A stretch of 64,000 nucleotides of DNA from Dendrobates tinctorius (lineage: Eukaryota): contig NW_027362260.1 in NCBI RefSeq assembly GCF_039654945.1, positions 1 to 64,000 of the forward strand. The letters run 5' to 3'. Of the stretch, positions 1 through 64,000 are shown one piece after another. The notes beneath the pieces are model-generated. The model ran no database searches and had not been told where the DNA came from. It saw only the letters and a program-made list of their open reading frames with translations. Position 1 is the stretch's first letter. Every line of letters starts with the position of its first letter. Both the position numbers and the translations under genes were made by a program.

Positions 1-150
1 CCTTTACATGGAGGCGGGGCGGACCGGAGCGAAAACAGGAGGGATGACCGTTTCCGGGGCGGGGGTTCTAGTATTGAATTCGCGGTTAAGCTCCTCCTCT
101 TCTCTGATTGGCTGAATACAGGACTGTTGGTGATTTTGAATTCCCCCCCC
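1..150 (-). promoter_or_regulatory. H4-type histone promoter; the H4 gene itself would lie just left of the window
   Basis: Colinear similarity to the sequence upstream of the intact H4 (42631-42780): GACCGGAGCG, TTCCGGGGCGGG, GAATTCGC, CTCTGATTGGCTG (CCAAT), GATTTTGAATTCCCC. The TATA position reads TGTAAA instead of TATAAA. Confidence 0.65.
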
Positions 151-856
151 TCTCTGTTACAAAGAATATTCAACAAAACTCCCCATCGCGGCGCCGCCGC
201 TAGATCTGTCCGTTATTTGGATTTTTCCGTTGCTATTTTCCAGCTTCTTCATAATGTAATAAGTAAATAAATACTTTAGGGACAGTGATCTCCAGAAGCC
301 TCATCTGACCCAGGCAGTCGCTCCTCATTACAGGTGGTGGCGGCCAGTACAGGGCAGGGAGCCGCATGTAACGAGTCCCGGAGGCTCCATCCCCGGAGAA
401 GAGGAGAAATATCAGATACAAGATAACGATCCCCAACCACCGATGTGATCTGCAGCGACCATCGCCGCGCACGGGATCTGCTCCAATCAACGTCAGGAAT
501 AATGTTCACTAAGACAATATAGAAAAGGGAGTGGGAAGGCGCCAGCACCGATCCGGGGACAAATACGGGTATAGGCAGAACACACTGGAGAGGCGGCACC
601 AGGACCCAGCGCGTGTGACATCAGATTGTGATCGCTAACGCTTCTCCGGAGCGCAATGTGCGACTGAGCGGGAAATTAGGGTTCACTAACGGCTCAGTAA
701 ATGACGGCGGAACATCGAAATAAAGAACCGACCATTCGCCCGCTACTTAATTTACTTTCAACTCCTTAGTGACCGTATTCCTGCTGAATCTCTGCTCTGT
801 ACAGAATCCGCCTCAAGCACCGCAGACCCCGGCTGTGCACACCATACCCCTCTCCC

Positions 857-997
857 TTACAATGGATGAGACTAGAGAAAGTGCTGAGCGATAACTGGAA
901 TCTCACTTCTCACCTGTGATATCAGAAACCGCAGCCGCCATCTATTCCTGAGAGAGTGCGATCCGTATAGGGAGAACACGCACATAAACCGGACAGC
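857..997. other. Copy of the H3 3'-flanking sequence with no H3 gene attached
   Basis: Matches 36962-37094 (TTACAATGGATGAGA...GATATCAGAAACCGCAGCC...CATAAACCGGACAG), which lies just past the H3 stem-loop. Confidence 0.7.
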
Positions 998-1466
998 GGA
1001 AGGAAAAGGAGTGCGTAGAATCCGAGACTCCATGAACTTGTATTATTCCAGTGAAGCGCAGTGACGGCCGGGTGCCCTCATAGATCGCTGTAGCGCGGCT
1101 CCTGGATTCATCCAGTGTTGTGTCTGCACCTCACTACTACCACCCCCAGCATTCACAGGAAACTCACAAATTGGAATGGAAAGGGTTAATGTAAGAGGAG
1201 ATGAAAAGAGAAAGCAGAGATCCAACCAGGAGGATAATCTACTGGAAATGTCACTGAGCAGAGATCATCATTACCAGCTGCGGGAGAGCGAGGACCTATC
1301 GCCGAGTGCAACGCACCACCTGCAATCATTATCACTGACCTATTGGAGAGAGGAGGTCCCAGTGTAGACGTTTTCTCCGGAAAGGAGCTGCTCAGCACAT
1401 GCACGGCCTTGATGAGGACACTACACAGGGCAGCGGAGGAGCAGCTCTTATGGTGAGGGGGTGGGC

Positions 1467-1482
1467 GGCTCTTAGAAGAGCC
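1467..1482 (-). terminator. Histone 3' stem-loop (H2B copy 1), followed by HDE TAAGAGCTG at 1442-1450
   Basis: Minus strand CCAAA-GGCTCTTCTAAGAGCC-GCCCA. Confidence 0.95.
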
Positions 1483-1506
1483 TTTGGGGTGATGGCGGAG
1501 CNNNNN

Positions 1507-2615
<1,109 letters not shown>

Positions 2616-2647
2616 GCGCTGCTGCCGATCCCACCTACACAACCAAA

Positions 2648-2663
2648 GGCTCTTCTAAGAGCC
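2648..2663 (+). terminator. Histone 3' stem-loop (H2A copy 1), HDE CAGAGCTG near 2681
   Basis: CCAAA-GGCTCTTCTAAGAGCC-ACCCA. Confidence 0.95.
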
Positions 2664-3546
2664 ACCCACCCCGTCACCACCAGAGCTGACGCCGCTGATC
2701 TCGGGTCCTCACATTCCAGACACCACGGGCTGCCGCCACCAGTCTGTAGGTTGCTGCGCACACTGGAATCCGTTGTGCGGTTTCTACCCAAAACACTGGA
2801 GTGTCGGGAGATGAATGGGATAATATCATATGAAGCCTCAGACCTGTGGGGGGAGAGGAGTCCCTCATTAGTGTCTGATCCTCCGGCCCCTGACATCGCT
2901 GTGGAGATAACACGCAGTGATCACGTATCGGGGGGGAGTTGGCGGCCGCTGCCGGCGATTCTCCACATCAGTGACTGCGGCTCCTCCCGGAGGACGATCC
3001 CGTGATGGCGGCTCTGGAGGGCTGGACTCAGCGCGGTTCTCGGGTGACCGGATTGTGATCTCCGCTGTCAGCCGTGACCGGTAGTAATCCTCCGCGGAAC
3101 AAGAGCGGGAACTTCAAATCCCCCAACGGATCCTGTGATCAGACAATGAGCGGGAATCCTCGGTAAAGCGCCGTCCTCAGTGACGTACATAGACGTCTTT
3201 CCAACTCCGTTTAACTCCTTACTTGCCGTGTTGCTGCTGATCTCCCCTTATTTAGCAGTGTCCACAGATGCGGCACCTTCTCCCCAGCCCCCGGCAGCGC
3301 TCACATCGGGCTCCTCCAGAGCATCTGCTGCTTGCAGCCCCCTGTAATCACTGCAGACACAACTGGGAGTCCTGATAATACTTACTAAAAGGGTTAACCC
3401 CACAATAGTGTAGTGTAATCAGCCGCAGGCTTCACTGAACAAATACTAAGTAACGCAGAAAAATAAGAATTAATAAAGCCAATAAACCACGAATCCTCCT
3501 GCTTTTCTTTCATTGCTAAAATATCACAGATCAAAGCATCATACCT

Positions 3547-3770
3547 AGTGAGGAGCGAGCAGTAAAGAGCTCGGGTGCTCGTTCGGGTTGAGCAAATTTG
3601 AATACTCAGGTACTTGGACAGAACAACGAGCCCAATGTAAGTCTATGGGAGACCCCAGCATTTCTACATGGATCCCCCAGGTCTAAAAACATCTGAAAAT
3701 GATGGAAACACTGCTGCAATGACAGGGGACATCATGGGGATCACCCCTGGAAGCATTCCTGACTCCTAGG
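3547..3770. mobile_element. Old decayed hAT-type MITE fragment (also near 45995-46230)
   Basis: Starts TAGTGAGGAGCGAG, resembling the TAG(T/A)GTTGAGCG TIR; contains CCCAATGTAAGTCTATGGG, similar to hAT subterminal CCCAATGTAAGTCAATGGG. No right end or TSD found. Confidence 0.4.
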
Positions 3771-3910
3771 TCACAGCTTTATCATTGTAGCATTTACCAA
3801 CCCTAGGTGGCCATGTGGTGTGTGATATTAGCAGACACATCTTGTCTTTCAGAGTCCCTCCTTCATAAATGAAACAAGTGTAAAGATGGATGTTTCAAAT
3901 ATATCCCTAC

Positions 3911-4465
3911 TAGTGTTGAGCATTCCGATACTGCAAATATCGGGTATCGGCCGATATTCGCTGTATCGGAATTCCGATACCGAGTACCGATATTTTTTCA
4001 ATGTCGGAATCGGAAGTTCCCATAATGCAAAGAGCCACTGTTGTGGCTCTGATTGGCTGCCGAAATGATGTCATCATGATGCGCCGTCAGTTCGAGCCTT
4101 CCGGGGGAGGGGGGTCTATGCAGACTGCCCGGGGTTCTGTACCGGCCTGCCGGTGGTCTGTACTGACTGTCCGGGGGTCTGAGCGGCCTGCCGGGGGGGC
4201 TGTGCCGACTGTCCGGGGGTCTGTGCAGGCTGCGGGGGTCTGTGCAGGATCGTCCGATGGGACTACAAGTCCCATCGGGCGATGCCTGCTACCATGACGG
4301 TGATTGACACATTAACCAATGATGGGACAGTAGTAGTCCCATCATCCGGCCTATGTGTTGAATGTAAAAAAAAAAAAAAACATACTACATACATGCTACA
4401 TACATGCAACATACATACTGCATATATTCCACATGCATGCAACATGCATACTACATATATACCAC
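3911..4465. mobile_element. Non-autonomous hAT (MITE), left part only, cut by hAT copy A
   Basis: TIR TAGTGTTGAGC preceded by ATCCCTAC, the same site as the complete copy at 46375-48938. Confidence 0.85.
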
Positions 4466-4613
4466 TAGAGTTGAGCGAAACGGGTCTAAAAAATTCAAAA
4501 GTCCCCGACTTTTGGCAAAGTCGGGTTTCATGAAACGAAACCCGACCCTAGGATGAGGTCGGCGACTTACGCGCCAAAGTCGCGTTTCAAAAGTTTGTTT
4601 TGCGCTCTTTTTC

Positions 4614-4760
4614 AGCCAATCAGGATCCACGGACACTGTGGGCAACGTGATGACATAGGCAGGGGTCACCACCATCTTTCAGAAGGGCATGCAAGTGATT
4701 GGCTTGCTTTGGTGGGCGTCACAGGGGGTATAAAAGGGCGTGCACGCCGACCGCCATCTT
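4614..4760 (+). promoter_or_regulatory. Putative transposase promoter in the hAT left end
   Basis: CCAAT near 4617, ATTGG near 4698, TATAAAA 4729-4735, CCGCCATCTT (YY1-like) just downstream; retained in the other left ends (about 28536 and 58200). Confidence 0.5.
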
Positions 4761-5498
4761 ACTTCTGCCGATCTCAGTATAGGGAGAGGTTGCTGATTCT
4801 GTAGGGAGAGCGTTAGGCAGGGAAGAAGACAAAAAAAACTGCTTCTGCTGCTAGCGATTTTGCCTGCACAACACACCAGTCACTGTGTGTGCAGTGCAAG
4901 GGGAGGCTATATAGTGGTGTATCAGTGGTGTTGGTTGTTGGGCTGCCTTCTAAGGCTTCCAGACAGGCTGGCATTGCTGTTTACCCACTGCTCTGCAAAC
5001 TGCTTTTTTAAAAGCATTCCAATCTCCCTTATCCTCTAGTCACTTTTGTCACAGCTGTGCCATTGAGCCTGTGACATAGCGCTCAGATATCAGTGGGCCT
5101 CACACAATCCAAAAGTGTCCAGTGTCCAAAAGTGTGTGCAGAAATTCAAAATCTCCCTTATCCTCTAGTCACTTTGGTCACAGCTGTGCCATCGAGCCTG
5201 TCACATAGCGCTCAGATATTCATTGGGCCTCACACAATACAAAAGTGTCCAGTGTCCAAAAGTGTCTGCAGAAATTCAAAATCTCCCTTATCCTCTAGTC
5301 ACTTTGGTCACAGCTGTGCCATCGAGCCTGTCACATAGCGCTCAGATATTCATTGGGCCTCACACAATCCAAAAGTGTCCAGTGTCCAAAAGTTGTGCAG
5401 AGATTCAAAATCTCCCTTATCCTCTAGTCACTTTGGTCACAGCTGTGCCATCGAGCCTGTCACATAGCGCTCAGATATTCATTGGGCCTCACACAATC

Positions 5499-5780
5499 TC
5501 ACACAAGGAAAGACTAGAAGCAATGGGATGAAACTGAATGGGAGGAGACACAGATTAGATATTAGAAAAAACTTTTTGACAGTTAGAGTGATCAATGAGT
5601 GGAACAGGCTGCCACGAGAAGTGGTGAGTTCTCCTTCAATGGAAGTCTTCAAACAGAGGCTGGACAGACATCTGACTGGGATGATTTAGCGAATCCTGCT
5701 TTGAGCAGGGGGTTGGACCAGATGGCCCAGGAGGTCCCTTCCAACTCTACGATTCTATGATTCTATGATTCTATGATTCT
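5499..5780 (+). mobile_element. 5'-truncated CR1 LINE (3' end only)
   Basis: End of ORF2 (...RLDRHLTGMI*), 3' UTR and (ATTCTATG)n tail; flanked by AATC on both sides. Confidence 0.93.
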
Positions 5781-6811
5781 AATCCAAAAGTGTCCAGTGT
5801 CCAAAAGTGTGTGCAGAGATTCAAAATCTCCCTTATCCTCTAGTCACTTTGGTCACAGCTGTGCCATCGAGCCTGTGACATAGCGCTCAGATATCAGTGG
5901 GCCTCACACAATCCAAAAGTGTCCAGTGTCCAAAAGTGTGTGCAGAGATTCAAAATCTCCCTTATCCTCTAGTCACTTTGGTCACAGCTGTGCCATCGAG
6001 CCTGTCACATAGCGCTCAGATATTCATTGGGCCTCACACAATCCAAAAGTGTCCAGTGTCCAAAAGTGTGTGCAGAGATTCAAAATCTCCCTTATCCTCT
6101 AGTCACTTTGGTCACAGCTGTGCCATCGAGCCTGTGACATAGCGCTCAGATATCAGTGGGCCTCACACAATCCAAAAGTGTCCAGTGTCCAAAAGTGTGT
6201 GCAGAGATTCAAAATCTCCCTTATCCTCTAGTCACTTTGGTCACAGCTGTGCCATCGAGCCTGTGACATAGCGCTCAGATACCAGTGGGCCTCACACAAT
6301 CCAAAAGTGTCCAGTGTCCAAAAGTGTGTGCAGAGATTCAAAATCTCCCTTATCCTCTAGTCACTTTGGTCACAGCTGTGCCATCGAGCCTGTGACATAG
6401 CGCTCAGATACCAGTGGGCCTCACACAATCCAAAAGTGTCCAGTGTCCAAAAGTGTGTGCAGAGATTCAAAATCTCCCTTATCCTCTAGTCACTTTGGTC
6501 ACAGCTGTGCCATCGAGCCTGTCACATAGCGCTCAGATATTCATTGGGCCTCACACAATCCAAAAGTGTCCAGTGTCCAAAAGTGTGTGCAGAGATTCAA
6601 AATCTCCCTTATCCTCTAGTCACTTTGGTCACAGCTGTGCCATCGAGCCTGTCACATAGCGCTCAGATATTCATTGGGCCTCACACCATCCAAGAGTGTC
6701 CAGTGTCCAAAAGTGTGTGCAGAGATTCAAAATCATAGAATCATAGAATCGTAGAGTTGGAAGGGACCTCCTGGGCCATCTGGTCCAACCCCCTGCTCAA
6801 AGCAGGATTCG

Positions 6812-9544
6812 CTAAATCATCCCAGTCAGATGTCTGTCCAGCCTCTGTTTGAAGACTTCCATTGAAGGAGAACTCACCACTTCTCGTGGCAGCCTGTTCC
6901 ACTCATTGATCACTCTAACTGTCAAAAAGTTTTTTCTAATATCTAATCTGTGTCTCTTCCCATTCAGTTTCATCCCATTGCTTCTAGTCTTTCCTTGTGC
7001 AAATGAGAATAAAGTTGATTCTTCTACAATGTGACAGCCCTTTAGATATTTGTAGACAGCTATTAAGTCTCCTCTCAGTCTTCTCTTTTGCAAACTAAAC
7101 ATTCCCAAATCCTGCAACCTTTCCTCATAAGACAGGGTTTGCAGACCGGTCACCATTCTGGTCGCTCTTTTCTGAACTTGCTCCAGTTTGTTGATGTCTT
7201 TTTTAAAATGTGGTGCCCAAAACTGGACACAATATTCCAGATGAGGTCTGACCAAAGAGGAGTAGAGGGAAATAATGACTTCACGTGATCTAGACTGTAT
7301 GCTTCTGTTAATACATCCTAGAATTGCATTTGCCTTTTTTGCTGCTGCATCACACTGTTGACTCATATTCAGTCTGTGATCTATTAGTATACCCAAGTCT
7401 TTTTCACATGTGCTGTCACTTAGCCCTATTCCTCCCATTCTATATATGCTTTTTTCATTTTTATTGCCCAGATGTAGTACTTTGCATTTCTCCCTGTTAA
7501 AAACCATTCTGTTTGTTGCTGCCCACTTCTCCAGTTTATTTAAATCTTTTTGAATCCTCTCTCTCTCTTCTCTAGTATTAGCTATCCCTCCTAGCTTTGT
7601 GTCATCAGCAAATTTAATCAGTTTACCCTCAATTCCTTCATCTAAATCGTTGATAAAGATGTTGAACAATACAGGGCCCAGGACAGAGCCCTGTGGTACC
7701 CCACTTGAGACATTCTTCCAACTGGATGTGCAGCCATTTACGACCACTCTTTGGGTCCGATCACTAAGCCAGTTATGAATCCACCTAACAGTTGCCTTGT
7801 CCATTCCATACTTAGTCATTTTTTCAATAAGGATTGTATGAGAGACTTTGTCAAATGCTTTGCTGAAGTCAAGATATACTATATCTACAGCATTTCCTTG
7901 ATCCACCCAATCAGTGATACCGTCATAGAAGGAAATTAAGTTAGTCTGACATGACTTATTAGTTAGAAACCCATGCTGACTCTGTTTAATCACTTCATTC
8001 TTATCCAGGTATTGACATACATGTTGTTTAATAATTTGTTCAAAGATCTTTCCTGGTATAGAAGTCAGACTCACCGGCCTATAGTTGCCTGGGTCCACCT
8101 TCTTCCCCTTTTTGAAGATAGGAACAACATTTGCTCTTCTCCAGTCTTCTGGCACTTCTCCTGTTCTCCAAGAATTTTCAAAGATTATGGAGAGGGGTTC
8201 AAAAATTTCTTCTGCTATCTCCTTCAGTACTCTGGGGTGTAATTCATCTGGACCTGGAGACTTGAATTCATTTAGGTTAGCTAAGTGTTTCCTCACTATC
8301 TTTCTGTTTATAGATATCCTGGATTCTTCTATTCCCTTAATAGGACAGTGAATAACAGTTGATGTTGCATTTCCTTTCTGAGAGAAAACAGATGCAAAAT
8401 AGGAATTTAAAAGTTCAGCCTTCTCAACATCCTGTCTTACCATTTCATCATTTTCATCCTGTAAAAATCCTATAGCATCTTTGACTTTTCTTTTACTTTT
8501 GACATATCCCCAAAATCCTTTATTATTGCTTTTGACATCTCTTGCAAGCCTCAGTTCATTTTCAGCTTTAGCTAATCTGATTTGTGCCCTGCAGGTTCTG
8601 CAGACAGCATTATATTCTTCTTTAGATATGCCTCCCTCTTTCCAGTTTATAAACATTTTTTTCTTCCTTTTTAGCATGTGCTTAAGTTCTGTGTTCATCC
8701 ATCCTGGTTTCCTTAAATGCTTCCTATTCTTCCCTCTTTTCGGAATTGTTAACAACTGTGCTTTGAGAATTTCATTTTTCAAGATTTCCCATCCTTCCTG
8801 GACATTTTTGTCTTTAAGGATATCCAGCCATTGGATCCCTCCAATTCTCTTTCTGAATCCCTTAAAATCTGCCTTTCTGAAATCTAACCTTGACGTCTGA
8901 GTCTTCACAGGTCTTCCACCTCTAGTTATCCAAAATTCTAAAATAGCATGGTCGCTACCTCCTAGGGTCCCAGCCACTTTTACCTCCTCAACCATTTCCT
9001 CCCTGTTTATAAGGATTAGATCCAAGGTAGCAGTTCCCCTTGTTTTCTCCCCTACCTTTTGGAAGATAAAGTTGTCAGCAAGAGAGGATAAGAATTTCCT
9101 TGACCTGTTAGTTTTGCCTGAGAGAGATTCCCAACAAATGTCTGGATAGTTGAAATCTCCCATGACAACTATGTCATATTTTTTGGAGAACTTGGCCATC
9201 TGATGCATAAAGAGTTCATCTATATCTTCGGCTTGCACAGGCGGCCTGTAGTAAATGCCTACAATGGTGTCCTTTCCATTGTTCCGTCCTTGTATTCTTA
9301 CCCAAACAGTTTCCACAGAACTTCCAGTCTCTGAAGCTTCAATCTCTGTGCAGATATACGCGTTTCGAACATACAATGCGACACCCCCTCCTCGTTTATC
9401 AAGTCTGTTTCTTGCAAATAAGTTGTATCCTTCTAGTCTTGTATTCCAATCATGTGTATTGTCCCACCAAGTTTCAGTGATTCCAATTACATCATATTTC
9501 TTTTCCTGTGTTAGTAGTTCCAATTCTCCTTGTTTGTTGCCCAT
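6812..9544 (-). CDS. CR1 ORF2: AP endonuclease + reverse transcriptase; the frame stays open upstream to about 9733
   Basis: ITETW, GDFN, LDLIL, SDH (APE); PGPDE, YRPVSL, LDFSKAFD, GVPQGS, FADD (RT). The LKCFYTNAQS motif lies just upstream of the first ATG. Confidence 0.95.
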   Translation of the reverse strand: MGNKQGELELLTQEKKYDVIGITETWWDNTHDWNTRLEGYNLFARNRLDKRGGGVALYVRNAYICTEIEASETGSSVETVWVRIQGRNNGKDTIVGIYYRPPVQAEDIDELFMHQMAKFSKKYDIVVMGDFNYPDICWESLSGKTNRSRKFLSSLADNFIFQKVGEKTRGTATLDLILINREEMVEEVKVAGTLGGSDHAILEFWITRGGRPVKTQTSRLDFRKADFKGFRKRIGGIQWLDILKDKNVQEGWEILKNEILKAQLLTIPKRGKNRKHLRKPGWMNTELKHMLKRKKKMFINWKEGGISKEEYNAVCRTCRAQIRLAKAENELRLARDVKSNNKGFWGYVKSKRKVKDAIGFLQDENDEMVRQDVEKAELLNSYFASVFSQKGNATSTVIHCPIKGIEESRISINRKIVRKHLANLNEFKSPGPDELHPRVLKEIAEEIFEPLSIIFENSWRTGEVPEDWRRANVVPIFKKGKKVDPGNYRPVSLTSIPGKIFEQIIKQHVCQYLDKNEVIKQSQHGFLTNKSCQTNLISFYDGITDWVDQGNAVDIVYLDFSKAFDKVSHTILIEKMTKYGMDKATVRWIHNWLSDRTQRVVVNGCTSSWKNVSSGVPQGSVLGPVLFNIFINDLDEGIEGKLIKFADDTKLGGIANTREERERIQKDLNKLEKWAATNRMVFNREKCKVLHLGNKNEKSIYRMGGIGLSDSTCEKDLGILIDHRLNMSQQCDAAAKKANAILGCINRSIQSRSREVIISLYSSLVRPHLEYCVQFWAPHFKKDINKLEQVQKRATRMVTGLQTLSYEERLQDLGMFSLQKRRLRGDLIAVYKYLKGCHIVEESTLFSFAQGKTRSNGMKLNGKRHRLDIRKNFLTVRVINEWNRLPREVVSSPSMEVFKQRLDRHLTGMI

Positions 9545-9723
9545 GCTTTGTGCATTAGTATAGAAACATTTTAGTTTGTGATTGGTTTCTCTTTCTCCAA
9601 TATTTTTATTAATTAGATTCTTTCGTCTTTGTTCTTCCTTTCCACTTCTAATAGCAGAGTTCTCAATAGCATTTGTCAGGTGTATGGCTTTTTCTGGTCT
9701 TTTGCTTCCCTTCCCATGTTGTT

Positions 9724-10686
9724 CTAGTTTAAAGCTCTCCTTACAAGTGTAGCAAGGCGACTTCCAAATACATGCTTTCCAGTCTTCGTAAGGTGCACCC
9801 CATCTCTAGCAAGTAGTCCATCGTATAAGTAGTTCACTCCGTGATCCAGAAATCCAAATCGTTGCTGACGGCACCATCGACGTAGCCAGTTGTTCACCTG
9901 CAGAATCTTATTCCACCTCCTTGTTCCATGGCCATCCACTGGGAGGATGGAAGAGAAGACCACCTGCGCTCCCAGTTCTTTCACTTTCTTGCCTAAGTCT
10001 TCAAAGTCTCTGCAGATGGTTTCCAGGTCGTTTCTTGCGGTGTCATTTGTCCCCACATGTAGTAGCAGGAATGGGTAGTCATCTGTAGGTCTGAAGAGTC
10101 CTGATATCCTGTCAGACACATCTTTAATTTTTGCACCTGGAAGACAGCACATTTCTCTTGAAGTTATATCCGGTCTGCAGATAGCGGCCTCAGTTCCTCT
10201 CAGCAGGGAATCCCCCATGACCACCACTCTCCGTTTCTTCTTCACAACATTTTTCTTTCTCCATCCAGGAGGACTCTGAAGGCGTACAAGGTTGCTGTTT
10301 GTTGGCAAAGTCTTATCCTGATGTATTTCTTCATCGTTTTCCTGCGTGAGAGCCTGGTACTGGTTTCTGAGCAGTATGGGTGCTGACTGCCTCCTGATCC
10401 TCCTGCTTCTCTGGGTCACATGTCTCCATTCCTCTGTTTCTTCAGGTGCACTTCGAATTTCTTCTCTTTCTGTAACATGAAGAGATAATTCTGCTCTGTC
10501 CAAGAACTCTTCACCTTCCTTAATGATCTTCAACGTAGCTAACCTCTCTTCGAGATTTTGCAACTTTTCCTCCAACAGGGACACAAGCTTGCATTTGTGG
10601 CATGTGAAGTTTGGCTTTTCCACTGGTAAATCTGTGAACATGTAGCAAGAAATGCAGCTCACCAAATGGCTCCTGGCCTCTTCCAT
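9724..10686 (-). CDS. CR1 ORF1: zinc finger, coiled coil and SGNH/GDSL esterase-like domain, 320 aa
   Basis: MEEARSHLVSCISC...TCHKC, heptad leucines, VVMGDSLLRG, HVGTND, DGVHL, ends RRALN*. The ORF-track extension to 10899 runs into the UTR monomers. Confidence 0.9.
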   Translation of the reverse strand: MEEARSHLVSCISCYMFTDLPVEKPNFTCHKCKLVSLLEEKLQNLEERLATLKIIKEGEEFLDRAELSLHVTEREEIRSAPEETEEWRHVTQRSRRIRRQSAPILLRNQYQALTQENDEEIHQDKTLPTNSNLVRLQSPPGWRKKNVVKKKRRVVVMGDSLLRGTEAAICRPDITSREMCCLPGAKIKDVSDRISGLFRPTDDYPFLLLHVGTNDTARNDLETICRDFEDLGKKVKELGAQVVFSSILPVDGHGTRRWNKILQVNNWLRRWCRQQRFGFLDHGVNYLYDGLLARDGVHLTKTGKHVFGSRLATLVRRALN

Positions 10687-10732
10687 CTTGAGATTTCTTA
10701 AAAACGATGAAAGATGAGCCAAACTTCGCGCG

Positions 10733-11286
10733 CCAAAACCCAGTGATCGTTGAGCTCGCGGAGACTCTTCACTTATCCCAGAAGGCACTGGGAATATGCA
10801 AATGATCTCCTCAAGACTCTTCCCCTGGTTTTCCGATTTCCTCTTTTCAGCTGCAACCGCCAAAACCCAGTGATCGTTGAGCTCGCGGAGACTCTTCACT
10901 TATCCCAGAAGGCACTGGGAATATGCAAATGATCTCCTCAAGACTCTTCCCCTGGTTTTCCGATTTCCTCTTTTCAGCTGCAACCGCCAAAACCCAGTGA
11001 TCGTTGAGCTCACGGAGACTCTTCACTTATCCCAGAAGGCACTGGGAATATGCAAATGATCTCCTCAAGACTCTTCCCCTGGTTTTCCGATTTCCTCTTT
11101 TCAGCTGCAACCGCCAAAACCCAGTGATCGTTGAGCTCGCGGAGACTCTTCACTTATCCCAGAAGGCACTGGGAATATGCAAATGATCTCCTCAAGACTC
11201 TTCCCCTGGTTTTCCGATTTCCTCTTTTCAGCTGCAACCGCCAAAACCCAGTGATCGTTGAGCTCGCGGAGACTCTTCACTTATCC
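10733..11286 (-). repeat. CR1 5' UTR made of 4.3 tandem 127-bp monomers, each with an octamer motif
   Basis: Exact 127-bp period; ATGCAAAT at 10796, 10923, 11050 and 11177. Confidence 0.92.
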
Positions 11287-14200
11287 TCTAGTCACTTTGG
11301 TCACAGCTGTGCCATCGAGCCTGTCACATAGCGCTCAGATATTCATTGGGCCTCACACAATCCAAAAGTGTCCAGTGTCCAAAAGTGTGTGCAGAGATTC
11401 AAAATCTCCCTTATCCTCTAGTCACTTTGGTCATAGCTGTGCCATCGAGCCTGTCACATAGCGCTCAGATATCAGTGGGCCTCACACAATCCAAAAGTGT
11501 CCAGTGTCCAAAAGTGTGTGCAGAGATTCAAAATCTCCCTTATCCTCTAGTCACTTTGGTCACAGATGTGCCATCGAGCCTGTGAAATAGCGCTCAGATA
11601 CCAGTGGGCCTCACACAATCCAAAAGTGTCCAGTGTCCAAAAGTGTGTGCAGAGATTCAAAATCTCCCTTATCCTCTAGTCACTTTGGTCACAGCTGTGC
11701 CATCGAGCCTGTCACATAGCGCTCAGATATTCATTGGGCCTCACACAATCCAAAAGTGTCCAGTGTCCAAAAGTGTGTGCAGAGATTCAAAATCTCCCTT
11801 ATCCTCTAGTCACTTTGGTCACAGCTGTGCCATCGAGCCTGTCACATAGCGCTCAGATATCAGTGGGCCTCACACAATCCAAAAGTGTCCAGTGTCCAAA
11901 AGTGTGTGCAGAGATTCAAAATCTCCCTTATCCTCTAGTCACTTTGGTCACAGCTGTGCCATCGAGCCTGTCACATAGCGCTCAGATATTCATTGGGCCT
12001 CACACAATCCAAAAGTGTCCAGTGTCCAAAAGTGTCTGCAGAAATTAAAAATCTCCCTTATCCTCTAGTCACTTTGGTCACAGCCGTGCCATCGAGCCTG
12101 TCACATAGCGCTCAGATATTCATTGGGCCTCACACAATCCAAAAGTGTCCAGTGTCCAAAAGTGTCTGCAGAAATTCAAAATCTCCCTTATCCTCTAGTC
12201 ACTTTGGTCACAGCTGTGCCATCGAGCCTGTCACATAGCGCTCAGATATCAGTGGGCCTCACACAATCCAAAAGTGTCCAGTGTCCAAAAGTGTGTGCAG
12301 AGATTCAAAATCTCCCTTATCCTCTAGTCACTTTGGTCACAGCTGTGCCATCGAGCCTGTCACATAGCGCTCAGATATTCATTGTGCCTCACACAATCCA
12401 AAAGTGTCCAGTGTCCAAATGTATGTGCAGAGATTCAAAATCTCCCATATCCTCTAGTCACTTTGGTCACAGCTGTGCCATCGAGCCTGTCACATAGCGC
12501 TCAGATATTCATTGGGCCTCACACAATCCAAAAGTGTCCAGTGTCCAAAAGTGTGTGCAGAGATTCAAAATCTCCCTTATCCTCTAGTCACTTTGGTCAC
12601 AGCTGTGCCATCGAGCCTGTCACATAGCGCTCAGATATTCATTGGGCCTCACACAATCCAAAAGTGTCCAGTGTCCAAAAGTGTGTGCAGAGATTCAAAA
12701 TCTCCCTTATCCTCTAGTCACTTTGGTCACAGCTGTGCCATCGAGCCTGTCACATAGCGCTCAGATATCAGTGGGCCTCACACAATCCAAAAGTGTCCAG
12801 TGTCCAAAAGTGTGTGCAGAGATTCAAAATCTCCCTTATCCTCTAGTCACTTTGGTCACAGCTGTGCCATCGAGCCTGTCACATAGCGCTCAGATATTCA
12901 TTGGGCCTCACACAATCCAAAAGTGTCCAGTGTCCAAAAGTGTCTGCAGAAATTCAAAATCTCCCTTATCCTCTAGTCACTATGGTCTCAGCTGTGCCAT
13001 CGAGCCTGTGACATAGCGCTCAGATATCAGTGGGCCTCACACAATCCAAAAGTGTCCAGTGTCCAAAAGTGTGTGCAGAGATTCAAAATCTCCCTTATCC
13101 TCTAGTCACTTTGGTCACAGCTGTGCCATCGAGCCTGTCACATAGCGCTCAGATATTCATTGGGCCTCACACAATCCAAAAGTGTCCAGTGTCCAAAAGT
13201 GTCTGCAGAAATTCAAAATCTCCCTTATCCTCTAGTCACTTTGGTCACAGCCGTGCCATCGAGCCTGTCACATAGCGCTCAGATATTCATTGGGCCTCAC
13301 ACAATCCAAAAGTGTCCAGTGTCCAAAAGTGTGTGCAGAGATTCAAAATCTCCCTTATCCTCTAGTCACTTTTGTCACAGCTGTGCCATCGAGCCTGTGA
13401 CATAGCGCTCAGATATCAGTGGGCCTCACACAATCCAAAAGTGTCCAGTGTCCAAAAGTGTGTGCAGAGATTCAAAATCTCCCTTATCCTCTAGTCACTT
13501 TGGTCACAGCTGTGCCATCGAGCCTGTCACATAGCGCTCAGATATTCATTGGGCCTCACACAATCCAAAAGTGTCCAGTGTCCAAAAGTGTGTGCAGAGA
13601 TTCAAAATCTCCCTTATCCTCTAGTCACTTTGGTCACAGCTGTGCCATCGAGCCTGTCACATAGCGCTCAGATATCAGTGGGCCTCACACAATCCAAAAG
13701 TGTCCAGTGTCCAAAAGTGTGTGCAGAGATTCAAAATCTCCCTTATCCTCTAGTCACTTTGGTCACAGCTGTGCCATCGAGCGTGTCACATAGCGCTCAG
13801 ATATTCATTGGGCCTCACACAATCCAAAAGTGTCCAGTGTCCAAAAGTGTGTGCAGAGATTCAAAATCTCCTTATCCTCTAGTCACTTTGGTCACAGCTG
13901 TGCCATCGAGCCTGTGACATAGCGCTCAGATATCAGTGGGCCTCACACAATCCAAAAGTGTCCAGTGTCCAAAAGTGTGTGCAGAGATTCAAAATCTCCC
14001 TTATCCTCTAGTCACTTTGGTCACAGCTGTGCCATCGAGCCTGTGACATAGCGCTCAGATATCAGTGGGTCTCACACAATCCAAAAGTGTCCAGTGTCCA
14101 AAAGTGTGTGCAGAGATTCAAAATCTCCCTTATCCTCTAGTCACTTTGGTCACAGCTGTGCCATCGAGCCTGTCACATAGCGCTCAGATATTTATTGGGC

Positions 14201-15514
14201 CTCACACAATCCAAAAGTGTCCAGTGTCCAAAAGTGTCTGCAGAAATTCAAAATCTCCCTTATCCTCTAGTCACTATGGTCACAGCTGTGCCATCGAGCC
14301 TGTGACATAGCGCTCAGATATCAGTGGGCCTCACACAATCCAAAAGTGTCCAGTGTCCAAAAGTGTGTGCAGAGATTCAAAATCTCCCTTATCCTCTAGT
14401 CACTTTGGTCACAGCTGTGCCATCGAGCCTGTCACATAGCGCTCAGATATTCATTGGGCCTCACACAATCCAAAAGTGTCCAGTGTCCAAAAGTGTCTGC
14501 AGAAATTCAAAATCTCCCTTATCCTCTAGTCACTTTGGTCACAGCTGTGCCATCGAGCCTGTCACATAGCGCTCAGATATCAGTGGGCCTCACACAATCC
14601 ACAAGTGTCCAGTGTCCAAAAGTGTGCGCAGAGATTCAAAATCTCCATTATCCTCTCGTCACTTTGGTCACAGGCAGCTGTGCCATCGAGCGTGTCACAT
14701 AGCGCTCAGATATCAGTGGGCCTCACACAATCCACAAGTGTCCAAAAGTGTGCGCAGAGATTCAAAATCTCCATTATCCTCTCGTCACTTTGGTCACAGG
14801 CAGCTGTGCCATCGAGCGTGTCACATAGCGCTCAGATATCAGTGGGCCTCACACAATCCACAAGTGTCCAGTGTCCAAAAGTGTGCGCAGAGATTCAAAA
14901 TCTCCATTATCCTCTTGTCACTTTGGTCACAGGCAGCTGTGCCATCGAGCGTGTCACATAGTGCTCAGATATCAGTGGGCCTCACACAATCCACAAGTGT
15001 CCAGTGTCCAAAAGTGTGCGCAGAGATTCAACATCTCCATTATCCTTTTGTGACTTTGGTCACAGGCAGCTGTGCCATCGAGCGTGTCACATAGTGCTCA
15101 GATATCAGTGGGCCTCACACAATCCACAAGTGTCCAGTGTCCAAAAGTGTGCGCAGAGATTCAAAATCTCCATTATCCTCTCGTCACTTTGGTCACAGGC
15201 AGCTGTGCCATCGAGCGTGTCACATAGCGCTCAGATATCAGTGGGCCTCACACAATCCACAAGTGTCCAGTGTCCAAAAGTGTGCGCAGAGATTCAAAAT
15301 CTCCATTATCCTCTCGTCACTTTGGTCACAGGCAGCTGTGCCATCGAGCCTGTCACATAGCGCTCAGATATCAGTGGGCCTTACACAATCCAAAAGTGTC
15401 CACTGTCCACAAGTGTGTGCAGAAATTCTAAATCTCCCCTGTCCTATAGACACCTTGTACCTTGTTTTACATTACTATATAGTTTGTTGGATTTTGTCTA
15501 CATTTCTACCAAAA

Positions 15515-18452
15515 ATGAGGAAGGCTGGTGGAAGAGGCCGTGGAATTGGGCGGGGGTTGGCAGCTGGTAATGATGGTGTTGGTGGTGGATCTGATGGTAG
15601 TGGCAAGAGCAAAATAGGACCGAATGCAGGAGGTGCTGACCCTGCGTCATCGTCTGGCTACATAAGGCCTCAAACGCTTAGTTTTCTAGGAGTTGGCAAA
15701 CCGCTTTTAAAGGCAGAGCATCAGGAAAAAGTTTTGTCTTACATTGCTGACTCAGCCTCCAGCTCTATCGCCTCCTCTTCTTCAGTTGTAAAAAGTAAAA
15801 GCACTGAGTCATCATTGGAGGCTCATGTTCATGAACCACACCTTTCCTTGTGTCCTTCACCCCAACCAAGATTGAAGGATGACGCAGGCCATACTACTGA
15901 TTACTCCATGGAGCTGTTTTCACATACCATGCCTGGATTATCAAGTGAAATGGTGAATTACCCAGGCCAAGATGAATCTGACATGGAGTGCACTGATGCA
16001 CAGCCGCTGATGGATGATTCTGCTGGTACATTCACTCAGAGCACTACATTGTCCTCGCAGTGTACAGAGCCAGATTTTGACCCTGATGAGACTCAGGTGC
16101 CCCTTCCCGCACACTATAACACCATACACGGTGACACAGAGAAAGGTGCACATGACATAGAAGAGGAGGTGATGGATGACCCAGTTGTTGCCCCAGATTG
16201 GCATCCATTGGGGGAAGACGGTGCTGCTTCCAATAGCTCAGATGAGGAGCATCCACAGCAGACATCGACATCGCAACAGCTGTTATCTGGCAGGCCCGGA
16301 GCACTCCAAAGACAGGTTCCAAACATCAAAAGAGTTGCTGGACAGCTTGTACAGAGGGTCAAAAGATCACAGCGTGCTAGGCCGCAAAATGTCTGCCAAA
16401 GTAGGAAGAGTGCAGTGTGGCACTTTTTTGAACAAAATCCTCATGATCAGGCCAAGGTTATCTGTAAGAAGTGCGCAAAGACCTTTAGCCGAGGGAAAAA
16501 TCTGAAAAATTTGAATACCAGTTGCATGCTTAGACATTTAACCAGCATGCACTTGCAAGCGTGGACACAACACCAAACCTCAAGTGCCACATGTGCAACT
16601 GATCACAACGAAGGTAGTCAGCAACGCTACATTGTTTCCCCCACTGTAAGCCCACCGGTTAGCACAGCAGCAAATGTTGAGGTGTCGTTGCAAGACCACA
16701 GCAGTCAGGGAATCCCACTGTTATATCAGTCAGCAGTCGTACGAGCACTCCATCTGCAGCTGCCACTGTTGCACACGATGTGTCCCCCTATCGAGCAGCT
16801 AGTGGAAAGCTTCAGCAGGCTGTGTTGCAGATGATGTGTTTGGGCGACAGACACACCGCCGAGGTGCTGGCCGAGTACTTGAAGCGACAAACTGAGTCAT
16901 GGCTGGGCAGTGTACATCTTGAGGCAGGCAAGGTAGTTAGTGATAACGGCCGTAATTTTGTGGCAGCCATAGCCCTTTCAAAACTCAGCCACATACCTTG
17001 CTTGGCTCACACCTTGAACCTGGTGGTGCAGTGCTTCCTCAAAAATTATCCGGAGTTAACAGCCCTGCTCCAGAAGGTGCGAAGACTGTGCGCGCACATC
17101 CGCCGGTCGCCTGTACACTCCGTTCGTATGCAGAAGCTGCAGCGATTGCTCCACCTTCCCAACCACCGCCTCATTATCGACATTGCAACAAGGTGGAACT
17201 CCACCCTGCACATGGTGGAGCGGCTGTGCGAGCAGAGGCAGGCCATAATGCATTTGTGGGAGGATACACGGCCAGGCACTTTGAGAGCAGACATGGAGTT
17301 GACAGGCGTGCAGTGGTCGAAGCTGAAAGACCTTTGTAAAGTCCTTCAGTGTTTTGAGGAATGCACACGGCTGGTAAGCGCAGACGACGCCATCCTAAGC
17401 ATGAGCATCCCACTTATGTGTCTGCTCATGCAAACTTTGACGCACCTTAAGGAGCAGGCGTCTGCAGCCAATGTTGATGAGGAGGAAGAGGAGGAGGGAA
17501 TCCTTGATGACATTCAGCCATTGTCTGCTCAGGGACCTCTCCTGGACGAGGTGGAGGAAGAAGAGGAGGAGGAGGATGATGATGGGGATGATTACTTAGG
17601 GGAGGAGGATGCATCTCGTGGGGCAAGTGAAAATGTTGGCGTGGCAAGGTCTGGTACAGGGTTTGTGCGTGACTGGAGGGATGTGGATTTGCCAGAAAGT
17701 GCTCCTCCACCCAGCACTCGCAGTGCATCATTGACACCGGGAACATTGGCCCACATGTCAGATTATGCCTTGCGGATCCTAAAAAGGGACCCCCGCATTG
17801 CCAAAATGATGAACGATGATGACTACTGGTTGGCCAGCATCCTGGATCCACGCTATAAAGGCAAATTACAAAACATCATGCCACAGGAGAACCTTGACCT
17901 AATATTGGCTAATAAACAAGCAACTCTGGTAAATCGGTTGCTTGAGGCATTCCCAGCACACAGCAGCGGTGATGGTTCTCACAAGAGCCGTACGGGCCGG
18001 GGCAGCTTGGCAGAGGTGTTCGTGGTGCACACAGCAGAAGTGGCGTTGTAGACAGGGGTTTCATGACAATGTTGTGGACTGATTTTTCAAATACCGCTCA
18101 CACAACTGGTAATACTGCATCGATGGAAAGTGACAGGAGACAGCAGTTGTCAACTATGGTTACAAACTACTTTTCCTCCCATATCGATGTTCTCCCACAC
18201 AGGTCATTCCCCTTTGACTATTGGGCCGCTAAACTGGACACCTGGCCTGAATTGGCCCAATATGCCATACAGGAGCTCGCTTGCCCAGCTGCAAGTGTGC
18301 TATCGGAAAGAGTCTTCAGTGCAGCTGGATCAATCCTGACAGAAAAAAGGACCCGTCTGTCAACCCAAAATGTGGATGATCTAACCTTCATTAAAATGAA
18401 CCACGCATGGGTTTCCAAGGATTTTGTCCCACCCTCCCCTGATGACACATAG
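15515..18452 (+). pseudogene. hAT transposase of copy A, disabled
   Basis: Near-identical to 53052-56594, but with a deletion of about 600 bp near 16728 (removes the TTDAW catalytic Asp) and a frameshift near 18000. Confidence 0.92.
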
Positions 18453-18869
18453 GGTGACAGAAAAATGGCTTGCTTTGGTCCACCTCTTCCTGGTACTTCA
18501 CCTATTTTGCATTTTGCATCAGCTGAATGTCCAACATCAACATATGCCACTTTCTAAAACTCCCTAACTGTGCTGCCTCCCCCCCATGGCCGGGGTCACC
18601 ACCTACCGCACGACACCGTGCGAGTGCCGTTGCCCTGGACAGGTGGGTAGGCCGACACTTGGGCGCGGGCACTGGCACAGGGTCCCTCATAGTGCAATCA
18701 AGTGTCTCTGACGGTGGTGGTGCACACCCGCCGTCAGACACACCGCTGTACTATGAGGGACCCAGTGCCAGTACCGACGCCCACGAGTGGGCCCCCCTTG
18801 CTTGGGCAGGGCCCCAGCATTTGCAATCTTTACCTCTCCCTGCTCCTCCGCTGTGTAATCTGGGCCGTC

Positions 18870-19757
18870 AAATCCATACTGTGCCTGACACCGTCTGAGC
18901 CTGCCTCCTGAGACATATATTTTGAATGTGTACGCTATCCATACATGTTATCCGGGGATACGGTACCCTTTCTAACCTTTGTGCAATAACGTGCAATCCA
19001 TACTGTGCCTGACACCGTCTGAGCCTTCCTCCTGAGACATATATTTTGAATGTATACGCTATCCATACATGTTATCCGGGGATACGGTACCCTTTCTAAC
19101 CTTTGTGCAATCACGTGCAATCCATACTGTGCCTGACACCGTCTGAGCCTGCCTCCTGAGACATATATTTTGAATGTGTACGCTATCCATACATGTTATC
19201 CAGGGATACGGTACCCTTTCTAACCTTTGTGCAATCACGTGCAATCCATACTGTGCCTGCCACCGTCTGAGCCTGCCTCCTGAGACATATATTTTGAATG
19301 TGTACACTATGCTATCCATACATGTTATCTGGGGATACGGTACCCTTTCTCACCTTTGTGCAATCACGTGCAATCCATACTGGGCCTAACACCGTCTGAG
19401 CCTGCCTCCTGAGACATATATTTTAAATGTGTACACTATCCATACATGTTATCCGGGGATACGGTACCCTTTCTAACCTTTGTGCAATCACGTGCAATTC
19501 ATACTGGGCCTAACACCGTCTGAGCCTGCCTCCTGAGACATATATTTTGAATGTGTACGCTATCCATACATGTTATCCGGGGATATGGTACCCTTTCTAA
19601 CCTTTGTGCAATCACGTGCAATCCATACTGTGCCTGACACCGTCTGAGCCTGCCTCCTGAGACATATATTTTGAATGTGTACGCTATCCATACATGTTAT
19701 CCAGGGATACGGTACCCTTTCTAACCTTTGTGCAATCACGTGCAATCCATACTGGGC
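18870..19757 (+). repeat. 124-bp tandem array (about 7 units) in the hAT 3' region
   Basis: Unit ...CCATACTGTGCCTGACACCGTCTGAGCCTGCCTCCTGAGACATATATTTTGAATGTG...GGTACCCTTTCTAACCTTTGTGCAATCACGTGCAAT. Confidence 0.95.
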
Positions 19758-21071
19758 GTGAGAACGGCTGGCGAGCTGTTAAGCAAGCTACAGCACCTGT
19801 CCAGACAAGTACAGGGATTCCCTAGCGAGGAGACTTATTTGATTGTTTTCAATGTTGGGACAGCAATTTTTGGGGAGCACTATACTCTGGAGAATGATAG
19901 ATGGGGCCCACCATACACTGGAACATTCCAAAGGTGGACATCAGACACTGGAGCAGCATTTACAGGGCCCATTATACACTAGAGCATTAGAAATGGGGCC
20001 CATTATGTTTGGAGCATTATTTGGGCCGATAAGACAGTGGAGCTTCATCCATGGGGACCAACATATACTGTAGCATTATGTGGAGCTCATCATATACTGT
20101 TTCATACATTATATGGGACCAATGATTCTGTATGGAGAAATAGATGGGCCTCGTCATGAGATGTAAAAAGTGAGGTATTTTTCATTGTACTATACCGCTA
20201 TTTATCTGCCGTATCGGAGCATGATGAGTTGTGGTATGTGTTAAAGGGGTGCTCTTTCGCCCAGGGCACATGAAAACCTGCAGCCAGCCCTCCCCCCCCC
20301 ACAACTTTAGCCAAATAACCCCCATTTTTCAGTGCGTAACTTGTATTATGAAGTTAATTAAGGTTGACAAGCTTAAGTAAGAAGAATTGATGCTTTTGGC
20401 ATTCAAATGGGCACTGTAGGTGTGTTTCCTGTCCTCCTCTCACTGCCGACTTTTATTCCCCATTGACTTACATTGGGTTTCGTGTTTCGGGACGACCCCG
20501 ACTTTTCCCTATAATCGGACGATCTTGCTCAACCCGACTTTTGGAAAAGTCGGGTTTCACGAAACGAAACGCGACCCTAAAAAACCAAAAGTCGCTCAAC
20601 TCTAATTGCAGCTCATTTTTTCTTCTCCTATTAGTGTGCATCCATCCCTATCCATCTACATTGGTTGGTTGAAAACACTATATAGGAGTAGATAGAGGAG
20701 CCTTTTTTCTGGCTTGTGCCCTTCAGCTGCAGCCAGATTAGTATTACCCAATTTTTTTGGAGCCTCATCTTTTGCATTGTAGGTTACCTGCCTGCATTGT
20801 AATAGCTCCAGAAAGTTGGTGATACTCTCACTTTCAAATCTTTGGTCACATCCTTTTAGTTCCCCCCCCCAAAAAAAAAAACAAAAAAACAACAAAGTTC
20901 ACCAAACACTACATTTGAAAGTTGTGTAGGCCACATTAGCTCCCATTAAAGTGTAGTCGACACACGCACTGCATACAATTAGTGTTTCTTATACCTGTAA
21001 CCAGCTGTTCAGGAATAAGCACACTAAGGCCCCCTTTGTACTTTTCTGCCTATCTTTATCAGTCTAGCAAG

Positions 21072-24000
21072 ATGAAGAAGGCAGGGAGTAAGGCACGTGG
21101 GCGTGGAGTTTCAACAGGGAGAGGACGTGGGGATTCTGCAGGGAGAGGACGTGGGGATTCTGCAGGGAGAGGACGTGGGGATTCTGTGCCTGCTGTTGGC
21201 ACCAGTGACTCAGCATCTCCCAGTTTTAGCAGGCAACAGTCCTTTATGTGCAGCTTTGTAGGACCTCACCGTACCCCACTGCTGCGGGAGGAACAAATTG
21301 AAGCCGTTTTCGGATGGATGGCAGCTAACGCATCGACTTCAATTACTTCCACATCCTCTCAGGGCCAGAGCACCGAAGAGCAACCATCTGTCTCTTCACC
21401 ACCTGCCAAAGTGCCCAGGCAGTCACAGAGCCCTGGACAGGAGCCATCACGGTCTCTACTTCTGTTCTCGGAATCTGTTGGTTTGGAAAGAGGGGGCCCG
21501 CCAAGCAGCATTCCAGAATGTGAAGAAGAGGGAGTATGCAGTGATGCGCAACTTCTTTGTCCCTCTGAATCTGAAGAGGCGGGTGGGCCAGTGCCTATGG
21601 TCAGCACACCTCCGTACGCATCAGATGATGACGAGACACAGGTGCCACTTTCTGTTGCGTACGGTGCTGGCGAGACAATCCAGGAGAAGCAGGTGTTTGA
21701 AGAGGGGAGTGTAGATGATGAGGTCCTTGACCCATCATGGCGTGAGGAACAGGAAGGTGGTGGGAGCAGCTCTGAGGAAGAGATTCCCCTAACGGCCAAA
21801 ACCGGAGGGAGAGGGAGGGGGCAGACTTGGTTGCCTGTAGCCTCCACTTCAACACCCGTTAGGAGCATTACACTTTCAAAAGGGAAAACGGGCGTGGTCC
21901 TTTTTTGACACAGTTGCAGATGACATTTGCTTTGTCAAATGCAAGCTGTGTCATCAGAGAGTCAAAAGAGGGAAAAATGTCAGCAACCTCAATACCACTA
22001 ATATGTGGAAACATGTGCAGGCCAAGCACGAGGTGGAGTTACACAGACACACTGAAGACGTAGGCCAACGTACAGCAGCACCTACCACCTATTCAGCTCG
22101 TGTTGGGGCCTCTTCCTCCAGCTCACACACAGCTGGTTCGGCTTCCTCACAGGATCGCCAAGGAAGAACCTCTGGCACTGTTGTCCGGAGACCCTGTGAC
22201 ATTCCACCCACAGTACCACGTTACAAGTCTTCCTCACACTCCCAGGCCACTCGACAGCCATCGGTAGCACAGGCATGGGAGAAAAGGCGGCCATACTCGG
22301 CTAACCATCCCCGAGCACAGGCTCTGAATGCTGGCATTGTCAAACTACTGGCACTTGAAATGCTCTCATTCAGGCTGGTGGAGACTGACACCTTCTGGGA
22401 CTTCATGGCATTGGCAATCCCACAATACACCGTGCCCAGCTGCTTTTATTTCAGCAGGCGAGCTGTCCCTGCCCTGGAGAAACATGTGGAGGCAATCATA
22501 AAACATGCGCTACTAAACGCCATCAGTAGCAAGGTCTACCTGACCACCGATGCGTGGACCAGTAACCATGGACAGGGATGATACCTTTCCCTCACTGCCA
22601 TTGGGTCAATGTTGTGGAGCCGGGTACAGATCTGGAGAGTGGTGCTCTACGTGTTCTGCCAACTCCACGGATTGCAGGAATCCAGTCTGTACACATTGAC
22701 TCCTCCTCCTTCTCAAGTTCCTCTGAAACAGCGCAGCAGGAGCCTGTTACGACCGATATGAGCTCAGCCGTGGCCAAACGTCAACAGGCCGTACTGAAAT
22801 AATTTATTTGGGGAATCGAAGCCACACAGCGCAGGAGCTCTGGAATGCCATCAAGCAGGAGAGCGACGTGTGGTTTCTGCCAGCGAATCTCCAGCCGGGC
22901 TTGGTAGTGTGTGACAATGGACGAAATCTGGTGGCAGCTCTTGGCCTAGGCAACCTCACTCACATCCCATGTCTGGCACATGTGCTCAACTTGGTCGTGC
23001 AGAGCTTTCTGAGGGACTATCCGGATCGTGATGCACTGCTGCACAAGGTCCGCATAGAGTGCGCTCACTTGCGGCGTTCCAGCACGGCAAGGTCGCGCCT
23101 TGCTGCTCTGCAGCGCCGATTACGCCTTCCGGAACATCGCATCATATGTGACCTACCCACCAGGTGGAATTCTACTTATCATATGTTGGAGCGGTTGTGT
23201 GAGCAGCAGGCAGCAGTCACGGAGTACCAGCTGCATCAGGCGCAAACAAGTCGCACTGTGCGCCGGTCACACTTCAGCACCACTGAGTGGGCCTCTATGA
23301 AGGACATCTGCCTCGTTTTGCGTGCCTTCGATGATTACACGAGGATGGCGAGTGGAGATGATGCACTAGTCAGCATGACTGTCCCCCTTATCTGCCTGCT
23401 TCAAAAAACACTGCAAGCACTAAGGGATGAGGTTTTGGAAGAGGTGGAGGATGAGGAGTCCCAAATGCCATCTGCTTCTGGACAGTCTGCGCTACGTGCT
23501 TCCTCACAAAGGCCTAGGCAGGGGACACTTTGTGAGGAGGATGAGGAGGAGTCGATGGAGGAGGAAGACATCTCTCCAGAGGAGGGAGGTACACAAAGCT
23601 CTAGTCAGTATGTACAGCGAGGGTGGGGTGATGCAGAGCAGGCAGAGATCACGCCTCAAGCAGGGGACAGCGGTTCTTTGGCAGTTGGGAGTCTGCAGCA
23701 CATGGTTGACTTCATGCTGCAGTACCTGAGAAACGACCGCCGCATCGCCCACATTCTCTACTCGGCTAATTATTGGGTGTACACCCTCCTAGATCCTCGC
23801 TACCGGGACAACTTGCAAACCCTCATACCAACGTTGAACCGGGAGCGTAAACTGCGGGAGTACCAAGACACACTGGTGCAGTCCATCATGTTTTCCATTC
23901 CACCCGACAGCAGTGGTGCTAGTGCTTTACAAAGCACCTCTGTGCGTCGAGCCAGTGGAGGAAACTCTGCACAAAGAGGGAGCAGAGGCAGCGCCTCAGC

Positions 24001-24400
24001 ACAAGGCAAGACCACTATGGCCCAAATGTGGCAAAGTTTTGTGTGTCCGCCACAATTGTCTACACCATCACTGACGGCTCCAGTCAGCAGGAGGCAACGT
24101 TTCCGTCAGATGGTGACAAACTACATGTCTTGCCCTGTGACTGTACTCCAAGATGGCTCTTCCCCCTTCAAGTTTTGGGTCTCTAAGCTGGATACATGGC
24201 CAGAGCTTAGCCAGTATGCATTGGTGGTGCTGGCTTGCCCTGCTGCCAGTGTCTTATCGGAACGCGTCTTTAGTGCCGCAGGTGGTGTACTAACATACCG
24301 TCGCACGCAAATTTCTTCCGATAACGTCGACCGACTTACTTTTCTGAAAATGAACAAGGCCTGGATCTCCCCAGAATTTGCCAGTCCTCTTCCCGACTAA
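21072..24400 (+). pseudogene. Second-subfamily hAT transposase (B), frameshifted or stopped near 21900, 22580 and 22800
   Basis: BED finger (CKLC...MWKHVQAKH), YLTTDAWT, VVCDNGRN, CLAHVLNL, TRWNS, SERVFS, hAT dimerisation C-terminus; GRGRGDSA x3 at the N-terminus. Confidence 0.92.
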
Positions 24401-24611
24401 ATAATTGGTTGGCAACTGTATCCAGGTCTCCTGTTGTGTTCATGTTTCTACCACCTGAACTATAATCCCTGGGCTTCAACACAGCCAGTTGTCGCTCAGA
24501 TGTGTCGTCTGCACAGAGAAAAACACTAGCTCCTGTGTTATTGGGGTTCAGTAACGCCAGCTGCTCCCCTGCTGTGTGGACGGCAAAGTCTCCTGCTCCA
24601 TCCACATTCAA

Positions 24612-26823
24612 ACTACTACTGATTTTTAACCCTGCTCCACTTAGGCCTCTGGCTCCACTGTCTCTAGTATTTCCCCTGGCCTCCAACCCCACCAGTGACA
24701 GCTCTTAAGTGGCGTCTGCACAATCCACACTTGTTCCAGTGTTACTTGGCCTCAGTCATGTCAGTTGATCCCCTGATGTGTGTCCAGCAAGGTCTCCTGG
24801 TCTGTCCACATTCCCATTACTAGTAGTGTGAATGAGGACAGAGCAGGAGACCTTGCCGGACACACATCAGGCGATCAACTGACATGACTGAGCCCAAGTA
24901 ACACAGGAACAAGTGTGGATTGTGCTGACGCCACTTCAGAGCTGTCTCTGGCGGGGTTGGAGGCCAGGGGAAATACTAGAGACAGTGGAGCCTGAGGCCT
25001 AAGTGGAACACGGTTACAATCAGTAGTAGTCTACAACCTCTATAAAACGTGCTGCAAGTTGGCCTCAGCCTGCTCCATGCCTCATCCTGGGCTCCAACAA
25101 CGCCAGTTGGTGTTCAGATGTGCCATCTTCGCAGAGAAAAACACACTCGCTACTGTGTCTGTGGGGTTCAGTAATGCCAGCTGTTCCCCTGCTGTGTAGA
25201 CGACAAAGTCTAGTGCTGCCTCCACATGCCAACAACATCAGGCCTGAGCCTGCTCCATGCCTCATCCTGGGCTCCAACAACGCCAGTTGGTGCTCAGAAG
25301 TGTCGTCTTCGCAGAGAAACACACACTAGCTCATGTGTTAGTGGGGTTCAGTAATGCCAGCTGTTCCCCTGCTGTGTAGACGGCAAAGTCTCCTGCTCCA
25401 TCCACATGCCAAGAACATCAGGCCTCAGCCTGCTCCATGCCTCAACCTGGGCTCCAACACCGCTAGTTGGTGTTCAGAAGTGCTGTCTTCACAGAGCAAA
25501 ACACACACTAGCTCCTGTGTTAGTGGGGTTCAGTAACGTCAGCTGTTCCCCTGCTGTGTGGACGGCAATGTCTCCTGCTGCCTCCACATGCCAAAACAAT
25601 CAGGCCTCAGCCTGCTCCATGCTTCATCCTGTGCTCCAACAACGCCAGTTGGTGTTCAGAAGTGCCGTCTTCGCAGAGAAAAACACACTCGCTACTGTGT
25701 CTGTGGGGTTCAGTAATGCCAGCTGTTCCCCTGCTGTGTAGATGGCAAAGTCTCCTGCTCCATCCACATGCAAACTACTACAGATTTGTAACTGTGCTCC
25801 ACTTAGGCCTCTGGCTCCACTGTGTCTAGTTTTTCCCCTGGCCAACAACCCCGCCAGTTCCTGCTCTGAAGTGGCGTCTGCACAATCCACACTTGTTCCT
25901 GAGACACGTCAGTTGATTCCCTGTTGTGTGTCCGGCAAGTTCTCCTGCTCTGTCCACATTCCCATTACTAGTAGTGTGAATGAGGACTGAGCAGGAGACC
26001 TTGCCAGACACACATCAGGGGATCAACTGACGTGACTGAGCCACAGTTACACAGGAACAAGTGTGGATTGTGCAGACTCCACTTCAGAGCAGGAACTGGC
26101 GGGGTTGGAGGCCAGGGGAAATACTAGAGACAGTGGAGCCGGAGGCCATAGTGGAGCACGGTTACAATCAGTAGTAGTCTACAACCTGTATAAAACCAGC
26201 TGCAAGTTGGCCTCCGCCTGCTGCATGCTTCATCCTGGGCTACACAACAGCCAGTTGTAGCCTGGAAGTGCCGTCCACACAGATTGAAACACTCGCTCCT
26301 GTGTCTGTGGGGTTCTGTAACGCCAGCTGTTCCCCTGCTGTGTGGATGGCAAAGTCTCCTGCTGCCTCCAAACTCACACTACATCGTATTTTCTCCTCGC
26401 TCCAAGTAGGCCTCAGCCTGCTCGGAGCATTGATCCTGGGCTACAACACAGCCAGTTGTAGCCTGGAAGTGCCGTCCGCACAGATTGAAACACTCGCTCC
26501 GGTGTCTGTGGGGTTCAGTAACGCCAGCTGTCCCCTTGCTGTGTGGATGGCAAAGTCTCCTGCTGCCTCCAAACTCACACTTCTAGTGATTTTTAACCGT
26601 GCTCCACTTAGGCCTCTGGCTCTACTGTCTCTATTATTTCCCTTGGCCTCCAACCACACCAGACGCTGCTCTGAAGTGGCGTCTGCACAATCCACTCTTG
26701 TTCCTGTGTTACTGTGGCTCAGGCACATCAGTTGATCCACTGATGTGTGTCCGGCAATGTCTCCCGCTTTGTCCACATTCCCATTACTAGTAGTGGGAAT
26801 GTGGACAGAGCAGGAGACCTTGC
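24612..26823. repeat. Array of long hairpins (24612-25030, 25775-26180, partial 26580-26823) alternating with about 180-bp tandem units
   Basis: Arms of about 200 bp around an ACTAGT centre (CACATTCCCATTACTAGTAGTGTGAATG). Confidence 0.85.
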
Positions 26824-27009
26824 CTGTCGTGTTGCGGTCGGGTTAGCCGAGTCTATGGTGACTGCAGTTGTGGTGCTTCCTAGGTGGGCTGCTTGTTCTG
26901 GTAATAAAGGCTGGTTCCGTAGTGCCAATAGGACAAGCACCCCCTGTAGGACTGTGGGTTTTGGTAACTGCGGCCGGCTCACGGCCTTGCAACTTAGTTT
27001 TTTTCCTGG

Positions 27010-27900
27010 GTACCTTCTGCTACCCATCCAGGTTCCAGCACCGTCAGATGGTTCTCGGCAGAGCCTTTGGCCTAGGTGCCTCCTTCTCGGTATCCGAGTT
27101 CCAGCAACGTCTGCTGTTCCTTGGTAGTGCTTTTTAGCACATGTACCTCCTGCTTAGAAACAGTGTTCCAGCACCGTCAGCTGGTCCACGGTTGTCCCAT
27201 TGGCTCTTGTTCCTTCTGCTGCCCCTCCGGGTTCCAGCACCGTCAGCTGGTCCTCGCTAGTGTCATTTGCTCTTGCAGCTTCTGCTACCCATCCGGGTTC
27301 CAGCACCGTCAGCTTGTTCTCGGCAGAGCCTTTGGCCTAGGTGCCTCCTTCTCGGTATCTGAGTTCCAGCAACGTCAGCTGGTTCTCGGCAGTGCCTTTG
27401 GCCTAGGTGCCACCTTCTTGGTATCCGAGTTCCAGCAACGTCTGCTGGTCCTTGGTAGTGCTTTGGAGCACAGGTACCTCCTGCTTAGTAACCGTGTTCC
27501 AGCACCGTCAGCTGGTCCACGGTTGTGCCATTGGCTCTTTTTCCTTCTGCTGCTCCTCTGGGTTTCAGTACCGTCAGCTGGTTCTCGGCAGAACCTTTGG
27601 CCTAGGTGCCTCCTTATCGGTATCCGAGTTCCAGCAACGTCTGCTGTTCCTTGGTAGTGCTTTTTAGCACAGGTACCTTCTGCTTAGAAACCGTGTTCCA
27701 GCACCATCAGCTGGTCCACGGTTGTGCCATTGGCTTTTGTTCCTTCTGCTGCCACTCTGGGTTCCAGCACCGTCAGCTGGTTCTCGGTAGTGCCATAGAG
27801 TATTGTAGCTTCTGCTACCCATTCAGGTTCCAGCACCATCAGCTGGTTCTCGACAGTGTCTTTGGCACGGGTACTCCTTCCTGCCCAGCCTGGTTCCAGC
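27010..27900 (+). repeat. Degenerate repeat of about 60 bp with core GTTCCAGCACCGTCAGCTGGT
   Basis: The core recurs about 14 times with higher-order duplication. Confidence 0.85.
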
Positions 27901-28220
27901 ATGCCTGCTGTTTCCGGGTAGTGTCAACGTCACTTTGCCACCAACACGTTGTCCTGTCGTGTTGCGGTCGGGTTAGCCGAGTCTATGGTGCCTGCAGTTT
28001 TGGTGCTTCCTATGTGGGCTGCGGGTTCTGGTAATAAAGTTGGTTCCATAGTGACAATAGGACAAGCACCCCCTGTAGGACTGTGGGTTTCGGAAACTGC
28101 GTCCTGCTCGCGGCATTGCAACTTTGTTGATCATGGGTACCTTCTGCTACCCATCCGGGTTCCAGCACCGTCAACTGGTTGTGCACCGCTGTAAGGTGTG
28201 AAAAAATGCACGCTCAGTAC

Positions 28221-28817
28221 CTCACCAGGACAAAAAAAAAAATTGGGATTGCTTTTAAAAAAGCAGTTTGCAGAGCAGTGGGTAAACAGCAATGCAGCCG
28301 TGAGGAAGCCTTAGAAGGCAGCCTAACAACCAACACCACTGATCCAGCAAAATATAGCCTCCACTTGCACTGCACACACAGTGACTGGTGTGTTGTACAG
28401 GCAAAATCGCTAGCAGCAGAAGCAGTTTTTTTTTCTTCTTCCCTGCCTAACGCTCTCCCTATAAAATCATCATCAGCAGCAGCTCTCCCTATTCTGAGAT
28501 CAGCATGAGTAATATGGCGGTTGGCGTGCACGCCCTTTTATACCCCCTGTGACGCCCCACAAAGCAAGCCAATCACTTGCATGCCCTTCTCAAAGATGGT
28601 GGTGACCCCTGCCTATGTCATCATGTTGCCCACAGTGTCCGTGGATCCTGATTGGCTGAAAAAGAGAGCAAAACAAACTTTTGAAACGCGACTTTGGCGC
28701 TTAAGTCGCCGAGCTCGTTGCCGACCTCATCCTAGGGTCGGGTTTCGTTTCATGAAACCCGACTTTGCCAAAAGTCGGCGACTTTTGAAATTTTTTGACC
28801 CGTTTCGCTCAACTCTA
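28221..28817 (-). mobile_element. hAT left end (diverged subfamily) inserted in Ly6 copy 1
   Basis: Ends CGCTCAACTCTA followed by GTCAGGAG, the TSD of the 49802-58481 element; homologous to 57780-58481. Confidence 0.9.
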
Positions 28818-28995
28818 GTCAGGAGGGATCCCAGCGCCAGGATGGTGGCGGCAGAGCTGGCCTTGACGCTGGCGCCGCCGTTACACAGGTCGGTGGTGCA
28901 GCAGGAGGTGGAAGTAGAAGCCCCGGAAATACCGCTGCTGCTCGGTGTGCAAGACAATGCACACGACTTAGTGATGGAAGTAACCGAGATCGCAC
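28727..28995 (-). CDS. Ly6/uPAR gene copy 1, last exon, reading into the hAT terminus
   Basis: Acceptor TTTTCTCCGCTGTAG; (G)AISVTSITKSCALSCTPSSSGISGASTSTSCCTTDLCN-GGASVKASSAATILALGSLLT plus a 29-aa hAT-derived tail. Confidence 0.85.
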
Positions 28996-29479
28996 CTACA
29001 GCGGAGAAAAGCAAATCTGATGAGCTGACCGGGATGGGAAGGGTTAAAAGCTGCTCGCAACAAGAATGTGGTTTATCCTCAGTACAAGTCACCGGCAGAA
29101 GGCTGCGTGCGGTACCTGGCACCGGTGTACACAGAGGACTAGGGGGCAACCTCTACCTCTAGGAGAAAGAAGCTTTCATCTTCATCACAGATGAGATTCT
29201 TTATGGCACCAGCAATGTGACTATGGATTCCTTACTGTACAAGCAAAGACACGATGGATTCTTCACTGTATGAACAGGAACTCTGCTGATTATTTACTGT
29301 ACAAGCAGTGAGCCTCTGGATTCTTTACTGTAAGAGCAGGGTGACTGTAGACGTTTCTGCTGTAACATGTTATAACCAGGTGATATAAAATGGTTACACA
29401 TGTACAGTCAGTGTAGACCGGTGCTGGCTGGAGCTGAATGTACGGGACTACGACCAGAAAACCAAAATGCTGAGCTCAC

Positions 29480-29599
29480 CGACTCCGGCTGATGCCTCCA
29501 CCGTCCGACAATATGTTTCTCCATTCGTGCAGTTTGCCGCAGTCTGACAATTGGAGCTGGAACTTGCTGCTGTGCAGACGTAGCATTTCAGAGAGTAAG
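29480..29599 (-). CDS. Ly6/uPAR gene copy 1, internal exon (first half of the LU domain); signal-peptide exon not found
   Basis: CAG|...|GTGAG phase-1 exon of 120 bp: AYSLKCYVCTAASSSSNCQTAANCTNGETYCRTVEASAGV. With the next exon it gives all 10 LU cysteines; LY6E-like. Confidence 0.88.
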
Positions 29600-29859
29600 C
29601 TGCGGGCAGAAGGGGAAACATTACAGCGGACGTACATCACCTCCCAGTGTAGGCACAGAGGAGCGGCCTCCCTAGCAGCTGCTCCCGGCATCTACGTGGG
29701 CTCACCTATAGACATCTATACCTCTGCAAATCTAGCATGGAGGGCAGAGACAGTAACAGTGATCCACAGGCTCCACGGAGCACAGGACAACTCTGCCTAC
29801 AGCTCCAATGGGAGAGTGCAGGTTATACAAGGGGCTTATGATGTTCGCTCCCCTCTCTG

Positions 29860-30437
29860 GGTGTACCTAATCCTATCCTGTGTGATACTGACTGCTGAGC
29901 TGTGTATCTAATCCTCTCTTGTGTGATACTGTCTGCTGAGCTGTGTATCTAATCCTATCCTTTGTGATACTGACTGCTGAGCAGTGTATCTAATCCTATC
30001 CAGTGTGATACTGACTGCTGAGCAGTGTATCTAATCCTCTCTTGTGTGATACTGTCTGCTGAGCTGTGTATCTAATCCTCTCCTGTGTGATACTGACTGC
30101 TGAGCAGTGTATCTAATCCTCTCTTGTGTGATACTGTCTGCTGAGCTGTGTATCTAATCCTCTCCTGTGTGATACTGTCTGCTGAGCCGTGTATCTAATC
30201 CTATCCTGTGTGATACTGATTGCTGAGCTGTGTATCTAATCCTACTGTGTGCTGAGCCGTGCATCTAATCCTATCCTGTGTGATACTGACTGCTGAGCTG
30301 TGTATCTAATCCTACTGTGTGCTGAGCCGTGCATCTAATCCTATCCTGTGTGATACTGACTGCTGAGCAGTGTATCTAATCCTACTGTGTGCTGAGCCGT
30401 GCATCTAATCCTATCCTGTGTGATACTGACTGCTGAG
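29860..30437. repeat. 41-bp minisatellite (Ly6 intron)
   Basis: TAATCCTCTCCTGTGTGATACTGACTGCTGAGCTGTGTATC repeats. Confidence 0.95.
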
Positions 30438-33103
30438 TAGTGTTGAGTAGAGTTGAGCGACTTTTGCTTTTTTAGGGTCGAGTTTCTTTTCATGAAACCC
30501 GACTTTTCCAAAAGTCGGGTCGAGCAAAATCGGCTGACTATAGGGAAAAGTCAGTGTCCGACCGAAACACGAAACCCAATGTAAGTCAATGGGGAATTAA
30601 AGTCGGCAGTGAGAGGAGGACAGGAAACACACCTACAGTGCCCATTTGAATGCCAAATGCATCAATTCTTCTTACTTAAGCTTGTCAACCTTAATTTACT
30701 TCATAATACAAGTTATGCACTGAAAAATGGGGGTTATTTGGCTAAAGTTGTGGGGGGGTAGGGCTGGCTCCAGGTTTTCATGTGCCCTGGGTGAAAGAGC
30801 CCCCCTTTAAAACATACCACAACTCATCATGCTCCGATACGGCAGAGAAATAGTATAGTACAATGAAAAATACTTCACTTTTTACATCTCATGACGAGGC
30901 CCATCTATTTCTCCATACAGAATCATTGGTCCCATATAATGTTTGAAACAGTATATGATGAGCTCCACATAATGCTACAGTATATGTTGGTCCCCATGGA
31001 TGAAGCTCCACTGTCTTATGGGCCCAAATAACGCTTCATATATAATGGGCCCCATTTCTAATGCTCTAGTGTATAATGGGCCCTGTAAATGCTGCTCCAG
31101 TGTCTGATGTCCACCTTTGGAATGTTCCAGTGTATGGTGGGCCCCATCTATCATTCTCCAGAGTATAGTGCTCCCCAAAAATTGCTGTCCCAACATAGAA
31201 AACAATCAAATAAGTCTCCTCGCTAGGGAATCCCTGTACTAGTCTGGACTCCTCGTCGTCCCCATCTTCCATCTCACTGCACAGTATTTCAACCTTGCAA
31301 GTGCTGTGATCCTGGGCAAGCAGGGGGGGCCCACTCATTGGCGACGGCACTGGCACAGGGCCCCTGATAGTACGGTGGTGTGTCTGACGGCGGGTGGGAC
31401 GAACCTGCACTTTCATCTGCAGCTTCCTCTTTGTCACCGTGTAAGATGGAACTGTATATGGGAAGGGTAACCCGAGTTTCATCAGGGTCAGATTCAGGCC
31501 GTGTAGTGTGCGAGGGCAATGTAGTGGTCTGGGTCAATGTACCAGCAGATTCATCGAGCAGTGGCTGGGCATCAGTGCACTTGTGTCGCCCCCAGGAGTA
31601 CGGTCGCCACAGTGGCATTACCTTCCTCCTAGGGAGTGTGATGTCATGCTTGGGAGCAACGAAGGATCTCTCTAGCAGGTTAACTGATTGGGCGGCGTTA
31701 TTCCCACGAGTCACGACCCTCCAAACAGCGTTCATGAAGGCAAAGTGTTTGTTTTACGTGGGCAGTATGGTTGCAAAGCTGAACTTTAAAGGAATGTCCA
31801 GAAGGGCACCACCAGGAGTGGAGCCTACGGTTAAATTCGACTCCACCTGGGAAACCTCAACCATGCCAGCTACAGAAAGATGCACACATTGCAAGCTTAA
31901 TTCCGTTAACGAACAAGACTCCGTCATGCCCCGCGGTCCGAGTCCGGCTTACTAGAGGGACACGCGAGGCTCTGGCACATGAGATTGGCCAATAACTGGT
32001 GTGTCATGCCCTTACATGTCCGTGGCTGCATGTGCGCTACACTGAAAAGGCCAGCGTTTGTCGCTTACAGGTGCAGATAACCCGCTGAACAACGTTAGTA
32101 ATGGGGATCTATGATTACTATTATTACCCGCGAACGATGATTTCCCAGTAAGTGCAGGTCAACCGCAGTTCCGGAATTAGGCCTAACCGTCATTCCTGAA
32201 AAAATGAAAAACTTACGTGTGCAAACCACAGGTGCTGTAGCTTGCTTAACAGCTCGCCAGCCGTTCTCACGCCCAGTATGGATTACACGTGATTGCACAA
32301 AGGTGAGAAAGGGTACCGTATCCCAGGATAACATGTATGGATAGCGTACACATTCAAAATATATGTCAATACATCAGGAGGCAAGCTCAGACGGTGTCAG
32401 GCCCAGTATGGATTACACGTGATTGCACAAAGGTGAGAAAGGGTACTGTATCCCCGGATAACATGTATGGAAAGCATAGTGTACACATTCAAAATATATG
32501 TCTATAGATCAGGAGGCAGGCTCAGATGGTGTCAGGCCCAGTATGGATTACATGTGATTGCACAGAGGTGAGAAAGGGTACCGTATCCCCGGTTAACACG
32601 TATGGATAGCATAGTGTACACATTCAAAATATATGTCTATACATCAGGAGGCAGGCTCAGACGGTGTCAGGCACAGTATGGATTTGACGGCCCAGACTAC
32701 ACAGCGGAGGAGCAGGGAGAGGTAAAGATTGCAAATGCTGGGGCCCTGCCCAAGCAAGGAGGGCCCACTTGTGGGCATCGGTACTGGCACTGGGCCCCTC
32801 ATAGTACGGCGGTGTCTGACGGCGGGTGTGCACCACCACCGTCAGAGACACTTGATTGCACTATGAGGGACCCTGTGCCAGTGCCCGCGCCCAAGAGTCG
32901 GCCTACCCACCTGTCCAGGGCAACGGCACTCGCACGGTTTCGTGCGCTATGTGGTGACCCCGGCCATGGGGGGGGGGAGGCAGCACAGTTAGGGAGTTTT
33001 AGAAAGTGGCATATGTTGATGTTGGACATTCAGCTGATGCAAAAGGCGAAATTGTTCAAGTCCCAGGAAGAGGAGGACCAAAGCGAGCCATTTTTCTGGC
33101 AAC

Positions 33104-33447
33104 CTATGTGTCATCATGGGAAGGTGGGACAAAATCCTTGGAAACCCATGCATGGTTCATTTTAATGAAGGTTAGATCATCCACATTTTGGGTTGACAGA
33201 CGGGTCCTTTTTTCTGTCAGGATTGATCCAGCTGCACTGAAGACTCTTTCCGATAGCACACATGCAGCTGGGCAAGCGAGCTCCTGTAAGGCATATTGGG
33301 CCAATTCAGGCCAGGTGTCCAGTTTAGCGGCCCAATAGTCAAAGGGGAATGACCTGTGCGGGAGAACATCGATATGGGAGGAAAAGTAGTTTGTAACCAT
33401 AGTTGACAAATGCTGTCGCCTGTCACTTTCCATCGATGCAGTATTAC
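33104..33447 (-). pseudogene. Transposase C-terminal fragment (continues at 36360-36484 beyond the MITE)
   Basis: ...FPFDYWAAKLDTWPELAQYALQELACPAACVLSERVFS...; the ORF-track N-terminus is MITE sequence. Confidence 0.9.
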
Positions 33448-33956
33448 TAGTGTTGAGCATTCCGATACCGCAAGTATCGGGTATCGGCCGATACTTGCTG
33501 TATCGGAATTCCGATACCGACTTCCGATATTTTTTCAATATCGGAATTCGGCATCGGAATCGGAAGTTCAGTTGATTGACGGCCTGACGTCATCATGATG
33601 CGCGGTGTGTGCGCATCATGATGCGCCGTGATTTCGGGCCTTCCGGGGGTCTCTGCCGGCCTGCCGGGGGGCTGTGCCGGCCTGCCGGGGGGCTGTGTGG
33701 ACTGCCCGGGGTCTCTGCCGGCCTGCCGGGGGGCTGTGCCGGCCTGCCGGGGGGCTGTGCACCCTGTGGGGGTCTGTACCGGCCTGCCGGGGGGCTGTGC
33801 CGGCCTGCCGGGGGGCTGTGCTGATGTCCGGGGGTCTGTGCAAGCATCGTCCGATGGGACTACAAGTCCCATCGGGCGATGCCTGCTACCATGACAGTGA
33901 TTGACACATTAGCCAATGATGGGACAGTAGTAGTCCCATCATCCGGCTAATGTGTT

Positions 33957-33993
<37 letters not shown>

Positions 33994-33996
<3 letters not shown>

Positions 33997-34350
33997 TACA
34001 TACATACTACATGCTACATACATACTACATATATACTACATACATACTACATACATACTACATGCATGCTACATACATACTACATATATACTACATACAT
34101 ACTACATGCTACATACATACTACATACATACTACATACATACTACATGCATGCTACATATATACTACATGCTACATACATACCACATACATACTACATGC
34201 ATGCTACATACATACTACATGCATGCTACATACATACTACATACATACTACATGCATGCTACATACATACTACATGCTACATACATACCACATATATACT
34301 ACATACATACAATACATTCATACAATACATACATAGACATACAGTACATA
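33994..34350 (+). repeat. Compound (TACA/TAC/TGC)n simple repeat, left arm of the foldback MITE
   Basis: CATACTACATGCATGCTACATA-type units. Confidence 0.95.
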
Positions 34351-34944
34351 TAACATAGAGTAACATACTTACCAATACTTGTCACATTGTTCCCCGAAGC
34401 CATTGTCTTTCCGGAATAAATATTAACATAACAAACCACAAAAATACTCACCCACGATCCGAAGCAGTCCACGAGTGTGTCCCACGACGATCTTGGGTAG
34501 AGAACTGCAGCATCAGATGATGCTGCCGTTCCCTACGGGCTGCAGGAATCCAATGACGGAAGGTAGGTATCCTTCCGCACTGTATTCCTCCGCCACTTAA
34601 AAAAAAAAAAGTCCCTAGTCTCACTTTATGCCATTGCTGTGTGGGAAATTCCCACACAGCAATGGCATAAAGTGAGACTAGGGACTTTTTTTTTTTTTAA
34701 GTGGCGGAGGAATACAGTGCGGAAGGATACCTACCTTCCGTCATTGGATTCCTGCAGCCCGTAGAGAACGGCAGCATCAGCTGATGCTGCAGTTCTCTAC
34801 CCAAGATCGTCGTGGGACACACTCGTGGACTGCTTCGGATCGTGGGTGAGTATTTTTGTGGTTTGTTATGTTAATATTTATTCCGTAGACGACAATGGCT
34901 TCGGGGAACAATGTGACAAGTATTGGTAAGTATGTTACTCTATG

Positions 34945-35720
34945 TTATATGTACTGTATGTATTGTATGAATGTATTGTATGTATGTAGTATATATGTGG
35001 TATGTATGTAGCATGTAGTATGTATGTAGCATGCATGTAGCATGTAGTATGTATGTAGCATGCATGTAGTATATATGTAGTATGTATGTAGCATGCATGT
35101 AGTATATATGTAGCATGCATGTAGTATGTATGTGGTATGTATGTAGTATATATGTAGTATGTATGTAGTATATATGTAGCATGTATGTAGTATGTATGTA
35201 GCATGCATGTAGCATGTAGTATGTATGTAGCATGCATGTAGTATATATGTAGTATGTATGTAGCATGCATGTAGTATATATGTAGTATGTATGTAGTATA
35301 TATGTAGCATGTATGTAGTATATATGTAGCATGCATGTAGCATGTAGTATGTATGTAGCATGCATGTAGTATATATGTAGTATGTATGTAGCATGCATGT
35401 AGTATATATGTAGCATGCATGTAGTATATATGTAGTATGTATGTAGTATATATGTAGCATGTATGTAGTATGTATGTAGCATGCATGTAGCATGTAGTAT
35501 GTATGTAGCATGCATGTAGCATGTAGTATGTATGTAGCATGCATGTAGTATATATGTAGTATGTATCATGTAGTATGTATGTAGCATGCATGTAGTATAT
35601 ATGTAGCATGCATGTAGTATATATGTAGTATGTATGTTGCATGTAGTATGAATGTAGCATGTATGTAGTATGTAGTATGAATGTAGCATGTATGTAGTAT
35701 GTAGTATGAATGTAGCATGT
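34945..35720 (-). repeat. Inverted, longer copy of the same compound simple repeat, right arm
   Basis: TATGTAGCATGCATGTAGTATG-type units. Confidence 0.95.
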
Positions 35721-36370
35721 AATTTTTTTTTTTTTTTTTACATTTAACACATTAGCCGGATGATGGGACTACTACTGTCCCATCATTGGCTAATGTGTCA
35801 ATCACTGTCATGGTAGCAGGCATCGCCAGATGGGACTTGTAGTCCCATCGGACGATGCCTGCACAGACCCCCGGAGCCTGCACAGACCACCGGCAGGCCG
35901 GCACAGCCCCCCGGCAGGCCGGCACAGCCCCCCGGCAGGCCGGCACAGCCCCCCGGCAGGCCGGCACAGCCCCCCGGAGCCTGCACAGACCACCGGCAGG
36001 CCGGCACAGACCACCGGAGCCTGCACAGACCCCCTGGCAGGCCGGCACAGCCCCCCGGCAGGCCGGCACAGCCCCCCGGAGCCTGCACAGACCACCGGCA
36101 GGCCGGCACAGACCACCGGAGCCTGCACAGACCCCCTGGCAGGCCGGCACAGCCCCCCGAAAGGCCCGTACAGACCCCAGAGAGGCTGTACAAGGGCAGG
36201 AAAGGGTTTTTCTTATTCCGATACCGGAAGTCCCATAGACTTGAATGGGACTTCCGGTATCGGAATCGGCGATACCGATACTTTTTTTAAAGATCGGCCG
36301 ATACCATCCGATACGATACTTTGAAGTATCGGATGGTATCGCTCAACTCTAAGTATTACCAGTTGTGTGA

Positions 36371-36646
<276 letters not shown>

Positions 36647-36676
36647 TGCGTCTCCGCTCCATCCTCACCCCCCAAA

Positions 36677-36692
36677 GGCTCTTATCAGAGCC
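36677..36692 (+). terminator. Histone stem-loop of the truncated H4
   Basis: CCAAA-GGCTCTTATCAGAGCC-GCCCA...GAAAAAGCTATG. Confidence 0.93.
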
Positions 36693-37128
36693 GCCCACAT
36701 CTACTTAGAAAAAGCTATGATCTCCGCTGTGTGATGTGGCCAGGGAGGGAGATTGCGGGTATTTTGCTGTGTTTTCAGCGGTTAAAACAGTTGGGTTACC
36801 TGGATATACAGCGCTATATGGGTCAGGAATTACTGTATGGATGAAATATCGAGCTTTATAGAGGTTACATCACAGTATATACATTCACCACACTCTGAGG
36901 GTACACACACCTTACCCCTCTCCCTATATTAACGTTGGTTATATTATAGACGCCGCATGTTTTACAATGGATGAGAATAGAGAAACGTGAGATTTCAGTT
37001 ATCGCTCAGCAATCGTGATATCAGAAACCGCAGCCACCATCTATTCTGAGAGAGTGCGATCCGTATATGGAGAACACGCACATAAACCGGACAGTTCAGG
37101 ACTCGGCTCGTTTTTGGAAAGATTTGGT

Positions 37129-37144
37129 GGCTCTGAAAAGAGCC
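37129..37144 (-). terminator. Histone stem-loop (H3)
   Basis: CAAA-GGCTCTTTTCAGAGCC-ACCA. Confidence 0.95.
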
Positions 37145-37173
37145 TTTGTGTTGTGGTTGGAGCCCGGGAAGAT

Positions 37174-37587
<414 letters not shown>

Positions 37588-37981
37588 TCAATTTAGAGGT
37601 GAACAGATGTGATGAGCTGAGCGGCGGGAGAAGGGTATTTATGCTCCAGGGCGCGTCCTCATTGGTCTATAGGAAACACGCCCCCTGCACGCCACTGGTT
37701 GTGGCATAAATAAAAGAAGCCAATAAGGACTTGATGTGTGTAACCAATCATTGTGAAGAGTAACTCCGCCTCTCGATCAGTAACCCCGCCCCCTGTTGTC
37801 CCCGCCTCCTCCACGAGGCGGTTCACATCATCCCTTACACACGGAATATGGAGCAGACGCCACTGACGTAAATGCACGGCCGTATCCGTGTACACAGCGC
37901 TGTACAGTGCAGAGCTCGTATTAGCAACAGATCACAACTATCCATCCTGACACTGCGCCCAGCATCAATTATATAATGTAC

Positions 37982-38809
37982 TGGCACTGATCGTACAGCT
38001 CTGCAGGGAGGAGGTGGTGGATCTCATCGTACAGCTCTGCAGGGAGGAGGTGGTGGCACTGATCATACAGCTCTGCTGAGGACAAGGTGGTGGCACTGAT
38101 CATACAGCTCTGCAGGGAGGTGGTGGCACTGATAACACAGCTCTGTAGGGAGGAGGTGGCACTGATCATACAGCTCTGCAGGGAGGAGGTGGTGGCACTG
38201 ATCATACAGCTCTGCTGAGGACAAGGTGGTGGCACTGATCATACAGCTCTGCAGGGAGGTGGTGGCACTGATAACACAGCTCTGTAGGGAGGAGGTGGCA
38301 CTGATCATACAGCTCTGCAGGGAGGTGGTGGCACTGATCACACAGCTCTGCAGGGAGGTGGTGGCACTGATGATACAGCTCTGCAGGGAGGAGGTGATGG
38401 CACTGATGATACAGCTCTGCAGGGAGGTGGTGGCACTGATCACACAGCTCTGCAGGGAGGTGGTGGCACTGATCACACAGCTCTGCAGGGAGGTGGTGGC
38501 ACTGATCATACAGCTCTGCGGGGAGGAGGCGGTGGCACTGATCATACAGCTCGGCAGGGAGGAGGTGGTGGCACTGATCATACAGCTCTGCAGGGAGATG
38601 GTGGCACTGATGATACAGCTCTGCAGGGAGGTGGTGGCACTGATCACACAGCTCTGCAGGGAGGTGGTGGCACTGATCACACAGCTCTGCAGGGAGGTGG
38701 TGGCACTGATCATACAGCTCTGCGGGGAGAAGGCGGTGGCACTGATCATACAGCTCGGCAGGGAGGAGGTGGTGGCACTGATCACACAGCTCTGCAGGGA
38801 GGAGGTGGT
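37982..38809 (-). repeat. 33-37-bp minisatellite (about 24 units) made of the H1 cleavage site and histone downstream element
   Basis: Minus-strand unit ACCACCTCC(TCC)CTGCAGAGCTGTATGATCAGTGCC, starting immediately after the H1 stem-loop. Confidence 0.93.
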
Positions 38810-38825
38810 GGCTCTGATAAGAGCC
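38810..38825 (-). terminator. Histone stem-loop (H1)
   Basis: CAAA-GGCTCTTATCAGAGCC-ACCAC. Confidence 0.95.
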
Positions 38826-38854
38826 TTTGTGGGATGAGGACAGGGCGGCTCCGC

Positions 38855-39490
38855 TTATTTTTTGGCCGCGGGCTTCTTGGCTTTAGCCGCCTTCTTAGCC
38901 GGACTCCTGGCAGCTTTGGGTTTGGCCGCCTTCTTAGCGGGGCTCTTTGTCACCTTCTTGGGCTTAGCCTTCGGCTTTTTGGGGCTCTTAACTGCTTTTT
39001 TGGCCGCTGCGGGCTTCTTGGCCTTTTTCGGGCTCTTCTTGGCCGCGGTCGGAGCCTTCTTGGGCTTCTTCGGGGATTTTGCAGCTTTCTTGGCTGCTGG
39101 TTTCTTGGCTTTGGCCGCAGGCGCCTGCTTCTTCTTGTCCTTGGTCTCCTGCTTCTTGTTCAGCTTGAATGACCCGGAGGCGCCGCTGCCCTTCACCTGG
39201 AGCAGGGCGCCCTTGGTGACCAGACCCCTGACGGCCAGCTTCAGGCGGCTGTTATTCCTCTCCACATCGTACCCTCCAGCAGCCAGAGCCTTCTTCAGGG
39301 CAGCCAGAGACACCCCGCTGCGCTCCTTGGAAGCAGACACGGCTTTGACGATCAGCTCGGACACGCTGGGGCCAGAGGGCTTTTTGCTCTTCTTGGCGAC
39401 CCCTGCGGAGGATTTTTTCGGCTGCTTCTTGGATTTGGTGGCCGGTTCGGCAGGAGGAGGAGGAGCGGCGGCTGGCGCGGTCTCTGCCAT
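38855..39490 (-). CDS. H1: Linker histone H1, about 211 aa
   Basis: [15 protein letters not shown]...; globular domain [28 protein letters not shown]...[12 protein letters not shown]; K/A/P-rich tail with SPKK motifs. Confidence 0.97.
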
Positions 39491-40129
39491 CATATAATCA
39501 ACAACAAACACAAAGTGCTGAAAGAAAAATTACTAAGGACGGAGCGGGAGCCGCCTCAAATATGTACAGTCACACTGCGCACTGATTGGCTGCCCCTCCT
39601 GAGCTTCTATTGGCTGACACTGGTCACAGGCCCCGCCCCTCCTGTCTGAGACGGGTGAAGCTCCGCTCTCCCCTTGTGCTTCCTTGCCCGGGATAAGCGA
39701 CCATTACCGGTCAGGACCGGGCAGCAGAGCCGCTGTGTCAGTGTCCTCCTCCTCACTGACATCTCCCCCACATGTCTATAGCCGTCACTGGCGGAGGAGG
39801 CAGTAAGGAGCCGGGAAGAGCCCCGGAATCTCCCCATAGTCCTCCTGGCCGCACATCATTCTGTATCGGGGAAGATGAATCTGCTGCGGGAGCTCGCTCC
39901 TTCTGTTCCCGGCACCTGTCACTATCACAGGGATCTGTACCACAATCTGTACCGTGCAGGAAGCTGATTGGACGATGGGAGAACGACCTGGAGCTGCTGA
40001 GAGGTCGGAAGGAGACACAGACGGCGGCTCCGCTCCCTGCAGCTTCTGGCCTGTATATATATATATATATATATATATATCCAGTGTGTGGGCTTGTGGA
40101 TCAGGAGCGCGGAGTCCAGAATATCTGAT

Positions 40130-40660
40130 GTGTGGAATATACAGCGCTATATGGAGGGTACACGTCCCTCTATGGGGGAGTACAGCCGTCAATGAGGGTG
40201 TACCCTAATATAAGGGGAGTATACAGCACTATATTCTAGACTACGATACTATATGGAGGGTTGTCAGCACTATATGGCGGTATACAATACTACTTGAAGG
40301 TTATACAGCACAATATGTCGGTACATAACAGTATTTGGCAGCTTACAGCACTACATGGGGGTATACAGCGATATATGATGGGATAAAGAACAATATGGAG
40401 GGCCCACAGCACTTTCTGGAGAGTATTTAGCTATATATGGGGGCATACAGCGATATATGTAGGTATCAGCACTACCTTATCCTCAGTTACTATATGGAGG
40501 GTATCCAGCACTATATGCGGGTGTTCTGTAGATGACACAGGTTTATAGAGGAGAAATGCAGCACTAGATGGGGAGTATACAGCACATGTAGCCTTTGTAG
40601 TGCTGTATACCACCTAGTAGGGAGGATGGTGGATGTACAGCACCGTACTGGGGGTGTATA
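40130..40660. repeat. Degenerate repeat of about 20 bp (TATACAGCACTATATGGGGG-like); (AT)n at 40054-40080
   Basis: Recurrent CAGCACTATATGG variants. Confidence 0.6.
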
Positions 40661-41744
40661 TTTTTGCAATCCTAGTGCCCGCAGTTCCAGGGCTGATCAG
40701 TGTCAACTCCGCTTCCAGCAGTGATCGGAGCGGACGCCACACGGAGACCCGGTAACCTTATACAAGGGCGGCTCCGTGTGGGCTCCGCATCCAGCACAGA
40801 TCGGATGATACAATCCGCACATGTTCTACCAGGAGGAGCCCGATGTGCTGAACCCGGGGAAATGACGAGCAGCAGATACAGGAGCAATAAGGGGTTAAAC
40901 GGAGGAGGAAGCACGTCTATCGGTGATTGGTCGATTCCTGTGGGCGGGGCTTTAGATCCGTTTGATAATTTGAATCTCCCGCTCAGTCGTGTTCTCGGCG
41001 CTCGATCATTAACCCTTCAGTGACTGTGCTCTGCTTGTGGAAGAGACACCATTTCCCGATCACTGTCAGGAGTGAGCGGCCATTATTCCTGTGGACCTTG
41101 CGGTAAAGTGAGACTGTATTAACCCTCTCACTCCCCAGACCGGTGCCGGCTGCTCATTATCTCACCAATCACAGTTATGGATATTTTATGTAGGCATCTT
41201 GTATGCGAGACGTCTCCTCCTCTGGAGGATGGAGCTCCCACACTCCGCAATACACCGGCTCCGGACCCGCGTCATCTCCAGTCCTCTCTCCGGTCCGCCG
41301 GGCTCGGATGACGGCGCTGTACACTCCGGGGGCGGATTTCCCCTCTGTTCTCTCTTCAGGCTCCGGTTAATGATAAATAAGAAAAGACACAAGCAGCCTC
41401 CCCCGTCATGAGGGGAACGAGCCGCTAATGTCCGGCTGAATCCATCAGCCCCGGCACAGGAGAGCGCTGCCGGCTGGAGCCGCACAGTCCTCGGTATTAG
41501 GAGCAGTCAGGAAGTCACGGTCAGTGTCCACATGTAGATGGTAAATGAGGAGGGAGACAGTGATGAGATGCAGGCGCTGGACACCGGGAAGCCGCCACTA
41601 ATAAGGGGGCGCAGAGTCACCGGTACAGGATGTGACCGCTCCGCACTGGATTTACACCGATCCTGAGAAATAGGATCTGACCCAACTCCCTCACCTCAAT
41701 CATCCGATACCAGGAATTGTCGCTTCTCCAGGACACATGTGGGC

Positions 41745-41800
41745 GGCTCTGAGAAGAGCCTGGGGGGTGAGGATGGAGCGGAGAAGCATTAACACCCCCA
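41745..41800 (-). other. Orphan H4 3' UTR and stem-loop with no coding sequence
   Basis: Minus strand TTAATGCTTCTCCGCTCCATCCTCACCCCCCA-GGCTCTTCTCAGAGCC-GCCCACAT, nearly identical to the H4 3' UTR at 42217-42271. Confidence 0.85.
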
Positions 41801-42222
41801 TATAGTGCAGTATTCATCTAAATAGCGCTGTGAAGCTCGATATACTGCTGTGTACAGGGCTGCAAACCTCCTGTAATGCAGAACCCCCACACACAGCTGT
41901 AAACCTTCCATATAGAACTAGATTAAAAAAAAGGCTGTTTGCGGCCATTTAATGCTCAATACCCGCTATATAGCTACGACTCCCATTAATACACTGCAGT
42001 GTACCCTCAGAGTGCAGTAAATGTCTATACTGTGATGTAGCCTCTATAAAGCGCTCTAGATATTTCATCCATACAGTAATTCATGACCCATATAGCGCTG
42101 TATATCCAGGTAACCATCTGTTTTAACCGCTGATGTCACATAACACCGCAAAATACACGCAATCTCCCTCCCTGGCCACATCACACAGCGGAGATCATAG
42201 CTTTTTCTTAGTAGATGTGGGC

Positions 42223-42238
42223 GGCTCTGATAAGAGCC
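42223..42238 (-). terminator. Histone stem-loop (H4)
   Basis: CCAAA-GGCTCTTATCAGAGCC-GCCCA...AAGAAAAAGCTATG. Confidence 0.95.
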
Positions 42239-42268
42239 TTTGGGGGGTGAGGATGGAGCGGAGACGCA

Positions 42269-42604
<336 letters not shown>

Positions 42605-43913
42605 CTATGACTGATGAGCGCAGAGTCCTTCCTTTATATAGAAGAATGCAGACCGGAGCGAGGACTGGCGAGATGACGTGTTCCGGGGCGGGATTTCAAG
42701 TATGGAATTCGCAGTTAGCTCCTCCCCTTCTCCTCTGATTGGCTGCGCACAGGACAGTTGGCGATTTTGAATTCCCCGCTCTTATTTTGTAGTTTTTCCC
42801 GCTTCTGTATTTGTGTAACATAAGAGTCAATAAAACTCCTCATCTCGGCGCCGCTGCTGCTCGGAGACACAAAATTATTTGTTTCTCCATTAATGTCAAT
42901 GTGAGATTCAGGCTGGAAATTAATCAATCTCTGGGAGATCATCATCGATCAGACGCCTCCACCGGTCTGGAGAGGAAAGGGTGGGTGACGTCAGAGGAAA
43001 ATCAGCTGCTGCCCGGTAAGTTACCTGGTTGTCTCCACACACGGATCTGTGATGACCTTTCCTATAGAGAAATCATGCGGACAACCTCTAATGACCGCAG
43101 AGAAACGGAGCAAAACTCCGCCGTCAGGAACCAACCAAACCGCAAAAACGACTTCCACCTCTATTTAACGCTCACATGCGATCACCACATCCAGCTGATC
43201 ACAGACTCCTGTATAAAGGGGACTAAATCTCAGAAGAGACAGAACAATGTCGGACTACAGACCTCTGACCGTACAGGAACGAAGAGACCTCATGGATTGG
43301 TCTTCCTCTGACAATGGAGGCATCAGGACCCCGGAGCAGACCTCAGTCACAGGGCAGTGAAGCCCCCGCCCTCCTCCTGGACGAGCTGCTGCAGGGTTTA
43401 TGGCCACAGCTGCTCCTCTCCTCACAGTTCTGCTTCTCATCACTCGTCTTCTCGGCTGGATGATTTCTGTGTTGTGGATAAATAGGAGACTCCTCAGATC
43501 GTTACCCGCAGCCTGATGAACAGACCTGAGGAGTCTCCACAGCTGCAATCCACCAGCTCTTCACTCCGCCATTAAGGTCTCAACCTCTGAGGACATAAAC
43601 TGTAACACTTCATCCAGCTGTAACTCCAGGGTAAAGTCTCCATGTGGCGACAAGTCTCTGGAGCTGCGGATACTATGGCTGTGGATGGGAGGAAGTGTGG
43701 AGCATGCGGGGCTGTCAGTACATTCCTCTCACTACCACCCTCATCATCCTCACCTCCAGCCCTGCGCTTCATAACTGCAGATGTAAGTGGTGTCTGTCTC
43801 CCGCCCCAGTGCGCAGGAGCTGCCGGTCAGGAGAAACCGCTACAGATGTGAGATCAAGACAAGGACCTAAAAAAAAGCAGCGGAGGAGCAGCTCTAATGG
43901 TGAGGGGGTGGGC

Positions 43914-43929
43914 GGCTCTTAGAAGAGCC
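43914..43929 (-). terminator. Histone stem-loop (H2B copy 2)
   Basis: GGCTCTTCTAAGAGCC. Confidence 0.95.
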
Positions 43930-43953
43930 TTTGGGGTGATGGCGGAGCNNNNN

Positions 43954-44430
<477 letters not shown>

Positions 44431-44588
44431 TCAGACTGCGGTCTATTGGGAGACAAAGTCATGTGACCAACGGAACCGTGAGTCGCTCCGCCCACTGCAG
44501 CTCATTGGTGGCTCCACAAGTCTGATTTACATTGGTAGCTTGTGATCCATCCAATGACAGGAGAGGAGGGCGGGGCAGATGATTATAA

Positions 44589-45065
<477 letters not shown>

Positions 45066-45097
45066 GCGCTGCCGCCGATCCCACCTACACAACCAAA

Positions 45098-45113
45098 GGC
45101 TCTTCTAAGAGCC
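45098..45113 (+). terminator. Histone stem-loop (H2A copy 2)
   Basis: GGCTCTTCTAAGAGCC-ACCCA. Confidence 0.95.
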
Positions 45114-46374
45114 ACCCACCCCGTCACCACCAGAGCTGACGCCGCTGATCTCGGGTCCTCACATTCCAGACACCACGGGCTGCCGCCACCAGTCTGTAGG
45201 TTGCTGCGCACACTGGAATCCGTTGTGCGGTTTCTACCCAAAACACTGGAGTGTCGGGAGATGAATGGGACAATATCATATGAAGCCTCAGACCTGTGGG
45301 GGGAGAGGAGTCCCTCATTAGTGTCTGATCCTCCGGCCCCTGACATCGCTGTGGAGATAACACGCAGTGATCACGTATCGGGGGGGGAGTTGGCGGCCGC
45401 TGCCGGCGATTCTACACATCAGTGACTGCGGCTCCTCCCGGAGGACGATCCCGTGATGGCGGCTCTGGAGGGCTGGACTCAGCGCGGTTCTCGGGTGACC
45501 GGATTGTGATCTCCACTGTCAGCCGTGACCGGTAATAATCCTCCGCGGAACAAGAGCGGGAACTTCAAATCCCCCAACGGATCCTGTGATCAGACAATGA
45601 GCGGGAATCCTCGGTAAAGCGCCGTCCTCACTGACGTACATAGACGTCTTTCCTCCTCCGTTTAACTCCTTACTTGCCGTGTTGCTGTTCTCCCCTTATT
45701 TAGCAGTGTCCACAGATGCGGCACCTTCTCCCCAGCCCCCTCCAGCGCTCACATCGGGCTCCTCCAGAGCATCTGCTGCTTGCAGCCCCCTGTAATCACT
45801 GCAGACACAACTGGGAGTCCTGATAATACTTACTAAAAGGGTTAACCCCACAATAGTGTAGTGTAATCAGCCGCAGGCTTCACTGAACAAATACTAAGTA
45901 ACGCAGAAAAATAAGAATTAATAAAGCCAATAAACCACGAATCCTCCTGCTTTTCTTTCATTGCTAAAATATCACAGATCAAAGCATCATACCTAGTGAG
46001 GAGCGAGCAGTAAAGAGCTCGGGTGCTCGTTCGGGTTGAGCAAATTTGAATACTCAGGTACTTGGACAGAACAACGAGCCCAATGTAAGTGCATGGGAGA
46101 CCCCAGCATTTCTACATGGATCCCCCCCGAGGGTCCTTTTCAGGTCTAAAAACATCTGAAAATGATGGAAACACTGCTGCAATGACAGGGGACATCATGG
46201 GGATCACCCCTGGAAGCATTCCTGACTCCTAGGTCACGGCTTTATCATTGTAGCATTTACCAACCCTAGGTGGCCATGTGGTGTGTGACACATAAGCAGA
46301 CACATCTTGTTTCATTTATGAGGAGGGACTCTGAAAGACAAGTGTAAAGATCGATGTTTCAAATATATCCCTAC

Positions 46375-48938
46375 TAGTGTTGAGCATTCCGATACTGCAA
46401 ATATCTGGTATCGGCCGATATTCGCTATATCGGAATTCCGATACCGAGTACCGATATTTTTTCAATATCGGAATCGGAAGTTCCCATAATGCAAAGAGCC
46501 ACTGCTGTGGCTCTGATTGGCTGCCGAAATGATGTCATCATGATGCGCCGTCAGTTCGAGCCTTCCGGGGGAGGGGGGGTCTTTGCAGACTGCCCGGGGT
46601 TCTGTGCGGACTGCCGGGGTCCGTACCGGCCTCCCGGTGGTCTGTGCCGACTGCCCTGGGGGCTGTGCCGGCCTGCCGGTGGTCTGGCCGACTGCCCGGG
46701 GGTCTGTGCGGACTGCCGTGGGTCTGTACCGGGCTGCCGGGGGGCTGTGCCGACTGTCCGGGGGTCTGTGCAGGCTGCGGGGGTCTGTGCAGGATCGTCC
46801 GATGGGACTACAAGTCTCATCGGGCGATGCCTGCTACCATGACGGTGATTGACACATTAACCAATGATGGGACAGTAGTAGTCCCATCATCCGGCCTATG
46901 TGTTGAATGTAAAAAAAAAAAAACATACTACATACATGCAACATGCATACTACATATATACCACATATACCGGGTGTTAGGGTCGGCGGAACGCACCAGA
47001 TATAAATAATGGAAGGCGCGTTCGCCGCCCGGGGTCCACCGTGCGGTAGATGACAAGACCGCTGCTGGACAATGGCAGATACGCTAGAAGTGCGAAACAG
47101 CGCTCGGGTTAACGTCACCCGAGAGCGGACTCTGTTTAGTCACAGAGACGCCAAAGTATGAACTAGACGTAAAGGCTGAACCTGTTAGCTGCACAGGTCA
47201 GCCGGCGTGTGGCGTCGCAGCTGCGAACACCAAAAGCTGCTACTACTGCAGCGCGGCCGTAACTGAAGCCGCTAAGCGACGATGCCGGAGGAGCCGGGCA
47301 CCGACGGACGCTAGTGTAGGTGAGGAAGGCTCAGTGGCGTGTAGCCTGCCACAATCTGGAGCTGACTAACCCAACATACTGTCACCATTCGTAATATCCG
47401 AGGGAAGGGGTTTCATAATAAGTCAGACACCAGTCCATGCATCCATCACCATACACACACAGAATAATATGCTACACTAGCGCATGGCCGAGCCGCCATG
47501 CAGGCTTTTTATAGCCATGCGCTTCCGGGACCTTCCAGTACTATAGGAAGGACCAATCAGATCCGACATAGGACCTTCACATGTGACCCCTGCTCTCCAC
47601 TGAGAGGACAAGTTGCGGGCATGCCCAGTCGCACGGCGCGAGGACTTAGCCTCTAGAGCAGTTCCCTGCAAAGCAGGTTGCGTTATCATTGCTGCACCAG
47701 AGGTGGCAGCAACATCCAGGCTCACAGAACGAGTCTGCGGGGAATGCCTGGTTCGCCGAGATTGCTGAGCAGGAGTCCGAGCGGTCGGAGGAGAATGGGA
47801 GACCGCAGGATGTCTGGCTCTGGATTCCTGCTGTGCAGTGCCAGGAATCCGACGCCTAACACCGGGGGTCTGTGCTGGCCTGCCGGTGGTCTGTACCGGC
47901 CTACCGGGGGGCTGTGTCGACCGTCCGGGGGTCTGTGCAGGCTGCAGGGGTCTGTGCAGGCTGCGGGGGTCTGTGCAGGATCGTCCGATGGGACTACAAG
48001 TCCCATCGGGCGATGCCTGCTACCATGACGGTGATTGACACATTAGCCAATGATGGGACAGTAGTAGTCCCATCATACGACCTATGTGTTGAATGTAAAA
48101 AAAAAAAATGCATATATACCACATGCATACTACACATATACCGGGAGTCTGTACAGACTGTCTGGGGGTCTGTGCAGGTTGCGGGGGTCTGTGCAGGATC
48201 ATCCGATGGGACTACAAGTCCCGTCGGGCGATGCCTGCTACCATGACGGTGATTGACACATTAGCCAATGAGGGGAGAGTAGTAGTCCCATCATCCGGCC
48301 TATGTGTTGAATGTAAAAAAAAATGCATAATACATACTACAAATATACCAGCCCCCCGGCAGAATGCTCAGACCCCCGGACAGTCGGTACAGACCGCCGG
48401 CACAGTGGTATATATGTTGCATCCATGTAGTATGTATGTTGCATATATGTAGTATGTATTTTTTTTTTTTTTTTACATTCAACACATAAGCCAGATGATG
48501 GGACTACTACTGTCCCATCATTGGCTAATGTGTCAATCACCGTCATGGTAGCAGGCATCGCCCGATGGGACTTGTAGTCCCATCAGACGATCCTGCACAG
48601 ACCCCCGGACAGTTGGCACAGACCACTGGCAGGCCGGCACAGCCCCCCGCAGCCTGCACAGACACCCGGACAGTCGGTACAGACCACCGGCAGTCCGCAC
48701 AGACCCCCAGGTAGTCGGCACAGACCCCTGGAAGATCCGTACACCCCCCCCCCCCCCCCCCCCCCCGAGAGGCTGTACAAGGAGAGAAAAGGGTTTCTCT
48801 TATTCCGATACCGGAAGTCCCATAGACTTGAATGGGACTTCCGGTATCGGAATCGGCGATACCCGATACTTTTTTCGTATCGCGCCGATACCATCCGATC
48901 CGATATTTTAGGGTATCGGATAGTATCGCTCAACACTA
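46375..48938. mobile_element. Complete non-autonomous hAT (MITE) with internal duplications and a nested solo LTR
   Basis: TAGTGTTGAGC...GCTCAACACTA with perfect TSD ATCCCTAC (46367-46374 / 48939-48946). Confidence 0.95.
46975..47861 (-). mobile_element. Solo LTR (887 bp), probably Ty3/Gypsy or BEL
   Basis: TGTTAGG...CCTAACA termini, 5-bp TSD CCGGG; minus-strand CCAAT/TATAAAA near 47505-47555 (strand tentative). Confidence 0.85.
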
Positions 48939-49768
48939 ATCCCTACTTAAAAGTGTGTGTATTTTACATGTGCGGCAGGTTGGGCTAGTAGAGTAAACCA
49001 GATTTATTTGTACTGATTTTACTCTGGGGGGCGCCATTTTGTAGTTCGCCTCAGGCAGCAGAGAGACTAGGTTGACCCCTGGGGCAAGAGTAACATAGTG
49101 TTACATAAAAAAGACAAATGTAATAACAAAAGTCAAAATCAATGTGTAGAACTTTTATTTTTAAAATTTTATGTTTGATTTTAACACAAAGCAGAAATTA
49201 GAAGGCAAAGGAGGCTTTCATCAATGTTTTCCTAAAATACAGTACATTGGATTGGGGATAAGAGGCTGAACACTGGACTAGAGGAAGGGGCTCAGGGAGC
49301 TCTAATTGTCCATGGGGGCACACAATCCCTGCTTTGCCCCAAGGTACTTGATGCCCATAATTTAGGTTACTTTATGGTTTCTACATGGAAGTCAATTAGG
49401 TTTATAATACACCTGACAGAGAACCTGGAGAACAATCCTAACCGCATCCTGCCCGCAAAGCTGAGGGTTTACCACAGTGGTATCCTCCGTGGGGTAAACA
49501 CATGACGACATATCTCTGCTCAGAATATTGTGTTACACTCTATCAGTCTGTTTCCCACAGAGGATTGTCTGGATACGATTGCAGCAATCCCTCAGCTGTG
49601 AAAAGTATAAAGCTAATCAAGACTTTTACTCTGCAGATGTGAACAAGATTCTTTTCATTCATTGAAAGAGGAAGCAGAGCTTTCAGAAATGGGAAGAAAA
49701 ATGAAATCTAGGTCCATGAAGTTCTGATCTCTTTATTTCTGAGTTGTGCTGGTGTCTCACGTCTGCGG

Positions 49769-49801
49769 TTACAGGACTGAGCTCTTCAGGATTGTCAGGA
49801 G
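49769..49801 (-). pseudogene. Original C-terminal codons of the Ly6 gene, separated by the hAT insertion
   Basis: CTC CTG ACA ATC CTG AAG AGC TCA GTC CTG TAA = LLTILKSSVL*; removing the element and one TSD restores ...LALGSLLTILKSSVL*; AATAAA near 49735. Confidence 0.85.
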
Positions 49802-51619
49802 TAGAGTTGAGCGACTTTTGGTTTTTTAGGGTCGCGTTTCGTTTCGTGAAACCCGACTTTTCCAAAAGTCGGGTCGAGCAAGATCGTCCGATTATAGGGA
49901 AAAGTCGGGGTCGTCCCGAAACACGAAACCCAATGTAAGTCAATGGGGAATAAAAGTCGGCAGTGTGAGGAGGACAGGAAACACACCTACAGTGCCCATT
50001 TGAATGCCAAATGCATCAATTCTTCTTACTTAAGCTTGTCAACCTTAATTAACTTCATAATACATGTTACGCACTGAAAAATGGGGGTTATTTGGCTAAA
50101 GTTGTGGGGGGGGAGGGCTGGCTCCAGGTTTTCATGTGCCCTGGGCGAAAGAGCGCCCCTTTAACACATAATACCACAACTCATGATGCTCCGATACGGC
50201 AGAGAAATAGCGGTATAGTACAATGAAAAATACTTCACTTTTTACATCTCATGACGAGGCCCATCTATTTCTCCATACAGAATCATTGGTCCCATATAAT
50301 GTTTGAAACAGTATATGATGAGCTCCACATAATGCTACAGTATATGTTGGTCCCCATGGATGAAGCTCCACTGTCTTATGGGCCCAAATAATGCTCCAAA
50401 CATAATGGGCCCCATTTCTAATGCTCTAGTGTATAATGGGCCCTGTAAATGCTGCTCCAGTGTCTGATGTCCACCTTTGGAATGTTCCAGTGTATCATTC
50501 TCCAGAGTATAGCGCTCCTCAAAAATTGCTGTCCCAACATTGAAAACAATGAAATAAGTCTCCTCGCTAGGGAATCCCTGTACTTGTCTGGACTCCTCGT
50601 CGTCCCCATCTTCCATCTCACTGCACAGTATTTCAACCTTGCAAGTGCTGTGATCCTGAGCAAGCAGGGGGGGCTCACTCGTTGGTGACGGCACTGGCAC
50701 AGGGCCTCTGATAGTACGGTGGTGTGTCTGATGGCGGGTGGGCCGAACCTGCACTTTCATCTGCAGCTTCCTCTTTGTCACGGTGTAAGATGGAGCTGTA
50801 TATGGGAAGGGTAACCTGAGTTTCATCAGGGTCAGATTCAGGCCGTGTAGCGTGCGAGGGGAATGTAGTGGTCTGGGTCAATGTACCAGCAGATTCATCG
50901 AGCAGTGGCTGGGCATCAGTGCACTTGTGTCGCCCCCAGGAGTACGGTCGCCACAGTGGCATTACCTTCCTCCTAGGGAGTGTGATGTCATGCTTGGGAG
51001 CAACGAACGATCTCTCTAGCAGGTTAACTGATTGGGCGGCGTTATTCCCACGAGTCATGACCCTCCAAACAGCGTTCATGAAGGCAAAGTGTTTGTTTTA
51101 CGTGGGCAGTAAGGTTGCAAAGCTGAACCTTAAAGGAATGTCCAGAAGGGCACCACCAGGAGTGGAGCCTAGGGTTAAATTCGACTCCACCTGGGAAACC
51201 TCAAACATGCCAGCTACAGAACAGATGCACACATTGCAAGCTTAATTCCGTTAACGAACGAGACTCCGTCATGCCCCGCGGTCCGAGTCCGGCTTACTAG
51301 AGGGACACGTGAGTCTCTGGCACATGAGATTGGCCAATAACTGGTGTGTCATGCCCTTACATGTCCGTGGCTGCATGTGCGCTACACTGAAAAGGCCAGC
51401 GTTTGTCGCTTACAGGTGCAGATAACCCGCTGAACAACGTTAGTGATGGTGATCACTGATTACAATTATTACCCGCGAACAATGATTTCCCAGGAAGTGC
51501 AGGTCAACTGAAGTTCCGGAATTAGGCCTAACCGTCATTCCTGAAAAAATGAAAAACTTACGTGTGCAAACCACAGGTGCTGTAGCTTGCTTAACAGCTC
51601 GCCAGCTGTTCTCACGCCC

Positions 51620-52630
51620 AGTATGGATTACACGTGATTGCACAAAGGTGAGAAAGGGTACCGTATCCCCAGATAACATGTATGGATAGCGTACACATTC
51701 AAAATATATGTCTCAGGAGGCAGGCTCAGATGGTGTTAGGCCCAGTATGGATTGCACGTGATTGCACAAAGGTGAGAAAGGGTACCGTATCCCCAGATAA
51801 CATGTATGGATAGCATAGTGTACACATTCAAAATATATGTCTCAGGAGGCAGGCTCAGACGGTGTTAGGCCCAGTATGGATTGCACGTGATTGCACAAAG
51901 GTTAGAAAGGGTACCGTATCCCCGGATAACATGTATGGATAGCGTACACATTCAAAATATATGTCTCAGGAGGCAGGCTCAGACGGTGTCAGGCCCAGTA
52001 TGGATTGCACGTGATTGCACAAAGGTTAGAAAGGGTACCGTATCCCCGGATAACATGTATGGATAGCGTACACATTCAAAATATATGTCTCAGGAGGCAG
52101 GCTCAGACGGTGTTAGGCCCAGTATGGATTGCACGTGATTGCACAAAGGTTAGAAAGGGTACCGTATCCCCGGATAACATGTATGGATAGCGTACACATT
52201 CAAAATATATGTCTCAGGAGGCAGGCTCAGAAGGTGTTAGGCCCAGTATGGATTGCACTTGATTGCACAAAGGTTAGAAAGGGTTCCGTATCCCCGGATA
52301 ACATGTATGGATAGCGTACACATTCAAAATATATGTCTCAGGAGGCAGGCTCAGACGGTGTTAGGCCCAGTATGGATTGCACTTGATTGCACAAAGGTTA
52401 GAAAGGGTACCGTATCCCCAGATAACATGTATGGATAGCGTACACATTCAAAATATATGTCTCAGGAGGCAGGCTCAGACGGTGTTAGGCCCAGTATGGA
52501 TTGCACGTGATTGCACAAAGGTTAGAAAGGGTACCGTTTCCCCGGATAACATGTATGGATAGCGTACACATTCAAAATATATGTCTATACATCAGGAGGC
52601 AGGCTCAAACGGTGTCAGGCACAGTATGGA
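51620..52630 (-). repeat. 124-bp tandem array (about 8 units) in the hAT 3' region
   Basis: Reverse complement of the 18870-19757 array; about 3 longer units at 32275-32680. Confidence 0.95.
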
Positions 52631-53051
52631 TTTGACGGCCCAGATTACACAGCGGAGGAGCAGGGAGAGGTAAAGATTGCAAATGCTGGGGCCCTGCCCA
52701 AGCAAGGGGGGCCCACTCGTGGGCGTCGGTACTGGCACTGGGCCCCTCATAGTACAGCGGTGTGTCTGACGGCGGGTGTGCACCACCACCGTCAGAGACA
52801 CTTGATTGCATTATGAGGGACCCTGTGCCAGTGCCCGCGCCCAAGAGTCGGCCTACCCACCTGTCCAGGGCAACGGCACTCGCACGGTGTCGTGCGCTAG
52901 GTGGTGACCCCGGCCATGGGGGGGGAGGCAGCACAGTTAGGGAGTTTTAGAAAGTGGCATATGTTGATGTTGGACATTCAGCTTATGCAAAAGGCGAAAT
53001 AGGTGAAGTCCCAGGAAGAGGTGGACCAAAGCAAGCCATTTTTCTGTCACC

Positions 53052-56000
53052 CTATGTGTCATCAGGGGAAGGTGGGACAAAATCCTTGGAAACCCATGCA
53101 TGGTTCATTTTAATGAAGGTTAGATCATCCACATTTTGGGTTGACAGACGGGTCCTTTTTTCTGTCAGGATTGATCCAGCTGCACTGAAGACTCTTTCCG
53201 ATAGCACACTTGCAGCTGGGCAAGCGAGCTCCTGTAAGGCATATTGGGCCAATTCAGGCCAGGTGTCCAGTTTAGTGGCCCAATAGTCAAAGGGGAATGA
53301 CCTGTGTGGGAGAACATCGATATGGGAGGAAAAGTAGTTTGTAACCATAGTTGACAACTGCTGTCTCCTGTCACTTTCCATTGATGCTGTATTACCAGTT
53401 GTGTGAGCGGTACTTGAAAAATCAGTCCACAACACTGTCATGAAACCCCTGTCTCCAACGCCACTTCTGCTGTGTGCACCACGAACACCTCTGCCAAGCT
53501 GCCCCCGGCCCGTACGGCTCGTGTGAGAACCATCACCGCTGCTGTGTGCTGGGAATGCCTCAAGCAACCGATTTACCAGAGTTGCTTGTTTATTAGCCAA
53601 TATTAGGTCAAGGTTCTCCTGTGGCATGATGTTTTGTAATTTGCCTTTATAGCGTGGATCCAGGATGCTGGCCAACCAGTAGTCGTCATCGTTCATCATT
53701 TTGGCAATGCGGGGGTCCCTTTTTAGGATGCGCAAGGCATAATCTGACATGTGGGCCAATGTTCCCGGTGTCAATGATGCACTGCGAGTGCTGGTTGGAG
53801 GAGCACTTTCTGGCAAATCCACATCCCTCCAGTCACGCACAAACCCTGTACCAGACCTTGCCACGCCAACATTTTCACTTGCCCCACGAGATGCATCCTC
53901 CTCCCGTAAGTAATCATCCCCATCATCATCCTCCTCCTCCTCTTCTTCCTCCACCTCGTCCAGGAGAGGTCCCTGAGCAGACAATGGCTGAATGTCATCA
54001 AGGATTCCCTCCTCCTCTTCCTCCTCATCAACATTGGCTGCAGACGCCTGCTCCTTAAGGTGCGTCAAAGTTTGCATGAGCAGACGCATAAGTGGGATGC
54101 TCATGCTTAGGATGGCGTCGTCTGCGCTTACCAGCCGTGTGCATTCCTCAAAACACTGAAGGACTTTACAGAGGTCTTTCAGCTTCGACCACTGCACACC
54201 TGTCAACTCCATGTCTGCTCTCAAAGTGCCTGGCCGTGTATCCTCCCACAAATGCATTATGGCCTGCCTCTGCTCGCACAGCCGCTCCACCATGTGCAGG
54301 GTGGAGTTCCACCTTGTTGCAATGTCGATAATGAGGCGGTGGTTGGGAAGGTGGAGCAATCGCTGCAGCTTCTGCATACGAACGGAGTGTACAGGCGACC
54401 GGCGGATGTGCGCGCACAGTCTTCGCACCTTCTGGAGCAGGGCTGTTAACTCCGGATAATTTTTGAGGAAGCACTGCACCACCAGGTTCAAGGTGTGAGC
54501 CAAGCAAGGTATGTGGCTGAGTTTTGAAAGGGCTATGGCTGCCACAAAATTACGGCCGTTATCACTAACTACCTTGCCTGCCTCAAGATGTACACTGCCC
54601 AGCCATGACTCAGTTTGTCGCTGAAAGTACTCGGCCAGCACCTCGGCGGTATGTCTGTCGCCCAAACACATCATCTGCAACACAGCCTGCTGACGCTTTC
54701 CACTAGCTGCTCGATAGGGGGACACATCGTGTGCAACAGTGGCAGCTGCAGATGGAGTGCTCGTACGACTGCGCTCTGTGGACGAGCTTTCGCTTCTGGA
54801 GGAGGAGGAGGAGGAGGAGGGTGGAACGCCTACAGCCAACTGTTTCCTGTACCGTGGGCTAGGCAGCACTGTCCCACCACCGCTGTCCCCTGTGGACCCT
54901 GCATCCACCACATTAACCCAGTGCGCAGTGATGGACACGTAATGGCCCTGGCCATGCCGACTGGACCATGCATCAGTTGTGAGGTGCACCTTTCCGCTCA
55001 CTGACTGCTTGAGTGCATGGACTATGCGGTCTTTCACATGATGGTAGAGGGCTGGGATGGCTTTGCGAGAGAAGAAGTGGCGACTGGGTAGGTCATAGCG
55101 TGGTACTGCATAAGCCATGAGTTCGCGGAAAGCTGTGCTTTCCACCAACCGAAAGGGCATCATCTCAAACGAGATTAGTTTGGCAATGTGGGCGTTCAAA
55201 CCCAGTGTACGCGGATGAGAGACTGAGTACTTTCTTGACCTATTCATAGTGTCTGGGAGGGTGAGCTGGACTTGAGAGCTGCATATGGTGGAAGTAGCGG
55301 TGGACAGGGCGGACTGAGAGAGGGTTGATGATGGTGATGGAGTTGGTGTTCTTTCTGATGGCCTAGAATCAGTCTTTCGTTGATATAACAGTGGGATTCC
55401 CTGACTGCTGTGGCCTTGCAACGACACCTCAACATTTGCTGCTGTGCTAACCGGTGGGCTTACAGTGGGGGAAACAATGTAGCATTGCTGACTACCTTCG
55501 TTGTGATCAGTTGCACATGTGGCACTTGAGGTTTGGTGTTGTGTCCACCCTTGCAAGTGCATGCTGGTTAAATGTCTAAGCATGCAACTGGTTTTCAAAT
55601 TTTTCAGATTTTTCCCTCGGCTAAAGGTCTTTGCGCACTTCTTACAGATAACCTTGGCCTGATCACGAGGATTTTGTTCAAAAAAGTGCCACACTGCACT
55701 CTTCCTACTTTGGCAGACATTTTGCGGCCTAGCACGATGTGATCTTTTGACCCTCTGGACAAGCTGTCCAGCAACTCTTTTGATGTTTGGAACCTGTCTT
55801 TGGAGTGCTCCGGGCCTGCCAGATAACAGCTGTTGCGATGTCGATGTCTGCAGTGGATGCTCCTCATCTGAGCTATTGGATGCAGCACCCTCTTCCCCCA
55901 ATGGATGCCAATCTGGGTCAACAACTGGGTCATCCATCACCTCCTCTTCTATGTCATGTGCACCTTCCTCTGTGTCACCGTGTATGGTGGTATAGTGTGC

Positions 56001-56594
56001 GGGAAGGGGCACCTGAGTCTCATCAGGGTCAGAATCTGGCTCTGTACACTGCGAGGACAATGTAGTGCTCTGAGTGAATGTACCAGCAGAATCATCCATC
56101 AGCGGCTGTGCATCAGTGCACTCCATGTCAGATTCATCTTGGCCTGGGTAATTCACCATTTGACTTGATAATCCAGGCATGGTATGTGAAAACAGCTCCA
56201 TGGAGTAATCAGTAGTATGGCCTGCGTCATCCTTCAATCTTGGTTGGGGTGAAGGACACAAGGAAAGGTGTGGTTCATGAACATGAGCCTCCAATGACGA
56301 CTCAGTGCTTTTACTTTTTACAACTGAATAAGAGGAGGCAATAGAGCTGGAGGCTGAGTCAGCAATGTAAGACAAAACTTTTTCCTGATGCTCTGGCTTT
56401 AAAAGCGGTTTGCCAACTCCTAGAAAACTAAGCGTTCGAGGCCTTATGTAGCCAGACGATGATGCAGGCTCAACACCTCCTGCATTCGGTCCTATTTTGC
56501 TCTTGCCACTACCATCAGATCCACCACCAACACCATCATTACCAGCTGCCAACCCCAGCCCAATTCCACGGCCTCTTCCACCAGCCTTCCTCAT
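53052..56594 (-). CDS. Intact hAT transposase (ZBED-like), 1180 aa
   Basis: MRKAGGRGRG start; BED finger SAVWHFF...CKKC...RHLTSMH; DDE residues in LTTDAWS, VSDNGRN and SERVFS; CLAH; TRWNS; dimerisation domain; no stops. Confidence 0.95.
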   Translation of the reverse strand: MRKAGGRGRGIGLGLAAGNDGVGGGSDGSGKSKIGPNAGGVEPASSSGYIRPRTLSFLGVGKPLLKPEHQEKVLSYIADSASSSIASSYSVVKSKSTESSLEAHVHEPHLSLCPSPQPRLKDDAGHTTDYSMELFSHTMPGLSSQMVNYPGQDESDMECTDAQPLMDDSAGTFTQSTTLSSQCTEPDSDPDETQVPLPAHYTTIHGDTEEGAHDIEEEVMDDPVVDPDWHPLGEEGAASNSSDEEHPLQTSTSQQLLSGRPGALQRQVPNIKRVAGQLVQRVKRSHRARPQNVCQSRKSAVWHFFEQNPRDQAKVICKKCAKTFSRGKNLKNLKTSCMLRHLTSMHLQGWTQHQTSSATCATDHNEGSQQCYIVSPTVSPPVSTAANVEVSLQGHSSQGIPLLYQRKTDSRPSERTPTPSPSSTLSQSALSTATSTICSSQVQLTLPDTMNRSRKYSVSHPRTLGLNAHIAKLISFEMMPFRLVESTAFRELMAYAVPRYDLPSRHFFSRKAIPALYHHVKDRIVHALKQSVSGKVHLTTDAWSSRHGQGHYVSITAHWVNVVDAGSTGDSGGGTVLPSPRYRKQLAVGVPPSSSSSSSRSESSSTERSRTSTPSAAATVAHDVSPYRAASGKRQQAVLQMMCLGDRHTAEVLAEYFQRQTESWLGSVHLEAGKVVSDNGRNFVAAIALSKLSHIPCLAHTLNLVVQCFLKNYPELTALLQKVRRLCAHIRRSPVHSVRMQKLQRLLHLPNHRLIIDIATRWNSTLHMVERLCEQRQAIMHLWEDTRPGTLRADMELTGVQWSKLKDLCKVLQCFEECTRLVSADDAILSMSIPLMRLLMQTLTHLKEQASAANVDEEEEEEGILDDIQPLSAQGPLLDEVEEEEEEEDDDGDDYLREEDASRGASENVGVARSGTGFVRDWRDVDLPESAPPTSTRSASLTPGTLAHMSDYALRILKRDPRIAKMMNDDDYWLASILDPRYKGKLQNIMPQENLDLILANKQATLVNRLLEAFPAHSSGDGSHTSRTGRGQLGRGVRGAHSRSGVGDRGFMTVLWTDFSSTAHTTGNTASMESDRRQQLSTMVTNYFSSHIDVLPHRSFPFDYWATKLDTWPELAQYALQELACPAASVLSERVFSAAGSILTEKRTRLSTQNVDDLTFIKMNHAWVSKDFVPPSPDDT

Positions 56595-56669
56595 TTTTGG
56601 TAGAAATGTAGACAAAATCCAACAAACTATATAGTATGTAAAACAAGGTACAAGGTGTCTATAGGACAG

Positions 56670-57590
56670 GGGAGATTTTGAATTTCTGCAGACACTTGTG
56701 GACACTGGACACTTTTGGATTGTGTGAGGCCCACTGATATCTGAGCGCTATGTGACAGGCTCGATGGCACAGCTGTGACCTAAGTGACTAGAGGATAAGG
56801 GAGATTTTGAATCTCTGCACACACTTTTGGACACTGGACACTTTTGGATTGTGTGAGGCCCAATGAATATCTGAGCGCTATGTGACAGGCTCGATGGCAC
56901 AGCTGTGACAAAAGTGACTAGAGGATAAGGGAGATTTTGAATCTCTGCACACACTTTTGGACACTGGACACTTTTGGATTGTGTGAGGCCCAATGAATAT
57001 CTGAGCGCTATGTGACAGGCTCGATGGCACAGCTGTGACAAAAGTGACTAGAGGATAAGGGAGATTTTGAATCTCTGCACACACTTTTGGACACTGGACA
57101 CTTTTGGATTGTGTGAAGCCCAATGAATATCTGAGCGCTATGTGACAGGCTCGATGGCACAACTGTGACCTAAGTGACTAGAGGATAAGGGAGATTTTGA
57201 ATCTCTGCACACACTTTTGGACACTGGACACTTTTGGATTGTGTGAGGCCCACTGATATCTGAGCGCTATGTGACAGGCTCGATGGCACAGCTGTGACAA
57301 AAGTGACTAGAGGATAAGGGAGATTTTGAATCTCTGCACACACTTTTGGACACTGGACACTTTTGGATTGTGTGAGGCCCACTGATATCTGAGCGCTATG
57401 TGACAGGCTCGATGGCACAGCTGTGACCTAAGTGACTAGAGGATAAGGGAGATTTTGAATCTCTGCACACACTTTTGGACACTGGACACTTTTGGATTGT
57501 GTGAGGCCCAATGAATATCTGAGCGCTATTTGACAGGCTCGATGGCACAGCTGTGACCAAAGTGACTAGAGGATAAGGGAGATTGGATTG
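56670..57590 (-). repeat. 129/130-bp tandem array (about 7 units) in the hAT 5' region
   Basis: Reverse complement of the 5022-15440 unit. Confidence 0.95.
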
Positions 57591-58390
57591 CTTTTAAAAA
57601 ATCAGTTTGCGGAGCAGTGGGTAAACAGCAATGCCAGCCTGTCAGGAAGCCTTAAAAGGCAGCCCAACAACCAACACCACTTATACACCACAATATAGCC
57701 TCCCCTTGCACTGCAAACACAGTGACTGGTGTGTTGTGCAAGCCAAATTTCTATCAGCAGCAGAAGCAGTTTTTTTTTCTTCTCAGCAGGACAAAAAAAA
57801 AAAATTGGGATTGCTTTTAAAAAAGCAGTTTGAGGCCCAATGAATATCTGAGCGCTATGTGACAGGCTCGATGGCACAGCTGTGACCAAAGTGACTAGAG
57901 GATAAGGGAGATTGGATTGCTTTTAAAAAAGCAGTTTGCGGAGCAGTGGGTAAACAGCAATGCCAGCCTGTCAGGAAGCCTTAGAAGGCAGCCCAACAAC
58001 CAACACCACTGATACACCACTTTATAGCCTCCCCTTGCACTGCACACACAGTGACTGGTGTGTTGTGCAGGCCAAATCGCTAGCAGCAGAAGCAGTTTTT
58101 TTGTCTTCTTCCCTGCCTAACGCTTCCCTACAGAATCAGCAGCAACCTCTCCCTATACTGAGATCGGCAGAAGTAAGATGGCGGTCGCCGTGCACGCCCT
58201 TTTATACCCCCTGTGACGCCCACCAAAGCAAGCCAATCACTTGCATGCCCTTCTGAAAGATGGTGGTGACCCCTGCCTATGTCATCACGTCGCCCACAGT
58301 GTCCGTGGATCCTGATTGGCTGAAAAAGAGCGCAAAACAAACTTTTGAAACGCGACTTTGGCGCGTAAGTCGCCGACCTCGTGGCCGACC

Positions 58391-58659
58391 TCATCCTAGG
58401 GTCGGGTTTCGTTTCATGAAACCCGACTTTGCTAAAAGTCGTCGACTTTTGAAATTTTTCGACCCGTTTCGCTCAACTCTAGTCAGTAGGGATCCCAGCG
58501 CCAAGATGATGGCGGCAGAGCTGGCCTTGACGCTGGCGCCGCCGTTACACAGGTCGGTGGTGCAGCAGGAGGTGGAAGCAGAAACCCCGGAAATACCGCT
58601 GCTGCTCGGAGTGCAAGACAATGCACACGACTTAGTGATGGAAGTAACCGAGATCGCAC
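58391..58659 (-). CDS. Ly6/uPAR gene copy 2, last exon, reading into the hAT terminus
   Basis: ...TKSCALSCTPSSSGISGVSASTSCCTTDLCNGGASVKASSAAIILALGSLLT-RVERNGSKNFKSRRLLAKSGFMKRNPTLG*. Confidence 0.85.
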
Positions 58660-59264
58660 CTACAGCGGAGAAAAGCAAATCTGATGAGCTGACCGGGATG
58701 GGAAGGGTTAAAAGCTGCTCGCAACAAGAATGTGGTTTATCCTCAGTACAAGTCACCGGCAGAAGGCTGCGTGCGGTACCTGGCACCGGTGTACACAGAG
58801 GACTAGGGGGCAACCTCTTCCTCTAGGGGAAAGAAGCTTTCATCATCACAGATGAGATTCTTTATGGCACCAGCAATGTGACTATGGATTCCTTACTGTA
58901 CAAGCAAAGACACGATGGATTCTTCACTGTATGAACAGGAACTCTGCTGATTATTTACTGTACAAGCAGTGAGCCTCTGGATTCTTTACTGTCCGAGCAG
59001 TGACACTGTAGATTTTGTACTCTACAAGCAAAGACACTATGGATTCTTCACTGTATGAACAGGAACTCTGCTGATTATTTACTGTACAAGCAGTGAGACT
59101 CTGGGTTCTTTACTGTAAGAGCAGGGTGACTGTAGACGTTTCTGCTGTAACATGTTATAACCAGGTGATATAAAATGGTTACACATGTACAGTCAGTGTA
59201 GACCGGTGCTGGCTGGAGCTGAATGTACAGGACTACGACCAGAAAACCAAAATGCTGAGCTCAC

Positions 59265-59384
59265 CGACTCCGACTGACGCTTCCACTGTCCGACAATACG
59301 TTTCTCCATTCGTGCAGTTTGCCGCAGTCTGACAATTGGAGCTGGAACTTGCTGCTGTGCAGACATAGCATTTCAGAGAGTAAG
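59265..59384 (-). CDS. Ly6/uPAR gene copy 2, internal exon; the signal-peptide exon is presumably beyond the window
   Basis: AYSLKCYVCTAASSSSNCQTAANCTNGETYCRTVEASVGV with intact AG/GT splice sites. Confidence 0.88.
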
Positions 59385-59636
59385 CTGCGGGCAGAAGGGG
59401 AATCATTACAGCGGACGTACATCACCTTCCAGTGTAGGCACAGAGGAGCGGCCTCCCGAGCAGCTGCTCCCGGCATCTACGTGGGCTCACCTATAGACAT
59501 CTATACCTCTGCAAATCTAGCATGGAGGGCAGAGACAGTAACAGTGATCCACGGAGCACAGGACAACTCTGCCTACAGCTCCAATGGGAGAGTGCAGGTT
59601 ATACAAGGGGCTTATGATGTTCGCTCCCCTCTCTGG

Positions 59637-61048
59637 GAGCAAATGTTGTTCCTATCTTCAAAAAGGGGAAGAAGGTGGACCCAGGTAACTATAGGCCGGT
59701 GAGTCTGACTTCTATACCAGGAAAGATCTTTGAACAAATTATTAAACAACATGTATGTCAATACCTGGATAAGAATGAAGTGATTAAACAGAGTCAGCAT
59801 GGGTTTGTAACTAATAAGTCATGTCAGACTAACTTAATTTCCTTCTATGACGGTATCACTGATTGGGTGGATCAAGGAAATGCTGTAGATATAGTATATC
59901 TTGACTTCAGCAAAGCATTTGACAAAGTCTCTCATACAATCCTTATTGAAAAAATGATTAAGTATGGAATGGACAAGGCAACTGTTAGGTGGATTCATAA
60001 CTGGCTTAGTGATCGGACCCAAAGAGTGGTCGTAAATGGCTGCACATCCAGTTGGAAGAATGTCTCAAGTGGGGTACCACAGGGCTCTGTCCTGGGCCCT
60101 GTATTGTTCAACATCTTTATCAACGATTTAGATGAAGGAATTGAGGGTAAACTGATTAAATTTGCTGATGACACAAAGCTAGGAGGGATAGCTAATACTA
60201 GAGAAGAGAGAGAGAGGATTCAAAAAGATTTAAATAAACTGGAGAAGTGGGCAGCAACTAACAGAATGGTTTTTAACAGGGAGAAATGCAAAGTACTACA
60301 TCTGGGCAATAAAAATGGAAAAAGCATATATAGAATGGGAGGAATAGGGCTAAGTGACAGCACATGTGAAAAAGACTTGGGTATACTAATAGATCACAGA
60401 CTGAATATGAGTCAACAGTGTGATGCAGCAGCAAAAAAGGCAAATGCAATTCTAGGATGTATTAACAGAAGCATACAGTCTAGATCACGTGAAGTCATTA
60501 TTTCCCTCTACTCCTCTTTGGTCAGACCTCATCTGGAATATTGTGTCCAGTTTTGGGCACCACATTTTAAAAAAGACATCAACAAACTGGAGCAAGTTCA
60601 GAAAAGAGCGACCAGAATGGTGACCAGTCTGCAAACCCTGTCTTATGAGGAAAGGTTGCAGGATTTGGGAATGTTTAGTTTGCAAAAGAGAAGACTGAGA
60701 GGAGACTTAATAGCTGTCTACAAATATCTAAAGGGCTGTCACATTGTAGAAGGATCAACTTTATTCTCATTTGCACAAGGAAAGACTAGAAGCAATGGGA
60801 TGAAACTGAATGGGAGGAGACACAGATTAGATATTAGAAAAAACTTTTTGACAGTTAGAGTGATCAATGAGTGGAACAGGCTGCCACGAGAAGTGGTGAG
60901 TTCTCCTTCAATGGAAGTCTTCAAACAGAGGCTGGACAGACATCTGACTGGGATGATTTAGCGAATCCTGCTTTGAGCAGGGGGTTGGACCAGATGGCCC
61001 AGGAGGTCCCTTCCAACTCTACGATTCTATGATTCTATGATTCTATGA
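59637..61048 (+). mobile_element. 5'-truncated CR1 (RT domain, ORF 59675-60961)
   Basis: Near-identical to 6735-8140 in reverse; (ATTCTATG)n tail; absent from the paralogous site near 29860. Confidence 0.95.
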
Positions 61049-61742
61049 TCTAATCCTATCCTGTGTGATACTGTCTGCTGAGCCGTGTATCTAATCCCAT
61101 CCTGTGTGATACTGACTGCTGAGCTGTGTATCTAATCCTCTCCTGTGTGATACTGACTGCTGAGCCGTGTATCTAATCCCATCCTGTGTGATACTGACTG
61201 CTGAGCTGTGTATCTAATTCTATCCTGTGTGATACTGACTGCTGAGCCGTGTATCTAATCCTCTCCTGTGTGATACTGACTGCTGAGCTGTGTATCTAAT
61301 CCTCTCCTGTGTGATACTGACTTCTGAGCCGTGTATCTAATCCTCTCCTGTGTGATACTGACTGCTGAGCCGTGTATCTAATCCTACTGTGTGCTGAGCC
61401 GTGCATCTAATCCTCTCCTGTGTGATACTGACTGCTGAGCCGTGTATCTAATCCTCTCCTGCGTGATACTGACCGCTGAGCTGTGTATCTAATCCTCTCC
61501 TGTGTGATACTGACTTCTGAGCCGTGTATCTAATCCTCTCCTGTGTGATACTGACTGCTGAGCCGTGTATCTAATCCTACTGTGTGCTGAGCCGTGCATC
61601 TAATCCTCTCCTGTGTGATACTGACTGCTGAGCCGTGTATCTAATCCTTTCCTGTGTGATACTGACTGCTGAGCCGTGTATCTAATCCTCTCTTGCGTGA
61701 TACTGTCTGCTGAGCCGTGTATCTAATCCTCTCCTGTGTGAT
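61049..61742. repeat. 41-bp minisatellite
   Basis: Same unit as 29860-30437; continues at 63874-64000. Confidence 0.95.
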
Positions 61743-63873
61743 AAAAAAGAGAATTGGAGGGATCCAATGGCTGGATATCCTTAAAGACAAAAATGTCCAG
61801 GAAGGATGGGAAATCTTGAAAAATGAAATTCTCAAAGCACAATTGTTAACAATTCTGAAAAGAGGGAAGAATAGGAAGCATTTAAGGAAGCCAGGATGGA
61901 TGAACACAGAACTTAAGCACATGCTAAAAAGGAAGAAAAAAATGTTTATAAAATGGAAAGAGGGAGGCATATCTAAAGAAGAATATAATGCTGTCTGCAG
62001 AACCTGCAGGGAACAAATCAGATTATCTAAAGCTGACAATGAATTGAGGCTTGCAAGAGATGTCAAAAGCAATAATAAAGGATTTTGGGGATATGTCAAA
62101 AGTAAAAGAAAAGTCAAAGATGCTATAGGATTTTTACAGGATGAAAATGATGAAATGGTAAGACAGGATGTTGAGAAGGCTGAACTTTTAAATTCCTATT
62201 TTGCATCTGTTTTCTCTCAGAAAGGAAATGTAACATCAACTGTTCTTCACTGTCCTATTAAGGGAATAGAAGAATCCAGGATATCTATAAACAGAAATAT
62301 AGTGAGGAAACACTTAGCTAACCTAAATGAATTCAAGTCACCAGGTCCAGATGAATTACACCCCTACACCCCAGAGTACTGAAGGAGATAGCAGAAGAAA
62401 TTTCTGAACCCCTCTCCATAATATTTGAAAATTCTTGGAGAACAGGAGAAGTCCCAGAAGACTGGAGAAGAGCAAATGTTGTTCCTATCTTCAAAAAGGG
62501 GAAGAAGGTGGACCCAGGCAACTATAAGCCGGTGAGTCTGACTTCTATACCAGGAAAGATCTTTGAACAAATTATTAAACAACATGTATGTCAGTACCTG
62601 GATAAGAATGAAGTGATTAAACAGAGTCAGCATGGGTTTGTAACTAATAAGTCATGTCAGACTAACTTAATTTCCTTCTATGATGGAATCACTGATTGGG
62701 TGGATCAAGGAAATGCTGTAGATATAGTATATCTTGACTTCAGCAAAGCATTTGACAAAGTCTCTCATACAATCCTTATTGAAAAAATGACTAAGTATGG
62801 AATGGACAAGGCAACTGTTAGGTGGATTCATAACTGGCTTAGTGATCGGACCCAAAGAGTGGTCGTAAATGGCTGCACATCCAGTTGGAAGAATGTCTCA
62901 AGTGGGGTACCACAGGGCTCTGCCCTGGGCCCTGTATTGTTCAACATCTTTATCAACGATTTAGATGAAGGAATTGAGGGTAAACTGATTAAATTTGCTG
63001 ATGACACAAAGCTAGGAGGGATAGCTAATACTAGAGAAGAGAGAGAGAGGATTCCAAAAGCTATAAATAAACTGGAGAAGTGGGCAGCAACAAACAGAAT
63101 GGTTTTTAACAGGGAAAAATGCAAAGTACTACATCTGGGCAATAAAAATGAAAAAAGCATATACAGAATAGGAGGAATAGGGCTAAGCAACAGCACATGT
63201 GAAAAAGACTTGGGCATACTAATAGATCACAGACTGAATATGAGTCAACAGTGTGATGCAGCAGCAAAAAAGGCAAATGCAATTCTAGGATGTATTAACA
63301 GAAGCATACAGTCTAGATCACGTGAAGTCATTATTTCCCTCTACTCCTCTTTGGTCAGACCTCATCTGGAATATTGTGTCCAGTTTTGGGCACCACATTT
63401 TAAAAATGACATCAACAAACTGGAGCAAGTTCAGAAAAGAGCGACCAGAATGGTGACCGGTCTGCAAACCCTGTCTTATGAGGAAAGGTTGTAGGATTTG
63501 GGAATGTTTAGTTTGCAAAAGAGAAGACTGAGAGGAGACTTAATAGCTGTCTACAAATATCTAAAGGGCTGTCACATTGTAGAAGGATCAACTTTATTCT
63601 CATTTACACAAGGAAAGACTAGAAGCAATGGGATGAAACTGAATGGGAGGAGACACAGATTAGATATTAGAAAAAACTTTTTGACAGTTAGAGTGATCAA
63701 TGAGTGGAACAAGCTGCCACAAGAAGTGGTGAGTTCTCCTTCAATGGAAGTCTTCAAACAGAGGCTGGACAGACATCTGACTGGGATGATTTAGCGAATC
63801 CTGCTTTGAGCAGGGGGTTGGACCAGATGGCCCAGGAGGTCCCTTCCAACTCTACGATTCTATGATTCTATGA
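61743..63873 (+). mobile_element. 5'-truncated, disabled CR1
   Basis: ORF2 fragment with a frameshifting duplication near 62360 and a stop at 63492; CR1 tail. Confidence 0.95.
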
Positions 63874-64000
63874 TACTGACTGCTGAGCTGTGTATCTAAT
63901 CCTCTCCTGTGTGATACTGACTGCTGAGCCGTGTATCTAATCCTCTCCTGTGTGATATTGACTGCTCAGCCGTGTATCTAATCCTCTCCTATGTGATACT
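63874..64000. repeat. 41-bp minisatellite (runs off the window)
   Basis: Same unit. Confidence 0.93.

Follow-up and report, generated by a model that had tools for sequence, protein, structure and literature searches.

A conserved slippery heptamer at the ORF1–ORF2 junction of CR1 retrotransposons is consistent with −1 frameshifting into the polymerase frame

ORF1 of a full-length CR1 element of the frog Dendrobates tinctorius ends on the slippery heptamer U_UUA_AAC, and ORF2 lies open in the −1 frame across the ORF1 stop codon. Directly observed are the heptamer and its phase, the open linker without AUG that comes after it, and the conservation of the site as nucleotides. We propose, with a probability of roughly 0.7, that −1 programmed frameshifting (PRF) at this site yields a 1291-aa ORF1–ORF2 fusion.

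The element lies in the window, the stretch of 64,000 nucleotides analysed here (Table 1). Its family is young, in that all 150 scored genomic matches were 100% identical over 170 aa of ORF1. Its ORF2 encodes an APE endonuclease and a reverse transcriptase (RT), and its 3′ end has a hairpin and an 8-bp tandem tail and no poly(A), as in canonical CR1; the ORF2 protein is 50–66% identical to lizard, turtle, alligator and bird ORF2 proteins, which is a measure of similarity only. ORF1 matched Pfam PF13472 with an E value of 3e-7 and 31.4 bits, under the 32.9 cut-off, and ORF1 profile A1 matched PDB entry 4c1b (E 2e-36), while phmmer of PDB with one sequence gave no match. The 127-bp unit of the 5′ UTR contains what we take to be an octamer-like motif. 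The canonical vertebrate CR1 described in the relevant sections of PMC13343379 has the same esterase ORF1, APE–RT ORF2, 3′ hairpin and 8-bp tail; 5′ UTR repeat arrays like the 127-bp one are given there for ORF1-less elements. Elsewhere in the window there are three 5′-truncated copies of the same family (5502-5770, 59637-61042 and 61746-63874, plus strand) and hAT transposase ORFs with zf-BED and dimerisation domains (53052-56747, minus strand; 15095-16834 and 22727-24400, plus strand), one of which, of 1231 aa, looks intact.

Table 1. Features of the CR1 element and its ORF1–ORF2 junction, in window coordinates
Feature	Position	Strand	Remarks
CR1 LINE, full-length, young, intact	6731..11286	minus	lies inside a 130-bp satellite
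5′ UTR	10687..11286	minus	127-bp unit repeated 4.4 times at 10731-11286
ORF1, 320 aa	9724..10686	minus	ATG at 10686, TAG at 9726-9724; Cys motif, likely coiled coil, SGNH esterase; C-terminus ...RRALN*
Slippery heptamer U_UUA_AAC	9727..9733	minus	seen in the sequence and in relatives
ORF1 stop UAG	9724..9726	minus	abuts the heptamer; UAA or UGA in some relatives
Purine/G-rich run	9704..9715	minus	starts at +12 nt from the heptamer; candidate linear stimulator
−1-frame linker without stop or AUG	9575..9726	minus	out-of-frame AUGs at 9717 and 9672
Endonuclease motif I, first beta strand (LKCFYTNAQS)	9545..9574	minus	upstream of the first in-frame ATG, 9544-9542
ORF2 frame, slip site to stop	6812..9733	minus	APE endonuclease and RT
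3′ UTR hairpin	6755..6790	minus	followed by the 8-bp tandem tail to 6731
8-nt complement of the G-run	6759..6766	minus	in the 3′ UTR hairpin; pairing unsupported

The original prediction, made from this one copy, was borne out at the level of sequence. ORF1 ends GCT TTA AAC TAG, so that its codons, the zero frame, divide the heptamer (9733-9727) as X XXY YYZ. The −1 frame has no stop between 9805 and 6812, 997 codons from stop to stop, and LKCFYTNAQS (9574-9545) lies within it, before an in-frame ATG is first reached at 9544. Four out-of-frame AUGs (9717, 9672, 9569 and 9555) lie between the ORF1 stop and that ATG. The fusion, put at about 1290 aa, is computed as a predicted product of 320 + 971 = 1291 aa. 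In a profile alignment, the first Met of ORF2 falls near residue 20 of human L1 ORF2p; in an AlphaFold model the residues that precede it form a beta strand (mean pLDDT 79 over residues 1–10), so that on this model a start at the first AUG would cut the strand off. This strand presumably carries the active-site Asn. A single-sequence fold of the endonuclease was set aside (pLDDT 37). Because the element holds 17 XXXYYYZ-type heptamers on its coding strand, a heptamer in one copy could be due to chance.

Of 243 ORF1-like proteins examined, 133 have their C-terminus between −3 and +12 residues from the expected position. LN is the terminal pair in 117 of the 133, whereas 11 different amino acids (A, T, S, E, G, V, Y, N, F, H and L) occur just before it. 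A metagenome scan gave 76 host-DNA loci: 38 match the C-terminal block, 7 end too early and 31 reach the ORF1 end. In 22 of those 31, an unselected count, N-TTAAAC and a stop were found within 25 nt; the other nine comprise a displaced site (L071), four near matches (L063, L082, L114 and L127), an interrupted one (L097) and three L2-like loci. The 22 loci, L071 and one copy from each of four families in the frog's own genome were pooled for a codon control, giving 27 junctions that fall into 12 clusters at 70% identity. At conserved ORF1 positions elsewhere, TTA accounts for 25 of 303 Leu codons (8%) and AAC for 22 of 50 Asn codons; the chance of TTA by codon usage is then 0.0825^12 = 1e-13, or 4e-6 if only five lineages are counted. 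The three near matches that retain the Leu also use TTA. In lineages that are ∼30% identical, ORF1 is 5–6 codons longer and ends in CLN, YLN, HLN or FLN, still on the same heptamer. The main natural variant differs only at the first base, G_UUA_AAC being found in family A and L083; G_UU(A) is the slip site given for equine arteritis virus in a passage of PMC5009743. The stop codon itself is UAA or UGA in 5 of the 27 junctions. On these comparisons the site is conserved as nucleotides, at synonymous positions, to an extent across lineages that far exceeds chance.

Similar junctions appear in published consensus sequences: in the supplement of PMC13343379, 18 of 24 motif matches resemble the window junction as judged by eye in the first 400 letters of each cell, a count without denominator or phase check, and within those letters they come from sharks, rays, chimaera, bowfin, coelacanth, frog, crocodilians and lizard. 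Scans of viral and GTDB contigs with ORF1, and of viral contigs with ORF2 and with P0355, gave no matches. CR1-like fragments in bacterial and archaeal assemblies (L276-L288; protein P0038) are likely host contamination.

The reading phase is conserved together with the heptamer. Using, for codon, phase and G-run counts, 23 metagenome junctions chosen for having the heptamer, we found the −1 phase in 20 of the 21 junctions that have the endonuclease in view. The −1-phase linkers are 37–95 codons long and show little sequence likeness; over 1120 linker codons the −1 frame contains 7 stops and the two remaining frames 90 and 107, and the linker of L086 is open as far as the endonuclease. In 12 of 27 junctions the −1 frame is closed no more than five codons upstream of the heptamer, and ORF2 must therefore be entered at or after the heptamer in these. 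The suggestion that the site is common to other CR1s thus holds for three families of the frog's genome, for bird-type lineages and for those of ∼30% identity, and judged by these comparisons a clade-wide recoding-type signal is real. A CR1-clade element with a different-looking ORF1 (L277:258-366), probably host DNA in a prokaryotic assembly, has ORFs that overlap by 109 nt in the −1 phase, with an AUG and no canonical heptamer.

Searches of the 6.4 Gb assembly for further CR1 families returned only the four known ones. Of the 62 distinct junctions of the window family (L260 and L272 being counted as a single copy), 61 have the heptamer with UAG, and the −1 linker is open in 56 of 62, a count that lends weak support, the family being young and its copies selected by protein match. 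Among 20 copies of family A, 15 have G_UUA_AAC and four more A at the first base, while family B has U_UUA_AAC UAG in 16 of 20; both are older and decayed, with open linkers in 10 of 20 copies each. Long open frames in three copies from this genome (L031, L266 and L271) proved not to be ORF1–ORF2 fusions. L266 (G000:C364:4929703-4935495) is a window-family copy cut just above the heptamer, inside a hAT transposase, and its open frame of 1906 codons joins the transposase to CR1 ORF2.

When junctions were compared for loss of the heptamer or its phase, both were mostly retained, but family C, whose ORF1 is 34% identical, keeps the heptamer in 69 of 70 copies with most copies out of phase. Its −1 phase requires eight Gs (G8) in the junction run, in which seven (G7) is modal. 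The −1 phase was found in 14 of 43 copies selected by ORF2 and in 16 of 69 selected by ORF1 (nine of them open), and, with lengths read by hand, in ∼18 of the first 100 of 2477 pattern matches. G8 is kept at the junction in 11 of 70 copies as compared with 14 of 25 for a coding G8 within ORF1 (Fisher p 3e-4, ORF1-selected copies); in ORF2-selected copies the junction-versus-control shortening has p 0.06. Because the junction run is shortened more than the control, and because an in-frame AUG is present above the endonuclease, family C may have relaxed its requirement for frameshifting. The coding G8, obligatory for its frame, also contracts, and both runs are 1–2 G shorter in short-read contigs. 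On the tree, G7 copies are interspersed with G8 ones, and of the 10 copies in which ORF1 and ORF2 are both intact, 5 have the −1 phase. The pattern can be explained by G8 templates with biased contraction, RT slippage being reported in PMC5737552 to be stimulated by G-rich templates, or by G7 copies moved in trans. A −2 shift cannot explain family C, since from its sequence this would put UAA in the A site. In the G7 copies (L185-L233 and L289-L360) the −1 frame stops at CUU UUA UAG just past the ORF1 stop, a site that reads UUU UUA UAG in L210; speculatively, ribosomes that slipped by −1 a second time at this point would enter ORF2.

The mechanism that we propose is that some ribosomes would slip one base back at U_UUA_AAC, by tandem tRNA slippage from UUA AAC to UUU AAA, bypass the UAG and continue into ORF2, so joining ...RRALN to LEQHGKG.... 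The product would be an esterase–endonuclease–reverse transcriptase fusion made beside free ORF1p, in the manner of Gag and Gag-Pol. Slippage, its efficiency and its stimulator are what we infer from the arrangement. The least certain step is the pause, which would likely come from the unstructured G-run ∼11–12 nt downstream, either bound by protein or paired with a distant partner, and be aided by the adjacent stop.

The G-run is newly described here. Among 26 junctions, G is found 25 times at position +12 from the heptamer, 24 times at +13 and 25 times at +14, and 22 have the full GGG. In the earlier suggestion the adjacent stop could act as the pause; we keep it as a helper, but it probably does not act alone, the fixed-distance G-run being conserved too. 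The accompanying remark that no downstream pseudoknot was obvious agrees with local folding of the window copy, in which no structure stands out (z = +1.18; pseudoknots are not modelled by the folding), and the folds of the 26 junctions (z from −1.9 to +2.0) likewise gave no local stimulatory structure. A classical stem-loop 5–9 nt downstream of the heptamer was thus not found by folding. A conserved motif 11–14 nt downstream, the mark of protein-stimulated −1 PRF, is present at CR1 junctions; a minority of −1 stimulators start 12–15 nt downstream, some of these being linear and tied to trans-acting factors, according to a passage of PMC5009743. Two other candidates were rejected: an intramolecular G-quadruplex is unsupported (G4Hunter 0.68, with only two GGG runs in the window copy), and a UGGGA motif sits on the wrong side of the stop. 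The latter we took to be calicivirus-like.

A variant of frameshifting that we hold to be unlikely has the G-run pair, over a distance of 2.9 kb, with a run of pyrimidines in the 3′ UTR hairpin, in the manner of barley yellow dwarf virus. The window element does contain an 8-bp Watson–Crick complement (−15.3 kcal/mol) that ranks in the best 0.6% of internal windows, and the corresponding ranks in families B and C are the top 1.5% and 3.4%, but family A is at 23%, shuffled tails give p 0.08–0.57, and in the four families for which both ends were available the cognate junction–tail pairs rank only 4th–13th of 24 permutations. The register, moreover, differs among families, the tail bases are largely within the hairpin, and two distinct window-family copies carry a tail change in the duplex with the junction unchanged. 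An apparent ‘covariation’ of G-run and tail, seen by eye, failed the permutation and shuffle tests.

Termination–reinitiation remains the main rival, although we think it improbable. On this view, as in L1 and SART1, translation would terminate at the UAG and then resume in the −1 frame from an AUG or non-AUG codon close by, the heptamer and G-run serving to hold the ribosome. This is the described route for LINEs, in the accounts of SART1 UAAUG in part of PMC3708506 and of novel initiation in mammalian LINEs in part of PMC5009743, and it would suit the out-of-phase copies of family C. A linker AUG is present in 14 of 20 in-phase lineages, lying two codons past the stop in several bird-type lineages, at codon 8 in families A and B and at codon 35 in family C. 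Its position is not conserved, however, ranging from codon 5 to 90, and it is absent from the other 6 of 20, including the window copy, in which the four out-of-frame AUGs come first. Nor does reinitiation predict an exact X XXY YYZ heptamer that varies mainly at its first base.

It is very unlikely that ORF2 is expressed from a separate RNA, made by splicing to the AG of the stop or from an internal promoter, with the heptamer as an RNA-processing signal. CUAG would suit a 3′ splice site and TTTAAA is TATA-box-like, by the usual consensus sequences, but the stop is not always UAG, as noted above, an upstream pyrimidine tract is absent, none of 15 contig joints falls at the site (among those listed, with 30 more beyond), and the 5′-truncated copies seen begin at scattered places. 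Hardly credible is the reading in which the heptamer has no recoding role and merely results from selection on the LN at the C-terminus of the protein together with overlapping coding. In alignment A1, L319 does not vary and N320 scarcely does, but such constraint does not fix TTA, and the codon control largely refutes the reading; LN also remains terminal when ORF1 lengthens, and the match to the homologous solved esterase stops at profile position 325 of 329.

The −1 frameshifting that we favour has several relatives among known systems. Coronaviruses and retroviruses fuse a structural gene to the polymerase at the same heptamer, which is among the most shift-prone in mammalian ribosomes (passages of PMC5009743 for both points and of PMC7618472 for the first); unlike them, CR1 has no obvious stem-loop or pseudoknot 5–9 nt downstream, its stop abuts the heptamer and the host is a non-LTR element. 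Closer in layout are arterivirus nsp1beta/PCBP and cardiovirus 2A frameshifting, for which the same two sources, in part, give a conserved element 11–14 nt downstream, as in CR1, whereas the CR1 motif is G-rich and its protein-binding role putative. Dictyostelium TRE5-A and TRE3-A, also APE-type non-LTR elements, have an ORF2 stated in part of PMC5911963 to need a −1 frameshift, but they belong to a different lineage and have a different ORF1. L1 and SART1 share the bicistronic LINE RNA but make a separate ORF2p with its own start (parts of PMC3708506 and PMC5009743), whereas the window ORF2 has no start above its first motif. No report of CR1 frameshifting was found in the portions of the literature surveyed, which included PMC11835228, PMC5006619, PMC3905857 and PMC13708176; the original CR1 descriptions may mention the overlap. 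The main text of PMC13343379 contains no occurrence of ‘frameshift’, ‘overlap’ or ‘translat’.

A bolder generalization, which we regard as doubtful, is that the main LINE of most vertebrates makes its polymerase as an ORF1–ORF2 fusion resembling Gag-Pol, by a −1 frameshift without need of local RNA structure that a protein, possibly ORF1p itself, switches on from the G-rich motif 11 nt downstream, and that LINEs with an esterase ORF1 generally make fusions, through other shifty heptamers or UGA-CUG readthrough. Distant esterase ORF1s (P0313, P0346, P0355 and P0359) end in QGN or SKN, which could encode G_GGA_AAC and A_AAA_AAC, other highly shifty heptamers. The heptamer is absent from three L2-like elements with an esterase ORF1 (L101, L124 and L128, with match ends at ∼2420, 2410 and 760). 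The ORF1 stop of L101 and L124 is UGA and the next codon CUG, L128 shares this stop–Leu layout, and in L124 the ORF1 frame continues open past the stop for ∼90 codons, into the endonuclease. We assume UGA-CUG in L101 and L124 to be a readthrough-type context, and a readthrough fusion is possible at these loci.

How LINE ORF2 is translated is a long-standing question that has been answered for a few elements only, by re-initiation. If CR1 frameshifts as we propose, its ORF2p would carry an esterase and multimerisation module, the frameshift would set the ratio of ORF1p to ORF2p, and annotations that start ORF2 at the first AUG would miss part of the endonuclease. It would also guide the expression of intact CR1 in retrotransposition assays, and an abundant transposon would come under host factors that target frameshifting.
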